From: Antedon mediterranea
Lineage: Eukaryota > Animalia > Echinodermata
NCBI RefSeq assembly: GCF_964355755.1
Contig: NC_092680.1
Location: 17,493,045 to 17,557,044, forward strand
Reading direction: 5' to 3'
Length of the DNA: 64,000 nucleotides
The position numbers and the translations under genes were made by a program. Every line of letters starts with the position of its first letter. Position 1 is the first letter of the stretch. This document shows, piece after piece, positions 1-64,000 of this stretch. The notes under the pieces were generated by a model. It saw nothing but the letters and a program-made list of their open reading frames with translations, was not told the origin of the DNA and did no database searches.

Positions 1-1057
1 ACTAAATAGCGGAAGCATGTTATCCACCATTTATGTTTTTATTCAATCATCTGTGTACTAATTTATAATCAACCAATAAAAGACTCCTATTTTACAATAA
101 CGTCACTCTCTCTTAGTACAGTAATCAGTTTTAATAATACTCTAGTATTTCAAATGACCTACTTTCTGATTAATAATGGATTGATCTAAATGACTTACCA
201 ACCAATCATTTGATGATTTGATTTGAGTTTTCTAGTTCCATTCTGGTAATGATATCCGAGTTTTCTAGATCTAGAAAACTCAGATATATCTGAGATCTGA
301 GTTTTCTGGACACCCGGATTTTTTTAGCATAAAGACTACCGTACGTTACATATTATATCCATCGCCTCTGTGTTGCGTTGACACATCATATAGATTTTAT
401 ACAACTAGAACAACACAATAACACGACTAAAAAACAAGCCACTATGAATATGGACCACCAAATACCACTGCATCAAATCAATAAAAAGATCAACAAGTTA
501 TGTTTATATTTTGGTTTATTAAGAAACCTTTGTTATGTAACAATATCACTTTCAGCTTCGCACAGTATAATTTATCAACTAATTTAATTTGTAAGCTAAA
601 ATCTCGAACACGCATCAACGTTACAACTTGTATAATTAATGCTTTTATATTTCTAATTGATATTTCAATAGCTCAAGTATAGTTTTAAAAATTTCTAGTA
701 CACCAATTGTGGTCATTTTGACATTCCATTATAATGGTTGCGAACAATTGTATAACAAACGTATACAAACTCTTTATTTGTAATAAATTAAAATGATCAA
801 TATGCTCCTGTGAAAGTGTCAAACATTCAATTTAAACACAATAACAATCTGTAATTGGGAGATCGACAAAAAGTCAGTAAATCCGCAAATTTGTCAATTT
901 TCAAAAATGTATAGTCTTCTTGTGCACGTTGGGCAGGAGAGTACTGTATAATGTCGGCAACATTGATAAAAATAACATTACATGGCGTTATATAACTCGG
1001 TCATGGCTCATAAGTCTATTGTAAATGTCCTATATTTTTCTATATCTTCTAATTGAG

Positions 1058-1567
1058 TTATTTCCATAAAGTGTTACAGATGATTTTGGATGTGATATTT
1101 GGGAAATTTGTTTCAAACTGGGAACCACCTCTTTTCAATTCCAGAAAACGTGATATCGATGGTAATTTATCGACTGTGTTTTGTAGAATAGATATAGGCC
1201 TACGCCACTGGCTCTTACTAGTTCTCTCCCTTTCTTCATCACGACGAATTTGTTCTCTTGCTTTTTCAATAAGCCGGATAAGATCTTCTATCTGGTAAAA
1301 ATCTGCTTCAATCGATAAAATATCCCACTCTTTAAATCCGTCAGGAAGAATAAGTTTTGATCTTCGCAGAAAATTCAAAACGTGTCGGAATGTAGGCCCA
1401 TCTCCGTCAATAATGTAGCGGTTACACTGATCAACTTTAGAAGGAAGACGACCACTGAACATAGCACCCAGCATAGAATCTGGATAACGAGTTAAGGTTG
1501 ATCGATTTGTGGAGTAAAAACAACCACCAACATTTAGCTCCAAAACATCGTCTTCATGTAAATCCAT
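1058..1567 (-). CDS. KCTD-family BTB/POZ (T1-type) domain protein, 169 aa, single coding exon
   Basis: VLELNVGGCFYSTNRSTLTRYPDSMLGAMFSG...YIIDGDGPTFRHVLNFLR...EADFYQIEDLI is a canonical KCTD BTB domain, followed by a charged helix and a short C-terminus. Exact paralog not assignable. Confidence 0.85.
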   Translation of the reverse strand: MDLHEDDVLELNVGGCFYSTNRSTLTRYPDSMLGAMFSGRLPSKVDQCNRYIIDGDGPTFRHVLNFLRRSKLILPDGFKEWDILSIEADFYQIEDLIRLIEKAREQIRRDEERERTSKSQWRRPISILQNTVDKLPSISRFLELKRGGSQFETNFPNITSKIICNTLWK

Positions 1568-2461
1568 ATCTATAATCTACGACTTACAAAGAGCACTAGA
1601 TCTTCTTCCTTCCAGTAGTTTATTTGTTTGTAGTCATTTGTGACAATTTGTGCTCCAAATGTTTTAAGCAAATTGATTGAATTAGGATAAATATGATATT
1701 ATATAACTGAGAATACGTTGTTGACATTCAGCACGTTGTTGACATACCGCTATCTCGATCACACCATCAATAGTAAAGTTTATCTTATGTATTCAATATC
1801 AATAAGATACCTGAAATATAATAACCGGATTGGATGAGATGAACGGTCGTGTAAACACAAGTTTATCTAGGTTGGTGTACCAGTCGATTCTCATATTAGT
1901 ATCAGTTGTTGTGACATGGCATGAATTTACGTAAGGTTACTATATACGGGCGTGCATGCCGCATGTGAGTATTTAGTTTATATACAACCAGTCTTAGAGC
2001 TAAAATTAAAAATAAAAGAAAGATAAAATGTATTCCCCTGGATCTGTGACTAATCCCGCAAAATGATTTTTTTTCGTACATAGGTTGAGGACCCTATGTG
2101 AAAGATAGCCGAAATATAACTAAACCTAACTCTAAATAATCTCTCTCTCACTATAAAGTAAAAGAAGTAGCTCATGGGAGTCGAACCCCATACACAGACG
2201 GCTCGACAGAAAGCATTTGCATTAGCAAATTGTAGTTAGCTCAACTCTTACGTCAAACTTTATGGATATGACTATGTTCATCTAAACCTGCCCTTTTAAC
2301 ATTGAAATACGCATAGGTATGTCCTGGACATTACTTTTCGTACATAAGTTAGGGACCCCTCGTAAAAACGTCACAAAATAAACATGAATATTCATTAGTC
2401 CAATAACTAGGCCTCTACTCATCTACTTTTAATGAGTTGCTTCGATTTTATTCCGTAGTGG

Positions 2462-2502
<41 letters not shown>
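2462..2502. repeat. (CAT)n microsatellite
   Basis: ~13 perfect trinucleotide units; explains the poly-D in ORF 2419-2715. Confidence 0.95.
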
Positions 2503-3298
2503 TAATCGTCTTTTATTTGTAAATTTTAAAAAATGATTCAGGCTAGATGAAATAAATGTATACATATTCCAGTTTAATTCAGGTTTCGTATCATAATATT
2601 TACATTTCAAAAATTTAACCAAAATTTGTATAAAATGATTTATTATTTGATTTAAACCCCCCCCCCCCCCCACCCACACGCCTACAGAAACAATAAACGG
2701 TTGTTTTTCATTCATAGTTTGTGTACCGAAATGACCAAAACAGATCTTCCGGTTTTTTCACACAACCTTTCGCTAATGTAACACGTTCTTGCTGCCCTTG
2801 ATTGTTCACCATTCTGTAAAGTTTCCTATCATGTGCATACTGAAAAGAAAACAGTTTTTATTTAGAAGTTTGCAATGTTACAGGTCAAAGTAGTACTACA
2901 AATAAAAATACACATGCTATTAAACAATGAGATATACCTACTTCTTTTGATTGTTCTTCATTCAGATTGTTATAATGTTCAACCATTAGGCCTACTAATA
3001 ATCTCGGATCCAATTTTTGATTCCATATCACCGTACTTGACAAAAACAAAAGTTAGAAGTGACCGCTCGTCGACGCATCACGCGTTTTTTTTTCCTTTTT
3101 CGGTCATGGCCTTTCAAACTTGCCGTGAATAACATTCTTCCACTCGTCCAACAAAGCGTTACAATCGACACTGGGATTTCCAAATGTTCTCTCAGTCTGT
3201 ATATTTAATCTGCAAGAAGGAAACAAAAATCTTACTACCATGCAAAGTACTGGATTGTACAACTTTGTAGTACCGTAACTGTAGGAGGAAACTCCCTT

Positions 3299-3490
3299 AA
3301 ATGAAGAAAAGCTCGACATGAAGGAAAAGCTTGAAATGAAGGAAAAGCTTGAAATGAAGGAAAAGCTTGAAATGAAGGAAAAGCTTGAAATGAAGGAAAA
3401 GCTTGAAATGAAGGAAAAGCTTGAAATGAAGGAAAGGCTTGAAATGAAGGAAAGGCTTGAAATGAAGGAAAGGCTTGAAATGAAGAAAAA
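3299..3490. repeat. 18-bp tandem repeat (ATGAAGGAAA(A/G)GCTTGAA), ~10 copies
   Basis: Direct reading; gives the FLHFK(L/P) repeats in ORF 3297-3542. Confidence 0.95.
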
Positions 3491-3865
3491 ATAATCCCAC
3501 CTTGTTAAACGAATGTATTTCCAGATATTGAATCAAATCCACAACGCATTATCTGGCCCGGAAGCTTCTGCCCGGATTACAACCTGTTTTACTTATCTTG
3601 AGGTCGAATACACTAGTCTTACTGCTTTTATCTTCAACTGAAACTACGCTAAAGATAATTTTAATTTACACGGAGGATAATTTGCATTAAATAGTTGGAT
3701 AGTTTTGGATAATATTTATACATCCACCCACACATCGCTAGTCTTCATCTCCTCATCTGCCAAGATGCACTACTTAATTATTGATGTTTAAATGCCAAGG
3801 AGGACAAATATGATTTGTTACTGGAATTTGTTAGTTAAAAAAAAAAATGTATTGTTATTGTATAG

Positions 3866-4057
3866 ATGGATATTTCATACATACCAACAGCAATGCTAGA
3901 GGTGGTAGTCAAGATCCTCGATTACACCACGTGTAGAAGGTTTATACTGATGGCTGTTCCAGATTCCACTCTGTGGTATCTATTAAAGATAGCCAATGAA
4001 GAAATGGAGGAATTCAATTGGGAGCTGGCGATAGACCATCCGTATCCACAGTCATAA
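3866..4057 (+). CDS. Small F-box-like ORF/exon of the Polinton-like region (copy 1, 63 aa)
   Basis: MDISYIPTAMLEVVVKILDY resembles the F-box LPxE-hydrophobic pattern and is preceded by a tatag acceptor. Homologs at ~5649, ~14228, 20670 and ~25920. Confidence 0.4.
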   Translation: MDISYIPTAMLEVVVKILDYTTCRRFILMAVPDSTLWYLLKIANEEMEEFNWELAIDHPYPQS

Positions 4058-4492
4058 TCCCTGGTTATCGATGAAGATGTATCCCCTTACTGCGGTTGAA
4101 GTTTTTTATTTATTTATTTTTTTAAAATATAAATCCAGGCTATTATTATTATGTATTATAGTCTATTTTGTCAATATATTTTGGGGATGTTTTTTTGCTC
4201 ACATTTGTTTCTAGTTGACGGTGATGTTGGGTCAGGGTTACTAGAGGATTTTGTTTTTAACGACCAGGACTTTGATTTGTCAGTCAGCCAAAGTGTTTCT
4301 GAAGCCGATAGCTTCTCACATATGGATATTTGTAATAATGCCATAGAGATAGTGCCGGATCTATCGGAAAGTTTACATATTGCTAACTCAAACGATTGAA
4401 CAATGGTACGATTTGCTCCAGCAAACGAAGCGAAGTGATAGATGATAAAAATTAATTCAATTTACTCATAAGTACCTCTATAGAAATTATTA

Positions 4493-5100
4493 ATGGGTAC
4501 TGATCATGTCTTGGATGTTAACAAACCGTTAACCATATTTGTAACGGACGAAACAGATACACAAATTCCAGTAATTAAACTCAATCAAGAAGTCGGAAAT
4601 CCCGATGATATCGAAGAAGACGGAAACGCCGAGGATATCGAAGAAGACGTATACCCCGATGATATCGAAGACGGAAACACAGATGATATCGAAGATGAAG
4701 ATATTGAAGCCATGCTTCGAGCTGATACACCAATTGACACAGTAGATCACCCAATAATCGAACCGGGGCAGGCTATAAGTGATGACTGGTGGGATAGGGT
4801 ATTTTTTTATTCTGAGGCACAGCTAACATCAGAAGTGGATATAACAGAATGGCGGATTTATATAGAAGGCGTTTCAGACATTTTTGTGAGAAGTTCGTTA
4901 ATGAAATAGCAAAGCTATCTGTAGCACATTGCTATGGCTGTGTGTTTGATCCACCAGGGCAGAAGGATGAAATAGCAAAGCTATCTGTAGCACATTGCTA
5001 TGGATATGTGTTTGATCGACCAGGGTAGAAGGACCACGACCTTTGTTGTATGGCAACTCAAGAGGAACTTGTAGATAGATTTTAAGAAGAAATATAAACC
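4493..5100 (+). pseudogene. Acidic accessory ORF with CxGC-x8-H-x2-C putative Zn-binding motif, frameshifted
   Basis: Acidic ORF 4493-4909 continues after a frameshift as NEIAKLSVAHCYGCVFD.PGQKD...HDLCCMATQEELVDRF. Related remnant (YCLGCLYDR...DHNIC) at ~19140-19350. Confidence 0.5.
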
Positions 5101-6100
5101 TGGATGTTTGGTCCATGTATTGTAAAGCAGATAGACGGTATTCAAGCGAGAATTAATGCTTGTGAGGAAGCGATTCAGGCCATTCTGAATCTTTCCAATA
5201 TTTCTGTAGATTTGGAGAAAGAAGATGTTTAACCTAATTATTTTTTCTTTGTTGGAGATTAATTAATCTATTGACTGTATTGTTTTTCAAGTGGTTTTTG
5301 TATAATATATTTTCTACTTTTCTGCGTTCCTGTTTTCTAATATGTAAGTACTAATGTCTCGGTATAGTATATTTTTTATTTAGTAATTACTTCTTATTGA
5401 GTCGTACTGTCATGTAAAAGGCATTTATTTATCGTTTTTCCTCAGTTTTTTTAATTATTTTTCGTTGTCTCTATTTCTCTCTCTAGATCCATTTGGCTCG
5501 TTTTTTGAATTTCTAATTTGTTTGGTTGTTTATACTCTAATGCGAGTTTCTTTTTTCGGTTTATTTTTTATTTCGTTATTTTAGAGTAGCTCTCAACTTT
5601 TTTTATTTTTTTTTCCAAGTAATTTATTGTTATTGTATCGTTGTATAGATGGATATTTCATACATTCCTACAACTATGTTAGAAGAGGAAATGGAGGAAT
5701 ATAACTGGGAGCTTGCTTGCTGAGTTTGCAATGTTTTTGCGTCTTACCGATCATAAATGCCTGCAATGATTTCTGCGTTCATATTTTTAAACATTATGAG
5801 TACAAAGAAAATGTTATATGCATTTTACATAACTTCCAGGGATTTCATTTTTCAATATTTACATACAAAAAAACTTATTGTCTAAATGTTAAACAGCAAC
5901 GACGAAGAATGTCAACATCGCTGGCGCAATAGACATCTATTTTTAAGCGTGACATCAACAACGGACCCAAAATTCGCGGGTGTTGATTCTTTTTCCAATA
6001 ATCTCATGATCACTGCGTCCGCGTTCTATAAAGTTATTTTGAAAATAGTAATATATGATATTTAGTCTCATATAAAAAATTGTAACATTTTGTATTACAG

Positions 6101-7500
6101 TACGGTATTTTGAATATAAGTAATAATGAAGGGGAAGAAACACTTCAATTAGAGAACGACATGGCAGTTGAAGGAATTTGCCGCATTGCAAGAAACAAAA
6201 GAGGTGATTTAGACAAAGAAGAAAATGATAGAATTAAAACAAGGAGTTAAAAGATTTTACGAAGATATCATTGACGATGTAGAAACCGAAGAAGATATGA
6301 TTGAATTTAATTATGAAGGAGTAGGAAAATACCGTAAAGTAATGGTAAGTTCTTTTTTTAAACATTTTTTTTTTGTAAGTAGTATAATTATGTAAGATAT
6401 ATTGTTCTTAGTCTGTCTGTTTTATTCATATTTTAGCACGGTAAGAGAAGAGGAGAGAAAAGATATTACGAGAATAATGAAGAAGATAATAATGATTTCG
6501 ACGAGGAATTAGTGCAGCATGGAGCAGGAAATTTTCGTAAACAAATGGTAAGCTTGTACGGATTTTTTCTTCTTTACTTATAGATCCTTTATTTATTTTT
6601 TTCAATGATAAAATATAATATAAATGGAGTAAATTGTTATTTTTCTTGTATTTTAGCCTGATAAGAGACCACGCATTGATTAAGAGAATTCGGAAGAGGA
6701 AGAGGATGAGCGTAACATAAGGGATGTAAAGGTTGAAGATCTGTGTATTATAAGGAGACTTAGAGATAAGTTCAACAAACGTTTTAATTATTTTCAAGTG
6801 TGATCACTTAGTCACTTTAGTAGGGTTAGACCAATTTCGTGTTATTGATGTTTTACCTTTATTAGTTAGGATATTTGAACATGTGCTGAATACATTATGC
6901 CAAAATGTTCAGCCACATGATAGAGTTACAGTAGGCTTGTTATTAACGCTAACGGTTTAGATATATACCGATTTCCTTACCATTTTTATTAAGAGAACAT
7001 CTAACGCCAGAATTCATTCTAGCTGAGATTACTAAAGTCCTTCTATCGCACATGGATATTTTAGTGGGGGATGGGTTAACCTTTAACATTCAACACATAT
7101 CCATGCCATTTGGAGGCGGTAGTTCATTTAAAAAAAAAGGTATTGATAAAATAAAAAAAGGTGCGCAATGTTTAATTAGAATTCGTAATGAAAACGACGA
7201 GCAAATTTGCTGCGCGATAGCTACTGTCACAGGTGTTTCAAGGTTAGGTTGGAAGATAAATTAAATAATAGAAAGCGATGGGATAATATTAGACGGGGTT
7301 TTAATTTACAAAAAGAAGCGGCTGAAAGTCTTTTGTCGACGGCTGGGGTAGATAAGGGTCTTTGTGGGATAACCCAGCTTAAGCGTTTTCAGTAACTATC
7401 ATTTCATGTAATGAATGTAATCGTTCTTTTAAGAATCACAAATGTTTTAACAATCACAAATCTTCAACAAATGGTAAAAAAACAGTTTGTGATATCAAAA
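6101..7500 (+). pseudogene. pPolB N-terminal region, family B, with spliced acidic exons (6101-6344, 6437-6547, 6657-)
   Basis: GT-AG introns; downstream RIFEHVL...HISMPFGGG...ICCA.A.VTG aligns with the family A ORF at 9050-9650. Second copy at ~15820-16340. Confidence 0.7.
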
Positions 7501-7504
7501 GACT

Positions 7505-8047
7505 TCCTTGCTTTCATGAAAGAGAAGCCAGTGTTATTATTATTATTGGACAATGCAGGACCCACACTTGTCAATAGAAACCCTTGACTTTGCCAAGGAA
7601 AATGGTATTGTCATGCTTTCCTTTCCATCCCACACGAGTCACAAACTCCAGTCACAAACTCCAGCCACTGGATAGAAGCGTTTATAGTCCATTTAAGACC
7701 TACTTGCGGTCTGCACAGGATTCATGGATGAAGACTCATCCCGGTGAAAGAATGACCATTATGACATCCCAGGTGTGGTAAAAGGGGCACTCTCTAAGGC
7801 AAATACGCCTATAAACATAACAAATGGGTTCCGCAAGTGTGGAATATTTCCATTTAACCGAGACATCTTTGAGGATTTCGAATTTGCACCTGCTGACACG
7901 ACTGATCAACCAGAAGCAGAAAATGAGCCCGTGGCAGAAAACGAGCCTGTAGCAGAAAATGAGCCATTGGCAGAAAACGAGCCAGTAGCAGAAAATGAGC
8001 CAGTGTCGGAAGATGATTTTGAAATTCCACCACCTATCGCTTACTAA
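7505..8047 (+). pseudogene. pogo/Tigger-like DDE_1 transposase fragment
   Basis: PVLLLLDN..THLSIETLDFAKENGIVMLSFPSHTSHKLQPLDRSVYSPFK...NITNGFRKCGIFPFN; frameshifted; ends in an AENEPV repeat. Confidence 0.85.
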
Positions 8048-8309
8048 ACATACTAAAGTTTAATGTGTAACGTCATGATGTTAGTTTCACTATTTTTCAT
8101 GATTTTTGTTTTCCAATGTTTAGTTTTATTTTCATTTAAATTGGTTACGTTTACGAAAAGATTTCATGCATAAATTATTTTAGTGTGTATAAATATATGG
8201 GTAAATTTATAGTGAACTCATCAGTACCAGCTTACAACGCACTAAACTCACTTCCACATTCTTGATTAAGAGAATTTTAGTACAGTTTTTTACTGATTTT
8301 TGTTTAACA

Positions 8310-10730
8310 ATGGCTCATTACGAATCATCATCATCATCTTCCGATTCTAACGATAGCTTGTTTATCGAATGTCAGAGAGCAGTAGAAGCTATCGTTAGTT
8401 TATCGCGAAACAATATCGAAAATATCGATACCGACGATGTTATCCCCGATGTTGGACTACTAGAAGATTTCGTATTTAATGACCAGGATCTTGATTTAGA
8501 TGTTAGCCAGAGTGTTTCTGAAGCCGATAGCCTCTCACTTTCGGATATTTGTAATAACGCTATTGAGATAGTGCAGGAGCTATCGGCTAATTTGCGTATT
8601 GATGACATAGAAGTAAGTGTTTGTTTATTTTATTTTTTTACGTAATATTTATTTTACCGTGTATAATTCTAAAAAAGTAGATTGTAATTGGGGGCATTTA
8701 CAAAGTGTTTCTGCGTTTACGGTTTATATACGTTTTCCTTTCTAATTTATCTAATTATTTTTATTTCTGTATAGTACGGTGTTGGTGCTCACACCAAATG
8801 TTTGAGTTTGAGAGGAAATGTCGAGATTAATGATTCAGCGGAGTCTTCGATTATTGAGGTAACTATCGTTTTATTTTCTTTACTACTGTTGTTGTTGTTG
8901 TTGTTGTTGTTGTCGTACAACGTCTTTTATTTCTTTTTTCTTTACCGTTTTTCTCTTTTTGTTTTCAGCCTGTACCCATACAGTACGGAAGGGGCGTTAA
9001 TAGAAAGAGGCTCAGAATCGAAGACGGGGAAGAAGAAGTTGAATCACTTCTGTAGAATCGTTCAAGTAGCTGATAGGTATAATCAACGTTTTAACGCGAC
9101 TATTAGCGATTTTTTAGTAAATTTTTTTAATATTGATCATATAAGTTTAGAGGTGTTTCTGCCCACACTGTATCGAATTTTCGAGCATGTCGTCGATAAT
9201 CTCTGCGTTAACGTGCATGTCGACGACATGCTTCGAATAGTCATACAGGCTGAGGGGTTAGATTCACCTATCTCTATCCCTTTTGGACGGAGGGGCCATC
9301 TTACGGCTGACGTTATTTTTGCAGCCATTATGAAGGTCCTTCAGTCCAAAACGGATATTTTTATTAATAAAAAGTTTAAATTTAACGTTCTTCACATGAG
9401 AATGCCTAGGGGTGGGGGCTATAGAAGAAACGGTATCGACATATTGTTAAATGCTAAATGTATAATTAAGATTAAGAATGATGATAACGAAACTATCTGC
9501 TGCGCACGCGCTATTGTTACGGGTATTTCTATGCTCGAAGATAAAATTAACAACGTGGCTAGATGGTGGAATAACATTAGGCAAGGTAGGGGTCAGCAAA
9601 AAATAGCCGCCCTTCATTTACTTAGAGATTCGGGGGTTAGGGAGCAGACTTGCGGCATCGAGGAAATAAAAAAGATGCAATCAAAATTACCAAATCACCA
9701 AATTATTGTCATTTCAAAAGACAATTTAAATTCTGTCATTTTTAGCGGCGATTATAGAAAGAAGCAGATATATCTTTATCATCATTCTAATCATTACGAT
9801 CTCATAACCACAATAACAGGTTTTCTAAAATTTAAATATTTCTGCGATAGATGTCATAAGGGGTATAATCACAAATACCAACACAATTGTCAATTTACGT
9901 GCGTGCTGTGTAAGCACAACGACTGCCCCTCTTCTAATTCTTTTGAAAATAGAGAGAGTAGAATTGAATGTAAAGAATGTAATAGATTTTTTAAGGATAA
10001 GCAATGTTTCACCAATCATAAAAAAATCTCCTTATTCTAAAGTTTCAGTATGTGGCAAAATTAAAAATTGTTCAACTTGTAATAGGATCGTTCAAAAAGA
10101 TCACAATTGTCAAAACCGCTTTTGTAGAATTTGTAGGACTTTCGTTTCATACGATCATCAATGCTACATGGAACCGGTTGTAGCCCCTAAGCATACTGAA
10201 AGAAAGTTTAAGAATCAGGAGACCCGTAACAGAGCTGTCACCAAATATTTCTTTTTTTGATTTCGAATGCACGCAAGATACAGGCGAACACAAACCAAAT
10301 TTATGCGTTCTTCAAAAAACTTGTCTTAATTGTATCGACGGCGCTAATGATTCCGCCGATTGTGACGTGTGTGGGGATAAAACAGTGGTTTTTCACGGGG
10401 GGTCTGCATGCGAAGATTTCTGCAATTACGTATTCAAAGATTACAAATTTAACGAAAATATTACGTGTATCGCTCACAACTTCCAGGGTTATGATAGCTA
10501 CTTCGTGCTCAACTACCTGTACGAAAACTCCATTGTACCGGATGTAATTGCTCGCGGTGGTAAACTTATTTCGATTAGGACTAAAGACACGAGCATTCGA
10601 TTCATCGATTCCCTTTCATTTCTGCCCATGCCTCTATCCTAATTGCCCAAAACTTTTGGCATCTCCGAACTTAAAAAGGGTTACTTTCCTCATTATTTTA
10701 ATTCTTTAGAAAACCAAAATTACGTAGGTG
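8310..10730 (+). pseudogene. pPolB family A, 5' half: spliced exons 8310-8612, 8775-8858, 8969-; Cys-rich region, ExoI and ExoII
   Basis: ATG at 8310 and phase-0 GT-AG introns; ORF 8802-10040 has IYLYHHSNHYDLITTITGF..YFCDRC and CxxC pairs; then FFFDFECTQ, HNFQGYD and KKGYFPH, with frameshifts and stops. Confidence 0.85.
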
Positions 10731-11785
10731 GATATTTGCAATAATGCCATAGAGATAGTGCAGGATCTATCGGATAGTTTACGTATTGATCACGTAGAAG
10801 TAAGTGTTTGTTTAATTTATTTTTTTTACGTAATATTTATTTTACGTGTATAATTCTTAAAAGTAGATTGTGTAACCGAACGTGTGTTTACAGCGTTTTA
10901 CGGCTTCTTTGTGTTTCTTTCTAATTTATTTATTTATTTTTCAATTTTTTTTCCGTGTATAACTCATAAAGTAGTAGTTTATGTAATTGAGTATTTACAA
11001 AGTGTTTCTGCGTTTACGGTTTCTATGCGTTTTCCTTTCTAATTTATCTATTTGTATTTTTTTTCCTGTAGTACGGCGTTGGTGCTCACACCAAATGTTT
11101 AAGAATGAGGGAAAATATCGAGAATAGTAATTCAATGGAGTCTTCGGTTATTGAGGTAACTATCGTTTTATTTTCTTTACTGTTGTTATTGTACCACGTC
11201 TTTTATTTCTTTTTCTTTACCGTTTTACTCTTTTTGTTTTTAGCTGTACCCATACAATACGGAAGAGGTGATAATAATAAATTTAAATGTAACGTTCTCC
11301 ATATGAGAATGCCTAGGGGAGGGGGTATTAGAAGAAACGGTATCAACAAACTGCTTAACACTCAAAGTATAATTAAGATTAAGAATGATAACGAAACTAT
11401 CTGCTGAGCACGCGCTATTGTTACGGGTATTTCCATGCTCGAAGATAAAATTAACAACGTGGCTAGATGGAATAACGTTAGGCAAGGTAGGGCTCAGCAA
11501 AAAATAGCCGCCCTTCATTTACTTAGAGATTCGGGGGTTATTATCGGAAGAAGCAGATAACAACTGTTACAGGATTTCTAAAAATTGATTATTTTTGTGA
11601 TAGATGTCATAAGGGGTATAATAACAAGTATTCTCACAGTTGTCAATTCACGTGCGTGTTGTGTAAGCACAACGACTGCCCCTCTTCTAATTCTTTTGTA
11701 AATAGAGAGAGTAGAATAGAGTGTAAAGAATGCAATCGATTTTTTAAGGATAAGTAATGTTTCACCAATCATAAAAAAATCTCCT
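10731..11785 (+). pseudogene. Internally deleted second copy of the pPolB family A 5' region
   Basis: Near-identical to pieces of 8540-10040 and 14925-15810, with internal deletions. Confidence 0.8.
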
Positions 11786-11789
11786 GATT

Positions 11790-12185
11790 CCAAAAAAGTT
11801 TTATCCTGATAATGGACGGGCATGGTTCTCATGTACAGTCTATTGAGGCCATTGAATTTGCAGTGGCTTATGACATAATGGTTTGCTTACCACCACACAC
11901 CACCAAATACTTGCAGCCACTTGACAGGACCCTTTTCAAGCCAATGAAGTCGTATTATCAAGCAGCTACCAACAACTGGAAACCATCAAGGAAGAGGTAT
12001 TACAAAATACCAATTCCCAGCCCTTTTCTACAATACATGGGGAAAACCAGAAATCGGGGGAAGATTGGTTTTGTTTAGCAAGAGCAATGAATTTGAACCG
12101 GAACAATGTTTCAAACTTTTTTGACAAACTGTTTGCAGTTATGGACAGGCACAAATTTGCTCCAAATGATATATGGCAACAACAG
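11790..12185 (+). pseudogene. Second pogo-like DDE_1 transposase fragment(s), in non-native order
   Basis: IMDGHGSH..IEFA..MVCLPPHTTKYLQPLDRTLFKPMK, followed by the normally upstream segment ARAMNLNRNNVSNFFDKL...FAPNDIW. Confidence 0.8.
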
Positions 12186-12999
12186 TGCAACCTAAATATT
12201 AACAAAAAAGTAAACGTTGCAATTGCTGCCTTCACCACGGCTACAGCTAGGTTGAAGTTAGGTAGAACTATTAGAAAAATTACAGGCTCGTGTAGTTTAT
12301 TACTAATAAAACTAACTCTGATGAGTGGCAACCATCGCTTGGTGAATATTTGGGTGAACTAACAAACGAAATAGATCCTAAAAACGGCAAATATATTTCT
12401 TGCTTCGTTTCGGTGGCCCAAAAAAGTATGTATATAAATTAGATTCAGGCAAAACTGTTTCAACAATTCAAAAGAAGTCAATGTTGAAACAGTAGTAGCC
12501 TTTGCCTTATCGGTGTAATCATGGGTTGGCTTGTAGAAATTCATTATTCATTATGGTACGATTTGCTGGAACAAGCGGAAGTGAAAATTAAATTAATTTA
12601 CTCATAAGACTGAATACATTATTAAGAATACAGACTTACTAAATTCTGAAGAAGAAGAAGATAATGATTCGGTTTCCCATCCTAATTCTCAAGCGAGAAT
12701 TAATGATTGTGAGGAAGAGATTCAGGCCATTCTGAATCGGATTCCTTCCAATAACAAACTGAATAACTAACTAAACCTGGATGTTTGGTCCATGTATTGT
12801 AAAGCAGCTAGCCGGTATTCCGGTAAACTATCAACAGTGTTATTCGATAGACATTCATTTTACACAGTTTTAAATATATTTACCTCTGATAGAGATCTCA
12901 GAAACAAGATTTTACAATATATGTAAGCAGTATAGTATCTCGTTCAGTCCGATGAATAATTTTGGTTTGAATAATTATTTTGGTTATCATAATTAAAGG

Positions 13000-14160
13000 C
13001 GAAACATCAACTTGTAAGAAAATTAAAACTTGTAAGACCTGTAATCGGGTGATAAGACAAAATCACAAATGCGAACAGTATTTTTGCCTTGTTTGCAATG
13101 TTTTTGCATCTTACCGATCATAAATGTTACATGCAAAAAATCGTTGACTTTTTTGACTTTGAATGCACACAGGAAACTGGTGAACACAAGCCTAATCTCT
13201 GCGTACTTAAAATTTGTCTAAAATGTATTATTAATGAAAAAACGCTTACTTTTTACGGTGAAAATGCCTGCAATGATTTCTGCGTTCATATTTTTAAACA
13301 TTATGAGTACAAAGAAAATGTTATACGCATTGTACATAACTTCCAGGGATTTCATTTTCTCCTCGATGTTGTCTGTAGAGGAGGTAAGGTATCTCCATTC
13401 GTGTTAATAAATTAAAGAAAGGATACTTCCCGCATTTATTTAATATTTCTTCTAACCAAAATTACGCGTTTTTCAATGGTATAACGAGAAAGTTGAAAGC
13501 AATGTACAGTTTGATATGAAAAAGAACTTATTGATTATTGCGCCAGCGATGTTGACATTCTTCGTCGTTGCTGTTTAACATTTAGACATCTATTTTTAAG
13601 CGTGACATCAACAACGGACCCAAAATTCGCGGGTGTTGATTCTTTTCCCAACAATCTCATGACCACTGCGCCCGCGTGCAATTACGTCTTTTCTTCAAAT
13701 TTTCTTAAGCCGTCTACAATAGCCTTATTTCCCCCATCTAATTACCAGACGACCGTAAATCACTCAGTAGCAAGTATTGAATGGTTATCATATGAAGCGT
13801 ATAAAAGAGGTATTCATAAAACCATGCTCGAAACGTAGGTGAAAAGCTCTTTGGTTGGTACCCCACCTAGACGGCGTGAACATCGAAAACAAAATTATTT
13901 TTGAATTCCAAGGGTGTCTTTTTCATGGTTGTCCTACCCGTTACCGACAGGACTCCGTCAACCCTATTACACGGGAACCCATGATCGAAAGTTATATGAA
14001 AACTAAAAGAAATTATTTTCTTACAAATCAATTCCCTCAGTTCGAGTACGTTGAAATTTGGGAACACGATTACTAACATCGATGATTATTTTGGCATAGT
14101 TAAATGCACAATTTAAGGCACCTAAAAATCTATATCACCCCGTTCTTCCGTACCGATCAA
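13000..14160 (+). pseudogene. pPolB middle region: ExoI-III, VSR-like endonuclease insert, palm fragment
   Basis: DFFDFECTQETGEHKPN; HNFQG; YCASDVDILRRCC; SIEWL; LDG..IFEFQGCLFHGCP; YVEIWEH; YFGIVKC..PKNLYHPVLP. Confidence 0.85.
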
Positions 14161-14699
14161 ATCAAATTAAAACAGGAGTTAAAAGATTTTACGAAGATAT
14201 CATTGACGATGTAGAAACCGAAGAAACTACAACTATGTTAGAAGAGGTAGTGAAGCTCCTCGACTACGTTGTATGTAGAAGATATATATTGATGGCTGTG
14301 CCTGATTATACGTTGCCATAGAGGAAATGGAGGAATATAACCGGGAGCTTGCATTGGATCATCCCTATCCGCAGTCATAATCCTTATCGACGAAGGTGTA
14401 ACCTTTTATTTTTCATATTATTCCAGGTTATTTTTGCTCAAAAAAAAAATTTCATCTGGTTTTTATTGGTTAACATTTATTTTTTATACAGGCTATTATT
14501 TTTTTGTATATTTTAGTCTATTTTGTCATTACATTTTTGGAGTAATTGGTTTTGTAAACAATTGTTTCCAGTTGTTTTCTTTTAATTGTTGCAGTGCTTC
14601 CCGTATAGGTATAGTTAATTATTTTTCTGGCGCGTATTTTTGATTTGTCCTTTCTTTATTCGCTTACTGATTATCCAAGACTTATTACTGATTTTCACA

Positions 14700-15815
14700 A
14701 TGGCTCATTACGCATCATCTTCATCCGATTCTAACGATAGTTTGTTTAACGAATGCCAGAGAGCAGCTGAAGCTATAGTTAGCCTATCGCCGAATAATGT
14801 AGAAAATATTGTTACCGACGGTATTATCCCCGATATTGGGCTACTGGAGGATTTTGTTTTTAATGATCAGGACCTTGATTTGACAGTTAGCCAGAGTGTT
14901 TCTGAAGCCGATAGCCTCTCACTTATGGATATTTGCAATAATGCCATAGAGATAGTGCAGGATCTATCGGATAGTTTACGCATTGATCACGTAGAAGTAA
15001 GTGTTTCTGCGTTTACGGTTTCTATGCGTTCTCCTTTCTAATTTATCTATTTATATATTTTTTTTCTGTAGTACGGCGTTGGTGCTCACACCAAATGTTT
15101 AAGAATGAGGGAAAATATCGAGAATAGTAATTCAATGGAGTCTTCGGTTATTGAGGTAACTATCGTTTTATTTTCTTTACTGTTGTTGTACCACGTCTTT
15201 TATTTCTTTTTCTTTACGTTTTACTCTTTTTGTTTTTAGCCTGTACCCATACAATACGGAAGAGGTGATAATAGAAAAGGCTCAGAATCGAAGACGGAGA
15301 AGAAGTTGCCGCTAATGAAGCCATGGACGATGACCTTAATCTGGACGAGGTAGATTTGAGTCATTTCTGTAATATTGTTCAGTAGCTGATAGGTTTAACC
15401 AGCGTTTTAACGCTACTATTAGCGATTTTTTAGTAAATTTTTTTAATGTAGATCATTTAAGTTTAGAGGTGTTTCTCCCCACTCTGTATCGAATTTTCGA
15501 GCATGTCGTCGATAATCTCTGCATTAACGTGCATGTCGATGACATGCTTCGGATAGTTATTCAGCCTGAGGTGTTGGATACACCTATATTCCTTTTGGAC
15601 GGAGGGGTCATCTTACGGCTGACGTTATTTTTGCAGCCATTATGAAGGTCCTTCAGTCCAAAACGGATATTTTTTATTAATAATAAATTTAAATGTAACG
15701 TTCTCCATATGAGACTGCCTAGGGGAGGGGGTATTAGAAGAAACGGTATCGACGAACTGCTTAACACTCAAAGTATAATTAAGATTAAGAATGATGATAA
15801 CGAAACTATCTGCTA
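14700..15815 (+). pseudogene. Third copy of the pPolB family A spliced 5' region
   Basis: MAHYASSSSDSNDSL... exon plus YGVGAHTKC and PVPIQYGRG exons; retains ~50 bp deleted in the 9040 copy. Confidence 0.8.
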
Positions 15816-16341
15816 TAGGAGAGTTAATTGATGATCAGAACGAATTATGTAATGAAATGGTAAGTTACTATTTCTATAAAGTTATTTTGAAAATGGTAAT
15901 AATATATGATATTTAGTCTCATATAAAAAAATTGTAACATTTTGTATTACAGTACGGTATTTTGAATATAAGTAATAATGAAGGGGAAGAAACACTTCAA
16001 TTAGAGAACGACATGGCAGTTGAAGGAATTTGCCGCATTGCAAGAAACAAAAGAGGTGATTTAGAAGAAAATGATAGAATTAAAACAGGAGTTAAAAGAT
16101 TTTACGAAGATATCATTGACGATGTAGAAACCGAAGAAGATATGATTGAATTTAATTATTGAGAGAACATCTAACGCCAGAATTCATTTTAGCTGAGATT
16201 ACTAAAGTCCTTCAATTGCACATGGATATTTTAGTGGGGGATGGGTTAACCTTTAACATTCAACACATATCCATGACGTTTGGAGGCGGTAGTTCATTAT
16301 TTTTAAAAAGGTATTGATAAAACCAATTATTAGAATTCGTA

Positions 16342-17725
16342 GAAATAGCAAAGCTATCTGTAGCACATTGCTAAGGATGTGTGTCTGATCGACCAGGGCA
16401 GAAGGATGAAATAGCAAAGCTATCTGTAGCACATTGCTAAGGATGTGTGTCTGATCGACCAGGGCAGAAGGATGAAATAGCAAAGCTATCTGTAGCACAT
16501 TGCTAAGGATGTGTGTCTGATCGACCAGGGCAGAAGGATGAAATAGCAAAGCTATCTGTAGCACATTGCTAAGGATGTGTGTCTGATCGACCAGGGCAGA
16601 AGGATGAAATAGCAAAGCTATCTGTAGCACATTGCTAAGGACGTGTGTCTGATCGACCAGGGCAGAAGGATGAAATAGCAAAGCTATCTGTAGCACATTG
16701 CTAAGGATGTGTGTCTGATCGACCAGGACAGAAGGATGAAATAGCAAAGCTATCTGTAGCGCATTGTTAAGGATGTGTGTCTGATCGACCAGGGCAGAAG
16801 GATGAAATAGCAAAGCTATCTGTAGCACATTGCTAAGGATGTGTGTCTGATCGACCAGGGCAGAAGCATGAAATAGCAAAGCTATCTGTAGCACATTGCT
16901 AAGGACGTGTGTCTGATCGACCAGGGCAGAAGGATGAAATAGCAAAGCTATCTGTAGCACATTGCTATGGATGTGTGTCTGATCGACTAGGGCAGAAGGA
17001 TGAAATAGCAAAGCTATCTGTAGCACATTGCTAAGGATGTGTGTCTGATCTACCAGGGCAGAAGGATGAAATAGCAAAGCTATCTGTAGCACATTGCTAA
17101 GGATGTGTGTCTGATCGACCAGTGCAGAAGGATGAAATAGCAAAGCTATCTGTAGCACATTGCTATGGATGTGTGTCTGATCGACCAGGGCAGAAGGATG
17201 AAATAGCAAAGCTATCTGTAGCACATTGTTATGGATGTGTGTCTGATCGACTAGGGCAGAAGGATGAAATAGCAAAGCTATCTGTAGCACATTGCTAAGG
17301 ATGTGTGTCTGATCGACCAGGGCAGAAGGATGAAATAGCAAAGCTATCTGTAGCACATTGCTAAGGATGTGTGTCTGATCTACCAGGGCAGAAGGATGAA
17401 ATAGTAAAGCTATCTGTAGCACATTGCTAAGGATGTGTGTTTGATCGACCAGGGCAGAAGGATGAAATAGCAAAGCTATCTGTAGCACATTGCTAAGGAT
17501 GTGTGTCTGATCGACCAGGGCAGAAGGATGAAATAGCAAAGCTATCTGTAGCACATTGCTATGGCTGTGTGTCTGATCGACCAGGGCAGAAGGATGAAAT
17601 AGCAAAGCTATCTGTAGCACATTGCTAAGGATGTGTGTTTGATCGACCAGGGCAGAAGGATGAAATAGCAAAGCTATCTGTAGCACATTGCTAAGGATGT
17701 GTGTTTGATCGACCAGGGCAGAAGG
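16342..17725. repeat. 66-bp tandem repeat, ~21 copies
   Basis: Unit GAAATAGCAAAGCTATCTGTAGCACATTGCTA(A/T)GGATGTGTGTCTGATCGACCAGGGCAGAAGGAT; a 2-copy version is at ~4900-5035. Confidence 0.97.
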
Positions 17726-17972
17726 ACCACGACCTTTGTTGTATGGCAACTCAAGAAGAACTTGTAGATAGATTTTTAGAAGAAATCTAATATTTCAATT
17801 TGGTTGCCCATGCACAAGAAATAGAACTCGTCTAAGAGGCAGTGACGTGAACTACACATAACTGGTTGATCAGCTTATAGTGCGAACGTCCGTAAGATTT
17901 TGTTCAAGGATGGAAACACTCCACTTTATGTATATCTGAATAGATATGAAACTACCTTAGAATTAATGGTTT

Positions 17973-18800
17973 GCCTCATACAGCATGGTGCATCCTTACC
18001 ATCGCAAGATAAGGTATTGTCAAGGTGTGACGTATAATGTCCACGTGTCTCATACATACAGCATGGTGCATCATTAACATCGCACGGTAAGGTATTGTCA
18101 AGGTGTGACGTATAACGTCAACGTTCCAATATGCCTCATACAGCATGGTGCATCATTAACATTTCAAGATAAGGTATTGGCAAGGTGTGACGTATAACGT
18201 CAACGTGTCTCATACAGCATGGTGCATCAGTAACATTGCAAGATAAGGTATTGTCAAGGTGTGACGTATAACGTCAACGTGTCTCATACAGCATGGTGCA
18301 CCATTAACATTGCAAGATAAGTTATTGCCAAGGTGTGACGTATAAACGTCAACGTGCCTCATACAGCATGGTGCATCAGTAACATTGCAAGGTAAGGTAT
18401 TGTCAAGGTGTGACGTATAACGTCAACGTGTCTCATACAGCATGGTGCACCATTAACATTGCAAGATAAGTTATTGCCAAGGTGTGACGTATAAACGTCA
18501 ACGTGCCTCATACAGCATGCTGCATCAGTAACATTGCAAGATAAGGTATTGTCAAGGTGTGACGTATAACGTCAACGTGTCTCATACAGCATGGTGCACC
18601 ATTAACATTGAAAGATAACTTATTGCCAAGGTGTGACGTATAAACGTCAACGTGCCTCATACAGCATGGTTTGTCAGTAACATTGCAAGATAAGGTATTG
18701 TCAAAGTGTGACGTATAACGTCAACGTGTCTCATACAGCATGGTGCACCATTAACATTACAAGATAAGTTATTGCCAAGGTGTGACGTATAACGTCAACT
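17973..18800. repeat. 74/75-bp tandem repeat, ~11 copies, containing the TGACGT-ATA-ACGTCA palindrome
   Basis: Unit CTCATACAGCATGGTGCATCA(G/T)TAACATTGCAAGATAAGGTATTGTCAAGGTGTGACGTATAACGTCAACGTGT; ~2 more units at 22030-22180. Confidence 0.95.
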
Positions 18801-19251
18801 ATTAAATCAAAAGAATATTGTTGACGAGATGATACAAGAATTGGAGAGTGTTGATGAATGCGGTACCGGAATAGATGAAAAGGACAATATATTTGTTGTT
18901 TCACAACGCTGCAACGTGACAGATGTATTACTAGTCTCTTGAGTCAAGTTAACAATCTCAACATGAATTTCTTCAACGATGTTACTGAAATTACACCAGA
19001 AGACGATGGTCTATACCCACGTATAATCTCGACAAATGAAAAAATACTCTTCGATGAAACCAAAAACATAGAAGACTACCTAAACTATCTGACAGAGGAT
19101 AATTCAAAATCGACCAGTTGACGGCAGAAGTGAAGGCCTAACCAAAGAGAATGGTTAATGATAAAGGAAACATTTGAATGAACATATATATCGGCATTCA
19201 TAGCTGTGATGAATGATATGAAAAACGTTTACTGTTTGGGCTGCCTGTACG

Positions 19252-19294
19252 CAGGGAGTTGTAAAATAAAATTTAGTTATTTTACAACTCCCTG
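19252..19294. mobile_element. 43-bp hairpin mini-transposon (CAGGGAGTTGTAAAATAA...TTATTTTACAACTCCCTG) with 7-bp TSD
   Basis: Perfect 18-bp TIRs flanked by CTGTACG direct repeats; related element at 35356-35381 with ATATTAC TSD. Confidence 0.8.
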
Positions 19295-19839
19295 CTGTAC
19301 GACAGATATCAAATAAGATTTACGGAAGAAGACCACAACATTTGTAACTTACGAAAAACTCGAACTTATTCATAGGTTTTATCAAGCTATCATATGATTA
19401 AATCTCCTCATACTAACGACGAAAGGGCCTTAGTTGGTACCTGGGTTACTACTGAAGTCCCAAAACCAAAAAGCAGTAAAGATGGGTTATAAGATTACCA
19501 AAGTAAATGTAGCTTGGCACTTCAACCAGAGAAGCGAGTATAATCCTACAACCCCTCATTGGGATTATTCACTAACTACATTAACAAGAAATAAAGTAAT
19601 GACGTCACTCACCATGTACCAGAACCTCGCGCCAAAAATTAATAATTAAGAGACAAAGAAACACCTGGCGGAAATAATAATGAAAATTGAACATCAAAAA
19701 TAAACAACAAAGGACAGAACGGAAACCCGAAATAATTAGATTAATTAACCTCCAGCAAGGACGAATTATAATCCATTGCAAAACACCATCAAAATATAAA
19801 TAAATATATTAATAAATAACACCCCTAAACAAAGAAAGA

Positions 19840-19985
19840 CCTTCATTAATTAAGAATAATTTAATTATTACGAAACCAGGAAAAGAACGAACTTCATTAA
19901 TTAAGAATAATTTAATTATTACGAAACCAGGAAAAGAATGACCTTCATTAATTAAGAATAATTTAATTATTACAATAACAGGAAA
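19840..19985. repeat. ~52-bp AT-rich tandem repeat, 3 copies
   Basis: CTTCATTAATTAAGAATAATTTAATTATTACGAAACCAGGAAAAGAA repeated. Confidence 0.9.
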
Positions 19986-20669
19986 TTAATCTAATTTATT
20001 AATTATGAAAATAAACCAAGGTCAACATTGGGCTAGGGTACAACAGGTCCTTTATTTAATTATTTGTTTTATGGCGCAGTTTGTAATTCTTTTGTTTAGT
20101 TTTGATTGAAGGGTATGTTTTTATCGGGTGTATTATATTGTTTTCTTTTGCAAGGGGTACCTTCCATTGTCCCCAATCTTTCTTATCGCATTGTCCATAA
20201 TGACTGTATTGTTCAATTATTTCAAGATATATATATTTTGACTGTTCCGACTCCCCTCACTTTCAAATCTCCATTGTTGACTTAACATCTTATGGTTACC
20301 AGTTCAAGTGGATTTTGTATAATATATTTTCTGCGTTCCTGTTTTCTAATATGCAAGTACAGTACTAATGTCTCGGTATAGTATATTTTTTATTTAGTAA
20401 TTATTTCTTATTGAGTCGTACTGTCATGTAAAAGGCAATTATTTATCGTTTTTCCTCGGTTTTTTTAATTATTTTTCGTTGTCTCTTTTTGTCTCTCTAG
20501 ATACCTTGCTGTACTCGATTCATTTGTCTCGTTTTTTGGATTTACCAATTTGTTTGGGTGTATATTATTTCTATAGCCTAATGTGAGTTTCTTTTTTCTG
20601 TTTATTTTCTATTTCGTTATTAGAGTAGCTATCAACTTTTTTAATTTTTATTATTGTATCGTTGTATAG

Positions 20670-20870
20670 ATGAATATTTCTTACATTCCCACAAGTATGT
20701 TAGAAGAGGTGGGGAAGCTCCTCGACTACGCCGCCTGTATGCGGTACATTTTAATGGCAGTGCCTGATTCTACGTTGTGGTATCTGCTAAAGGTTGCCAT
20801 AGAGGAAATGGAGAAGTATAACTGGGAGCTTGCGTTGAATCATCCCTATCCGCCGGCATCATCCTTGTCG
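20670..20870 (+). CDS. F-box-like mini-ORF copy
   Basis: MNISYIPTSMLEEVGKLLDY...YNWELALNHPYP, homologous to 3866-4057; upstream 20300-20670 duplicates 5290-5650. Confidence 0.4.
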
Positions 20871-21364
20871 ACGAAGATATCATATTTTTCCAGGTTATTT
20901 TTGTTCACAAAAAATTTCATCTGGTTTTTTATACAGACTATTATTGTTTTGTATTTTATATATTTTTTCATTAAATTTTTTGAGAAATTGATTTTGTAAA
21001 TAATTGTTTCCAGTTGTTTCCTTTTAATTGTTGCAGTGCTTCCCGAAAAGGTATAATAAAATATTTTTCTGGCGCTTATTTTTGATTTGTCCTTTCTCCA
21101 TCTCTCCATTTTTTCCCTTTGTTTTTTAATTAAGGTGTTTCCTGGGTCCATGTTTTCCGTTTGGTTGAAGGCTAAATCTAATGGTCACTGCTGTGGGAAG
21201 GTCTTCCTAATTATTTAAGGGTTTGTTTGACCAATCTTAATAGCGGACACATTTTCTAAAGGAAGTTCTAAGTACATTTGTTTGTTTGTTTTTTAATTTA
21301 ATTAGTGTCATGGAATGGTATAAAAACAACGTAAGTGTGGGTAATTCTTTATTCGCTTACTGAT

Positions 21365-22000
21365 TCTTGGTGGCCTGATTAGTGTATCTCTGCTGCTGAC
21401 AAGCAGAAATATATGCCTATCGATCAGTATGAAGAAAATGAAGGAATTAAACTTCAGATAACATTATGTATAACGCTGGAAGAAGTTCTTTGGCCAAACT
21501 TGTTAAATTCAATTTCGGGAATGTTTGGCCAATAAGAAAACCAATCTAAAAACAAATTCACTAGCGATGCAAACGATGTTTACGATCTTCTATCCAACCC
21601 TGGAATTCTTGTTAATGTTAATTTAATTAATGACAATTTAGCAGAAGATAAGTACGAAAGCCAAGAACAAAGTATCACTGTAAATAAGAAAGTAAACGTA
21701 GTTATTGCCGCGTTTACAACGTCTACTGCTAGGCTTAAATTGTACAATCTATTAGAAAAACTACAAGATCGTATTTTGTACTACGACACCGATTCTTGCG
21801 TTTTCGTTTCTAACACTACTAACGCTGGTGAATGGCAACCATTAATCGGGGATTATCTCGGTGAACTAACAAATAAAATTAATCCGAAAGATGGCCAGTT
21901 TATTTTTTTTATTTTGTGTCCGGAGGTCCAATATCGGGTAAAACCATGTGCAAGGTTAAAGGGTTCACATTAAATTACAAAAATGCTCAACAAATTAATT
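21365..22000 (+). pseudogene. pPolB C-terminal polymerase region (motifs B and C)
   Basis: GWPD...EENEGIKL...LAKL.LNSISGMFGQ; NVVIAAFTTSTARLKLYNLLEKLQDRILYYDTDSCVF; GDYLGELTN; CKVKGFTLN. Partial second copy at ~12210-12420. Confidence 0.9.
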
Positions 22001-24277
22001 AATTTAATTTTAAAATGCGCGTTGTTTTGATTTTCATAAAAATTGTATAACGTGCCTCATACAGCATAGTTCATTATTAACATCTCAAGATAAGGTATTG
22101 TCAAAGTGTGACGTATAACGTCAACGTACAGTACTGTACCTCATACAGCATGGTTCATCACTAACATTTCAAGATAAGGTAATTTTTTTTCTCACAATTA
22201 AAACAAGATTTAAGCTGCCTTACCAAACTATCAAATTTCTAAAAGCAATAAACTAAAACAAATACATCTGTACCACCAGGATACTCATAAAAATGGTATA
22301 ACTTTTGCAGAGTTTGCACCCTTTATGTATCATACGAACATAAATGTTTCATGAAACCAATTGTTAAAAAGTCAACGACAAATTCCAAAACGAAAACCGA
22401 ATGAAATCAATGGAACTAGAACTATTGGTTTCAGAAGAAAACGTTCCAAGTTCTAGTGAAATGGAATAGTGAATGGTAAATGATAAAAAAAAAACAATTG
22501 AAAAGACCTTTATATCCAAATTTATCATTTTACTGCAAGATAGGTAATAAGGTATTGATTGGGATGTCTATACGGTAGATTGTATATCTTGTTCTCAACA
22601 AGTATTTTAGTGTTTTAATTTATTACAATTTTTTTATTTAGTATATTTCCGGACCTAGCTTGTTTTTTGTCTTCTTTTTGTACTAAATATCACATTTTGT
22701 AAATGCATTTTAAAATTTTAATCTACTGTAAATTGCAGAATTGGAATTTTATGTTCAAATCTTAATAAAATTTTAATCTAATAAATCACTTTTTATAGAA
22801 ACAGCAAATATACATTGGAAATCTGAAATACTGTATTATTAACAATGATCAGTTAATATTGTTAAAAAGGGGAATGTATAGTTTTTAAATAAACCTTTAA
22901 CTTTACTTCCACGTGTATACGTGTTCAATAATGGCATTAACGTTAAACCTCCACGTGTATACGTGTTTAGTAATACGTTAAATATCCATGTGTATACGTG
23001 TTTAGTATTGCTTTAAATATCCGCTAATTTAATGTCATTAAGTTTTGTTTTTCATAGAAGCAACTTGCTGGATTCAATATTGAGATGTCTGTAGTATGGA
23101 TTGTAATGTATATTTTGATGATGTTGGACGTTCAAATAGTGAATTCGAATCCATCGCATTCAATACGGTTTTGCATGCAGTGTAGCATTCTCCGAGCAAG
23201 TTTCTTTCAAATGTTCAATGATTGTCCGTAGGTTGAGTTGGTTCTGGATTGGTTTTCAACCATCTGTATAAGTTGCTTGAATATGATGCGGTCCCAATTC
23301 AAGATCTTCAACGAGTTCGAAATTCTGAAGGAATTGCGACACATTTTGTCATTGTTTAAAGTCTATGTGTTTTTTTTTTGGTGAGGTACCAAAAGTATCC
23401 TATCATAACGCACATTACTTGAAATACAGTATTGTACGATTCCCTCTCAATATTCCATAGATGAGCACCTACTGTGCAGATGCATAATCATTACTTTCAG
23501 TACATCACCATTTCATGAAATTCTGCTGTAATTCAAATTACTGTGTGTTATAAAGTACAATATTTTAATGAACGTGGTATGTCGGCTTCAAATACATATT
23601 CAGCTCAATGGCAAAAATCTGTTGAATGTTCATTATTATTGTGTATTCCATCTTTTGCAACGATCATTACTGTGTCTGCAAAACTTGTGGCGAGGTTCAA
23701 AATCCATTTGTTCTTTTCTGTGAAACTAGTCATGTTTAATCCCTTTCGTTAAAAAATGCTCCGAGACTTGTTAAACTTAGTGAATCCTCGAAAGAGGAAT
23801 GAATGTGTGAATCGTTGGAATATATTTAGCAATATAAACAAATACAGTGATGTGGACATTTTGTGAAAGGTTTACGCCGGTGTAGGCATACTGTATGTAT
23901 GCATCAACGAGATAGTTTAGACAGGCGGTGATTTTTGTTGGATCTGTTAATTTGTTAACAATACTTTCACTTCAGATTTTTATTTCCAATGTAATATTTT
24001 AAATATGAAATACTTTTATATCAGAAAATAGGTAAAGCAAATATTTAAAACTAAAAAAAATAATTATGTTTTCTTTTATTGATTTAAGAAATTTATATAA
24101 TTTGTTGTTATCGTGACTTAGTTATTTAATTAAATTAAATGTAGGGGCTCACCTGGAGTCTTAATTTTCCAGCCCATTTGAAACGTTTATTATGAATTTA
24201 AACATTAAGAAAAACCAAAGTAGATACAAGTTATAGTCATCAGCAATGATGGAGAACAAGGATACGAAGAAGTATGG

Positions 24278-24530
24278 ATGGATTCTGAAGAACCTCCGAT
24301 AGAAATAATTAATCTAACGGTGTCCATAGATTCTGAAGAAGATCCGATAGACTATTAGAAATAATTGATCTAACTGTGTCCATGGATTCTGAAGAAGATC
24401 CGATAGAAATAATTAATCTAACGGTGTCCATGGATTCTGAAGAAGACCCGATAGAAATAATTATTCTAACGGTGTCTATGGATTCTGAAGAAGATCCGAT
24501 AGAAATAATTGATCTAACGGTGTCCATGGA
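24278..24530 (+). repeat. 48-bp coding-type tandem repeat (MDSEEDPIEII[D/N]LTVS), ~5 copies
   Basis: Direct reading of ORF 24376-24624 and upstream sequence. Confidence 0.9.
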
Positions 24531-25299
24531 GTTGATGAATGCGGTACCGGAGTTGATAAATGCGGTACCGGAGTATATCAGAATGACAACGGATTTGATG
24601 AAACAAAAGGAAATACGACAATGACAATTACAATTGGTTGAATCAATTTTAAGGATGCCAAATGTATTTTTTAATCCTTTGACTGTATATAACTCACGAT
24701 TACATTGTCATCATTACCTATTCTACAATGCTATAGCCCGACAGACAATGAAGTAATCGAGATGGCGGAAGAAGTCGAAATAGTCGAAATCATTGATCTT
24801 ACTAAGGACTCTGATGTCGAAGAACAAGTTACTGTATAACCTGTGATTCAGAATTTGAAGACGAAGACGTACTAACTACGGCCGGTGCCTATTTTACAAC
24901 AGAAGAGGAGGAAGCGATGGGGGATACTGGCGATTCAGCCCCTATCTCCAATTAACGTTGATTTAAATAATGTATCTAATATCTATGCTGAATAAGACGG
25001 TCATTATAGATCGTAAATAATTTCTGAAGAGGAGAGGATTGTATACGACGACACGTCATCGCCAGGTGACTACCACCTATTTCTGGGAAGAAATGCCGAC
25101 GAGGTAGAAGATGATGTTTACGGAAGAGTACCGTAGCTGAACCCGTGCTGGAGGCGGAGATTAAGAAAGAAACTACCGCCGAACTAGAAACTACCGAACT
25201 TAAGTACAAAGAAATAATAACAATTGAGAAGGTTTTCATAGAAGCATTTGTTCGTTCTGAATGACATGGTTGAACGTTATAACTTCACGGCTCAAGATG

Positions 25300-25915
25300 T
25301 GAGCAACTCCTAAAGTTTTTTCGGCCAATTCTGGCATTGAAACTTGTGGAAAATGGCGCTACCAATTTTAAATGGGCGCTAAATTACTTTCATTTACGTT
25401 GTATCAATGTTGATGCGTTCGATAAAGCCATAAAGTAAGATTCTTAGCCAAAAGTAATTTGTATACTTTTAAATATTATCTTAACACTTTATTTTATATA
25501 TTTTTATAATTCTTATTTCTTTACAGTAGATTTATATGTTTGTAAAATATACCGTACTGAAATAGAATGTTAGTAGTGGAAGAACGAATGCTGCTCGATA
25601 GATTATTTTATGTCCAACTCCTAACATTTTTTCGGCCAATTCTGGCATTGGAACTTGTGGAAAAGGGCGCTACCAATTTTGAATGGGCGTTAAACTACTT
25701 TCATTTACGTTGTATCAATGTCGATGCGTTCGATAAAAGCCATAAAGTAAGATTCTTAGCCAAATGTAATTTGTATAATTTTAAATATTATCTTAACACT
25801 TTTTATTTTTATAATTCTTATTTCTTTACAGTAGATTTATTATTATTATGTTTGTAAAATATACCGTATTGAAATAGAATGTTAGTGGTGGAAGAACGAA
25901 TGCTGCGCGATAGAT
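25300..25915 (+). repeat. ~310-bp direct tandem duplication
   Basis: CAACTCCTAA..TTTTTCGGCCAATTCTGGCATTG...GTGGAAGAACGAATGCTGC occurs twice. Confidence 0.85.
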
Positions 25916-28789
25916 TATTTTTATTTCCAACGTGCCTACTGAAATGTTGGAGGATGTAGTAAATATAATGGCCTACGTTATGTGTAGGAGATATATTCTC
26001 AAAGGCCATCCCTGATTCCACACGGTGGTATTAAGGAAAAAGATTGATGAAATGGAGGGAGGAAATGGAGGAAGAAAAATAGGAGCAAGCTTTAGACTAT
26101 CATCCGTCATAACCTCCTACCTATGTATAGTCTATGCTGATATGCAATGTTGAATCAAAAACAAAGGAATGAGAGAGAGAGAGAGATGCAATTTACAAAA
26201 AAAGGCCAAACGAAAACAATTCTGTAGTTTCAAAAAAACAAGCGAAAAAACTTCGCCTACTACAACAGAACGAACAAAAAAGAACGCGATTCAGCAGGCA
26301 ATTAGGAAAGCACTGATTTGTTGGAATACACACACATTTTTGTAGTTTTATATTTTGGTGAAATTAAATACTTAAAGAATACAGCATGTCCGTATTCCTT
26401 TCATTAGCATGTCGATGATCAGCACAGATCAAGTGATCAACACGCGTCAACAACAGAAGCCTAGGAACGGATATTCCGATTACATTCCCTTTTTTTTTAT
26501 TAAGAACAGCTAAAGTTGAGAGTATGTAGAAATTTGGGAACATGAATGGAAAGAGATTAAACGGTCCCTAACCCTCTTTAACGACAGGAGATACTTGATG
26601 TACCTTACATTCATCCTAAACTTAACCCAAGAGACGCATTCTTTGGTGGAAGAACGAATGCTGCGCGACTATTCTATGAGGCTAAAGAAAATGAAGAAAT
26701 TTATTTCCCAGGATAATTTACATTCTGTGATATTCAGCGGTGAACATAGAGAAAAACAAATATATGTATCACCAGGGAGTTGTTATTAACTAAAATTATT
26801 TTCGAATTATGTTTCAAGGTATACGATAATAAGTATTTTTATTTATTTATTTATCATGCACGAAACGGAGGTGAAAACCAGTTTGGTAATTTTGTTACGG
26901 AACTAAATATATAGCTAACATTATGTTTTATATATACCTATTGAAACATTGGATGATTTCGATGATAGTAAAAATCATTTGGTAATCAAACTATCAAATA
27001 TTTTTAATCAAAGGAAAAGCGTTAGATACGATAGAATTAAGACATATAAAATGATACAATATTTTATATCTGGGGCCTAAAGTCTAAAATAAGACAGTTT
27101 AAAAAAATAATTAAAATATATACATTTATCCAGACAGTGATTAGAGGGCATGACAATTGATAATAAGTAAGTTAAGTTGAACTATAATGTAGGCATACTT
27201 ACCCTCCCTTACCCCTTACTATTGGATTTCTTGTACACGACATCATGGTTACAGCAGGCAGCAAAAACGTCTGGTAGGTCAACCACAATCATTCCGTCTA
27301 CGATGAAAAGCAAAGCAAAAATGAATCGAAACATTGCCACCTTCGGTTTTTATTACAAATAATTGCATTTTACTGCGTCCCTTTGTTATAATAGGCGGAT
27401 GCACTTTTTAATCGGATAAGGGCGGTTCGGCTTTATATGAATTGAACAAGTCATTCATAAGATAGCGTCACTACTTATACTGGTACAAGAACAAAACAAA
27501 ATTATAAGTACTTTCCTTATTACGTCATTCAAATAATTGGCACAACAATGGAGGGACGATTTCAACAACCGAGCGAATATGCTTTATGGGCGAAACATTG
27601 TTTCGTACAAAATTACTCACAGGCATACTAAATTGTTCTGTATACTGGCATATCAACAATGTGTAGGCCTAACTGCTTTAAACTATGGATATTTGAGTCG
27701 TTGTCGTCGAAAATGAAACATTTTTAGTTGATAAGTATAGGCCTACGATTACGTTAGAAACAACCTCGATTCTAACAAAACTTCAGCATACTACTACAAT
27801 TAGCTATCATTTTGATTGATGTAAAACTTACTATTAATGTATCAACCAAAAGCACATCGTGCTGCGCAATATGTCTGTTACACACCCCCCGAGCATTACA
27901 TCAACATGAGAACAGAACAACAGATCGTCTACCTGCATAATTCCAAGCACCTGCCTCCTCAAGTGAAGGAATATGCAAATTAGCATATTTGTAAGGGTGG
28001 CGTAGTACTATCGTGGACAGTAATGGAGATTTTGCAAACAATTTCGAAACACTTGGAGATATAACTCCATATATTAACATACGTAATAAAAACAATCAAA
28101 GAAAATAATGAACTGACTGTCCTAATTGTAAGTAAGTAAAGCCCACGAACGCAAATTAGCCAGCAGCATTCAATAATGATTTTACACTGAAATGCTATGT
28201 AGATTATTATATGGTGTAGCGGTAGGAAGCCGTGGATTGTTAACAAAAAAAATCTTCATTCGCTCGATACACTAGTTTTCAAGCTGTGTTTTGTGTAAAA
28301 AATAAAACGAAGGGAATAAAAAAAATAACTAAGCGAAACGGCATTGTAGATATATACCATATAGAATACCCGCTTTAAACCGACGTGGGAAAATTGTTCC
28401 CTAATATTTAATGTAATTTTGTAGCTGTATTTTTTTTTTTAACAATCTGAATTGTATGCCTGATGTATTTCCTATACTATTTTTGCCTTTTTATTTTAAG
28501 TATTTTATTTTTGTTGTGCCTCCGCATATGGGATGTTTGTTACATTTTATGTTTTTTTTAAATTTTAAATAAAGGATGATTTTATATAATTATTTGACAG
28601 TTTGCTTTGGAGATGAGCTTTTTGGGTTTCGCCGCTCTTACTTATAATCACAAACTTTGTACATTGAAAAGAAAAGAGAAATAAATGTTATAATAATAAT
28701 AATAAAAATAATATATTCACATTTGCGAGCATCTCGTTTTTATTCATTTATTGTAGACCATATCTCTATTACTAACCTTAACTTATTTA

Positions 28790-29250
28790 ATATGTCCTGG
28801 TTAGCTATGTTGAACTTATACAAAGCTCTATTACTTCCAGTGGTTACCTACTGTTGTTCAATGTGGGCACCATTTGAGAAATCATATATTAATAGAATAG
28901 AAAGTATACAAAGGAAAGCAACAAGGATAATAATGTTTAGAAAGGAAGGTTCCTGTGACACATCTTATTTTCATAGGTTGAAAGTGCTTGAATTATTATC
29001 TATTGATGACTTGTTTAAATTACATAGACTTTCATTAGGATTTAAAGGTTACTGTCCCCATTCTTTCAATGAGTATATTAAAACTAGTGAAAGATGTCCG
29101 GGTAGGCTTTTACGTTGGAATTCGAAAGGCAATACTTTTCATAATTCTGTATTTGTTTCCTTTCCTAGACTATGAGAGCAAATACCAAATGACATAAAAG
29201 ATTCACAAACAATTTCAATATTTAAGGCTGCTCTAACAAAACACTATATT
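28790..29250 (+). mobile_element. Non-LTR retrotransposon (CR1/L2-like) 3' RT fragment
   Basis: LYKALLLPVVTYCCSMWAP...IESIQRKATRII...SFPRL*EQIPNDIK...FKAAL. Confidence 0.8.
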
Positions 29251-30340
29251 TCATGTTATGTATAATTTATTTGTATTTTTCTTGTATATGGTTTTATCTT
29301 TAACTGATTGTATTGTATGGAGTGAGTGCAGAATCTGTTTGGGATTTAGCCTATTCTCATTCCTGGTTATTTTTACATTGATGACCGAATAAATATTATT
29401 ATTATTATTATTAAGTTGAGTCGGGGGATGAGGTAGCAAACAATGCATAGAAATCAAGCTAGAATAGAATTTCGCAAAAATAGAAAATGGAACCTAATCA
29501 TTTGCTCTCAATTATTTGAATATGATTTCAGGTATATATATTTGTACCATTTGAAGTGTTGATTGTTCTAATTGTTATAATAGATGTATAAAACATCATT
29601 ATATTTAGTACATATTTTACTGAAATATAAATTTAGTTTGCTCTACTTTATAATTTTGTTTTTAATATAATATTAATTTTATCGAAAATGTTAATTATCA
29701 TTTCTTAGTAGTACGCCCTCTAAATAAAACGTCTTCAAAACTTTTTTATTTATTGAGAGAGAGAGAGAGGGAGGCATCTTTTTGGCCATGGCGGCAGGTC
29801 GTGGGCAGTGTGCGGTGGAAAGAAAAACAGTTTTCTGGGCCTAGGCTAGGCCTATAATTATTTTAAGGAGGATTCTAGTATTTAAACTCCCATATACTCG
29901 GCTACTATTGATAACCTAGCATATAGATAGGGTTTATTTATTAATACCAATAACAACCATGGAGTAGTCCTAGGCTAGTACTAGCCTAGATTCATTAATA
30001 TGGCGGCCAGGCAGGGCTAGCAGACTAGCGCCCTGCCTTGCTCGACATATAAACAAGTGAGCCTGCCATAGGTAGGCCTAGCCCTAAACAAATTTATCTA
30101 CTAGGCCTAGGGAGGGCTAGGCCTATCTATACCATCTTTTAAAAAACAATGTCATGACTCAGTCTTTGGTTGATTTTGAAATTTCTTTACAATAATGATG
30201 AATTCTTTTTTTATAAATAACATAGGGCCTAGAACTAGAATTATTTCATCGATTTAAACACAGATTGACCATGTGTTGCGGGTTTATGAATGTAGACTAC
30301 TGACTGTTAAATCTAATTCCAATACTACTACTCATTATTA

Positions 30341-33300
30341 ATGTATATGCCATTACAAGAAACAACTACTAGTAAAGGAATAATACCAACAATGCTACCA
30401 TTTATGAAGTAAGAATATAAATTAGAATTCTTTATTCAAACTATTTTTAATTTTTGGTAGAGGTTTTGTAATCAGAATTAAACTTTTTAAAATTAACTGG
30501 TAGTAGTACAAATAATGTTATATCAAACAATTGCCTCTTCTATTTGATACTGGAGTTTATAACACATCTATGTTGATTGTTCTAAAGTAAAATTAATCCA
30601 TGCATAATTGTACTAATGTTATAGTAACTGACTTATTGTTTTTTTTTATTAAATTATTCATTCAAATTTTATACTATTATTATTAGATCATCGTCAACAG
30701 TATCCAGAGAAGATGATAAAAGTGAAGAGAACCAGAAGGGTCCTACAGATCTCAATTCATTCTGGTAATTTGGATTATTGTATATACTATGACAAATCAG
30801 AATATATTTTCCTTTATTTAAAACAAATCATTTTGAACAATGTAATTATTATATACGGGGAACAAAATAAATAAACCCTTTCCTAAATTAGCATTGATTA
30901 AATGAATGAATATTTATTCTCTTAGGAATGATGACTTGTCTATACCAATGTACCACACTGAAAATGGTACAGGCATGGTATGTATAAAATTCTTATCATA
31001 TTCAAACCATACCAACAGTTTTTACAACAACTGAATATCAGCTGATCTGTGGGTTCAGTTGGAAGGGTTAATCTCTCTAAAGTAAAGTTGAAATAAATAA
31101 ATAATCTACTGATTATTTTTGGTTATCCGCACTTGGGGGATAACCCCTTGTTATTGTCAGGATTTTCTTTTTCTATCTTCTTCTTTCTTTCCACAAATTT
31201 TGTTGCGCGTGTATCTCTAAATCTTCTCAACATAACATTGTATAACTTTATCAGAAGATTGACCTCTATCTGAAGATGTCATAATAAGGTTTTCGGTGCT
31301 GCACAAGTTACGAAGCGCAACAAACACGTGATTATACAATTTAAAAAAAATTTATCTTAAATTCAGAACCAAAAGAAATTTGTTATTGAAACTTAAGAGA
31401 ATGATAATTTATATCGAGGGTCAAATTTCTATAGAGTAAAAAAGTGCGCCATCCATATTCTACGTAAAGTGATGAGTTCAAATCTAGTTTTGTTCTTAGA
31501 TTTCTGTAAAAAAAGAAAGAACATTTGGAAGTCCATTACAACTATCTCCACTTTCTGATAGTGGCTTGAAGAGATACCTTATTCATCCAAGTATGCTTAG
31601 AAAAAGCAAAGCAAAAAAAGAGAAAAAACAAAGGAAACTGAGGTTTAATATTGATGAACATTTAGCCCAGTTAAGAAGAAAACAGACAGGGTTTAATGAC
31701 AGGTTAGAAAACAAAAAACATTGTATTACTGTATGTCATTCCTCAAGAAGATCTCAACCTGTTGTACGTCACAAAATATAGGTACAAAATATAAGTCAAG
31801 CAACAATGTAACTTAAAGATGTATTTTCCCCAAAAACATTTTTTTTCGACCCAATTTTTGGTCAAAGTGACATTAAAAATGGCATATTTAACAAAAAATG
31901 TTTAGTGAATTATTTTTTCAGGGGACAATACATCTTTAAGCCAGGGAGTTGCTAATTACCAACACCCAACATTGTCAGCCCCTCCCACTTTAACAATGGT
32001 ACAGTCCATAACAGGTGGTTAGTGTCTGGGTGGCTAATGTCTGATTTTCAGAATGTGAATGCATCATTTGAATCAAATGCAGTGACGTAACGGCTATGAG
32101 CACTCACTGGCTAAACCCAGGGGCACCCGGAGCTTACGAGGCCCTTGAGCAGTGCCTAGAGTTGGAGGGCCACTTTAGGGTTCCTAAACCAGGGGCCTCC
32201 GGTCTCTACGTTACGCCACTGGTCCAATGTATGGTTTTAAGGGAATTTAAAAATAATAAAATTTATGTAAATATTTATTTAGTACTGTACCACGCTCTAG
32301 AACGTTATACAAAGAGAAAAGTGTCACAGTAAAGCGAGAGGACATACAGCCAAGAAGCGTACTACCCACTGAAATAAAATATAATCCTTGTACAGGCACT
32401 GAGTGGGATAATGGCTATAATCAGGTAGGCATTGGAATCTAGTATGAGATTTAGAACTATAACCTGCCTAAAGGGTCTTTCACACCTGTTTCGGTACAGT
32501 TGTGGTCTGGCGCTGTCAGTGTTTCGTTATTACGCGGCTATGCGCCAATCAATATGCGCATGCGAGCGTGGATCGTCGTGAAAACGAAACATTGGCGTTC
32601 GATTCGCCGTACCGGAACAGTTGTGAAAGACCCTTCAAAACAAAAATTAAAACATCACAACACAAACACTTTTCTTTTTTTTCCTGAACTTGCTTGTTGT
32701 TTGTGACCCTCTATTAAGGAATAATTACACTACTTTTTAATGTGAAAATATCCTATATTGTAGTCTATATTTTTAAAAAGAAACATTTTTTATCAGTTAA
32801 TTAAGTTGTAACATGCATACATAATTTTATTCTATTATTTTGGCAAGCAAACAAAAACAGAGATAGCTTTAATTGTGCCAAGGCATGTAACTCCAACAAT
32901 AAAGCCAGATAAATGAATTACATTAAAACATTTATCAATCAATCAATTTCTTTTATTTCATCCCTATAAAGAAACGTACAAACAAAAAAAGAAAATTCGC
33001 AAAAAAAAAAAAAAAATATATAGTTATAGTTTAAAATAATTATTAATTGTGTGTCCAACTAAACTAAATTGATTTATTTATTTATCTATTTGACAAAATA
33101 GTATGATATAATAACTATTAAGTACAATTCACCCTTATCAATAGTATACAGAAACAAGTTGACAACATCTGACCAATCGTATGGCAGAATTGTTATATAC
33201 TGTACGCTGGCATTAATATTTTTGTTTAAGTCTAATCATGCAATAATGTAATTTTTGAAAATTTTTACAGCCATTTGTGAATGCAAGCAGTGGACCAATA

Positions 33301-33846
33301 TGGAATGATGATAAAAGTGACTTTAAATTTGGTAAGATGCTCTTAGAATAAGAGATATTAATTTATTGGTCATGATAACCCATGATCACGGTTAACTTTG
33401 GTAGCTCAGTGCACTTTATAAATTATTATTTTACTAATACCAAAAGGGCCGGCATTTTTTTAATCAAGAGTGAGATTTAAAAATCCATTTGAAAATGTTG
33501 TTTCTCTAGATGTAATTTATCCAAATAAATTATTATAGTAATTTTCTTTTTTGCGAATGATACAAATTTAACTCGTGGAAGCATATTAATAGAGGCCTAA
33601 TTTTTGGGAATTGTTTTTACACTAGTATAATTTTGCATTTTAGATAAAAATTATAATATTTTATTGTGTTTTTTAGATCCTACTGATGATATTTCAAATC
33701 CGTTTTTGACGAAACCAAGAATGATGTATCCCATTGAATTGAGGAATGATTACACGGTTAAAGAAAAAAAAACTGCTGGTGGTAATATGGTGATGAAGAC
33801 ATTACTGACACAACAAACAACATTTAGATTGGGAATTGAAGAATAG
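30341..33846 (+). CDS. Unidentified 5-exon gene, ~142 aa (exons 30341-30408, 30687-30764, 30926-30977, 33271-33331, 33677-33846)
   Basis: All four introns are GT-AG and the phases (2,2,0,1) join into an open frame MYMPLQETT...LNSFWNDDLSIP...PIWNDDKSDFKFDPTDDISNPFL...TTFRLGIEE*. First exon least certain. Confidence 0.6.
31817..31935. mobile_element. TTAA-flanked MITE (Kolobok/piggyBac-type TSD)
   Basis: TTAA-AGATGTATT(T)TCCCC...GGGGACAATACATCT-TTAA. Confidence 0.7.
32080..32221. mobile_element. hAT-like MITE
   Basis: TIRs CAGTGACGTAAC / GTTACGCCACTG; imperfect 8-bp flanks ATCAAATG/GTCCAATG. Confidence 0.6.
32472..32634. mobile_element. PIF/Harbinger-like MITE
   Basis: TIRs AGGGTCTTTCACA.CTGTT.CGGTAC and its reverse complement; TAA/TCA flanks. 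Confidence 0.7.
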
Positions 33847-34535
33847 CTTCAAACCTATTACTTTTTACCCTCATATCATTCACATATTATTTCAAATATA
33901 TTTAATCTAAAAATAAATTGTTCATATTAAAGTTGGTCTATCATCAAACATATGACAAATAAAAATTAGGTGTAAATTTAGTGGTACTGTACTAGAGCAA
34001 TTTTCCTGGTAATTTAATTTTAATTAATTAACATTTTTGTTAATTCAAGAAAATGTTATGTTGTCTGAACGAAAATGAATCTTTAAGGTATTAAAAAAAA
34101 TAAGGTATTATTTAAAAACACTATACGGTAATAGAAAAAAATTTAGTTTAATAAAAAATTGTGCAATATAGTTTTTAGTTGATTTTAGTGCAATATAGTA
34201 GATATAATAATATTTTGTAATCATCAATGTACCATACTAATGTGGAAAATAAACATTTTTGTTGTTTGTTATTTATATATTCATATTATTAACAGCAGAA
34301 AGAAATTTTTAAATGTTCCGCAAACTCGGGCACAAACTCACACATTTCATTTACCTCCGCCAAGGAGATATATAATCAATCGCGTGTGTCTGTTAGTTTA
34401 AAAAGTTATTGCACGATATTTAAGGTAGGGGACACCCCTCCCCCAATGACTAGGCCCTACCCTAGGCCTATTTATTTTATTATTTAATAATAATATTATT
34501 AATATTATTGAATTTGAAAGAAGGGTTCTACACCC

Positions 34536-36877
34536 CCAGATACCTACCAGCCAGAACAACAAATCCACCAGAACAGAGAGCAGCCTCCTGCTTCGAAATG
34601 ATTATTGGTATACAAATTTCAAAGCTACTTAGTATACTTAGTCCACGAGGTGGACTAGGCTAGTAGCTTAGGCCTACGTGGCGCTTACGATCTTTGGCCT
34701 AGAAGATTCTTTCAGAAACTGACCTCTCCGAGACTGATAACATTTTCTCGCCGTCGCAATTACAGAATCGAATGCGTTTCATCATCATAATTGTAACGAA
34801 ACGAACGCGTTCATCCGTTCTTTTGTGTAAAATTTAGTGGTCAACTGCGAGGCGCTACCGATGCATTTATTTCAAAATAAATAACGCTTTTGTTGCTCTC
34901 ACAGTATTTATTTGGTCAAATAAAATCAGAAATTCTTTTTTGTACACTAATGCAACTATGTTCACAAAGTTTTTTTTTTTTTTGTATTAAAAATTTATTT
35001 ATTTTATTTTATACAGTTGACAACCAACAGCGATGAAACCGCCATTAACAGATTAATCTAAACATATTAAACTATAATAATACATTCAAATAAGCACCAA
35101 TAACATCAACAAAGATCGGAAATGTATCTTTGATATTCTTTTCTATATTGGTTAAAACCATATAGGCCTAGTTGGCTACGGTAATTCCGTCAATCGGACA
35201 CGCCCTTCGGTCAGTGGTGGCCCTATTCAAATTATTGTTCTGAAAGTCGATTATTTATAATTTGTTGAAAATTTGTTAGGCTTTCGTCGTATGTTAAAAA
35301 AGGTGTAAAATCATTAGGGATGTGGCAAGAAAATAAAGTTTTAACTTGATATTACCAGAGAGTTTATTTTACAACTCCCTGATATTACCGTGTATTTATA
35401 TACGGTAGCATGCAATGCTATGTCTACGCCATGTGGAGAAAAATGTACGAAGACATCTTCAAACAATTGGTACAAAAAATACATCAATCGATTGCGCGAT
35501 TTCTTTCTTTTTTCATGTTTTTACCATGTTTCGTATTGCAAAAACGGTAACGATAACAAATAACACATACTAAAAATACTAAACGTGGAAGTTCATCAAT
35601 ACAAACGGTGTAAAATGGCTTGTTGGGTTCACGATCCTTTATCTTGTCAATCAGGTCGGCTACTTTTAATGTTTTCCAGTCAGTTGCTAATTTTAATATA
35701 TTGTAAATGCTCTCGCAAGAATGTTTCTTCCAATCAAACGGCAACCATGTGTTTAATTTCTGCAGCAAAATAGGGTATTTTAACAAAATCATGATTTTCT
35801 TTCATGATTCTTTCCTTTAGTAACATCGACAGTTTTTGAAAGTCATGTTTGTCTTCACATCCAATTAAAACCTTGATTTGCAAAAATAGCCTTCATTAAT
35901 GTTTTGCGTCATTTTCTTTTGTACCAATTTTTAAAGATATCTTTGTCTTTGAACATTTTGTTCCAGATGGCGTATAGGCCTACAGAGAATTTGAGATAAT
36001 GACGGGATGTAAGCTGAAAACACTTGACTAAAATCACAATTAACACAATCATTTTTATTCATTTTGTTATTGTATGTTATGGTGTAATAATTATTATTAT
36101 TGCTAATTACTTGTTATATATAAAATACACGGTAATATCAAGTCAAAACGTCTGTTTTTATTTTATTTTGCCACATGCCGGCCCTACTATATAATGATTC
36201 TACTCTCTGTACTGTATTTAACATAATGAATCCTCACGAATTTTAATGTTTATCGACTTTCGGAAGAATAATTACGTGAAAATCGAAAATGATAATATTT
36301 GGATTGTGTCTGAATAAATACGTACAATTTTAGATGATCAAAAAGACAAACGCATTATAAACATAATATGCCTACCATCACTGACAGAAGGGCGTGTCGG
36401 ATTACTGAAATGACCGTAGGCCTACTAGCCAATTCTATGGTTTCATTAAAAATCAAAACAAATTGTGTGAACTTGATTGTAAGGCTTATTTATTATTATG
36501 TTATAGTGTACAGAAAAGAATTTCTGATTTTATTTGACCAAATAAATTCTGTGAGAGCAGTTGAGTGAGTAACACAAAGCAGGTTAGTAAAATGTTATAG
36601 TGCACAGAAAAGAATTTATTTGACCAAATAAATGCATCGGTAGCGCCTCACAGTTGACCACTGAATAAAGATAAAGACACGGATGAACGCGTTCGTTTCG
36701 TTACTATTATGATGATCAAACGCATTCGATTCTGGAATTGCGACGGCGAGAAATTCACCTTTAACTTAAATTTTATCAGTTTCTGAGCTTTGAAATTTGT
36801 AATATACTGTTAAAAATCAATTGCAAGCAGGTGGCTGCTCTCTGGTGATAGGATTTGTTGCTCTGGTAGGTATCTGG
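34536..36877 (-). mobile_element. Foldback/MULE-like element: ~0.95-kb imperfect inverted arms around a transposase remnant
   Basis: Arm blocks 34538-34626/36785-36875, 34745-34870/36625-36752, 35161-35220/36370-36430 and 35425-35480/35915-35975 are reverse complements. The central minus ORF has W...CESIYNILKLATDWK..KVADLIDKI, like the MULE catalytic-Glu region. Confidence 0.7.
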
Positions 36878-36914
36878 CCGTTTTTAGCAAGACCGAAAAT
36901 GAATGCATCACGGC

Positions 36915-38908
36915 CATGCATTCCGCGGGACGATTCGGCCCTGAGTTGAGACGATTCGGCCCGGGACGGGACCGTTCGGCCCAGGACCATTCGGCCCGGG
37001 ACCATTCGACCCGGGACAATTCGGCCCTGAGACGATTCGACACATTTAAATTTATCGGCTTTGATATGTATTTTATAAACCTTTTCCCCCCAAACGTTAT
37101 TTTCAGTATTTTTGGTCTAAAGTGAGAATTTTCGGCAGGAAGTTGTACGTCAACTCCCTGGCCTGGTTTCGGCCCACACAAAGTCAAAGGAATACCGTCG
37201 TGTTCGGCCGCCAACGAGTTCGGCCGCATGTATTTAGTATGGAACGCCAGGCTTGCTTGCATTGTTTATATTAAATGCATTGTTTAGATTGGCGATCTCC
37301 GTGGCTTATTCCATTCAAAAAATAGGGGTGCATTGCTTTACCGATTTTTCTCTACATTTGTATTATTGTATATAATATTACGATTTCTTTTCAGATACGG
37401 TTAGAGAAAAATGAAAATTATTTTATTATATACAATCTTAACACATCACATTTATTATCAATTCTTGTATTTTTATTTAGACACGTTATAAGTTTGAGAA
37501 TTTACAAACGAATTAACTTAACTACCATATTTTATAAATAAACATATAATATAACATTTATATTTATAATTGTTTTTTTCATTAACCACTAGCATGCATT
37601 AAAATTGACTTTATTACTAGTAATAACATGTTATATTACAAAACTACTTAACTAATAAGTAATATAGTTTGCAAATAGTTTAAAATGTAACAATGAAACA
37701 ATATCTTTTTTAATTTATATTACTAACATACGATTTTTACTAATATCTTACTACTTTACATACATTAAAATTGACTTTATTTCTAGCAATAACATGTTAT
37801 ATTACAAAAGTTCTTAACTAACGTATTTTGCAAATAGTTTAAAATTATATTTAATGTTTATTACTAACATAAGATTTTTTACTAATTTTTTAACTAATTT
37901 AACTAACATACATACAATAGCACTATTCAACGCGAGCATTGCGAGTGATATGCAGCTACAGTATGGGATCCCCATCAATCACAACTTATAAACAAGCTTG
38001 AAATGGTACAACGAAGAGCTGCAAGATTTGCAACATCCGATTACAGAAGAACATCAAGTGTCACATCCATGCTACACACACTACACTGGCCAACTCTTCA
38101 ACAACGTAGGAAAAAGAAAAGATTAATGTTACTAAAACGAGCTATTAATGGGGAGATAGCCATTGACATCCCATCATATGTTAAGAAACCATCACGTCAA
38201 CAACGAAATACGAACTTGCATTATAGTGCTGAAATCAGCGATGTCCAGTTATTATTCTGAAGATTCATAGGCTTAGGCCCTATTTAAGCATTGTTGATAA
38301 TATACAATATTATTAGACATACAGGCCTATATAAACATAGTTTTAAAATACTTAATGTATTATTACCTGATTTAATGGTCATTTCTGTTTTCATTAGAAC
38401 ACATTACAATAGGCCTATATAACCAGAGTTTTAAAATACTTAATGTAATATTAACTGATTTAATGGTCATTTCTGTTTTTATTAGAACACATTAGGCCTG
38501 CAAGAGTAAATGTACAAGACACAAGTACAAGTTTATTGCCCGTTTAAGATTATTATTATAATAATAAACGTATATCTAAATCATTTAAAATAGATTCAAA
38601 TATATCCACACCACAGCATTCTAAATAATACTTATATCACAGAAAGTAATATGATAATACGCCGTACATTTTATGTCGGTCAATTTCGATCGATCACGTT
38701 AGAATGCACCCACATTTTTAGAATGGAATAACCCAATGAAAAGACCAGCAGAACAAACGGAAGTTGATGCATCGTTGGCGCTCCATACATAGCGCCTTAT
38801 ATGGGCATTCAAAACATTGCGGCCGAAACCGTTTGCGGCCGAACACGATGTACACCAAGTCAAAGGTGGGACGTTTCGGCCCACCAAAAATGGGCCGAAT
38901 CACACTGA
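36915..38908. mobile_element. Probable non-autonomous DNA transposon with subterminal TTCGGCC/GGCCGAA repeats
   Basis: Clusters of ~16-bp GAC(G/C)ATTCGGCCC repeats at the left end and inverted GGCCGAA motifs at the right end; termini not resolved. Confidence 0.45.
37948..38260 (+). mobile_element. LINE RT 3' fragment
   Basis: YAATVWDPHQ..INKLEMVQRRAARF..SDYRRTSSVTSMLHTLHWPTLQQRR. Confidence 0.85.
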
Positions 38909-39142
38909 TGAAAAAGATAAAAGAATAATTTGTAATATTATTAATTTAATGTTTGTCCTATCCTATAAAGGGCCACCATAAGCTACAGTAACATTTTGTA
39001 TGTAGTGACAAATCTAAAGTAAAAAGTATTTCTATCAAACCAAACAATTTCTTTATACTTTGGTTTGTTTTAGTGTTAACTGTTATTGCTTATTCTGATT
39101 AATTAATATTAATAATAATATTTTTGTTTCTCTTCTTCAGGA

Positions 39143-42100
39143 ATGTTGTCATTGATATACAGAACTGCTATACACAAGGGAAATACCCTTAATAAGTATG
39201 CTCCACTTACTACCAGCCTCTTGTCTTACATCCCTTGTATGTGCCACTGTCACAGAGGTATAATATTTCAAAAAATATTTAAATATTTATTTACCATATT
39301 TTAAGAATTTGTTTATAAATTTAATTTTTTTTATCACACCTTCTAACAGCACATTCTGACATTGAAGCGCTTGGGCCATTGCCAAGTAAAAAGGATGTCA
39401 CATAGTATTGTGACGTCAGAACTGTTATACTCTTTAAGAATCCTGGAATTTAGAGAATTTGAACCAAGAATCGTGGAATTGGTACCAAGCATGTCAACCA
39501 CCAAGGCACAATTTGATATAATTATATCATCATCATTAAAGAAGAAAGAGATTGCCACATTAAGATGTTACAAATGTAATTTTGTACATTTGATCATTTA
39601 AATATAAATTTGTTTTTTTCCAGAGAGAAGGCACTTATCATTAAAGAGTAGCGATGCTAAAGATATTCGTAATATAGGTATCATGGCACATATTGATGCA
39701 GGCAAAACAACCACAACAGAAAGAATATTATTCTATTCGGGACAGATCAAACACCTCGGTGGTAAGTGTTTATGGATGGTATGTCAGGATTTGCTATTTT
39801 TAACAAAGTGATAACCATAAACGAATTAATTCAATATCCTTCTTAAATGTGGCAATCCTGTTCACAAGACAAACATACACACAAGATGCTCTACATAAAC
39901 AAAGTCTTGCTACAAGTTTTTGGAGTGGAGTTGTTTTTTTTTTGCCAAGAGAAATATCCTGAAATATGACAGGACTTGAACGCAGGATCTTTGGATTGGT
40001 ATTAAGTATCTTTAACCACCAATCAAAAAGAAGGTGCTTACTAGTTTATCAACTGGTATACTGTACACTAACAAAACAAACCTAGTAGCCTATACTAGTA
40101 GTCTTTTGTTTTTACATTCTAGTAAAGTGGCTTTTCTTGCTTTACTGACGTCTGCTACTTATCTTTTACTAGATGTTGATGATGGGGATACTGTGACGGA
40201 TTATTTACCACAGGAGAGAGACCGTGGAATCACTATTACATCAGCTGCTGTTACCTACCATTGGAAAGATTACAGAATAAATCTTATTGATACTCCAGGT
40301 ATAAATATGGGGATCTCTGGTGGTTTTTATATTAAATTGCCCAACACAATTCACAATGAACCGATACCGAATAACCAATACAGAACCAATGACTAATGTT
40401 GTTGAAAAACACAGATGGAATACGCTTGGTCACATTTTAAGGCTTGATGAAAATTCTTTTGCATTTGGCAGCTCAAATTATTTTCGGAACGCCACGGAAG
40501 ACACCACATTTGTCTTTTCAAAACTTTAAGTAACGACTTATCTAGTGGCCTTATTACAAATGATTTTGATAAACAGAGAGAAAATGCAGAAAATCGTGCA
40601 CAATGGTCAAATTTATTTTAAGTATGAACATGTAGAATTATTACTGTACAATTTGTTTATGCAAGAAATGTTACATTTATTTCATACATGGATTTCTTAC
40701 CAGAAATTGAGAGTTAATTCTTTTTAACTTTTAATGGATCACGTCAACATTCTACTCATTTGCATAACAGCGTAGGTCCAGCCAACAGTTGGGCAACATA
40801 CTTGATCTTTTTGATTTCGCTTCAATGGTGTAGAATACAACGCATGTATCTTGCATGCAACATACGCCACTTGTATAAAAACAAATCATGGAATACCTTC
40901 GCTCTGGTGCTAGTACCAGGTGCTTAGCTGAGCTTGTTTGATCATGCATATTGGGTGATAAATAGGATATTGTGATGAACAATATGTCAATTTGTTTGGC
41001 TTAATTAAAAACACCTTTAATTTGCCATTTGTTTCCTAATCATTTGCAGAAATTTAATGATTCTTCCATGTTTCGATACCCTACGGTTAATGGTTTTCAT
41101 TGACGCTATTTTTCAGAAATAAGATTTTGACGTATGTAAGTAAGTTTTTCGTCATGCTTGCGCATGCGCAGATTTATTTACAAAGAGGGCGGAGCTTGCG
41201 CGTTGCATGTTGGAAAATAGCGTTAAAGTTAACATTTATGTGCTCCTGCGAAAATGCCCTAATGGCAACAAATATAGTGCAGATTAAGATTGTGACGGTG
41301 GTTACAGTGTTAAGGATGATCTAATGATTTTATATAACTTTTTTAGGTCATGTTGATTTTACTGTTGAGGTTGAGAGATGTCTACGGGTGCTAGATGGAG
41401 CGGTTGCAGTTTTTGATGCCTCTGCAGGAGTTGAGGTAATAATTAAAGAAATAATAATAAGTTGGTCTTAAATAGCGCATAATGTACAAACACTCTAAGC
41501 GCTTCATATTATTACCCTAATGTTTTGAAACATACTCCCATAATGTTGTAGCCGTAATCAGCGCAGTTGTGTTTTTACAAATTTTGTACACCTCGGTTGA
41601 GAGAATCAAACATAAGTAAAGTGTCTTGCCTAAGGATACAAGCAATGCGATGAACTTTGAATTCAAACTCACAATCTCACGATCCAACACCCTTACATAT
41701 TGTCTTCCTTTTATTTCTAAGGCTCACAACAGTTATATTCTTTTTTATTGCTAGGCTCAGACACTGACAGTTTGGAGACAGGCTAACAATTATCAGATAC
41801 CTAGGATAGCTTTTCTAAACAAAATGGACAAACATAATGCTGATTTTGAATTCTCAATTCAATCTATAAAAGAAAAGCTACAAGTTAAACCACTAATTTT
41901 ACAGGTACAGTATTGTTTTTTTTAAGAGAGTGAAGGTTAGGGTAACTCATTTTTTTATATAACCTCATAATTTACATTATTAAAGTGATGAAAAAATTAC
42001 TTTTATAGTTACCATTGGGGAAATATACAAGTTTTGAGGGTGTTATAGACGTTGTTACTATGGAAACTGTAACTTGGAATTTAAAAGATGATGGCAGAGC

Positions 42101-45100
42101 ATATGTACAGCAGCCTGTGGATAAAAATGATGCAGTTGCCTGGGAACAAGTAGTAGCAGCACGAACAGCTTTAGTTGAAGATGTAATAGTTTTTCTTGTT
42201 TTTTGTTATGTAAAAGCCGACCTGTAATGTCGTACTGAGCTGTCTTTTATTGTTATTTTCCTCATGATTCTATTCGAAAGTCAGATTCTCAACAACTCTA
42301 AAAGTTATGTTATTATTATAAGATCATCTCTTGGCATACCATTGAGTTGTGGCCAAGCCGTTTAAAACAGAAGCACTGCATATCACCGTCATAATAAGCA
42401 CCGATTCAAGACATAGCTCTGGTGATAGAACATAGTTTTCTCGAATAAGAAAAATTAGAGGTTCAGTGAACACAATTGGTTTGTGTGCACTTAAAAGAAC
42501 ACAGTGCATCTTTTATAGAGATTTAGGGGATTATCCCAAAGCTCTGGTTCATTTCACCCCCATTTGTTAATCACTTTGTGATTGAGCTTACATCCCTACC
42601 AGTTACTATTACTTTGTTAGGGAAAGTCATAAGAGTGGCCCTATGTCCCAATGGGATGAACAAGTTATACATGCTGGCAAATCATCCTTGAGTTAACACT
42701 AAAATGGATATTTTACTAACAAGCATAATTACAAAATTTATTTACAGCTTGTAGAATTGGATGAAGAATTTGGTGATAAAGTTTTGGAAACCGATTCATT
42801 TGATCCTCTTCAAATTGAAGCTGATGAGGTTGGTATTTTGGTGTTTCAATCAATCATTCAATTACAATGAATCATTTTTTTTTTACCATCTTTAATCAGG
42901 GTGATCCATCCAGCAATTTCTGATCATTATTGACCCTCAGAGGTTCACAAGACAATATTACACAAGATGCTCTACATAAACAAAGTCTTATTACAAGTCT
43001 TTGGGAGTGGAGTTGTAATTTTGTCCTTTAGAAAAAATCCTGATATGTTACGGGACTTGATCAATCTATTTTATTTGATTTCATTTATAATCCAATCAAT
43101 GAGTTGTTATCTAATCAAGTCTAAAGCTCTGTCTAAACTATCAAACTATAGTTTGACAAAAATGTGTGATACATGCTCAAATATGGTAGTGATATGCTCA
43201 AATATGGTAGTGATATGCTCAAATATGGTAGTGATATGCTCAAATATGGTAGTGATATGCTCAAATGTGGTAGTGATATGCTCAAATATGGCAGTGATAT
43301 GCTCAAATATGGTAGTGATATGACATCATCATGTCCATATGGGCACATCACATTTTTTGTCACATAAAGTTTGATTAGTGTGGACAGAGCTTAAAAGTGG
43401 AATTGTGGCCTAGTGAAAAGTTGAAATAATATTCAACAGAAAAATATGTACGGCATTGAATTTTCTTGCGTGAAGAGTAATACATTCAGTTATTTATTAT
43501 ATAGAAATATGTTTTATTTTATTTATTCGACTTCTCACTAACACAGTTAGTGAAGGATCTGGACCAACAGGTGGTAAACACCTCTAAAACGGTCCAGTCC
43601 CAATTTGCAAAGTGGCTGTGTGTGACAGTGGCTGTGTTTGTGTGGACTAGTACACCGGGGTAACCCCCTACTCGTCTCGAAAGATGTACTAGGTTCTTTA
43701 AAGTGCGCATGAGCTATGTGTACACTGGACCTACGGTTTATAGTCCTTATCCGAGAAGACTCGTTCTACCACCAGAACCATGGAGCGAGTGAGCCTCGAA
43801 CCCTTGCCGATGTTATGGCTACGTAATTACGGTTCCACTGTCTTAACCGCTCGGCCACTCACTCGCTCTTCCACTGTCTTAACCGCTCGGCCACTCACTC
43901 GCTCTTCCACTGTCTTAACCGCTCGGCCACTCACTCGCTGTGGTTGATTTTATATGTGTTTGTAAATTGATTTTGCAAGTTGTATGCCGGGCCCTCTACT
44001 CTGGGAGAACAGTTTTGTATTGAAGTGGTCAAAAGAATAAATACATTTATTTAATGATGTTGAAAGACTTGATTTTGAATTTTGAATATGTAATTCTTTT
44101 TATAGTTAAAAGCTGTAATTCGTAGAGTGACATTAGGTCAAGGTGCAGTACCGGTGTTATGTGGGAGCTCACTTAAGAACAAAGGTGTTCAATTGTTAAT
44201 GGATGCAGTAATAGACTACCTACCATCACCTCAACAATGCAATCAAGAATTAGTGTACGTTTATATACTATAAATTATATTTAATTGTAAGGCGCCTCTG
44301 TGTATTAAAATATACTTAATAAAAAAAAAAAGATAAAAAAAAGTTATTTTTATTTATATCATTTATAAAATAATATTGAATGTTATACTCTTAAAAACAA
44401 AATAAAGCCGTTTCGCAGAGAAAAAATCACACTACCCTTTCTACTACAATGCGAATGTTCATTGCGTGTCTGCTGAGCTTTTTCGATTTGCATGAATTCG
44501 TCATAGCTCATTTCCTGAGCTCCAATTGATTGCCCAATTTTCGCTTCGCAAAAAGTAGAAACAATTTGAACTATCAATTTTACTAAAGCGAAAACTTTGT
44601 CGGACACTGTGATTTAAAAGATGGAAACATGAATGTGTATAAGCTGCCACTTTCGATTCACACAAACAATAGCCTAGTGGAAAATCGGCTTATGGATATG
44701 TTGTCCTCATAGGCAGATCAGAATCTAAATTGTGAAGAATACAGCACAACAAATAGAACTCCAGCTTTTAATTTTTATATTTTTTTTGCAATTCGTGGCC
44801 CCTACACATCTTCGTCCCTACTTTAAAATCCTGAATTTGTCACCCTACTTTAAATATGCATATTTGAACTTCCAGATGGAATTCTGATTGTCTTGTGTGT
44901 GTAACATATCAATATCATATAATATTGTTATTCTCTAAATACCAACTTTTTAAATTTTTTTTCAGAGAATCATTTGATGGCGAATTGTGTGCATATGCTT
45001 TTAAGATTGTCCATGACAAACATCGAGGCCCTCTTGTGTTTCTGCGAATCTACTCCGGGGAACTCAAACCTCAGTCAGCTTTATATAATTTAAATAGAGG

Positions 45101-48100
45101 AACAGTGTAAGAATCGCTTTATAATTAAGTTGTTTTTAAAAAATACAATAAAGTATGTAAAGTACTATATTTAACTTGAGTGAAGATGAAAATTTGGCTT
45201 ATAAATGTTGCAAGCAGTGTCTCACTCTCTTTAGTCAGGTGGTGCAAATCTTGTTGCGGTGGTATAAATATCACGCCAACATTCTCTGTCCACAGTTAAT
45301 GCTTCTACCATCCTTGTCCATCTATTCTTTATGTCATTTGCCCGTGTTGTTGTTGGTATTCCTCATTGTCCATCCACTGACCCCTATATTATTTCTATAT
45401 CAAACCTCCTTGACAAATGGCATGGCTGAAGAATCGCATAATTCTAACTGCCATCTGCTGTCGTAGCATCATTGCAGTCTTTGTGGTGTCTAGTACCCAG
45501 TGATTTGTCTTCCTTGCAGTCCAGGGAACTCGGAGGACTCTTCTATCTACCTACATCTCACAAGGCATCAATCTTTTTTGCGGAGATTTAGTCAAAGCCC
45601 ATGACTCGCATTCATATAAACATTTTTAAAGTTGAAAATTGTTTGTCTCGTAATGCTATTTAGATAAACCACTAAAATAGAATAAATTTTCTCCGTTTTT
45701 TTTCCCTAGAGAGAGAATAAGCCGATTATTAGAGGTATTTGCCGATGAGCATAGGGAAGTTCACAATATGACCTCTGGTAATATTGCTGTTGCTGTTGGC
45801 ATGAAACAGGTTTGATGCATTATTTATTACAGCTATAGGAGGTTGAAATCCATATAATTTTGCCTTGGCTACTCTTAGACTTAAATGAATTTCACACACT
45901 TAAACATAACCTTTGTGGAACCTACGCACTGATATATGATGATAATTAAGATTTATATAGCGCCATATCCGAAATAGCGCTCATGGCACTGTGGACTAAT
46001 AAGATGTTAACCTTTTCACTAACATTCTTCTCCCCTAAGGGTCACGTCATGTCACCAGCTGCCAACTAAAGTGCCATTACTTCTGTCCACGACAGTGGCT
46101 GTGTGAGCTAGCACACTGGGGTAACCCTTTATTTAGCCATTCGACTTGCTTAAGATAAATTGATTGATGTTGTAACACATATCAAAGCCATAGAACCAAT
46201 ATTACTACCTAACCTTTTTTTGGCAACTAATCCTATATTTTTCTTTCTTTAGACAATAACAGGGGACACATTGGTTTCCTCAAAATCAAATCTAGCGAAA
46301 ATCTCAAAGGATACTAAAATACAGTCAAACAGAAAGAGTAAGAAACATTTAGGCCAAGATGTTAAAGACAAAACAGAAAGGCAATTAGAACTTCTACCAG
46401 GCTTAGACATCCCTCAGCCTGTGTTTTTCTGTACTATAGAGGCTCCATCAATGGCTTATCAAGATGGTAAGCTTACATTCACTACCTTTATAACAAAAGA
46501 TTTATGTGATTTCTTTTTAGTTTTTATTTCAACATTGCACAAAATTGATGTGTCCATCCCATAGAGATAATATAAGCCGAAGGCTAGAGAGCGTACTCCT
46601 GGCTAGAAAGCGTACTCCTGACTAGAAAGTGATTTTTTATTGACATAATCTTATTTTGCTAATCAAATATTTATTACACCATCTTCATATTAAATTCCTA
46701 GCTCTTGATAACGCATTGGAATGTATACAAAGAGAAGACCCCAGTTTGCAAGTAAAAACGGATGAGGAAACTGGGCAAGTTAGTATCCCAAGTAGTTGGT
46801 ATGCCTAGTAGTTAGTATCCCAAGTAGTTGGTATGCCTAGTAGTTGGTATGCCTAGTAGTTGGTATGCCTAGTAGTTGGTATGCCTAGTAGTTGGTATGC
46901 CTAGTAGTTGGTATGCCTAGTAGTTGGTATGCCAAGTAGTTAGTATCCCAAGTAGTTGGTATGCCTAGTAGTTGGTATGCCTAGTAGTTGGTATCCCAAG
47001 TAGTTGGTATCCCAAGTAGTTGGTATGCCTAGTAGTTAGTATCCCAAGTAGTTGGTATCCCAAGTAGTTGGTATCCCAAGTAGTTGGTATGCCTAGTAGT
47101 TAGTATCCCAAGTAGTTGGTATGCCTAGTAGTTGATATGCCTAGTAGTTGGTATGCCTAGTAGTTGGTATGCCTAGTAGTTGGTATGCCTAGTAGTTAGT
47201 ATCCCAAGTAGTTGGTATGCCTAGTAGTTGGTATGCCTAGTAGTTGGTATCCCAAGTAGTTAGTATCCCAAGTAGTTGGTATGCCTAGTAGTTGGTATCC
47301 CAAGTAGTTGGTATGCCTAGTAGTTGGTATGCCTAGTAGTTGGTATGCCTAGTTGTTAGTATCCCAAGTAGTTGGTATGCCTAGTAGTTAGTATCCCAAG
47401 TAGTTGGTATGCCTAGTAGTTGGTATGCCTAGTTGTTAGTATCCCAAGTAGTTGGTATGCCTAGTAGTTAGTATCCCAAGTAGTTAGTATCCCAAGTAGT
47501 TGGTATGCCTAGTTGTTAGTATCCCAAGTAGTTGGTATGCCTAGTAGTTAGTATCCCAAGTAGTTGGTATGCCTAGTAGTTAGTATCCCAAGTAGTTGGT
47601 ATGCCTAGTAGTTAGTATCCCAAGTAGTTGGTATGCCTAGTTGTTAGTATCCCAAGTAGTTGGTATGCCTAGTAGTTAGTATCCCAAGTAGTTGGTATGC
47701 CTAGTAGTTAGTATCCCAAGTAGTTGGTATGCCTAGTAGTTAGTATCCCAAGTAGTACTAATATATGCATTAGATTAAAAATTGTTGTTGGTCACATGTT
47801 AATGAAGTCTCCCGATATTCTTTCTTCATGTTAATTATTATTGTTATTATTTATTCAAGCAAAAGATAAATTTTACAAAATATAATACAAATCACAACAC
47901 AAGGAATAAATATTAAATCATAGTCACTACACTAGCTGCCAGGAAAGCACAAACGCAGCCAAAGCCATTGTCACCAATTTAAGTGTGTACCTCTGTTGGT
48001 CTCAACAAGATTTGTTGAGGATAAGCAAAGATTCTTTGACTATTAACAAAATGCTGAAGGTTGAAATATGGTTGAAAGTCACTCTTTACGTAAAAAGACT

Positions 48101-51100
48101 AAAATTTATTTTTGTTATCATGCAGACAGTTTTATCAGGAATGGGTGAACTGCACCTTGAGATAATACATGACAGAATCAAGAAAGAATACAAGATTGAT
48201 GCTGATCTAGGACCACTACAAATATCATACAGGGAGATGATAACAGAAGAGGTGTCAGAGCAGTGTAAGTACCATATCATTAACTATGTTCTCTAGCCAG
48301 AAATGATCACATTGTTGTCTGTGAGCACTGGTTGGATCTCATTATGATAATCGCACTTCACATGATCCTTTAGATGACGACGGTTTCTGACATTTGGAAA
48401 CAGTATTGCATTAATGGTAGCTGATTCACGATTTTGAAATAAGGTAGATCCAGAGTCTAAAAATAGTTTTAAAATGAAGTTCTGAACTTATATAGCACAC
48501 AACTAAACAAGTATGTATTGCAAATAAAAAAAATGTAAACATCTATAAACTTTGAAAAATTACAATGTTAAATAAGATGGGTATAATAAAATATAATACT
48601 ATATTAAAATTAAGTTTTCTGCACTGCTCTTCAATTGATTATTTTTATCATTTTATAGGTAAATATCTAGTTTATTTTAACCTAGCATGCTTAGCTTGTA
48701 GCTTCTGCTTTGTAATTAATGTTTATTTTATATTTACCACAATAAATATTTTTAATGTGGTTACCACTGCATTGTTAAACAGCAGTGGAGTGTTCACAGA
48801 ATTTTACAATGATCATGATCCCAAATTACTATTTTTTATTACAATTAAATGTGCCTGTCAATGTATTTTTGTCCTTTTTTAGCAACTTTAGAAACAACTA
48901 TTGGTGAACAATTTCACATGGCTAATATAGGAATGAAGGTGATACCTACCTTCGAACTTTCTGTACCTGATTCAGTGGTTTTTCCAGAAGAAAATGACGA
49001 ATTTGTCTATGATCAGGATGCCATGGATGCTGTGGAGAATGGAGCGTTATCAGCATTATCAGCAGGTTAGAACAAACCCTTTTTTTTCTTAAGTATTATT
49101 TTCTCAACTAGGCCTAGCGACTAGTATCAGTGCCTAGGCTTAGCTCATTTTTGTGGCCATCATGCCTAGCCATCAGGCAAATTTCATCTACTACGGTAAG
49201 TGGGAATTAATTTCAATTGCGTTTTGTTTTACCCTGTAAATCATACACTGCGATGATAAGCACAAACAAATTCGTATTTGTTGCCTTTCTGTAACAATCT
49301 CAGCTACAAAACTTTAGCCAAGTTATTATCTTTCAATAGTATGGTAGAACTTGTGTTCTTTAAACTGATAAATACAGTGTCATGATAGTTTTGATTAATT
49401 TTAGGTGTGAAATGGATACTGTATTTGGTAAAACTTGTGTAGTAATTTGTATGTCTAGCGTCTGGAAATCTTTATGCAGAGGTTGACATTATTGAGCTAA
49501 CTGAGGATGCGGATGCTTTGATTAAAAACATTGGGTATAAAGTTGGTGAGGCATTTGCATCTTAATAAAAACATTAATATACAAGTTTTTGTCTTGCTAG
49601 GTCCACGGATCAGTGCACAAGTACTAGGTGTTGAGGTAGTCCTTGAGAGCTTACATGTTGCTGCTGGTACTTCTCTTGCAATAGTATCAGCTTGTGCAGC
49701 AAAGTGTATCCAATCGTGTTTGCAATCTTCGGAATCTGAAGTTTTAGAACCAATGATGAATGTCGAGGTAAAATATCGTGTATAAAGCTCTGTCTATACT
49801 ATCAAACTAGTTTCACAAAAAAAGTGTGATATGACCAAATATGGTAGTGATATGACCAAATATGGTAGTGATATGACCAAATATGGTAGTGATATGACCA
49901 AATTTGGTAGTGATATAACATCATCATTTCATATAATGAGCACATTACATTTTTTTGTCACATAAAGTTTGATAGTATATAGACAGAGCTTTAAATGGAT
50001 AAATCAGTGCTTTAGTCTTCATATAGTCTCACTAAAAGTTTGATATTCCACTTCACAAAGCAGACACAAATCCCTTGTCTGATCTGAAGTCATCTGATGC
50101 TGATGATCATATAGAGTGCAGTCTACTGTAAATCTCAATTTTCTCGTTTTAAGTTCAAAATAATGATTTTAGTATGGTATTTCTAGATATGAATAGTAGG
50201 GAAAACATTTTAAAATAGTGATTTAGTTAGTCCAGGTGACTTAATTGATTTAAAGTGATTTTGCCGCAAGTTTAGTTTTAGTTGAATAATATGTTGCAAA
50301 CTTATTTTTAAGGTTACCACAGATCAAGACCGACTAGGAGCAGTTTTAGGTGACCTTTCAAAAAGACGAGGTCATATTATTGACATTGAGAATCGGTTAG
50401 ACTGTAAGGTTGTTGTAGCTAGAACTCCATTGGCCGAGATGCTTGTACGTTTGTCATTTTTAACTTGCTTGATTTCCTTTGATGAGTTCCCATAAAAGTG
50501 TAACTCTAAATTTCCTTTTTTATTGAAAAAAGTAAATATTTTTCCAGGTTCAGAGAAAGAGAGAGTTTTTTTTATTTTAGGAAGTCTTTTGATTGGAGGG
50601 AATCCTTTAATTGAAGGAAAGGTAGTCCTTAAATTGAAAGGAGTGCTTGAATTTAAGGAGTGCTTGAATTGAAGGGAGTGCTTAAATTGAAGGGAGTGCT
50701 TAAATTGAAGGAGTGCTTAAATTGAAGGGAGTGCTTAAATTGAAGGGAGTGCTTAAATTTAGATGGGGGGGGGGGTGTTCTTAAATTGAAGGGAGTGCTT
50801 AAATTGAAGGAGTGCTTAAATTGAAGGGAGTGCTTAAATTGAAGGGAGTGCTTAAATTTAGGGGGGGGGGGGGGTTCTTAAATTGAAGGGAGTGCTTAAA
50901 TTGAAGGGAGTTCTTACATTTAGTAGAATCCTTAAATTGAAGGGAGTGCTTAAATTGAAGAGAGTTCTTAAATTGAATATTATATAATTGGAAGGAGTCC
51001 CTTAATTAGAGGTAGCCTTTGAATTGGAGGTGGAGTGCTTAAATATAATTTGAGGTAGACCTATTTAAGTCTTTCTCTTTCTTTTCTAGGGTTATGCAAC

Positions 51101-51218
51101 ATCATTAAGGACAATTACATCTGGAACAGCAACATTTACATTAGAATTATCAAGCTATGAAAGGATGTCTCAATCTGAGAGAGATGCACTTGTAAAAAAA
51201 CTGCATTATTCTTACTGA
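39143..51218 (+). CDS. GFM2: Mitochondrial ribosome-releasing factor 2 (EF-G2mt), ~17 coding exons
   Basis: Presequence-like exon 39143-39257 spliced to [26 protein letters not shown]; [22 protein letters not shown]; [14 protein letters not shown]; NKMDK; [10 protein letters not shown]; PVFFCTIE; [10 protein letters not shown]; LEPMMNVEV; last exon [16 protein letters not shown]...*. The DDGDTVTD and PVFFCTIE signatures favour GFM2 over GFM1. Confidence 0.93.
41455..41700 (-). mobile_element. Degenerate CORE-type SINE in GFM2 intron
   Basis: AAATAGCGC...TAAGCGCTTC tail and AAAGTGTCTTGCCTAAGGATACA core-like motif. Confidence 0.5.
43125..43391. mobile_element. Harbinger-like MITE with internal 21-bp tandem repeat (copy 1)
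   Basis: TAA TSD; TIR AGCTCTGTC..ACTATCAAACT; internal AAATATGGTAGTGATATGCTC x~7. Confidence 0.85.
43590..43940 (-). mobile_element. tRNA-derived SINE with Deu/Nin-like central domain; 5' A-box segment triplicated
   Basis: Minus strand: GTGGCCGAGCGGTTAAGAC (A box, 36-bp unit x3), GGTTCGAGGC (B box), then CGGATAAGGACTATAAACCGTAGGTCC...TTAAAGAACC...GAGTAGGGG..ACCCCGGTGT. Confidence 0.75.
45210..45620 (-). mobile_element. RTE-clade LINE 3' fragment
   Basis: CESWALTK...[20 protein letters not shown]; another RTE-like piece ([11 protein letters not shown]) at ~40400-40460 on +. Confidence 0.75.
46779..47756. repeat. 16-bp minisatellite (AGTAGTTGGTATGCCT / AGTAGTTAGTATCCCA), ~60 units
   Basis: Direct reading; starts at a GFM2 splice donor. 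Confidence 0.97.
49786..49990. mobile_element. Harbinger-like MITE with internal 21-bp repeat (copy 2)
   Basis: Same TIRs as 43125-43391; ~4 internal units; TAA/TTA flanks. Confidence 0.85.
50628..50980. repeat. 18/19-bp tandem repeat (CTTAAATTGAAGGGAGTG) with G-runs
   Basis: Direct reading; last GFM2 intron. Confidence 0.9.
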
Positions 51219-51654
51219 TGCTGTTAATTTATTGTGCAATATTATACAAATAATGAACATCAGTATTCGTTTTATATATCATCTAAATAAATCATTTGAA
51301 TCAGATTGAATAAATGGTAGGCCTACGGTTGATTCACATTGAAACAGTGACATTTTTTTAATCTCAAAAAAAACAAAACAGCTGGGCAAATAATTAGTCA
51401 TTTATTGCATTATTTTTACAAACATGGATTTCATAATAATTATGATACTTTCTCTGAGTTTTCATTGGTGAAATGTTGACTGATAAAGTTTTAATCATTA
51501 TTCAAAATTTCTTGTCCAGATCAATTAATTTACTATATGAATTTTGGGATTTGTTTTTTTTTCATCGGGACAGTTTTGGTAGTGTCCCCCAAATATAGGT
51601 TCTGTTGTATTTAATGCAACACTGTACACATAACCATTTTGTTTTATTAATTTA

Positions 51655-54600
51655 TCAAACAGTTGTCTGGCTGAAGGTTGGTCTACTGCAGGTAAAACTG
51701 AACTGCAAAATAAAAGAATTTTTAAAGCAAATTAGTAAAAAATAAAACAAACACAAAGCTACTCCACAGTAGTTTAATATAATTACAACCCAGTTGGTGC
51801 AGTACCCGCTGCTTACTTGGGCTCGAATCTAACCACTATAGCGATCAGCTCAAGCTGGGTGGTCAAGAGGTATGAACGCCAGGCTAGTGATCTTGAGGTC
51901 GTGGGTTCGAGTCCCACCCGAGAATTATGTCAAATTACGTCAGAGTAGGGCAAACATCTGACAAAAAACAAAAACCTAATCAATTAAATGGCGTTACTTC
52001 TCACTACTAACATAGATAATTACTTGAACCACATTTAGGTAACATAACCATTATAATTACCTCTGGTTTGTGATACACTTTGTGATATTTATCTACTCTG
52101 TATTCATTATTCGATGCATCGTTAATTATTCCAACAAGATTCACCAAACACATCGTTCCATCCAAAGAACTACATCTTTCACATACTGGACCAAAAAGAT
52201 ACTGATCATCAAAGTAATCCGGATTAAAAGTTTGTAGGATTATTTCTTCAATGAAAGTATGCATATTCTGTAAGATATTAACTGACTGACTCGGGATTTC
52301 CTTTAAAACTGAAAGTTTGATGAGATTTCTATCGTATAAGAAAATACTGCCCGAAGAAATTGTTTCTGTGTTCATTTGAAACAAACATGTGTCACTTGCT
52401 CTGAAATGTGCAAAGTTATAATAGACTTCAAGCCAATCAAAAACTTGGCAGCATTTTGCAATAAGTCGAAGAAATATAAATTCTAGTAAAACTTCACCAA
52501 AATCGAAGTAAAATATGTTAGAAGTATGATTAGAATCAAATTCACCTTGTTGTAAATTAATTTTGGGCAATTTGCAAAGAGGACAAAATGTTCCAACTTG
52601 ATCAACTTGATTAGTTATTGTAAGTGGAAACATCAACTGTGTTCCTACCAAGTACCGAATCACATAAGGATACACTCTCCAAATTCCTTTCATTCGGCAA
52701 ATGTGTTCCAATAGTCTACTGTCTACAATCCCTGTTTCCAGTAATCTCTGCCAAAGATCAGACACGGCTCTGTTTCTTTTGTGTGGTTCAGGTACATTCA
52801 CTAATAATTTCAGAATGTCTATTAATATCTGAGGATCACAAACAACATAATTCTGAAGTAGTTCATCAAGTTCATTGTATATAATGTCTCCGGATTTATC
52901 AAAGAAATTCAAAAGATGACGCATCTCATATTTCACAAAGATTTTGCTTGTTAACTTTAATTCATTTTCAATATCTTTTATACTCACAATAACGGACTGT
53001 CTATGTCGAAATCCGTTTAAAGTGTTTTTAAATAATAGGTATTGTACAGAAAACATTTCGCAAAAATATTTCAATTGTTTTACTTCATTATATATCCTTT
53101 CTCGTAAGATGTTAAGCTCCTTATCAAAGTTGAATGCGTTTTCAATAAAAAAGCAAAGTCGTCCATTTGGATGAAAAGCAAGCAATCTTGAAAACCTTTT
53201 GTAAAGATGTGCATTTACAAATTTATCAAAAGTAGAAAACGCTTTTTCATCACGTACACTTCCTCTTCTTGTTCCTACAAGAAACACTACAACATTCTCA
53301 ATTTCAACATGCATAGCAATAGATTGTAACCAGAATTGTAGCCGTTTAATGTGTCTATCAGGATTAGAAATCGCCGCTACAGTGTTGAAAACAACTAAGT
53401 ATACGCCTTGCTTTGGCATAAACAGATGGTGTGTATTATAGTACATTTCTTGTCCTGCAAAATCCCATAAACTTAGTCTGGCATCAATGTAACATTCGTT
53501 TCGCAGATCTGCTTCCATTGATTTTCTGATATGCACTATTGGTATCGATGACGTCGATTTTACTTTCATGTAAGAAAACCATTCGTAGATTATAAACCCC
53601 CAGATCGGGGAAATAAATGTCAACAATCTTGACATAGAAAGGCTATTCTCTTTCTCTAATAGACTCAGAAGGTTAACATTTCCAATTTCCCAACCACACA
53701 TTTTGCCAATATATATCCCAGCAATAAACCCAATAAATCTTTTAAGAAGGTAGTGCTGAGGAACATACCCATACGCAACAAATTTTCTTCCTAGAATACC
53801 ACCATAACATAAGAAAGACACAGTAGAAATAAAACGAAATAATGTACATATGTCAACAAAATTATGTCTTTCGAAATATATTGCTACTGTTATAAGCATC
53901 GTATTAAGTAGCAATACAATTATCACTTGTTTTCGACTAAGCCTAAATCTTTTGGTGTGAATGATCCTAAAAATGGCCAATATAGTAATTCCATAAATTG
54001 AGAACTCTAAATATTGCATACTGTACAATATCTTAGATATGTGTTCTAGTAAGACTTCGAGGGAAATTATTTTATGGCTTGGATGTATCATGCAACATAA
54101 AGCTATACATATGCCAGTCCTCCCACCTGTAGCCATCAGAACACCGACAAGGAACGACCCCAGTCCATACATAAAAACACATGTTATAGCCGTTATGTAA
54201 ATCACTAAATTTAATTCTATGACCTGTTGCTGGCCAAAATGTGTAGTGCTATCTATGAGTACCATACATATAGTATAACCACAGCCAAAGCGATAGGCAC
54301 TGTGAACATCACAAAATACCGAAAGACAACTGACATAAAACCACGCAACTGGCCCGAATCCAAATGCAAGTCCACCAAAACAGAACATTACTGTCATAGG
54401 CATAATGTGAAACATCACGTAATATGCGTCATGTAATACTTTTTGGATCGAAGCCTGAGTATCATTTTCAGACGTATTGTTTGCCTTTAACTTATCTTTA
54501 TTTTTATCCAGTTTAAGCACGCGAGATACAGTCCACCACGCTGCTGAACATTCATAATCTTCTAATGGAGTGTTTGTCACCTCACGCCATTTACTGTTAA

Positions 54601-54883
54601 CATCACTAACGTTCGTCTCAGCAGTGTTTGTTTCTATTCCGATTGTACTAGGCTCTTCTGGTCGAAATTCTTTACTCTGCAAACGCCTGCAGGTTGACGT
54701 TTTCCCGGCACCATGATCACCTAGAATAAGTACCTTCGTTCTGTTAAAAGGTACTTTTCCTCTTTCTTGGGCTGTTTTGTAAGTGTCTTTAATCTCGGAA
54801 TCATCTGCTAGAACTCTCAAGTTAAAGCTTCGCTTATAAGATTCAGAACATCCTCTCAAGTAATTTAATCCTTTCTGTTCCAT
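51655..54883 (-). CDS. ROCO-family ROC-COR GTPase with a multi-pass transmembrane insert inside ROC (exons 54883-52061 and 51702-51655, ~956 aa)
   Basis: G1 GDHGAGKTS, G2 STIGIE, G3 LWDFAGQEMYYNTHHLF, G4-like VGTR; COR LLNFFDKSGDII...VVCDPQILID. Donor GAG|GTAATT and terminal exon FSFTCSRP are conserved in the paralog. Upstream exons cannot be excluded (acceptor at 54911). Confidence 0.85.
51854..51922 (+). mobile_element. tRNA-like SINE head / pseudo-tRNA in ROCO intron
   Basis: A box TGGTCAAGAGG, B box GGTTCGAGTCC and T-stem GTGGG/CCCAC; acceptor and anticodon stems imperfect. Confidence 0.55.
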
Positions 54884-55094
54884 CTTGTTTTCCGATTTGA
54901 TTTTCTTTTCCTATATAAGATAATTGTATAAAATAGGGCATTTCTACAACCGTAATTATCAATTAACTATTGTAAAATTATTAAATCAAACATTTCTTAA
55001 AAGTAACACTTATTTATAAGGAATGGCGCGTCGAGGGTGCAGAACAATGTGGTTTGGAAAGGTTTAGCGCATTGCAGTAGTTATTTTGACTATG

Positions 55095-57940
55095 GCCATC
55101 TAGATCGTGCCCACATGGTTCTCGGTAGTTTCAGCTTTAAAAAAATGGCGATTTCAAATGTACGTACCGCAGGACTATAATACATGTCGTTTGTCGTTTA
55201 CAGAAACGAATAAATAGACACGATGATTTATGTAACTAAAATTAGCATCCTGGGAATTTTACTTCTGAAAGAGAAACTTATCACAAAATGGGTTCAAACG
55301 TTTGAATCAAGCGGAAATAAACCCACTTTGTGCTTTGTATGTAACATTACGTTACGTTTGTGTAATAGTAGTAGAGTAGTAGTAAAGTAGTTAAAAAAAA
55401 TAAATTTGGTTTTTCTTCAACATTATGATTCTGTACTCGAGCTGTTTAACCGGTTTTCAGCAATTAAAAGATTTTTTGTAGAAGAAGTTAGGTAAATGCG
55501 AAGAATCTTTGTATATTGTGTGCGGGTATGTTTCTGCAGCGACAACCATTACACAGTGCATACCACGTTTGGAGAAATCGTTTAAGCTAAATTCGTTTTA
55601 ATCCTCAATAACTAATTATTTAAGTAACCTTAATTAGTAAACAGATTTACATTATACCGAAAGTATGTACTAACTTACTATACCATTGAGTATAAATTCT
55701 AAAAGTTACGCGCGATTAACCCTTATTTGCTCTTACGTGAATTTATATATAGATTCCAATTTCTTTTAAATTTCCTCGACAGAACCTGCATTTTAATTTT
55801 CCAAAATTAAAATTGTTGTCTCTCAATAAGATTGCATCTAAACATGATCTCGCAGCATTACTTGGGCTTACCACTAAGTTATCTGGTTACATTATAATTT
55901 GAAACAAACTAACTGTTCCTTATCTTTAAATTATATGAAGGAATTATACACATGCATCCGAGATTCAGTAAACCAACAACGCAGTGGGGTACTGCACTAT
56001 CGATTACGGTACCATTGCCAAACAATATACAGTTAACAGGAATTATGCTGTTACCTTCTCATTTATTTTCGATCTTAAAGTAGGCCTAAACACTACAATA
56101 ATGTACCGGTAATACATAAGGGAATAGGAACAAAAAGGGGGATTTTCGAAGCACAGCTTAGGCCTACCTGTCTGGCTGTTTAACTTCTCGTTTTGATTTA
56201 GCTTTTCGCTTTTATTTTGTATCTCCATTGAGATCCAGCCACTGATACCCACAGCATTGTCATTTTTTCAGTAATTTGCCTTTGGATTTATATATATATA
56301 TATATATAGGTATATTTTCTGGTACAATAACCCGGTAACCCCTTATGATTCCTTAAAACATGAATACGCCATAGAAATAACAGCCGTTTATAACTATTGA
56401 TAATCTTACCTTGGTTAACTCACAATACATCAATCAGATACAGTATGATGTACTTCCTTATACTGATACTATATCGAAGCTTAACAATCCTTGGGAACAT
56501 AACTTGGGAACAAATATGTTAGAAACTCAATGACACAACTGTTAATAGGCCTACGCCATTTCCTACTAATAAATAGCGCACGAGCTTTCGATTCAGGACA
56601 GTAGGCCTAATGTGAGAGTAATTGTATACAACTAGATGGCACGCTCGCTTCGCTCGCGTACCATCTAGGTCGTGCCCACAGATGGTTCTCTCGAATACAC
56701 AGTATTTCCAGCGAGAAAAAAATGGAGATTTCAAATGTACGTACCGCAGGATATAATACATTGTCGTTTACAGAAACGAATAAGTAGACACGATGATTTA
56801 TGTAGTCAACTAAAATTAGCACCCTGGGAATTACTTCCGAGAGAGAAACAAAATGAGTCAAATTTTTTTATTTGGACTCATTTAAACAACCCCAATTTGT
56901 GTTTTGTATGTAACATTAAGGGTTGAGGGATGGGGGAAGAAGATAGGTACAAAGAGGAAACATTTTAAAATATATTCTTATCCACTCAGTAACGAAATAT
57001 TGTTTTTAATGTTTTATAGGCCTATAAATAATACACCACTAAATACAGTAAAACATTTACGATTTAATACGGTACTTTGTTAAAACTCTCACTGTCATAG
57101 TCGATTGAAATAGTAAAGTAAATGTAACGATACACCACTACGACGTTTATATAATTTTAAATTATTAATTAATACAAACGTTGAGAAGCAACTGTCAGTA
57201 ATAACGTTTATTTATTTGTATATTATATGTTTATAATCTAACAGTAGGGCCTACCCACACTCACAGTAATAAAGTTTATTTGTATATATTTTTATATTAC
57301 ATCTAACAGTACCAACACTCACAGTAAGAAATTTGCGATTCAAATTGCGATCAAAAGTGGTTAATACCATAACAGTATTGTACAGCATTGCAATACTATT
57401 TATGTTTATTCTCCAAGGGGGCCCATAAATCTAAATCTATACCTGTATGGTTAAACCAAATAATTTGGAATGTTCCATTCATCACAAATCAATACATTTG
57501 TAAAAACGTATATTAAATGTATCAAAATAGTATTTTTTAAAGAAAATCGGCCTGTCTTCAACATTATGATGCTGTACTCGAACTGTTCAACCGGTTTTCA
57601 GCTATTAAAAACAATTATCGTAGGAGGAGATAGAAAAATGCGAAGCCTCCTCGCATTTTTGTGGCGGGTATTTTTCAAGATGGACATCCATTAGACAGTG
57701 TATACCACGATCGGAAAACACCCCTATTTGGGGCAAATCGTTGAACCTAAATTCGTTTTAATCGTCAATAACTAATTATCTTAACTTATTAAATTAACTT
57801 AATTTAATTAGTAAACAGGGTTACATCAGGTGGTTAAAATTAGTACCGAAAGTACGAACCAACTTTATATACCATCGAGTAAAAATTCTAGAAGTAAGGC
57901 GCGATTTACCGAATTTTGCCCTTACGTAAATTTATATATA
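55095..57940. repeat. Two diverged direct copies of a non-coding repeat (~55095-55750 and ~56660-57940)
   Basis: Shared blocks such as CATCTAG.TCGTGCCCACA, ATTTCAAATGTACGTACCGCAGGA and CTAAATTCGTTTTAATC..CAATAACTAATTAT. Confidence 0.7.
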
Positions 57941-58737
57941 GAAACACCGATCTGCGCATGAGTTATGATCATCCCAGTACTCCCAAAGCTCGATAATAAA
58001 ATTGAAATACGACGAAGTTACGTACAGTATCTGGAAGTCAAAAGCGCAGCCTATTAACAACACAATTACTGTATTATTTATAGGCTATAGATTTCCGTAA
58101 TTTAGCTTTAGGAGTTTTCCGGAACAATATATTTTAACCATAATAAGATACTTAAAAGTACGGCCGGCCGAGTGCAGTGCAGTATAATAATTATGTTTGT
58201 TAATAAACGCATATCAATACAGCAATCCGACTGCGCACACGATTAATAACGCGTAGGTTTTGTTGTTGACAGTTATTTACGACTATACCAGTTGATTCGA
58301 AACTTTCTATAGAGAATTGCGGCATGGTAGTAAACAAAGACATTTTTACCTCCATGGTTGCAACAAGAGACATTTACAAATATTAAACAATACATTATGT
58401 AAACAATACAACATAACAATACAACTTAACAAGTAAAAATACAAATATTGTTTACATTGCGCATACGTTTGTTTTTGTTCAAATTAATTTCGTATAATTT
58501 ATGGAATGCTTAAAAAGTGATTTGTACAGTTTATTCATCGCAATTGTGTATGCTGTCAATACTCCTCGCAAATAAATTGTTCTCAGCAAGAGTAAATTGA
58601 ATCGATGATGATTGTAGAAAAAACAAGCACAATAGGCCTATGTTTATGTCCGAATTGGATATCTAACGGTTTCTAACAAACGTTACAAATGTCCAACATT
58701 AGTTTCCATTACAAAAAAAAAGAGCTTGTAGTCAATA

Positions 58738-61700
58738 TTATTGAAGACTTGTGTCGGTGAAGGTCATTGGTCTACTGCAGGTAAAACTGAACTGCAAAAT
58801 AAAAAGAATATTTAATTACATTAAGCAAACGCAAGTTATTGTTGTATGCATACCGGCATGGTTATTCTATATTATATAACAAAATTACCTTTGATTTACG
58901 ATAAACTTTGTGATATTCATCTACTCTGTATTCATTTAATGCAAAGACATCGTTACGTAATAAAATAAGATTCACCAAACACATCGTTCCATCCAAAGAA
59001 CTACATCTTTCACACACTGGACCAAAAAGATACTGGTCATGAAAGTAATCCGGATTAAAAGTTTGTTGGACTATATCTTCAATGAAGATATTAATCTTTC
59101 GTATGATAGTAAATGATTGACTCGGGATTTCTTTAGACACTGAAAGTTTGATAAGATTTCTATTATACAAGAAAATATTGCCAGAAGAAATTGTTTCAGA
59201 GTTTATTTGGAAAAAATATGTGTTACTTGCCCTGAACCATGCACAGTTATAATAGATCCTAATCCAATCAAATAAGTGTTGTGATCAATTTTTGGCAATT
59301 TGCAAGGAAGACAAAATGTTCCAACTTGATCAACTTGATTAGCTATTGTAAGTGGAAACAACAACTGTGTTCCCACCAAGTACCGAATAACATAAGGATA
59401 AACTCTCCAAATTCCTTTCATTAGACAAATGTGTTCCATTAGTCTACTATCAACAATTCCTGTTTCCAGTAATCTCTGCCAAAGATCAGACACGGCTCTG
59501 TTTCTTTTGTGTGGTTCAGGTACATTCACTAATAATTTCAGAATGTCTATTAATACATGAGGATCACAAACAACATAATTCTGAAGTAGTTCATCAAGTT
59601 CATTGTATATGATATCTCCAGATTTATCAAAGAAATTCAGAAGTTGACGCACCTCATATTTCACAAAAGTATTGGTTGTCAACATTAATTCACTTTTAAT
59701 ATCTTTAATACTCACAATCATACATTGTTTGTGACGAAATCCATCTAACGTTTGTTTAAATAACAAGAATTTTACATAAAACATTTCCCAAAAGTATTTT
59801 AATTTTGTTACTTCACTATATATACTTTCTCGTAAGTTGTTGAGCTTCTTATCAACTTTCAATGCGTTTTCAATAAAAAAGCAAAGTCGCCTAGCTGGAT
59901 GAAAAGCAAGCAATCTTGAAAACCTTTTGTAAAGATGTGCATTTACAAATTTATCAAAAGTAGAAAACGCCTCTTCATCACGCACACTTCCTCTTCTTGT
60001 TCCTACAAGAAACACTACAACATTCTCAATATCAACATGCATAGCAATAGATTTTAACCAGAATTGTAGCCGTTTAATGTGTCTATGAGGATTAGAAATC
60101 GCCTCTACAGCATTGAAAACAGCCAAGTATACGCCTTGCTTTGGCATAAACAGATGGTGTGTATTATAGTACATTTCTTGTCCTGCAAAATCCCATAAAC
60201 TTAGTCTGGCGTCAATGTAACATTCGTTTCGTAGATCTGCTTCCATAGATTTTCTGATATGCACTATTGGTATTGATGACGTAGTTTTTACTTTCATATA
60301 GGAATGCCATTCGTAGATGATAAAACCAGTAATAGGGGCAAAAAATGAAAATAAATTAAAGAAATCGTGTGATTTTGAATCGCTATGGTCATCCCTTACA
60401 TTAATTAAATTGTTCACATGTCTAAATTCCCAACCACACATTTTCGCTAAACATATTCCAGCAATAAAACCAATAGCTTTCTTTAAAAAGTAATTTCCAG
60501 GTGCATACCCATACGCTTTAACCTCTCTTCCTAAAATAACCCCATACAACATTAAAAATATTGTTGCAATACAGCAAAATAAACTGCATATGTCAATACA
60601 ATTGCTCCTTCCGACGTATATTGCTGAAATTATACAAATTATGTTAACTATTAATACAATAATTAACTTCATTCGACTAATTGAAAATATTTGAGTCACT
60701 CATGCTCCTAAAAATTACAATTATAAAAACGGCAGGAAATAGGAATTTAAGATAATATATTATATTGTAAAGAAATGATGGTTTTTCTAAAAAACTGTCA
60801 ATGGAAATTACAGTTTGATCTGGATGTACCATAATGTACAATGCTACACAGATACCAGTCCTACCGCCTGTACTCATAAGAACACCGACAATGAACGAAC
60901 CAAATCCAAATATGCAGACAACTGTAACAGTAGTCACGTAAATCCAGATATTAAAATCTATTTTGTCTATGCTTGCAAACAGTTCCTTCAATTGTGTAGC
61001 TCTATCTAAAGCTTGGTTCCCACTAGAACGTAACGCAAGGACGTAAACGCAACGCAAGCGTTTTAACCAATGAAAAGCGAAGTTATAGACAGTCAGCAAT
61101 CACAAGCAAATAAGCCATCGCTTGTGATTGATCAATTCACATGCGTTGCGTTACGTCCTTGCGTTGCGTCGCTAGGAAGAACCACGCTTATGAGGAGCAT
61201 ACATGTAGAATATCTACAACCAAAGCGATATGCACTGTGGACATCGCATAATTATTGTCATAATACAAATGATGTACAACCACACGACTGGCCTGAACCC
61301 AAATGTAAACCCACCCAAACATAGTATAGCCGTAAAAGGGATAATATACCACATTAAGTAACATGTGTCCTCCAATACTTTTCGCATCAGTGAATTATTA
61401 CTAGATGAACATTTGCCCTTTGACAACTTATGTTTACCCTGTTTAAGTACACGCGATACAGTCCACCACGCTGCTGAACTCTCATAGTCTTCTAGTGGAG
61501 TGTTTGTCACTTCAGACCATTTACTATTAACATTACTAACGTTCGCCTCAACAGTGTTTGTTTCTATTCCGATTGTACTAGGCTCTTCTGGTCGAAAATC
61601 CTTTCCTTGTAAACGCCTGCAAGTTGACATTTTCCCGGCACCATGGTCACCAAGAATAAGAACCTTTGTTCTGTTAAATGGTACCTTTCCGTTTTCTTCG

Positions 61701-61813
61701 GCGGTTTTGTAAACTTCTTTGATCTCAGTATCGTCTGCTAGAACGCGCATGTCTAAACTTCTCTTGTACGATTCAGCATATCCTTTCAAGTAACTCAGCC
61801 CCCTTTTATCCAT
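58738..61813 (-). pseudogene. Tandem paralog of the transmembrane ROCO gene, disrupted
   Basis: Collinear with 51655-54883 over ORFs 61214-61813, 60677-61099, 59203-60699 and 58862-59170. At least 3 frameshifts, a deletion near 59270, a MITE insertion, and P-loop GKT changed to GKM. Confidence 0.85.
61010..61188. mobile_element. Harbinger-like MITE inserted in the ROCO paralog coding sequence
   Basis: TIRs AGC(T/G)TGGTTC..CTAG..CG.AACGCAAGGACGTAA; absent from the homologous site (CTATCTATGAG, ~54250) of the intact paralog. Confidence 0.88.
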
Positions 61814-62096
61814 TTTATCCAGTTAAAAAGGTTTTGACATTGTATCTATAGTTAGGCTTCTCTCACTTATTTTCTGTAAAGACAAAGAAACGATTTTTAT
61901 CAATACAATTCCTTTTAAATAGTAAACACATTTAATTTTATTTCATTTTATTCTCAATATTATTGGTTAAGAGAGAATCTATTTTTTTTATCTATACCAG
62001 CAATATCATAATGTTTGTTTTATGTTGTTTGTTATTGTGTATGCTTTTTTATTACTACATGTCGCTATGTTAAATGAATTCACAATATTAGCGATG

Positions 62097-62900
62097 AACA
62101 CCAAAACACTAGTATGGTGTCTTTGCATAAATCCCATCTGCAAACCAACACCAAAACACTAGTAGGGTTTCTTTGGTTAAATCCCCTCTGCAAACCAACA
62201 CCAAAACACTAGTGAGGTTTCTTTGGTTAAATCCCCTCTGCAAACCAACACCAAAACACTAGTTAGGGTTTCTTTGGTTAAATCCCCTCTGCAAACCAAC
62301 AGCAAAACAGTAGTAGGGTTTCTTTGGTTAAATCCTCTCTGCAAACCAACACCAAAACAGTTTGGGTTTCTTTGGTTAAATCCTCTCTGCAAACCAACAC
62401 CAAAACACTAGTTAGGGTTTCTTTGGTTCAATTCCCTCTGCAAACCAACACCAAAACAGTAGTAGGGTTTCTTTTGTTAAATCCTCTCTGCAAACCAACA
62501 CCAAAACACTAGTTAGGGTTTCTTTGGTTAAATCCCCTCCGCAAACCAACACCAAAACACCAGTGGGGTTTCTTTGGTTAAATCCTCTCTGCAAACCAAC
62601 ACCAAAACACTAGTTAAGGGTTTCTTTGGTTAAATCCTCTCTGCAAACCAACACCAAAACACTAGTTAGGGTTTCTTTGGTTAAATCCCCTCTGCAAACC
62701 AACACCAAAACACTAGTTAGGGTTTCTTTGGTTAAATCCCCTCTGCAAACCAACACCAAAACACTAGTTAGGGTTTCTTTGGTTAAATCCCCTCTGCAAA
62801 CCAACACCAAAACACTAGTTAGGGTTTCTTTTGTTAAATACCCTCTGCAAACCAACACCAAAACACTAGTAGGTTTTTTTTTTGTGAAATACCCTCTGCA
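62097..62900. repeat. 51-bp tandem repeat, ~16 copies
   Basis: CTCTGCAAACCAACACCAAAACACTAGTTAGGGTTTCTTTGGTTAAATCCC. Confidence 0.95.
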
Positions 62901-63109
62901 AGTCATATACTAATACAATTGAAATTCAAGAATGAGCTTGACGTATCGTATTTACTTTATTATGGTAAGCAGATTTGTTATTTTAGAGTTTATTATAATA
63001 ATAATATTCAAAGACCGTGAATTTAGCCTATGCCTATATTGTTCTTCATTGTTTACTGTATATTGTTATTCAATGATATTGAGAATAACTTCACTACATG
63101 CATGCACTT

Positions 63110-63615
63110 CCTCCTTTCACGAATCAAATGGTTAGAAACAAATTGAAACTCAATGATTCGAAATCAGAGCTCTTCCTGATTTCATATAATAGGCATATTA
63201 ACTATCTATCTCACCTCAATCTGAAAATAGGTTAGCAAACGATTACTCCGTCCGGCTCTATTAAAAATATTATATCATGTTTGATAACCAACGTCTGTGA
63301 AAAATCATGCTAGTCAGTATAGAACGATTCATTTTCACCTTCGTAATTGAAGTCGAATCCGTTGCTTTTTAGGCAGGTGTACTTGTGCACATGTAGTGAG
63401 AGCTTTGTTGATTTTATCTTTAAATACCACTTGGGTAGACGAGTACTTATATCTGAATAGGATATTATACTTAACATTCTTAAAACTAAGCGGTCTTTTG
63501 GTGTCATTTTTTATTCTGGGCCTCGATTGTGGAATTGCCTACCTGAATGCGCTCGTGAGGTTTCTAATGTGCAATCTTTTAAGAAACTACTTAAGACGCA
63601 TCTTTTTCCAAAGTG
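63110..63615 (+). mobile_element. Degenerate L2-like LINE RT fragments
   Basis: MVRNKLKLNDSKSELFLI; FHLRN.SRIRCFL; GPRLWNCLP...FKKLLKTHLF. Confidence 0.7.
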
Positions 63616-64000
63616 TTAAGTATTCAGTCAATGTCATATGTAACATTTTTTTTGATTTGTAAATTATTGTATACAATATTTATATTCTTGTACAGCGTTT
63701 GGGTCTCTAAGAAAAGCACTATATAAATAACTAATAATATAGATGTCAGCAAATATAGATGATATCAACATTCTACTTAGTAGGCCTACAATCAATCCAT
63801 CAGATGAATTATAAGTACTATCGCTGTAAAAATAATAAAATACAAGTAACAATAACATAGCATGTGTTTTATGAGTGGTGTAACTATTTCTATGCTCGCA
63901 TACTATAGATAAATCTTAAAAGAAGGTGACAGGAAGTATTGTTTTTTGTTTACGCTTTACCTTTGTAAGCGACTCAGAAACACTGTGTGTCCGGTAAAAT

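Follow-up and report, generated by a model that had tools for sequence, protein, structure and literature searches.

The window, a stretch of 64,000 nucleotides from the feather star Antedon mediterranea, carries on its minus strand an intact gene for a Roc-COR protein of 956 aa with a predicted membrane domain, together with a broken tandem copy of it. Translation of the intact gene starts at an ATG at 54883, and the splice donor lies at 52060. The features are given below, with aa numbers referring to the intact protein.

52061..54883, minus strand: coding exon 1 of the intact gene, 941 codons, placed by full-length alignment to relatives
54572..54748, minus strand: N-terminal half of Roc (aa 46-104), with beta1, the P-loop G1 (GDHGAGKTS), switch I G2 (Thr80) and beta2, placed by Pfam Roc and an LRRK2 alignment
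54437..54571, minus strand: helical linker into the membrane domain (aa 105-149), with an AlphaFold helix at aa 106-135 and a conserved W116
53564..54436, minus strand: predicted membrane domain of about ten helices (aa 150-440), Gly-rich, without fold match
53486..53563, minus strand: conserved return helix (aa 441-466) that connects the membrane domain with beta3, with an AlphaFold helix at aa 449-460 and dN/dS 0.06
53069..53485, minus strand: C-terminal half of Roc (aa 467-605), with G3 DFAGQ, a conserved His485, G4 GTRRG and G5 ENA
52061..53068, minus strand: COR domain (aa 606-941), placed by VIA to 3dpt, Foldseek to LRRK1 and a weak Pfam COR-A match
51703..52060, minus strand: last intron, GT..AG, containing a high-copy repeat (very high depth at 51802-51935), with a joint 51704-52067 in run X1
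51655..51702, minus strand: last coding exon, 15 codons, FSFTCSRPTFSQTTV and the stop, in agreement with the C-termini of relatives
58738..61813, minus strand: broken tandem paralogue of the same build, disrupted by insertions of 4 nt, 1 nt and 182 nt (the last palindromic) and by a deletion of 103 nt

On the evidence of the sequence, we regard it as confirmed that the 956-aa open reading frame with its split Roc domain is real, as an earlier, sequence-only reading of this DNA had observed. That reading had placed nearly all of the protein in one exon, which agrees with 941 codons in exon 1 and 15 in the last exon. The motifs GDHGAGKT (aa 55, nt 54721), STIGIE (aa 79, nt 54649) and WDFAGQ (aa 473, nt 53467) lie where it had put them, its gap of ~390 aa from G1/G2 to G3 corresponds to 394 aa between G2 and G3, and both helix sequences that it had quoted are found in the protein. 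Pfam likewise matches no LRR, ankyrin, death or kinase domain in the 956 aa, none of which had been visible before.

The insert between the two Roc halves had been taken as coding, and this is borne out: its 291 codons contain 0 stops, where 2000 shuffles average 20 and 0/2000 are stop-free, and comparison with the tandem paralogue gives dN 0.36, dS 0.80 and dN/dS 0.45. DNA contigs agree with it nearly letter for letter (568 nt, 1 difference), and it is present in annotated proteins of ten bilaterian genera. Run X1 is guessed to be RNA and includes low-depth intergenic contigs too; its contigs at 85% likeness over parts of the insert show 13 to 33 differences and thus come from paralogues, and at 97% likeness there is almost no cover over the insert of the feather-star copy. 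The joint 51704-52067 of this run is consistent with removal of the last intron, and among the joints listed none excises the insert with splice ends.

By its predicted Roc and COR domains, the protein is a member of the Roco family. Pfam Roc matches in two stretches (74 bits against a cut-off of 27, E 1e-20), and the nearest solved sequence is LRRK2 (E 2e-11). The COR region claimed to follow Roc is supported by structure: model residues 612-940 superpose on the C. tepidum COR 3dpt with a VIA Z of 12.2 (212 aligned, rmsd 9.6), and Foldseek matches LRRK1 with E 1e-8. The Pfam COR-A match is weak and below cut-off in the feather-star copy (E 0.0013) and above cut-off in several relatives. G1, G2, G3 and G5 are conserved across the membrane-type family alignment; of 73 aligned rows, 69 keep K61, 69 keep T/S62, 71 keep T80, 70 keep D474 and 71 keep G477. 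G4 reads GTRRG in the feather-star copy and GTRRD/E, with an acidic residue, in many relatives. Guanine binding of the feather-star copy may hence be weakened. The full-length AlphaFold model, built with 26 sequences, is of poor quality, with pLDDT 55 and values below 50 over most of the N-terminal Roc half. In this low-confidence monomer the two halves come together, as the sequence-only reading had expected, and superpose as one body on a single LRRK2 Roc (model residues 48-610 on 1334-1521, Z 11.9, rmsd 3.0-3.3, 146 aligned), a fold that the predictor knows. This weakly favours the view that the two halves can form one G domain.

The part between G2 and G3 is modelled with much higher confidence. 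AlphaFold on aa 105-465 with 73 sequences reaches pLDDT 86 and pTM 0.85, with no stretch below 50, and predicts a bundle of helices at 141-168, 176-188, 193-218, 226-252, 255-263, 275-311, 317-336, 339-371, 378-395 and 417-444, besides the linker helix 106-135, two short extra helices and the return helix 449-460. Two short helices of the membrane-domain model (aa 176-188 and 255-263) may be re-entrant. Mean hydropathy of the ten segments of the family alignment is 1.1-2.05. The feather-star copy is among the least hydrophobic of the family, with 3 Kyte-Doolittle windows of at least 1.6; at a threshold of at least 1.3, 8 windows fall within the insert and 4 in the rest of the protein. The ten-segment picture is thus that of the family average and the AlphaFold model, for which the feather-star sequence alone is insufficient. 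Of the earlier claim of 8-10 hydrophobic, Gly-rich helices over ~290 aa, the number holds at about ten in model and family average, and the hydropathy of the protein itself is modest.

For the topology, segments were set from the AlphaFold model and hydropathy. The family-mean net charge of the six predicted inner stretches is +0.6, -0.6, +0.8, +2.0, +2.0 and +1.8 (five of six positive), and that of the five predicted outer loops 0.0, -1.4, -0.7, +0.1 and -0.1. These charges fit an even helix count with both ends cytosolic, except for loop 2-3, which departs from the positive-inside pattern. The even number of membrane passages predicted earlier therefore agrees, at the level of family prediction, with about ten helices and with the loop charges. 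The domain carries conserved Gly motifs, and charged residues within or close to the membrane are conserved too (D192, R198, R255, R366 and E434), but no position in it is invariant across the family.

We compared the insert alone with known structures, as the sequence-only reading had suggested, and Foldseek found nothing in the PDB (best E 0.18). VIA against 48,161 chains gave 0 matches at Z of at least 8, the best being a generic helical bundle (Z 6.8, rmsd 5.7, 84 aligned), and there was no match among viral structures (best E 0.5) or PDB sequences (best E 1.4) and no usable one in the ESM Atlas. Searches of Pfam, NCBIfam and PADLOC assigned the insert sequence to no family; weak Pfam rows for New_glue (E 0.002) and TgpA_N (E 0.015) occur in one protein each and we do not believe them. 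A word-seeded profile search of low sensitivity found no stand-alone form of 152-531 aa except one family fragment, and HHalign found no internal two-fold repeat (probability 3%). The predicted membrane domain is confidently modelled and has no counterpart that we found among solved structures, by which a new fold is not yet proven.

The insert marks what appears, from sequence comparison, to be an old and widespread animal family. A first search over 6378 candidates yielded 31 proteins, 29 of them from Antedon mediterranea and Anneissia japonica, one from Ptychodera and one an unrelated protist Roco; the closest relative is 88% identical. A later profile search added one further Antedon fragment, which makes 30 crinoid relatives in two species. 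HMMER against 1.84 billion representatives gave 3192 matches, of which the best 150 were used. In the resulting set of 190 proteins, a sample biased to the query's neighbourhood, 165 have both Roc halves, and the other 25 were left out. Between the halves, 96 of the 165 have a segment of 244-396 aa with at least two hydrophobic windows, and 69 have one of 73-202 aa with none. An iterated profile of the segment alone links 71 of the 96 inserts, with reversed decoys reaching at most 10.5 bits and the short segments at most 7.1.

Thirty representatives were identified by organism. Profile-linked members come from Asterias, Patiria, Amphiura, Ptychodera, Glandiceps, Branchiostoma, five Mytilus species and the nemertean Tubulanus, so that linked inserts span crinoids, sea stars, a brittle star, hemichordates, amphioxus, mussels and a nemertean. 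Unlinked inserts occur at the identical site in the corals Montipora and Oculina, the sponge Oscarella and single Anneissia and Amphiura proteins; those of coral type do not align to the main family profile (HHalign probability 0.1%). No vertebrate, arthropod or nematode is among these 30, which are not a dedicated survey. The named members are annotated as 'uncharacterized' or 'hypothetical', and some mussel records are labelled death-domain.

A quick IQ-TREE analysis was made from Roc and COR columns only, with 105 of the 165 rows; near-duplicates and rows rich in gaps had been removed, and the large short clade had been thinned to every other row. In this tree, 45 membrane-type rows, of which 42 are linked and 3 are not, fall into one clade (SH-aLRT 99), which supports a single origin of the main group without recourse to the insert. 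A coral-containing group (15 rows, SH-aLRT 100) and a sponge pair (100) adjoin this clade, and at the fork where they stand beside it with four short-insert rows the branching order is not resolved. A single origin for all membrane-type Rocos, those of corals and sponge included, is as yet neither shown nor excluded. As soluble relatives have a low-complexity insert at the identical site, the membrane domain probably entered an insertion-tolerant loop.

The broken tandem copy, whose P-loop has GKM in place of GKT, shows how unevenly the parts of the gene diverge. Four-fold sites of the two window copies differ at 26/52 in the membrane domain and at 14/102 in Roc-C/COR-A (aa 441-775), with p 4e-6 for regions chosen post hoc, and divergence drops abruptly where the last membrane helix ends. 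The low divergence of the GTPase-COR part against that of the membrane domain suggests gene conversion of the former, with the membrane domains kept distinct, and it could also come from gene conversion favouring DNA that was already similar. Between the two copies, a single pair of which one member is a pseudogene, dN/dS is 0.73 in outer and 0.24 in inner loops, and no region exceeds 1.

Only 54 residues precede G1 in the feather-star copy, about 53 in the family, and at most 80 in 71 of 73 rows (4 N-truncated fragments among them); Pfam found no N-terminal LRR or other repeat sensor in this copy or in the relatives scanned. After COR, an effector domain is present in 17 of 47 relatives scanned, namely Death in 13, TIR_2 in 3 (one under cut-off) and a caspase in 1, and absent in 30, of which some appear truncated. 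A further 27 scanned proteins (2 repeated) add one Death and one weak TIR. C-terminal Death, TIR and caspase domains are found in sponge, mussel, nemertean, hemichordate and amphioxus members; in seven crinoid proteins scanned with Pfam, the feather-star copy included, there is none.

Altogether, we hold with moderate confidence that the gene encodes a Roco GTPase with a predicted multi-pass membrane domain set into its G domain, and that this protein likely serves innate immunity or cell stress as a membrane receptor-switch made of a single chain. More tentatively, we propose that animals from sponges to amphioxus share an ancient class of membrane immune receptors. In these, a ten-helix domain of new fold between the switches would sense a ligand or membrane damage and trigger the Death, TIR or caspase effector of its own polypeptide; the effector-less crinoid copies would be diversified sensor partners, as in sensor-helper NLR pairs. 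About ten helices are predicted to cross the membrane with both ends cytosolic, so that the two Roc halves would meet, and two predicted linker helices would join the bundle to the beta2-beta3 hairpin, which lies between switch I and switch II. Tied in at this point, the domain would be placed to control the Roc-COR dimer-monomer cycle. The fast-changing membrane domain would replace the LRR sensor, and a ligand or membrane damage may shift the linker helices and alter the nucleotide state. As the accessible text of two studies describes, bacterial Roco alternates with GTP between a dimeric and a monomeric state (PMC5714945) and switch II touches COR (PMC6337361). By analogy, the nucleotide state could shift the COR-mediated dimer-monomer balance, and this shift would cluster or release the effector domain. 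Crinoid copies without an effector may signal through a partner Roco or an adaptor, or serve as decoys.

In favour of this receptor-switch we also count an apparently immune-gene-like evolution, with 30 crinoid relatives in two species, a broken tandem copy and a divergent membrane domain. The absent effector in the crinoid copies is the main point that it leaves unexplained. The sequence-only reading, which had proposed a membrane domain wired between the switches as receptor, channel or pore, thus stands by prediction in its coding, multi-pass, probably even-numbered insert and its reassembling halves; the wide animal family and the effectors it had not seen.

Among the alternatives, the one that survives best, possible though on balance unlikely, makes the membrane domain the output instead, a GTP- or dimer-gated pore, channel or exporter like Tmn. 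The crinoid copies have no other effector, yet their G motifs are intact and their number has expanded, and the conserved Gly motifs, the two short helices and the charged residues named above would suit such a role. There is a precedent in the bacterial membrane NTPase Tmn, which according to the available text exports Mg2+ when triggered (PMC13001434). However, relatives with Death, TIR or caspase effectors would then be left sensorless, and a domain with no invariant position, of which three inserts nested in the main clade have diverged past detection, would be unusual as a conduction pathway. The C-terminal effectors, together with the missing N-terminal sensor, thus favour the receptor reading over a pore.

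Rather improbable is that the domain merely anchors or sorts the protein and that sensing occurs elsewhere. In the accessible text of the respective papers, LRRK2 dimerises and is more active at membranes (PMC6337361), and some Ectocarpus Rocos have 1-2 C-terminal helices that are proposed anchors (PMC3341825); rapid divergence also agrees with low constraint. Yet ten helices with fold and motifs conserved across phyla would exceed what an anchor needs, and the place between two switches would be the least neutral site for one. We consider it decidedly improbable that the protein has a non-immune receptor or sensor role, such as chemosensation, the sensing of lipids or osmotic state, or the quality control of organelles. 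The crinoid copies carry no immune-type domain, and chemoreceptor families too show tandem expansion and membrane-domain divergence, but Death, TIR and caspase domains recur at the C-terminus from sponge to amphioxus members. It is scarcely credible that the insert could be intronic, misassembled or a helical domain that is soluble: the feather-star copy is of modest hydrophobicity and its insert is uncovered at 97% in run X1, but the stop-free frame, dN/dS, DNA contigs, family hydropathy, proteins of ten bilaterian genera and the paralogue contigs covering the insert in run X1 all speak against it.

To our knowledge, the Rocos studied so far are soluble and contact membranes through partners, and what drives the Roco GTP cycle, that of LRRK2 included, is still debated. 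A natural Roco with a built-in membrane domain at the switch region would offer a direct test of how the switches control the Roc-COR cycle and a downstream domain. It also draws attention to a putative receptor family that has been overlooked in corals, mussels, echinoderms and amphioxus.

LRRK1/LRRK2, DAPK1, MFHAS1 and the Chlorobium tepidum Roco likewise have Roc followed by COR, and the best matches are LRRK2, LRRK1 and the bacterial Roco. Soluble animal and protist Rocos hold inserts of 73-202 aa at the identical site, whereas the feather-star protein has a predicted multi-pass domain of ~290 aa inside Roc and is without LRR, ankyrin, WD40 or kinase. Compared with LRRK2, it has Gln instead of Arg after DxxG and lacks the acidic G4 residue. 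In the literature searched, mostly open-access, no Roco with a membrane domain inside Roc is described; the available text of PMC11378527, PMC4104024, PMC9334734 and PMC5094078 presents other Roco builds, and that of bioRxiv 10.1101/2023.01.24.525353 and 10.64898/2026.04.20.719644 mentions no such domain. Fig. 2 of PMC11378527, with about forty animal Roco architectures, and Fig. 3A of the latter preprint, whose legend names Roc, COR and TM, might depict a member. As far as searched, we thus deal with an undescribed animal Roco subfamily, set apart from published builds by their text descriptions.

Three known systems come closest. The AP-GTPase (Roc)-COR conflict proteins of Kaur et al. 2021 have N-terminal LRRs and variable C-terminal effectors in the accessible text (PMC8195603), and the Roc-COR core with a C-terminal effector, as in invertebrate Roc-COR-TIR/Death proteins (PMC8195603, PMC9334734, PMC5094078, available portions), is shared by many membrane-Roco relatives. 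In place of their LRR or soluble N-terminal sensor, however, the membrane Roco has an N-terminus of ~53 residues and a variable membrane domain in the GTPase; it has no N-terminal repeat sensor, and the feather-star copy no C-terminal effector. The ROCOs of Ectocarpus likewise combine predicted membrane helices with clustered expansion and are proposed immune receptors, but in the accessible part of that study 1-2 helices follow COR, the LRR is kept and no membrane-spanning part inside Roc is reported (PMC3341825).

The sequence-only reading had known of no described equivalent, which holds for Roco GTPases in the literature searched but not for P-loop NTPases at large. In the available text, the P-loop domain of YobI/Tmn harbours two membrane helices, and the protein exports Mg2+ as part of a defence against phage (PMC13001434); YobI/Tmn and KAP proteins (Kidins220/ARMS, PifA) thus resemble the membrane Roco, by our prediction, in having membrane helices inside a P-loop NTPase domain. 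We reject an identity with these ATPases, as the core is a Ras-like Roc with DxxG and no KAP or YobI profile in Pfam, NCBIfam or PADLOC matches it. YobI/Tmn and KAP are ATPases of another class with 2-4 helices, whereas the membrane Roco joins a Ras-like GTPase to about ten predicted helices, followed by COR.

The lesions of the second gene in the two-gene Roco cluster seem to differ between haplotypes, since the 4-nt insertion near 61249 is absent from one contig of sequencing run X2, and a second contig carries a 14-nt deletion near 60617. The features of the cluster and its surroundings are as follows.

47910-48296, (+): elongation factor G-like exon (match to Pfam EFG_III at E 4e-11)
~50650-51000: tandem array, units of ~20 nt, flanking the cluster (by eye)
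~51790-51965: high-copy repeat, lying in the Roco gene's last intron
58738-61813, (-): broken tandem paralogue of the membrane Roco gene
~61008-61190: 182-nt MITE-like palindromic insertion with inverted arms, within the broken paralogue
~62130-62870: tandem array, units of ~50 nt, flanking the cluster (by eye)

The palindromic insertion shows very high depth in both of the sequencing runs that were aligned to the window. The intronic high-copy repeat is probably a SINE; it has a tRNA-like look by eye, and ARAGORN called no tRNA in it. The elongation factor G-like gene, which may resemble mitochondrial GFM2, lies tail to tail with the Roco gene (-).

Among the relatives, P0042, P0071 and P0075 fall within the main clade of membrane-type Rocos on Roc-COR, yet their inserts have no profile link to the family; their membrane domain would be either extremely diverged or replaced. 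Hydrophobic inserts also occupy the same Roc site in coral-type and sponge Rocos (P0100, P0159, P0185, P0190, P0105 and P0099), where similarity to the main-family inserts was not detectable; these represent either the same domain after divergence or independent insertions.

For functional testing, the most promising single protein is P0045, a membrane Roco of the amphioxus Branchiostoma floridae that has a full caspase domain at its end (Pfam, E 1e-56).
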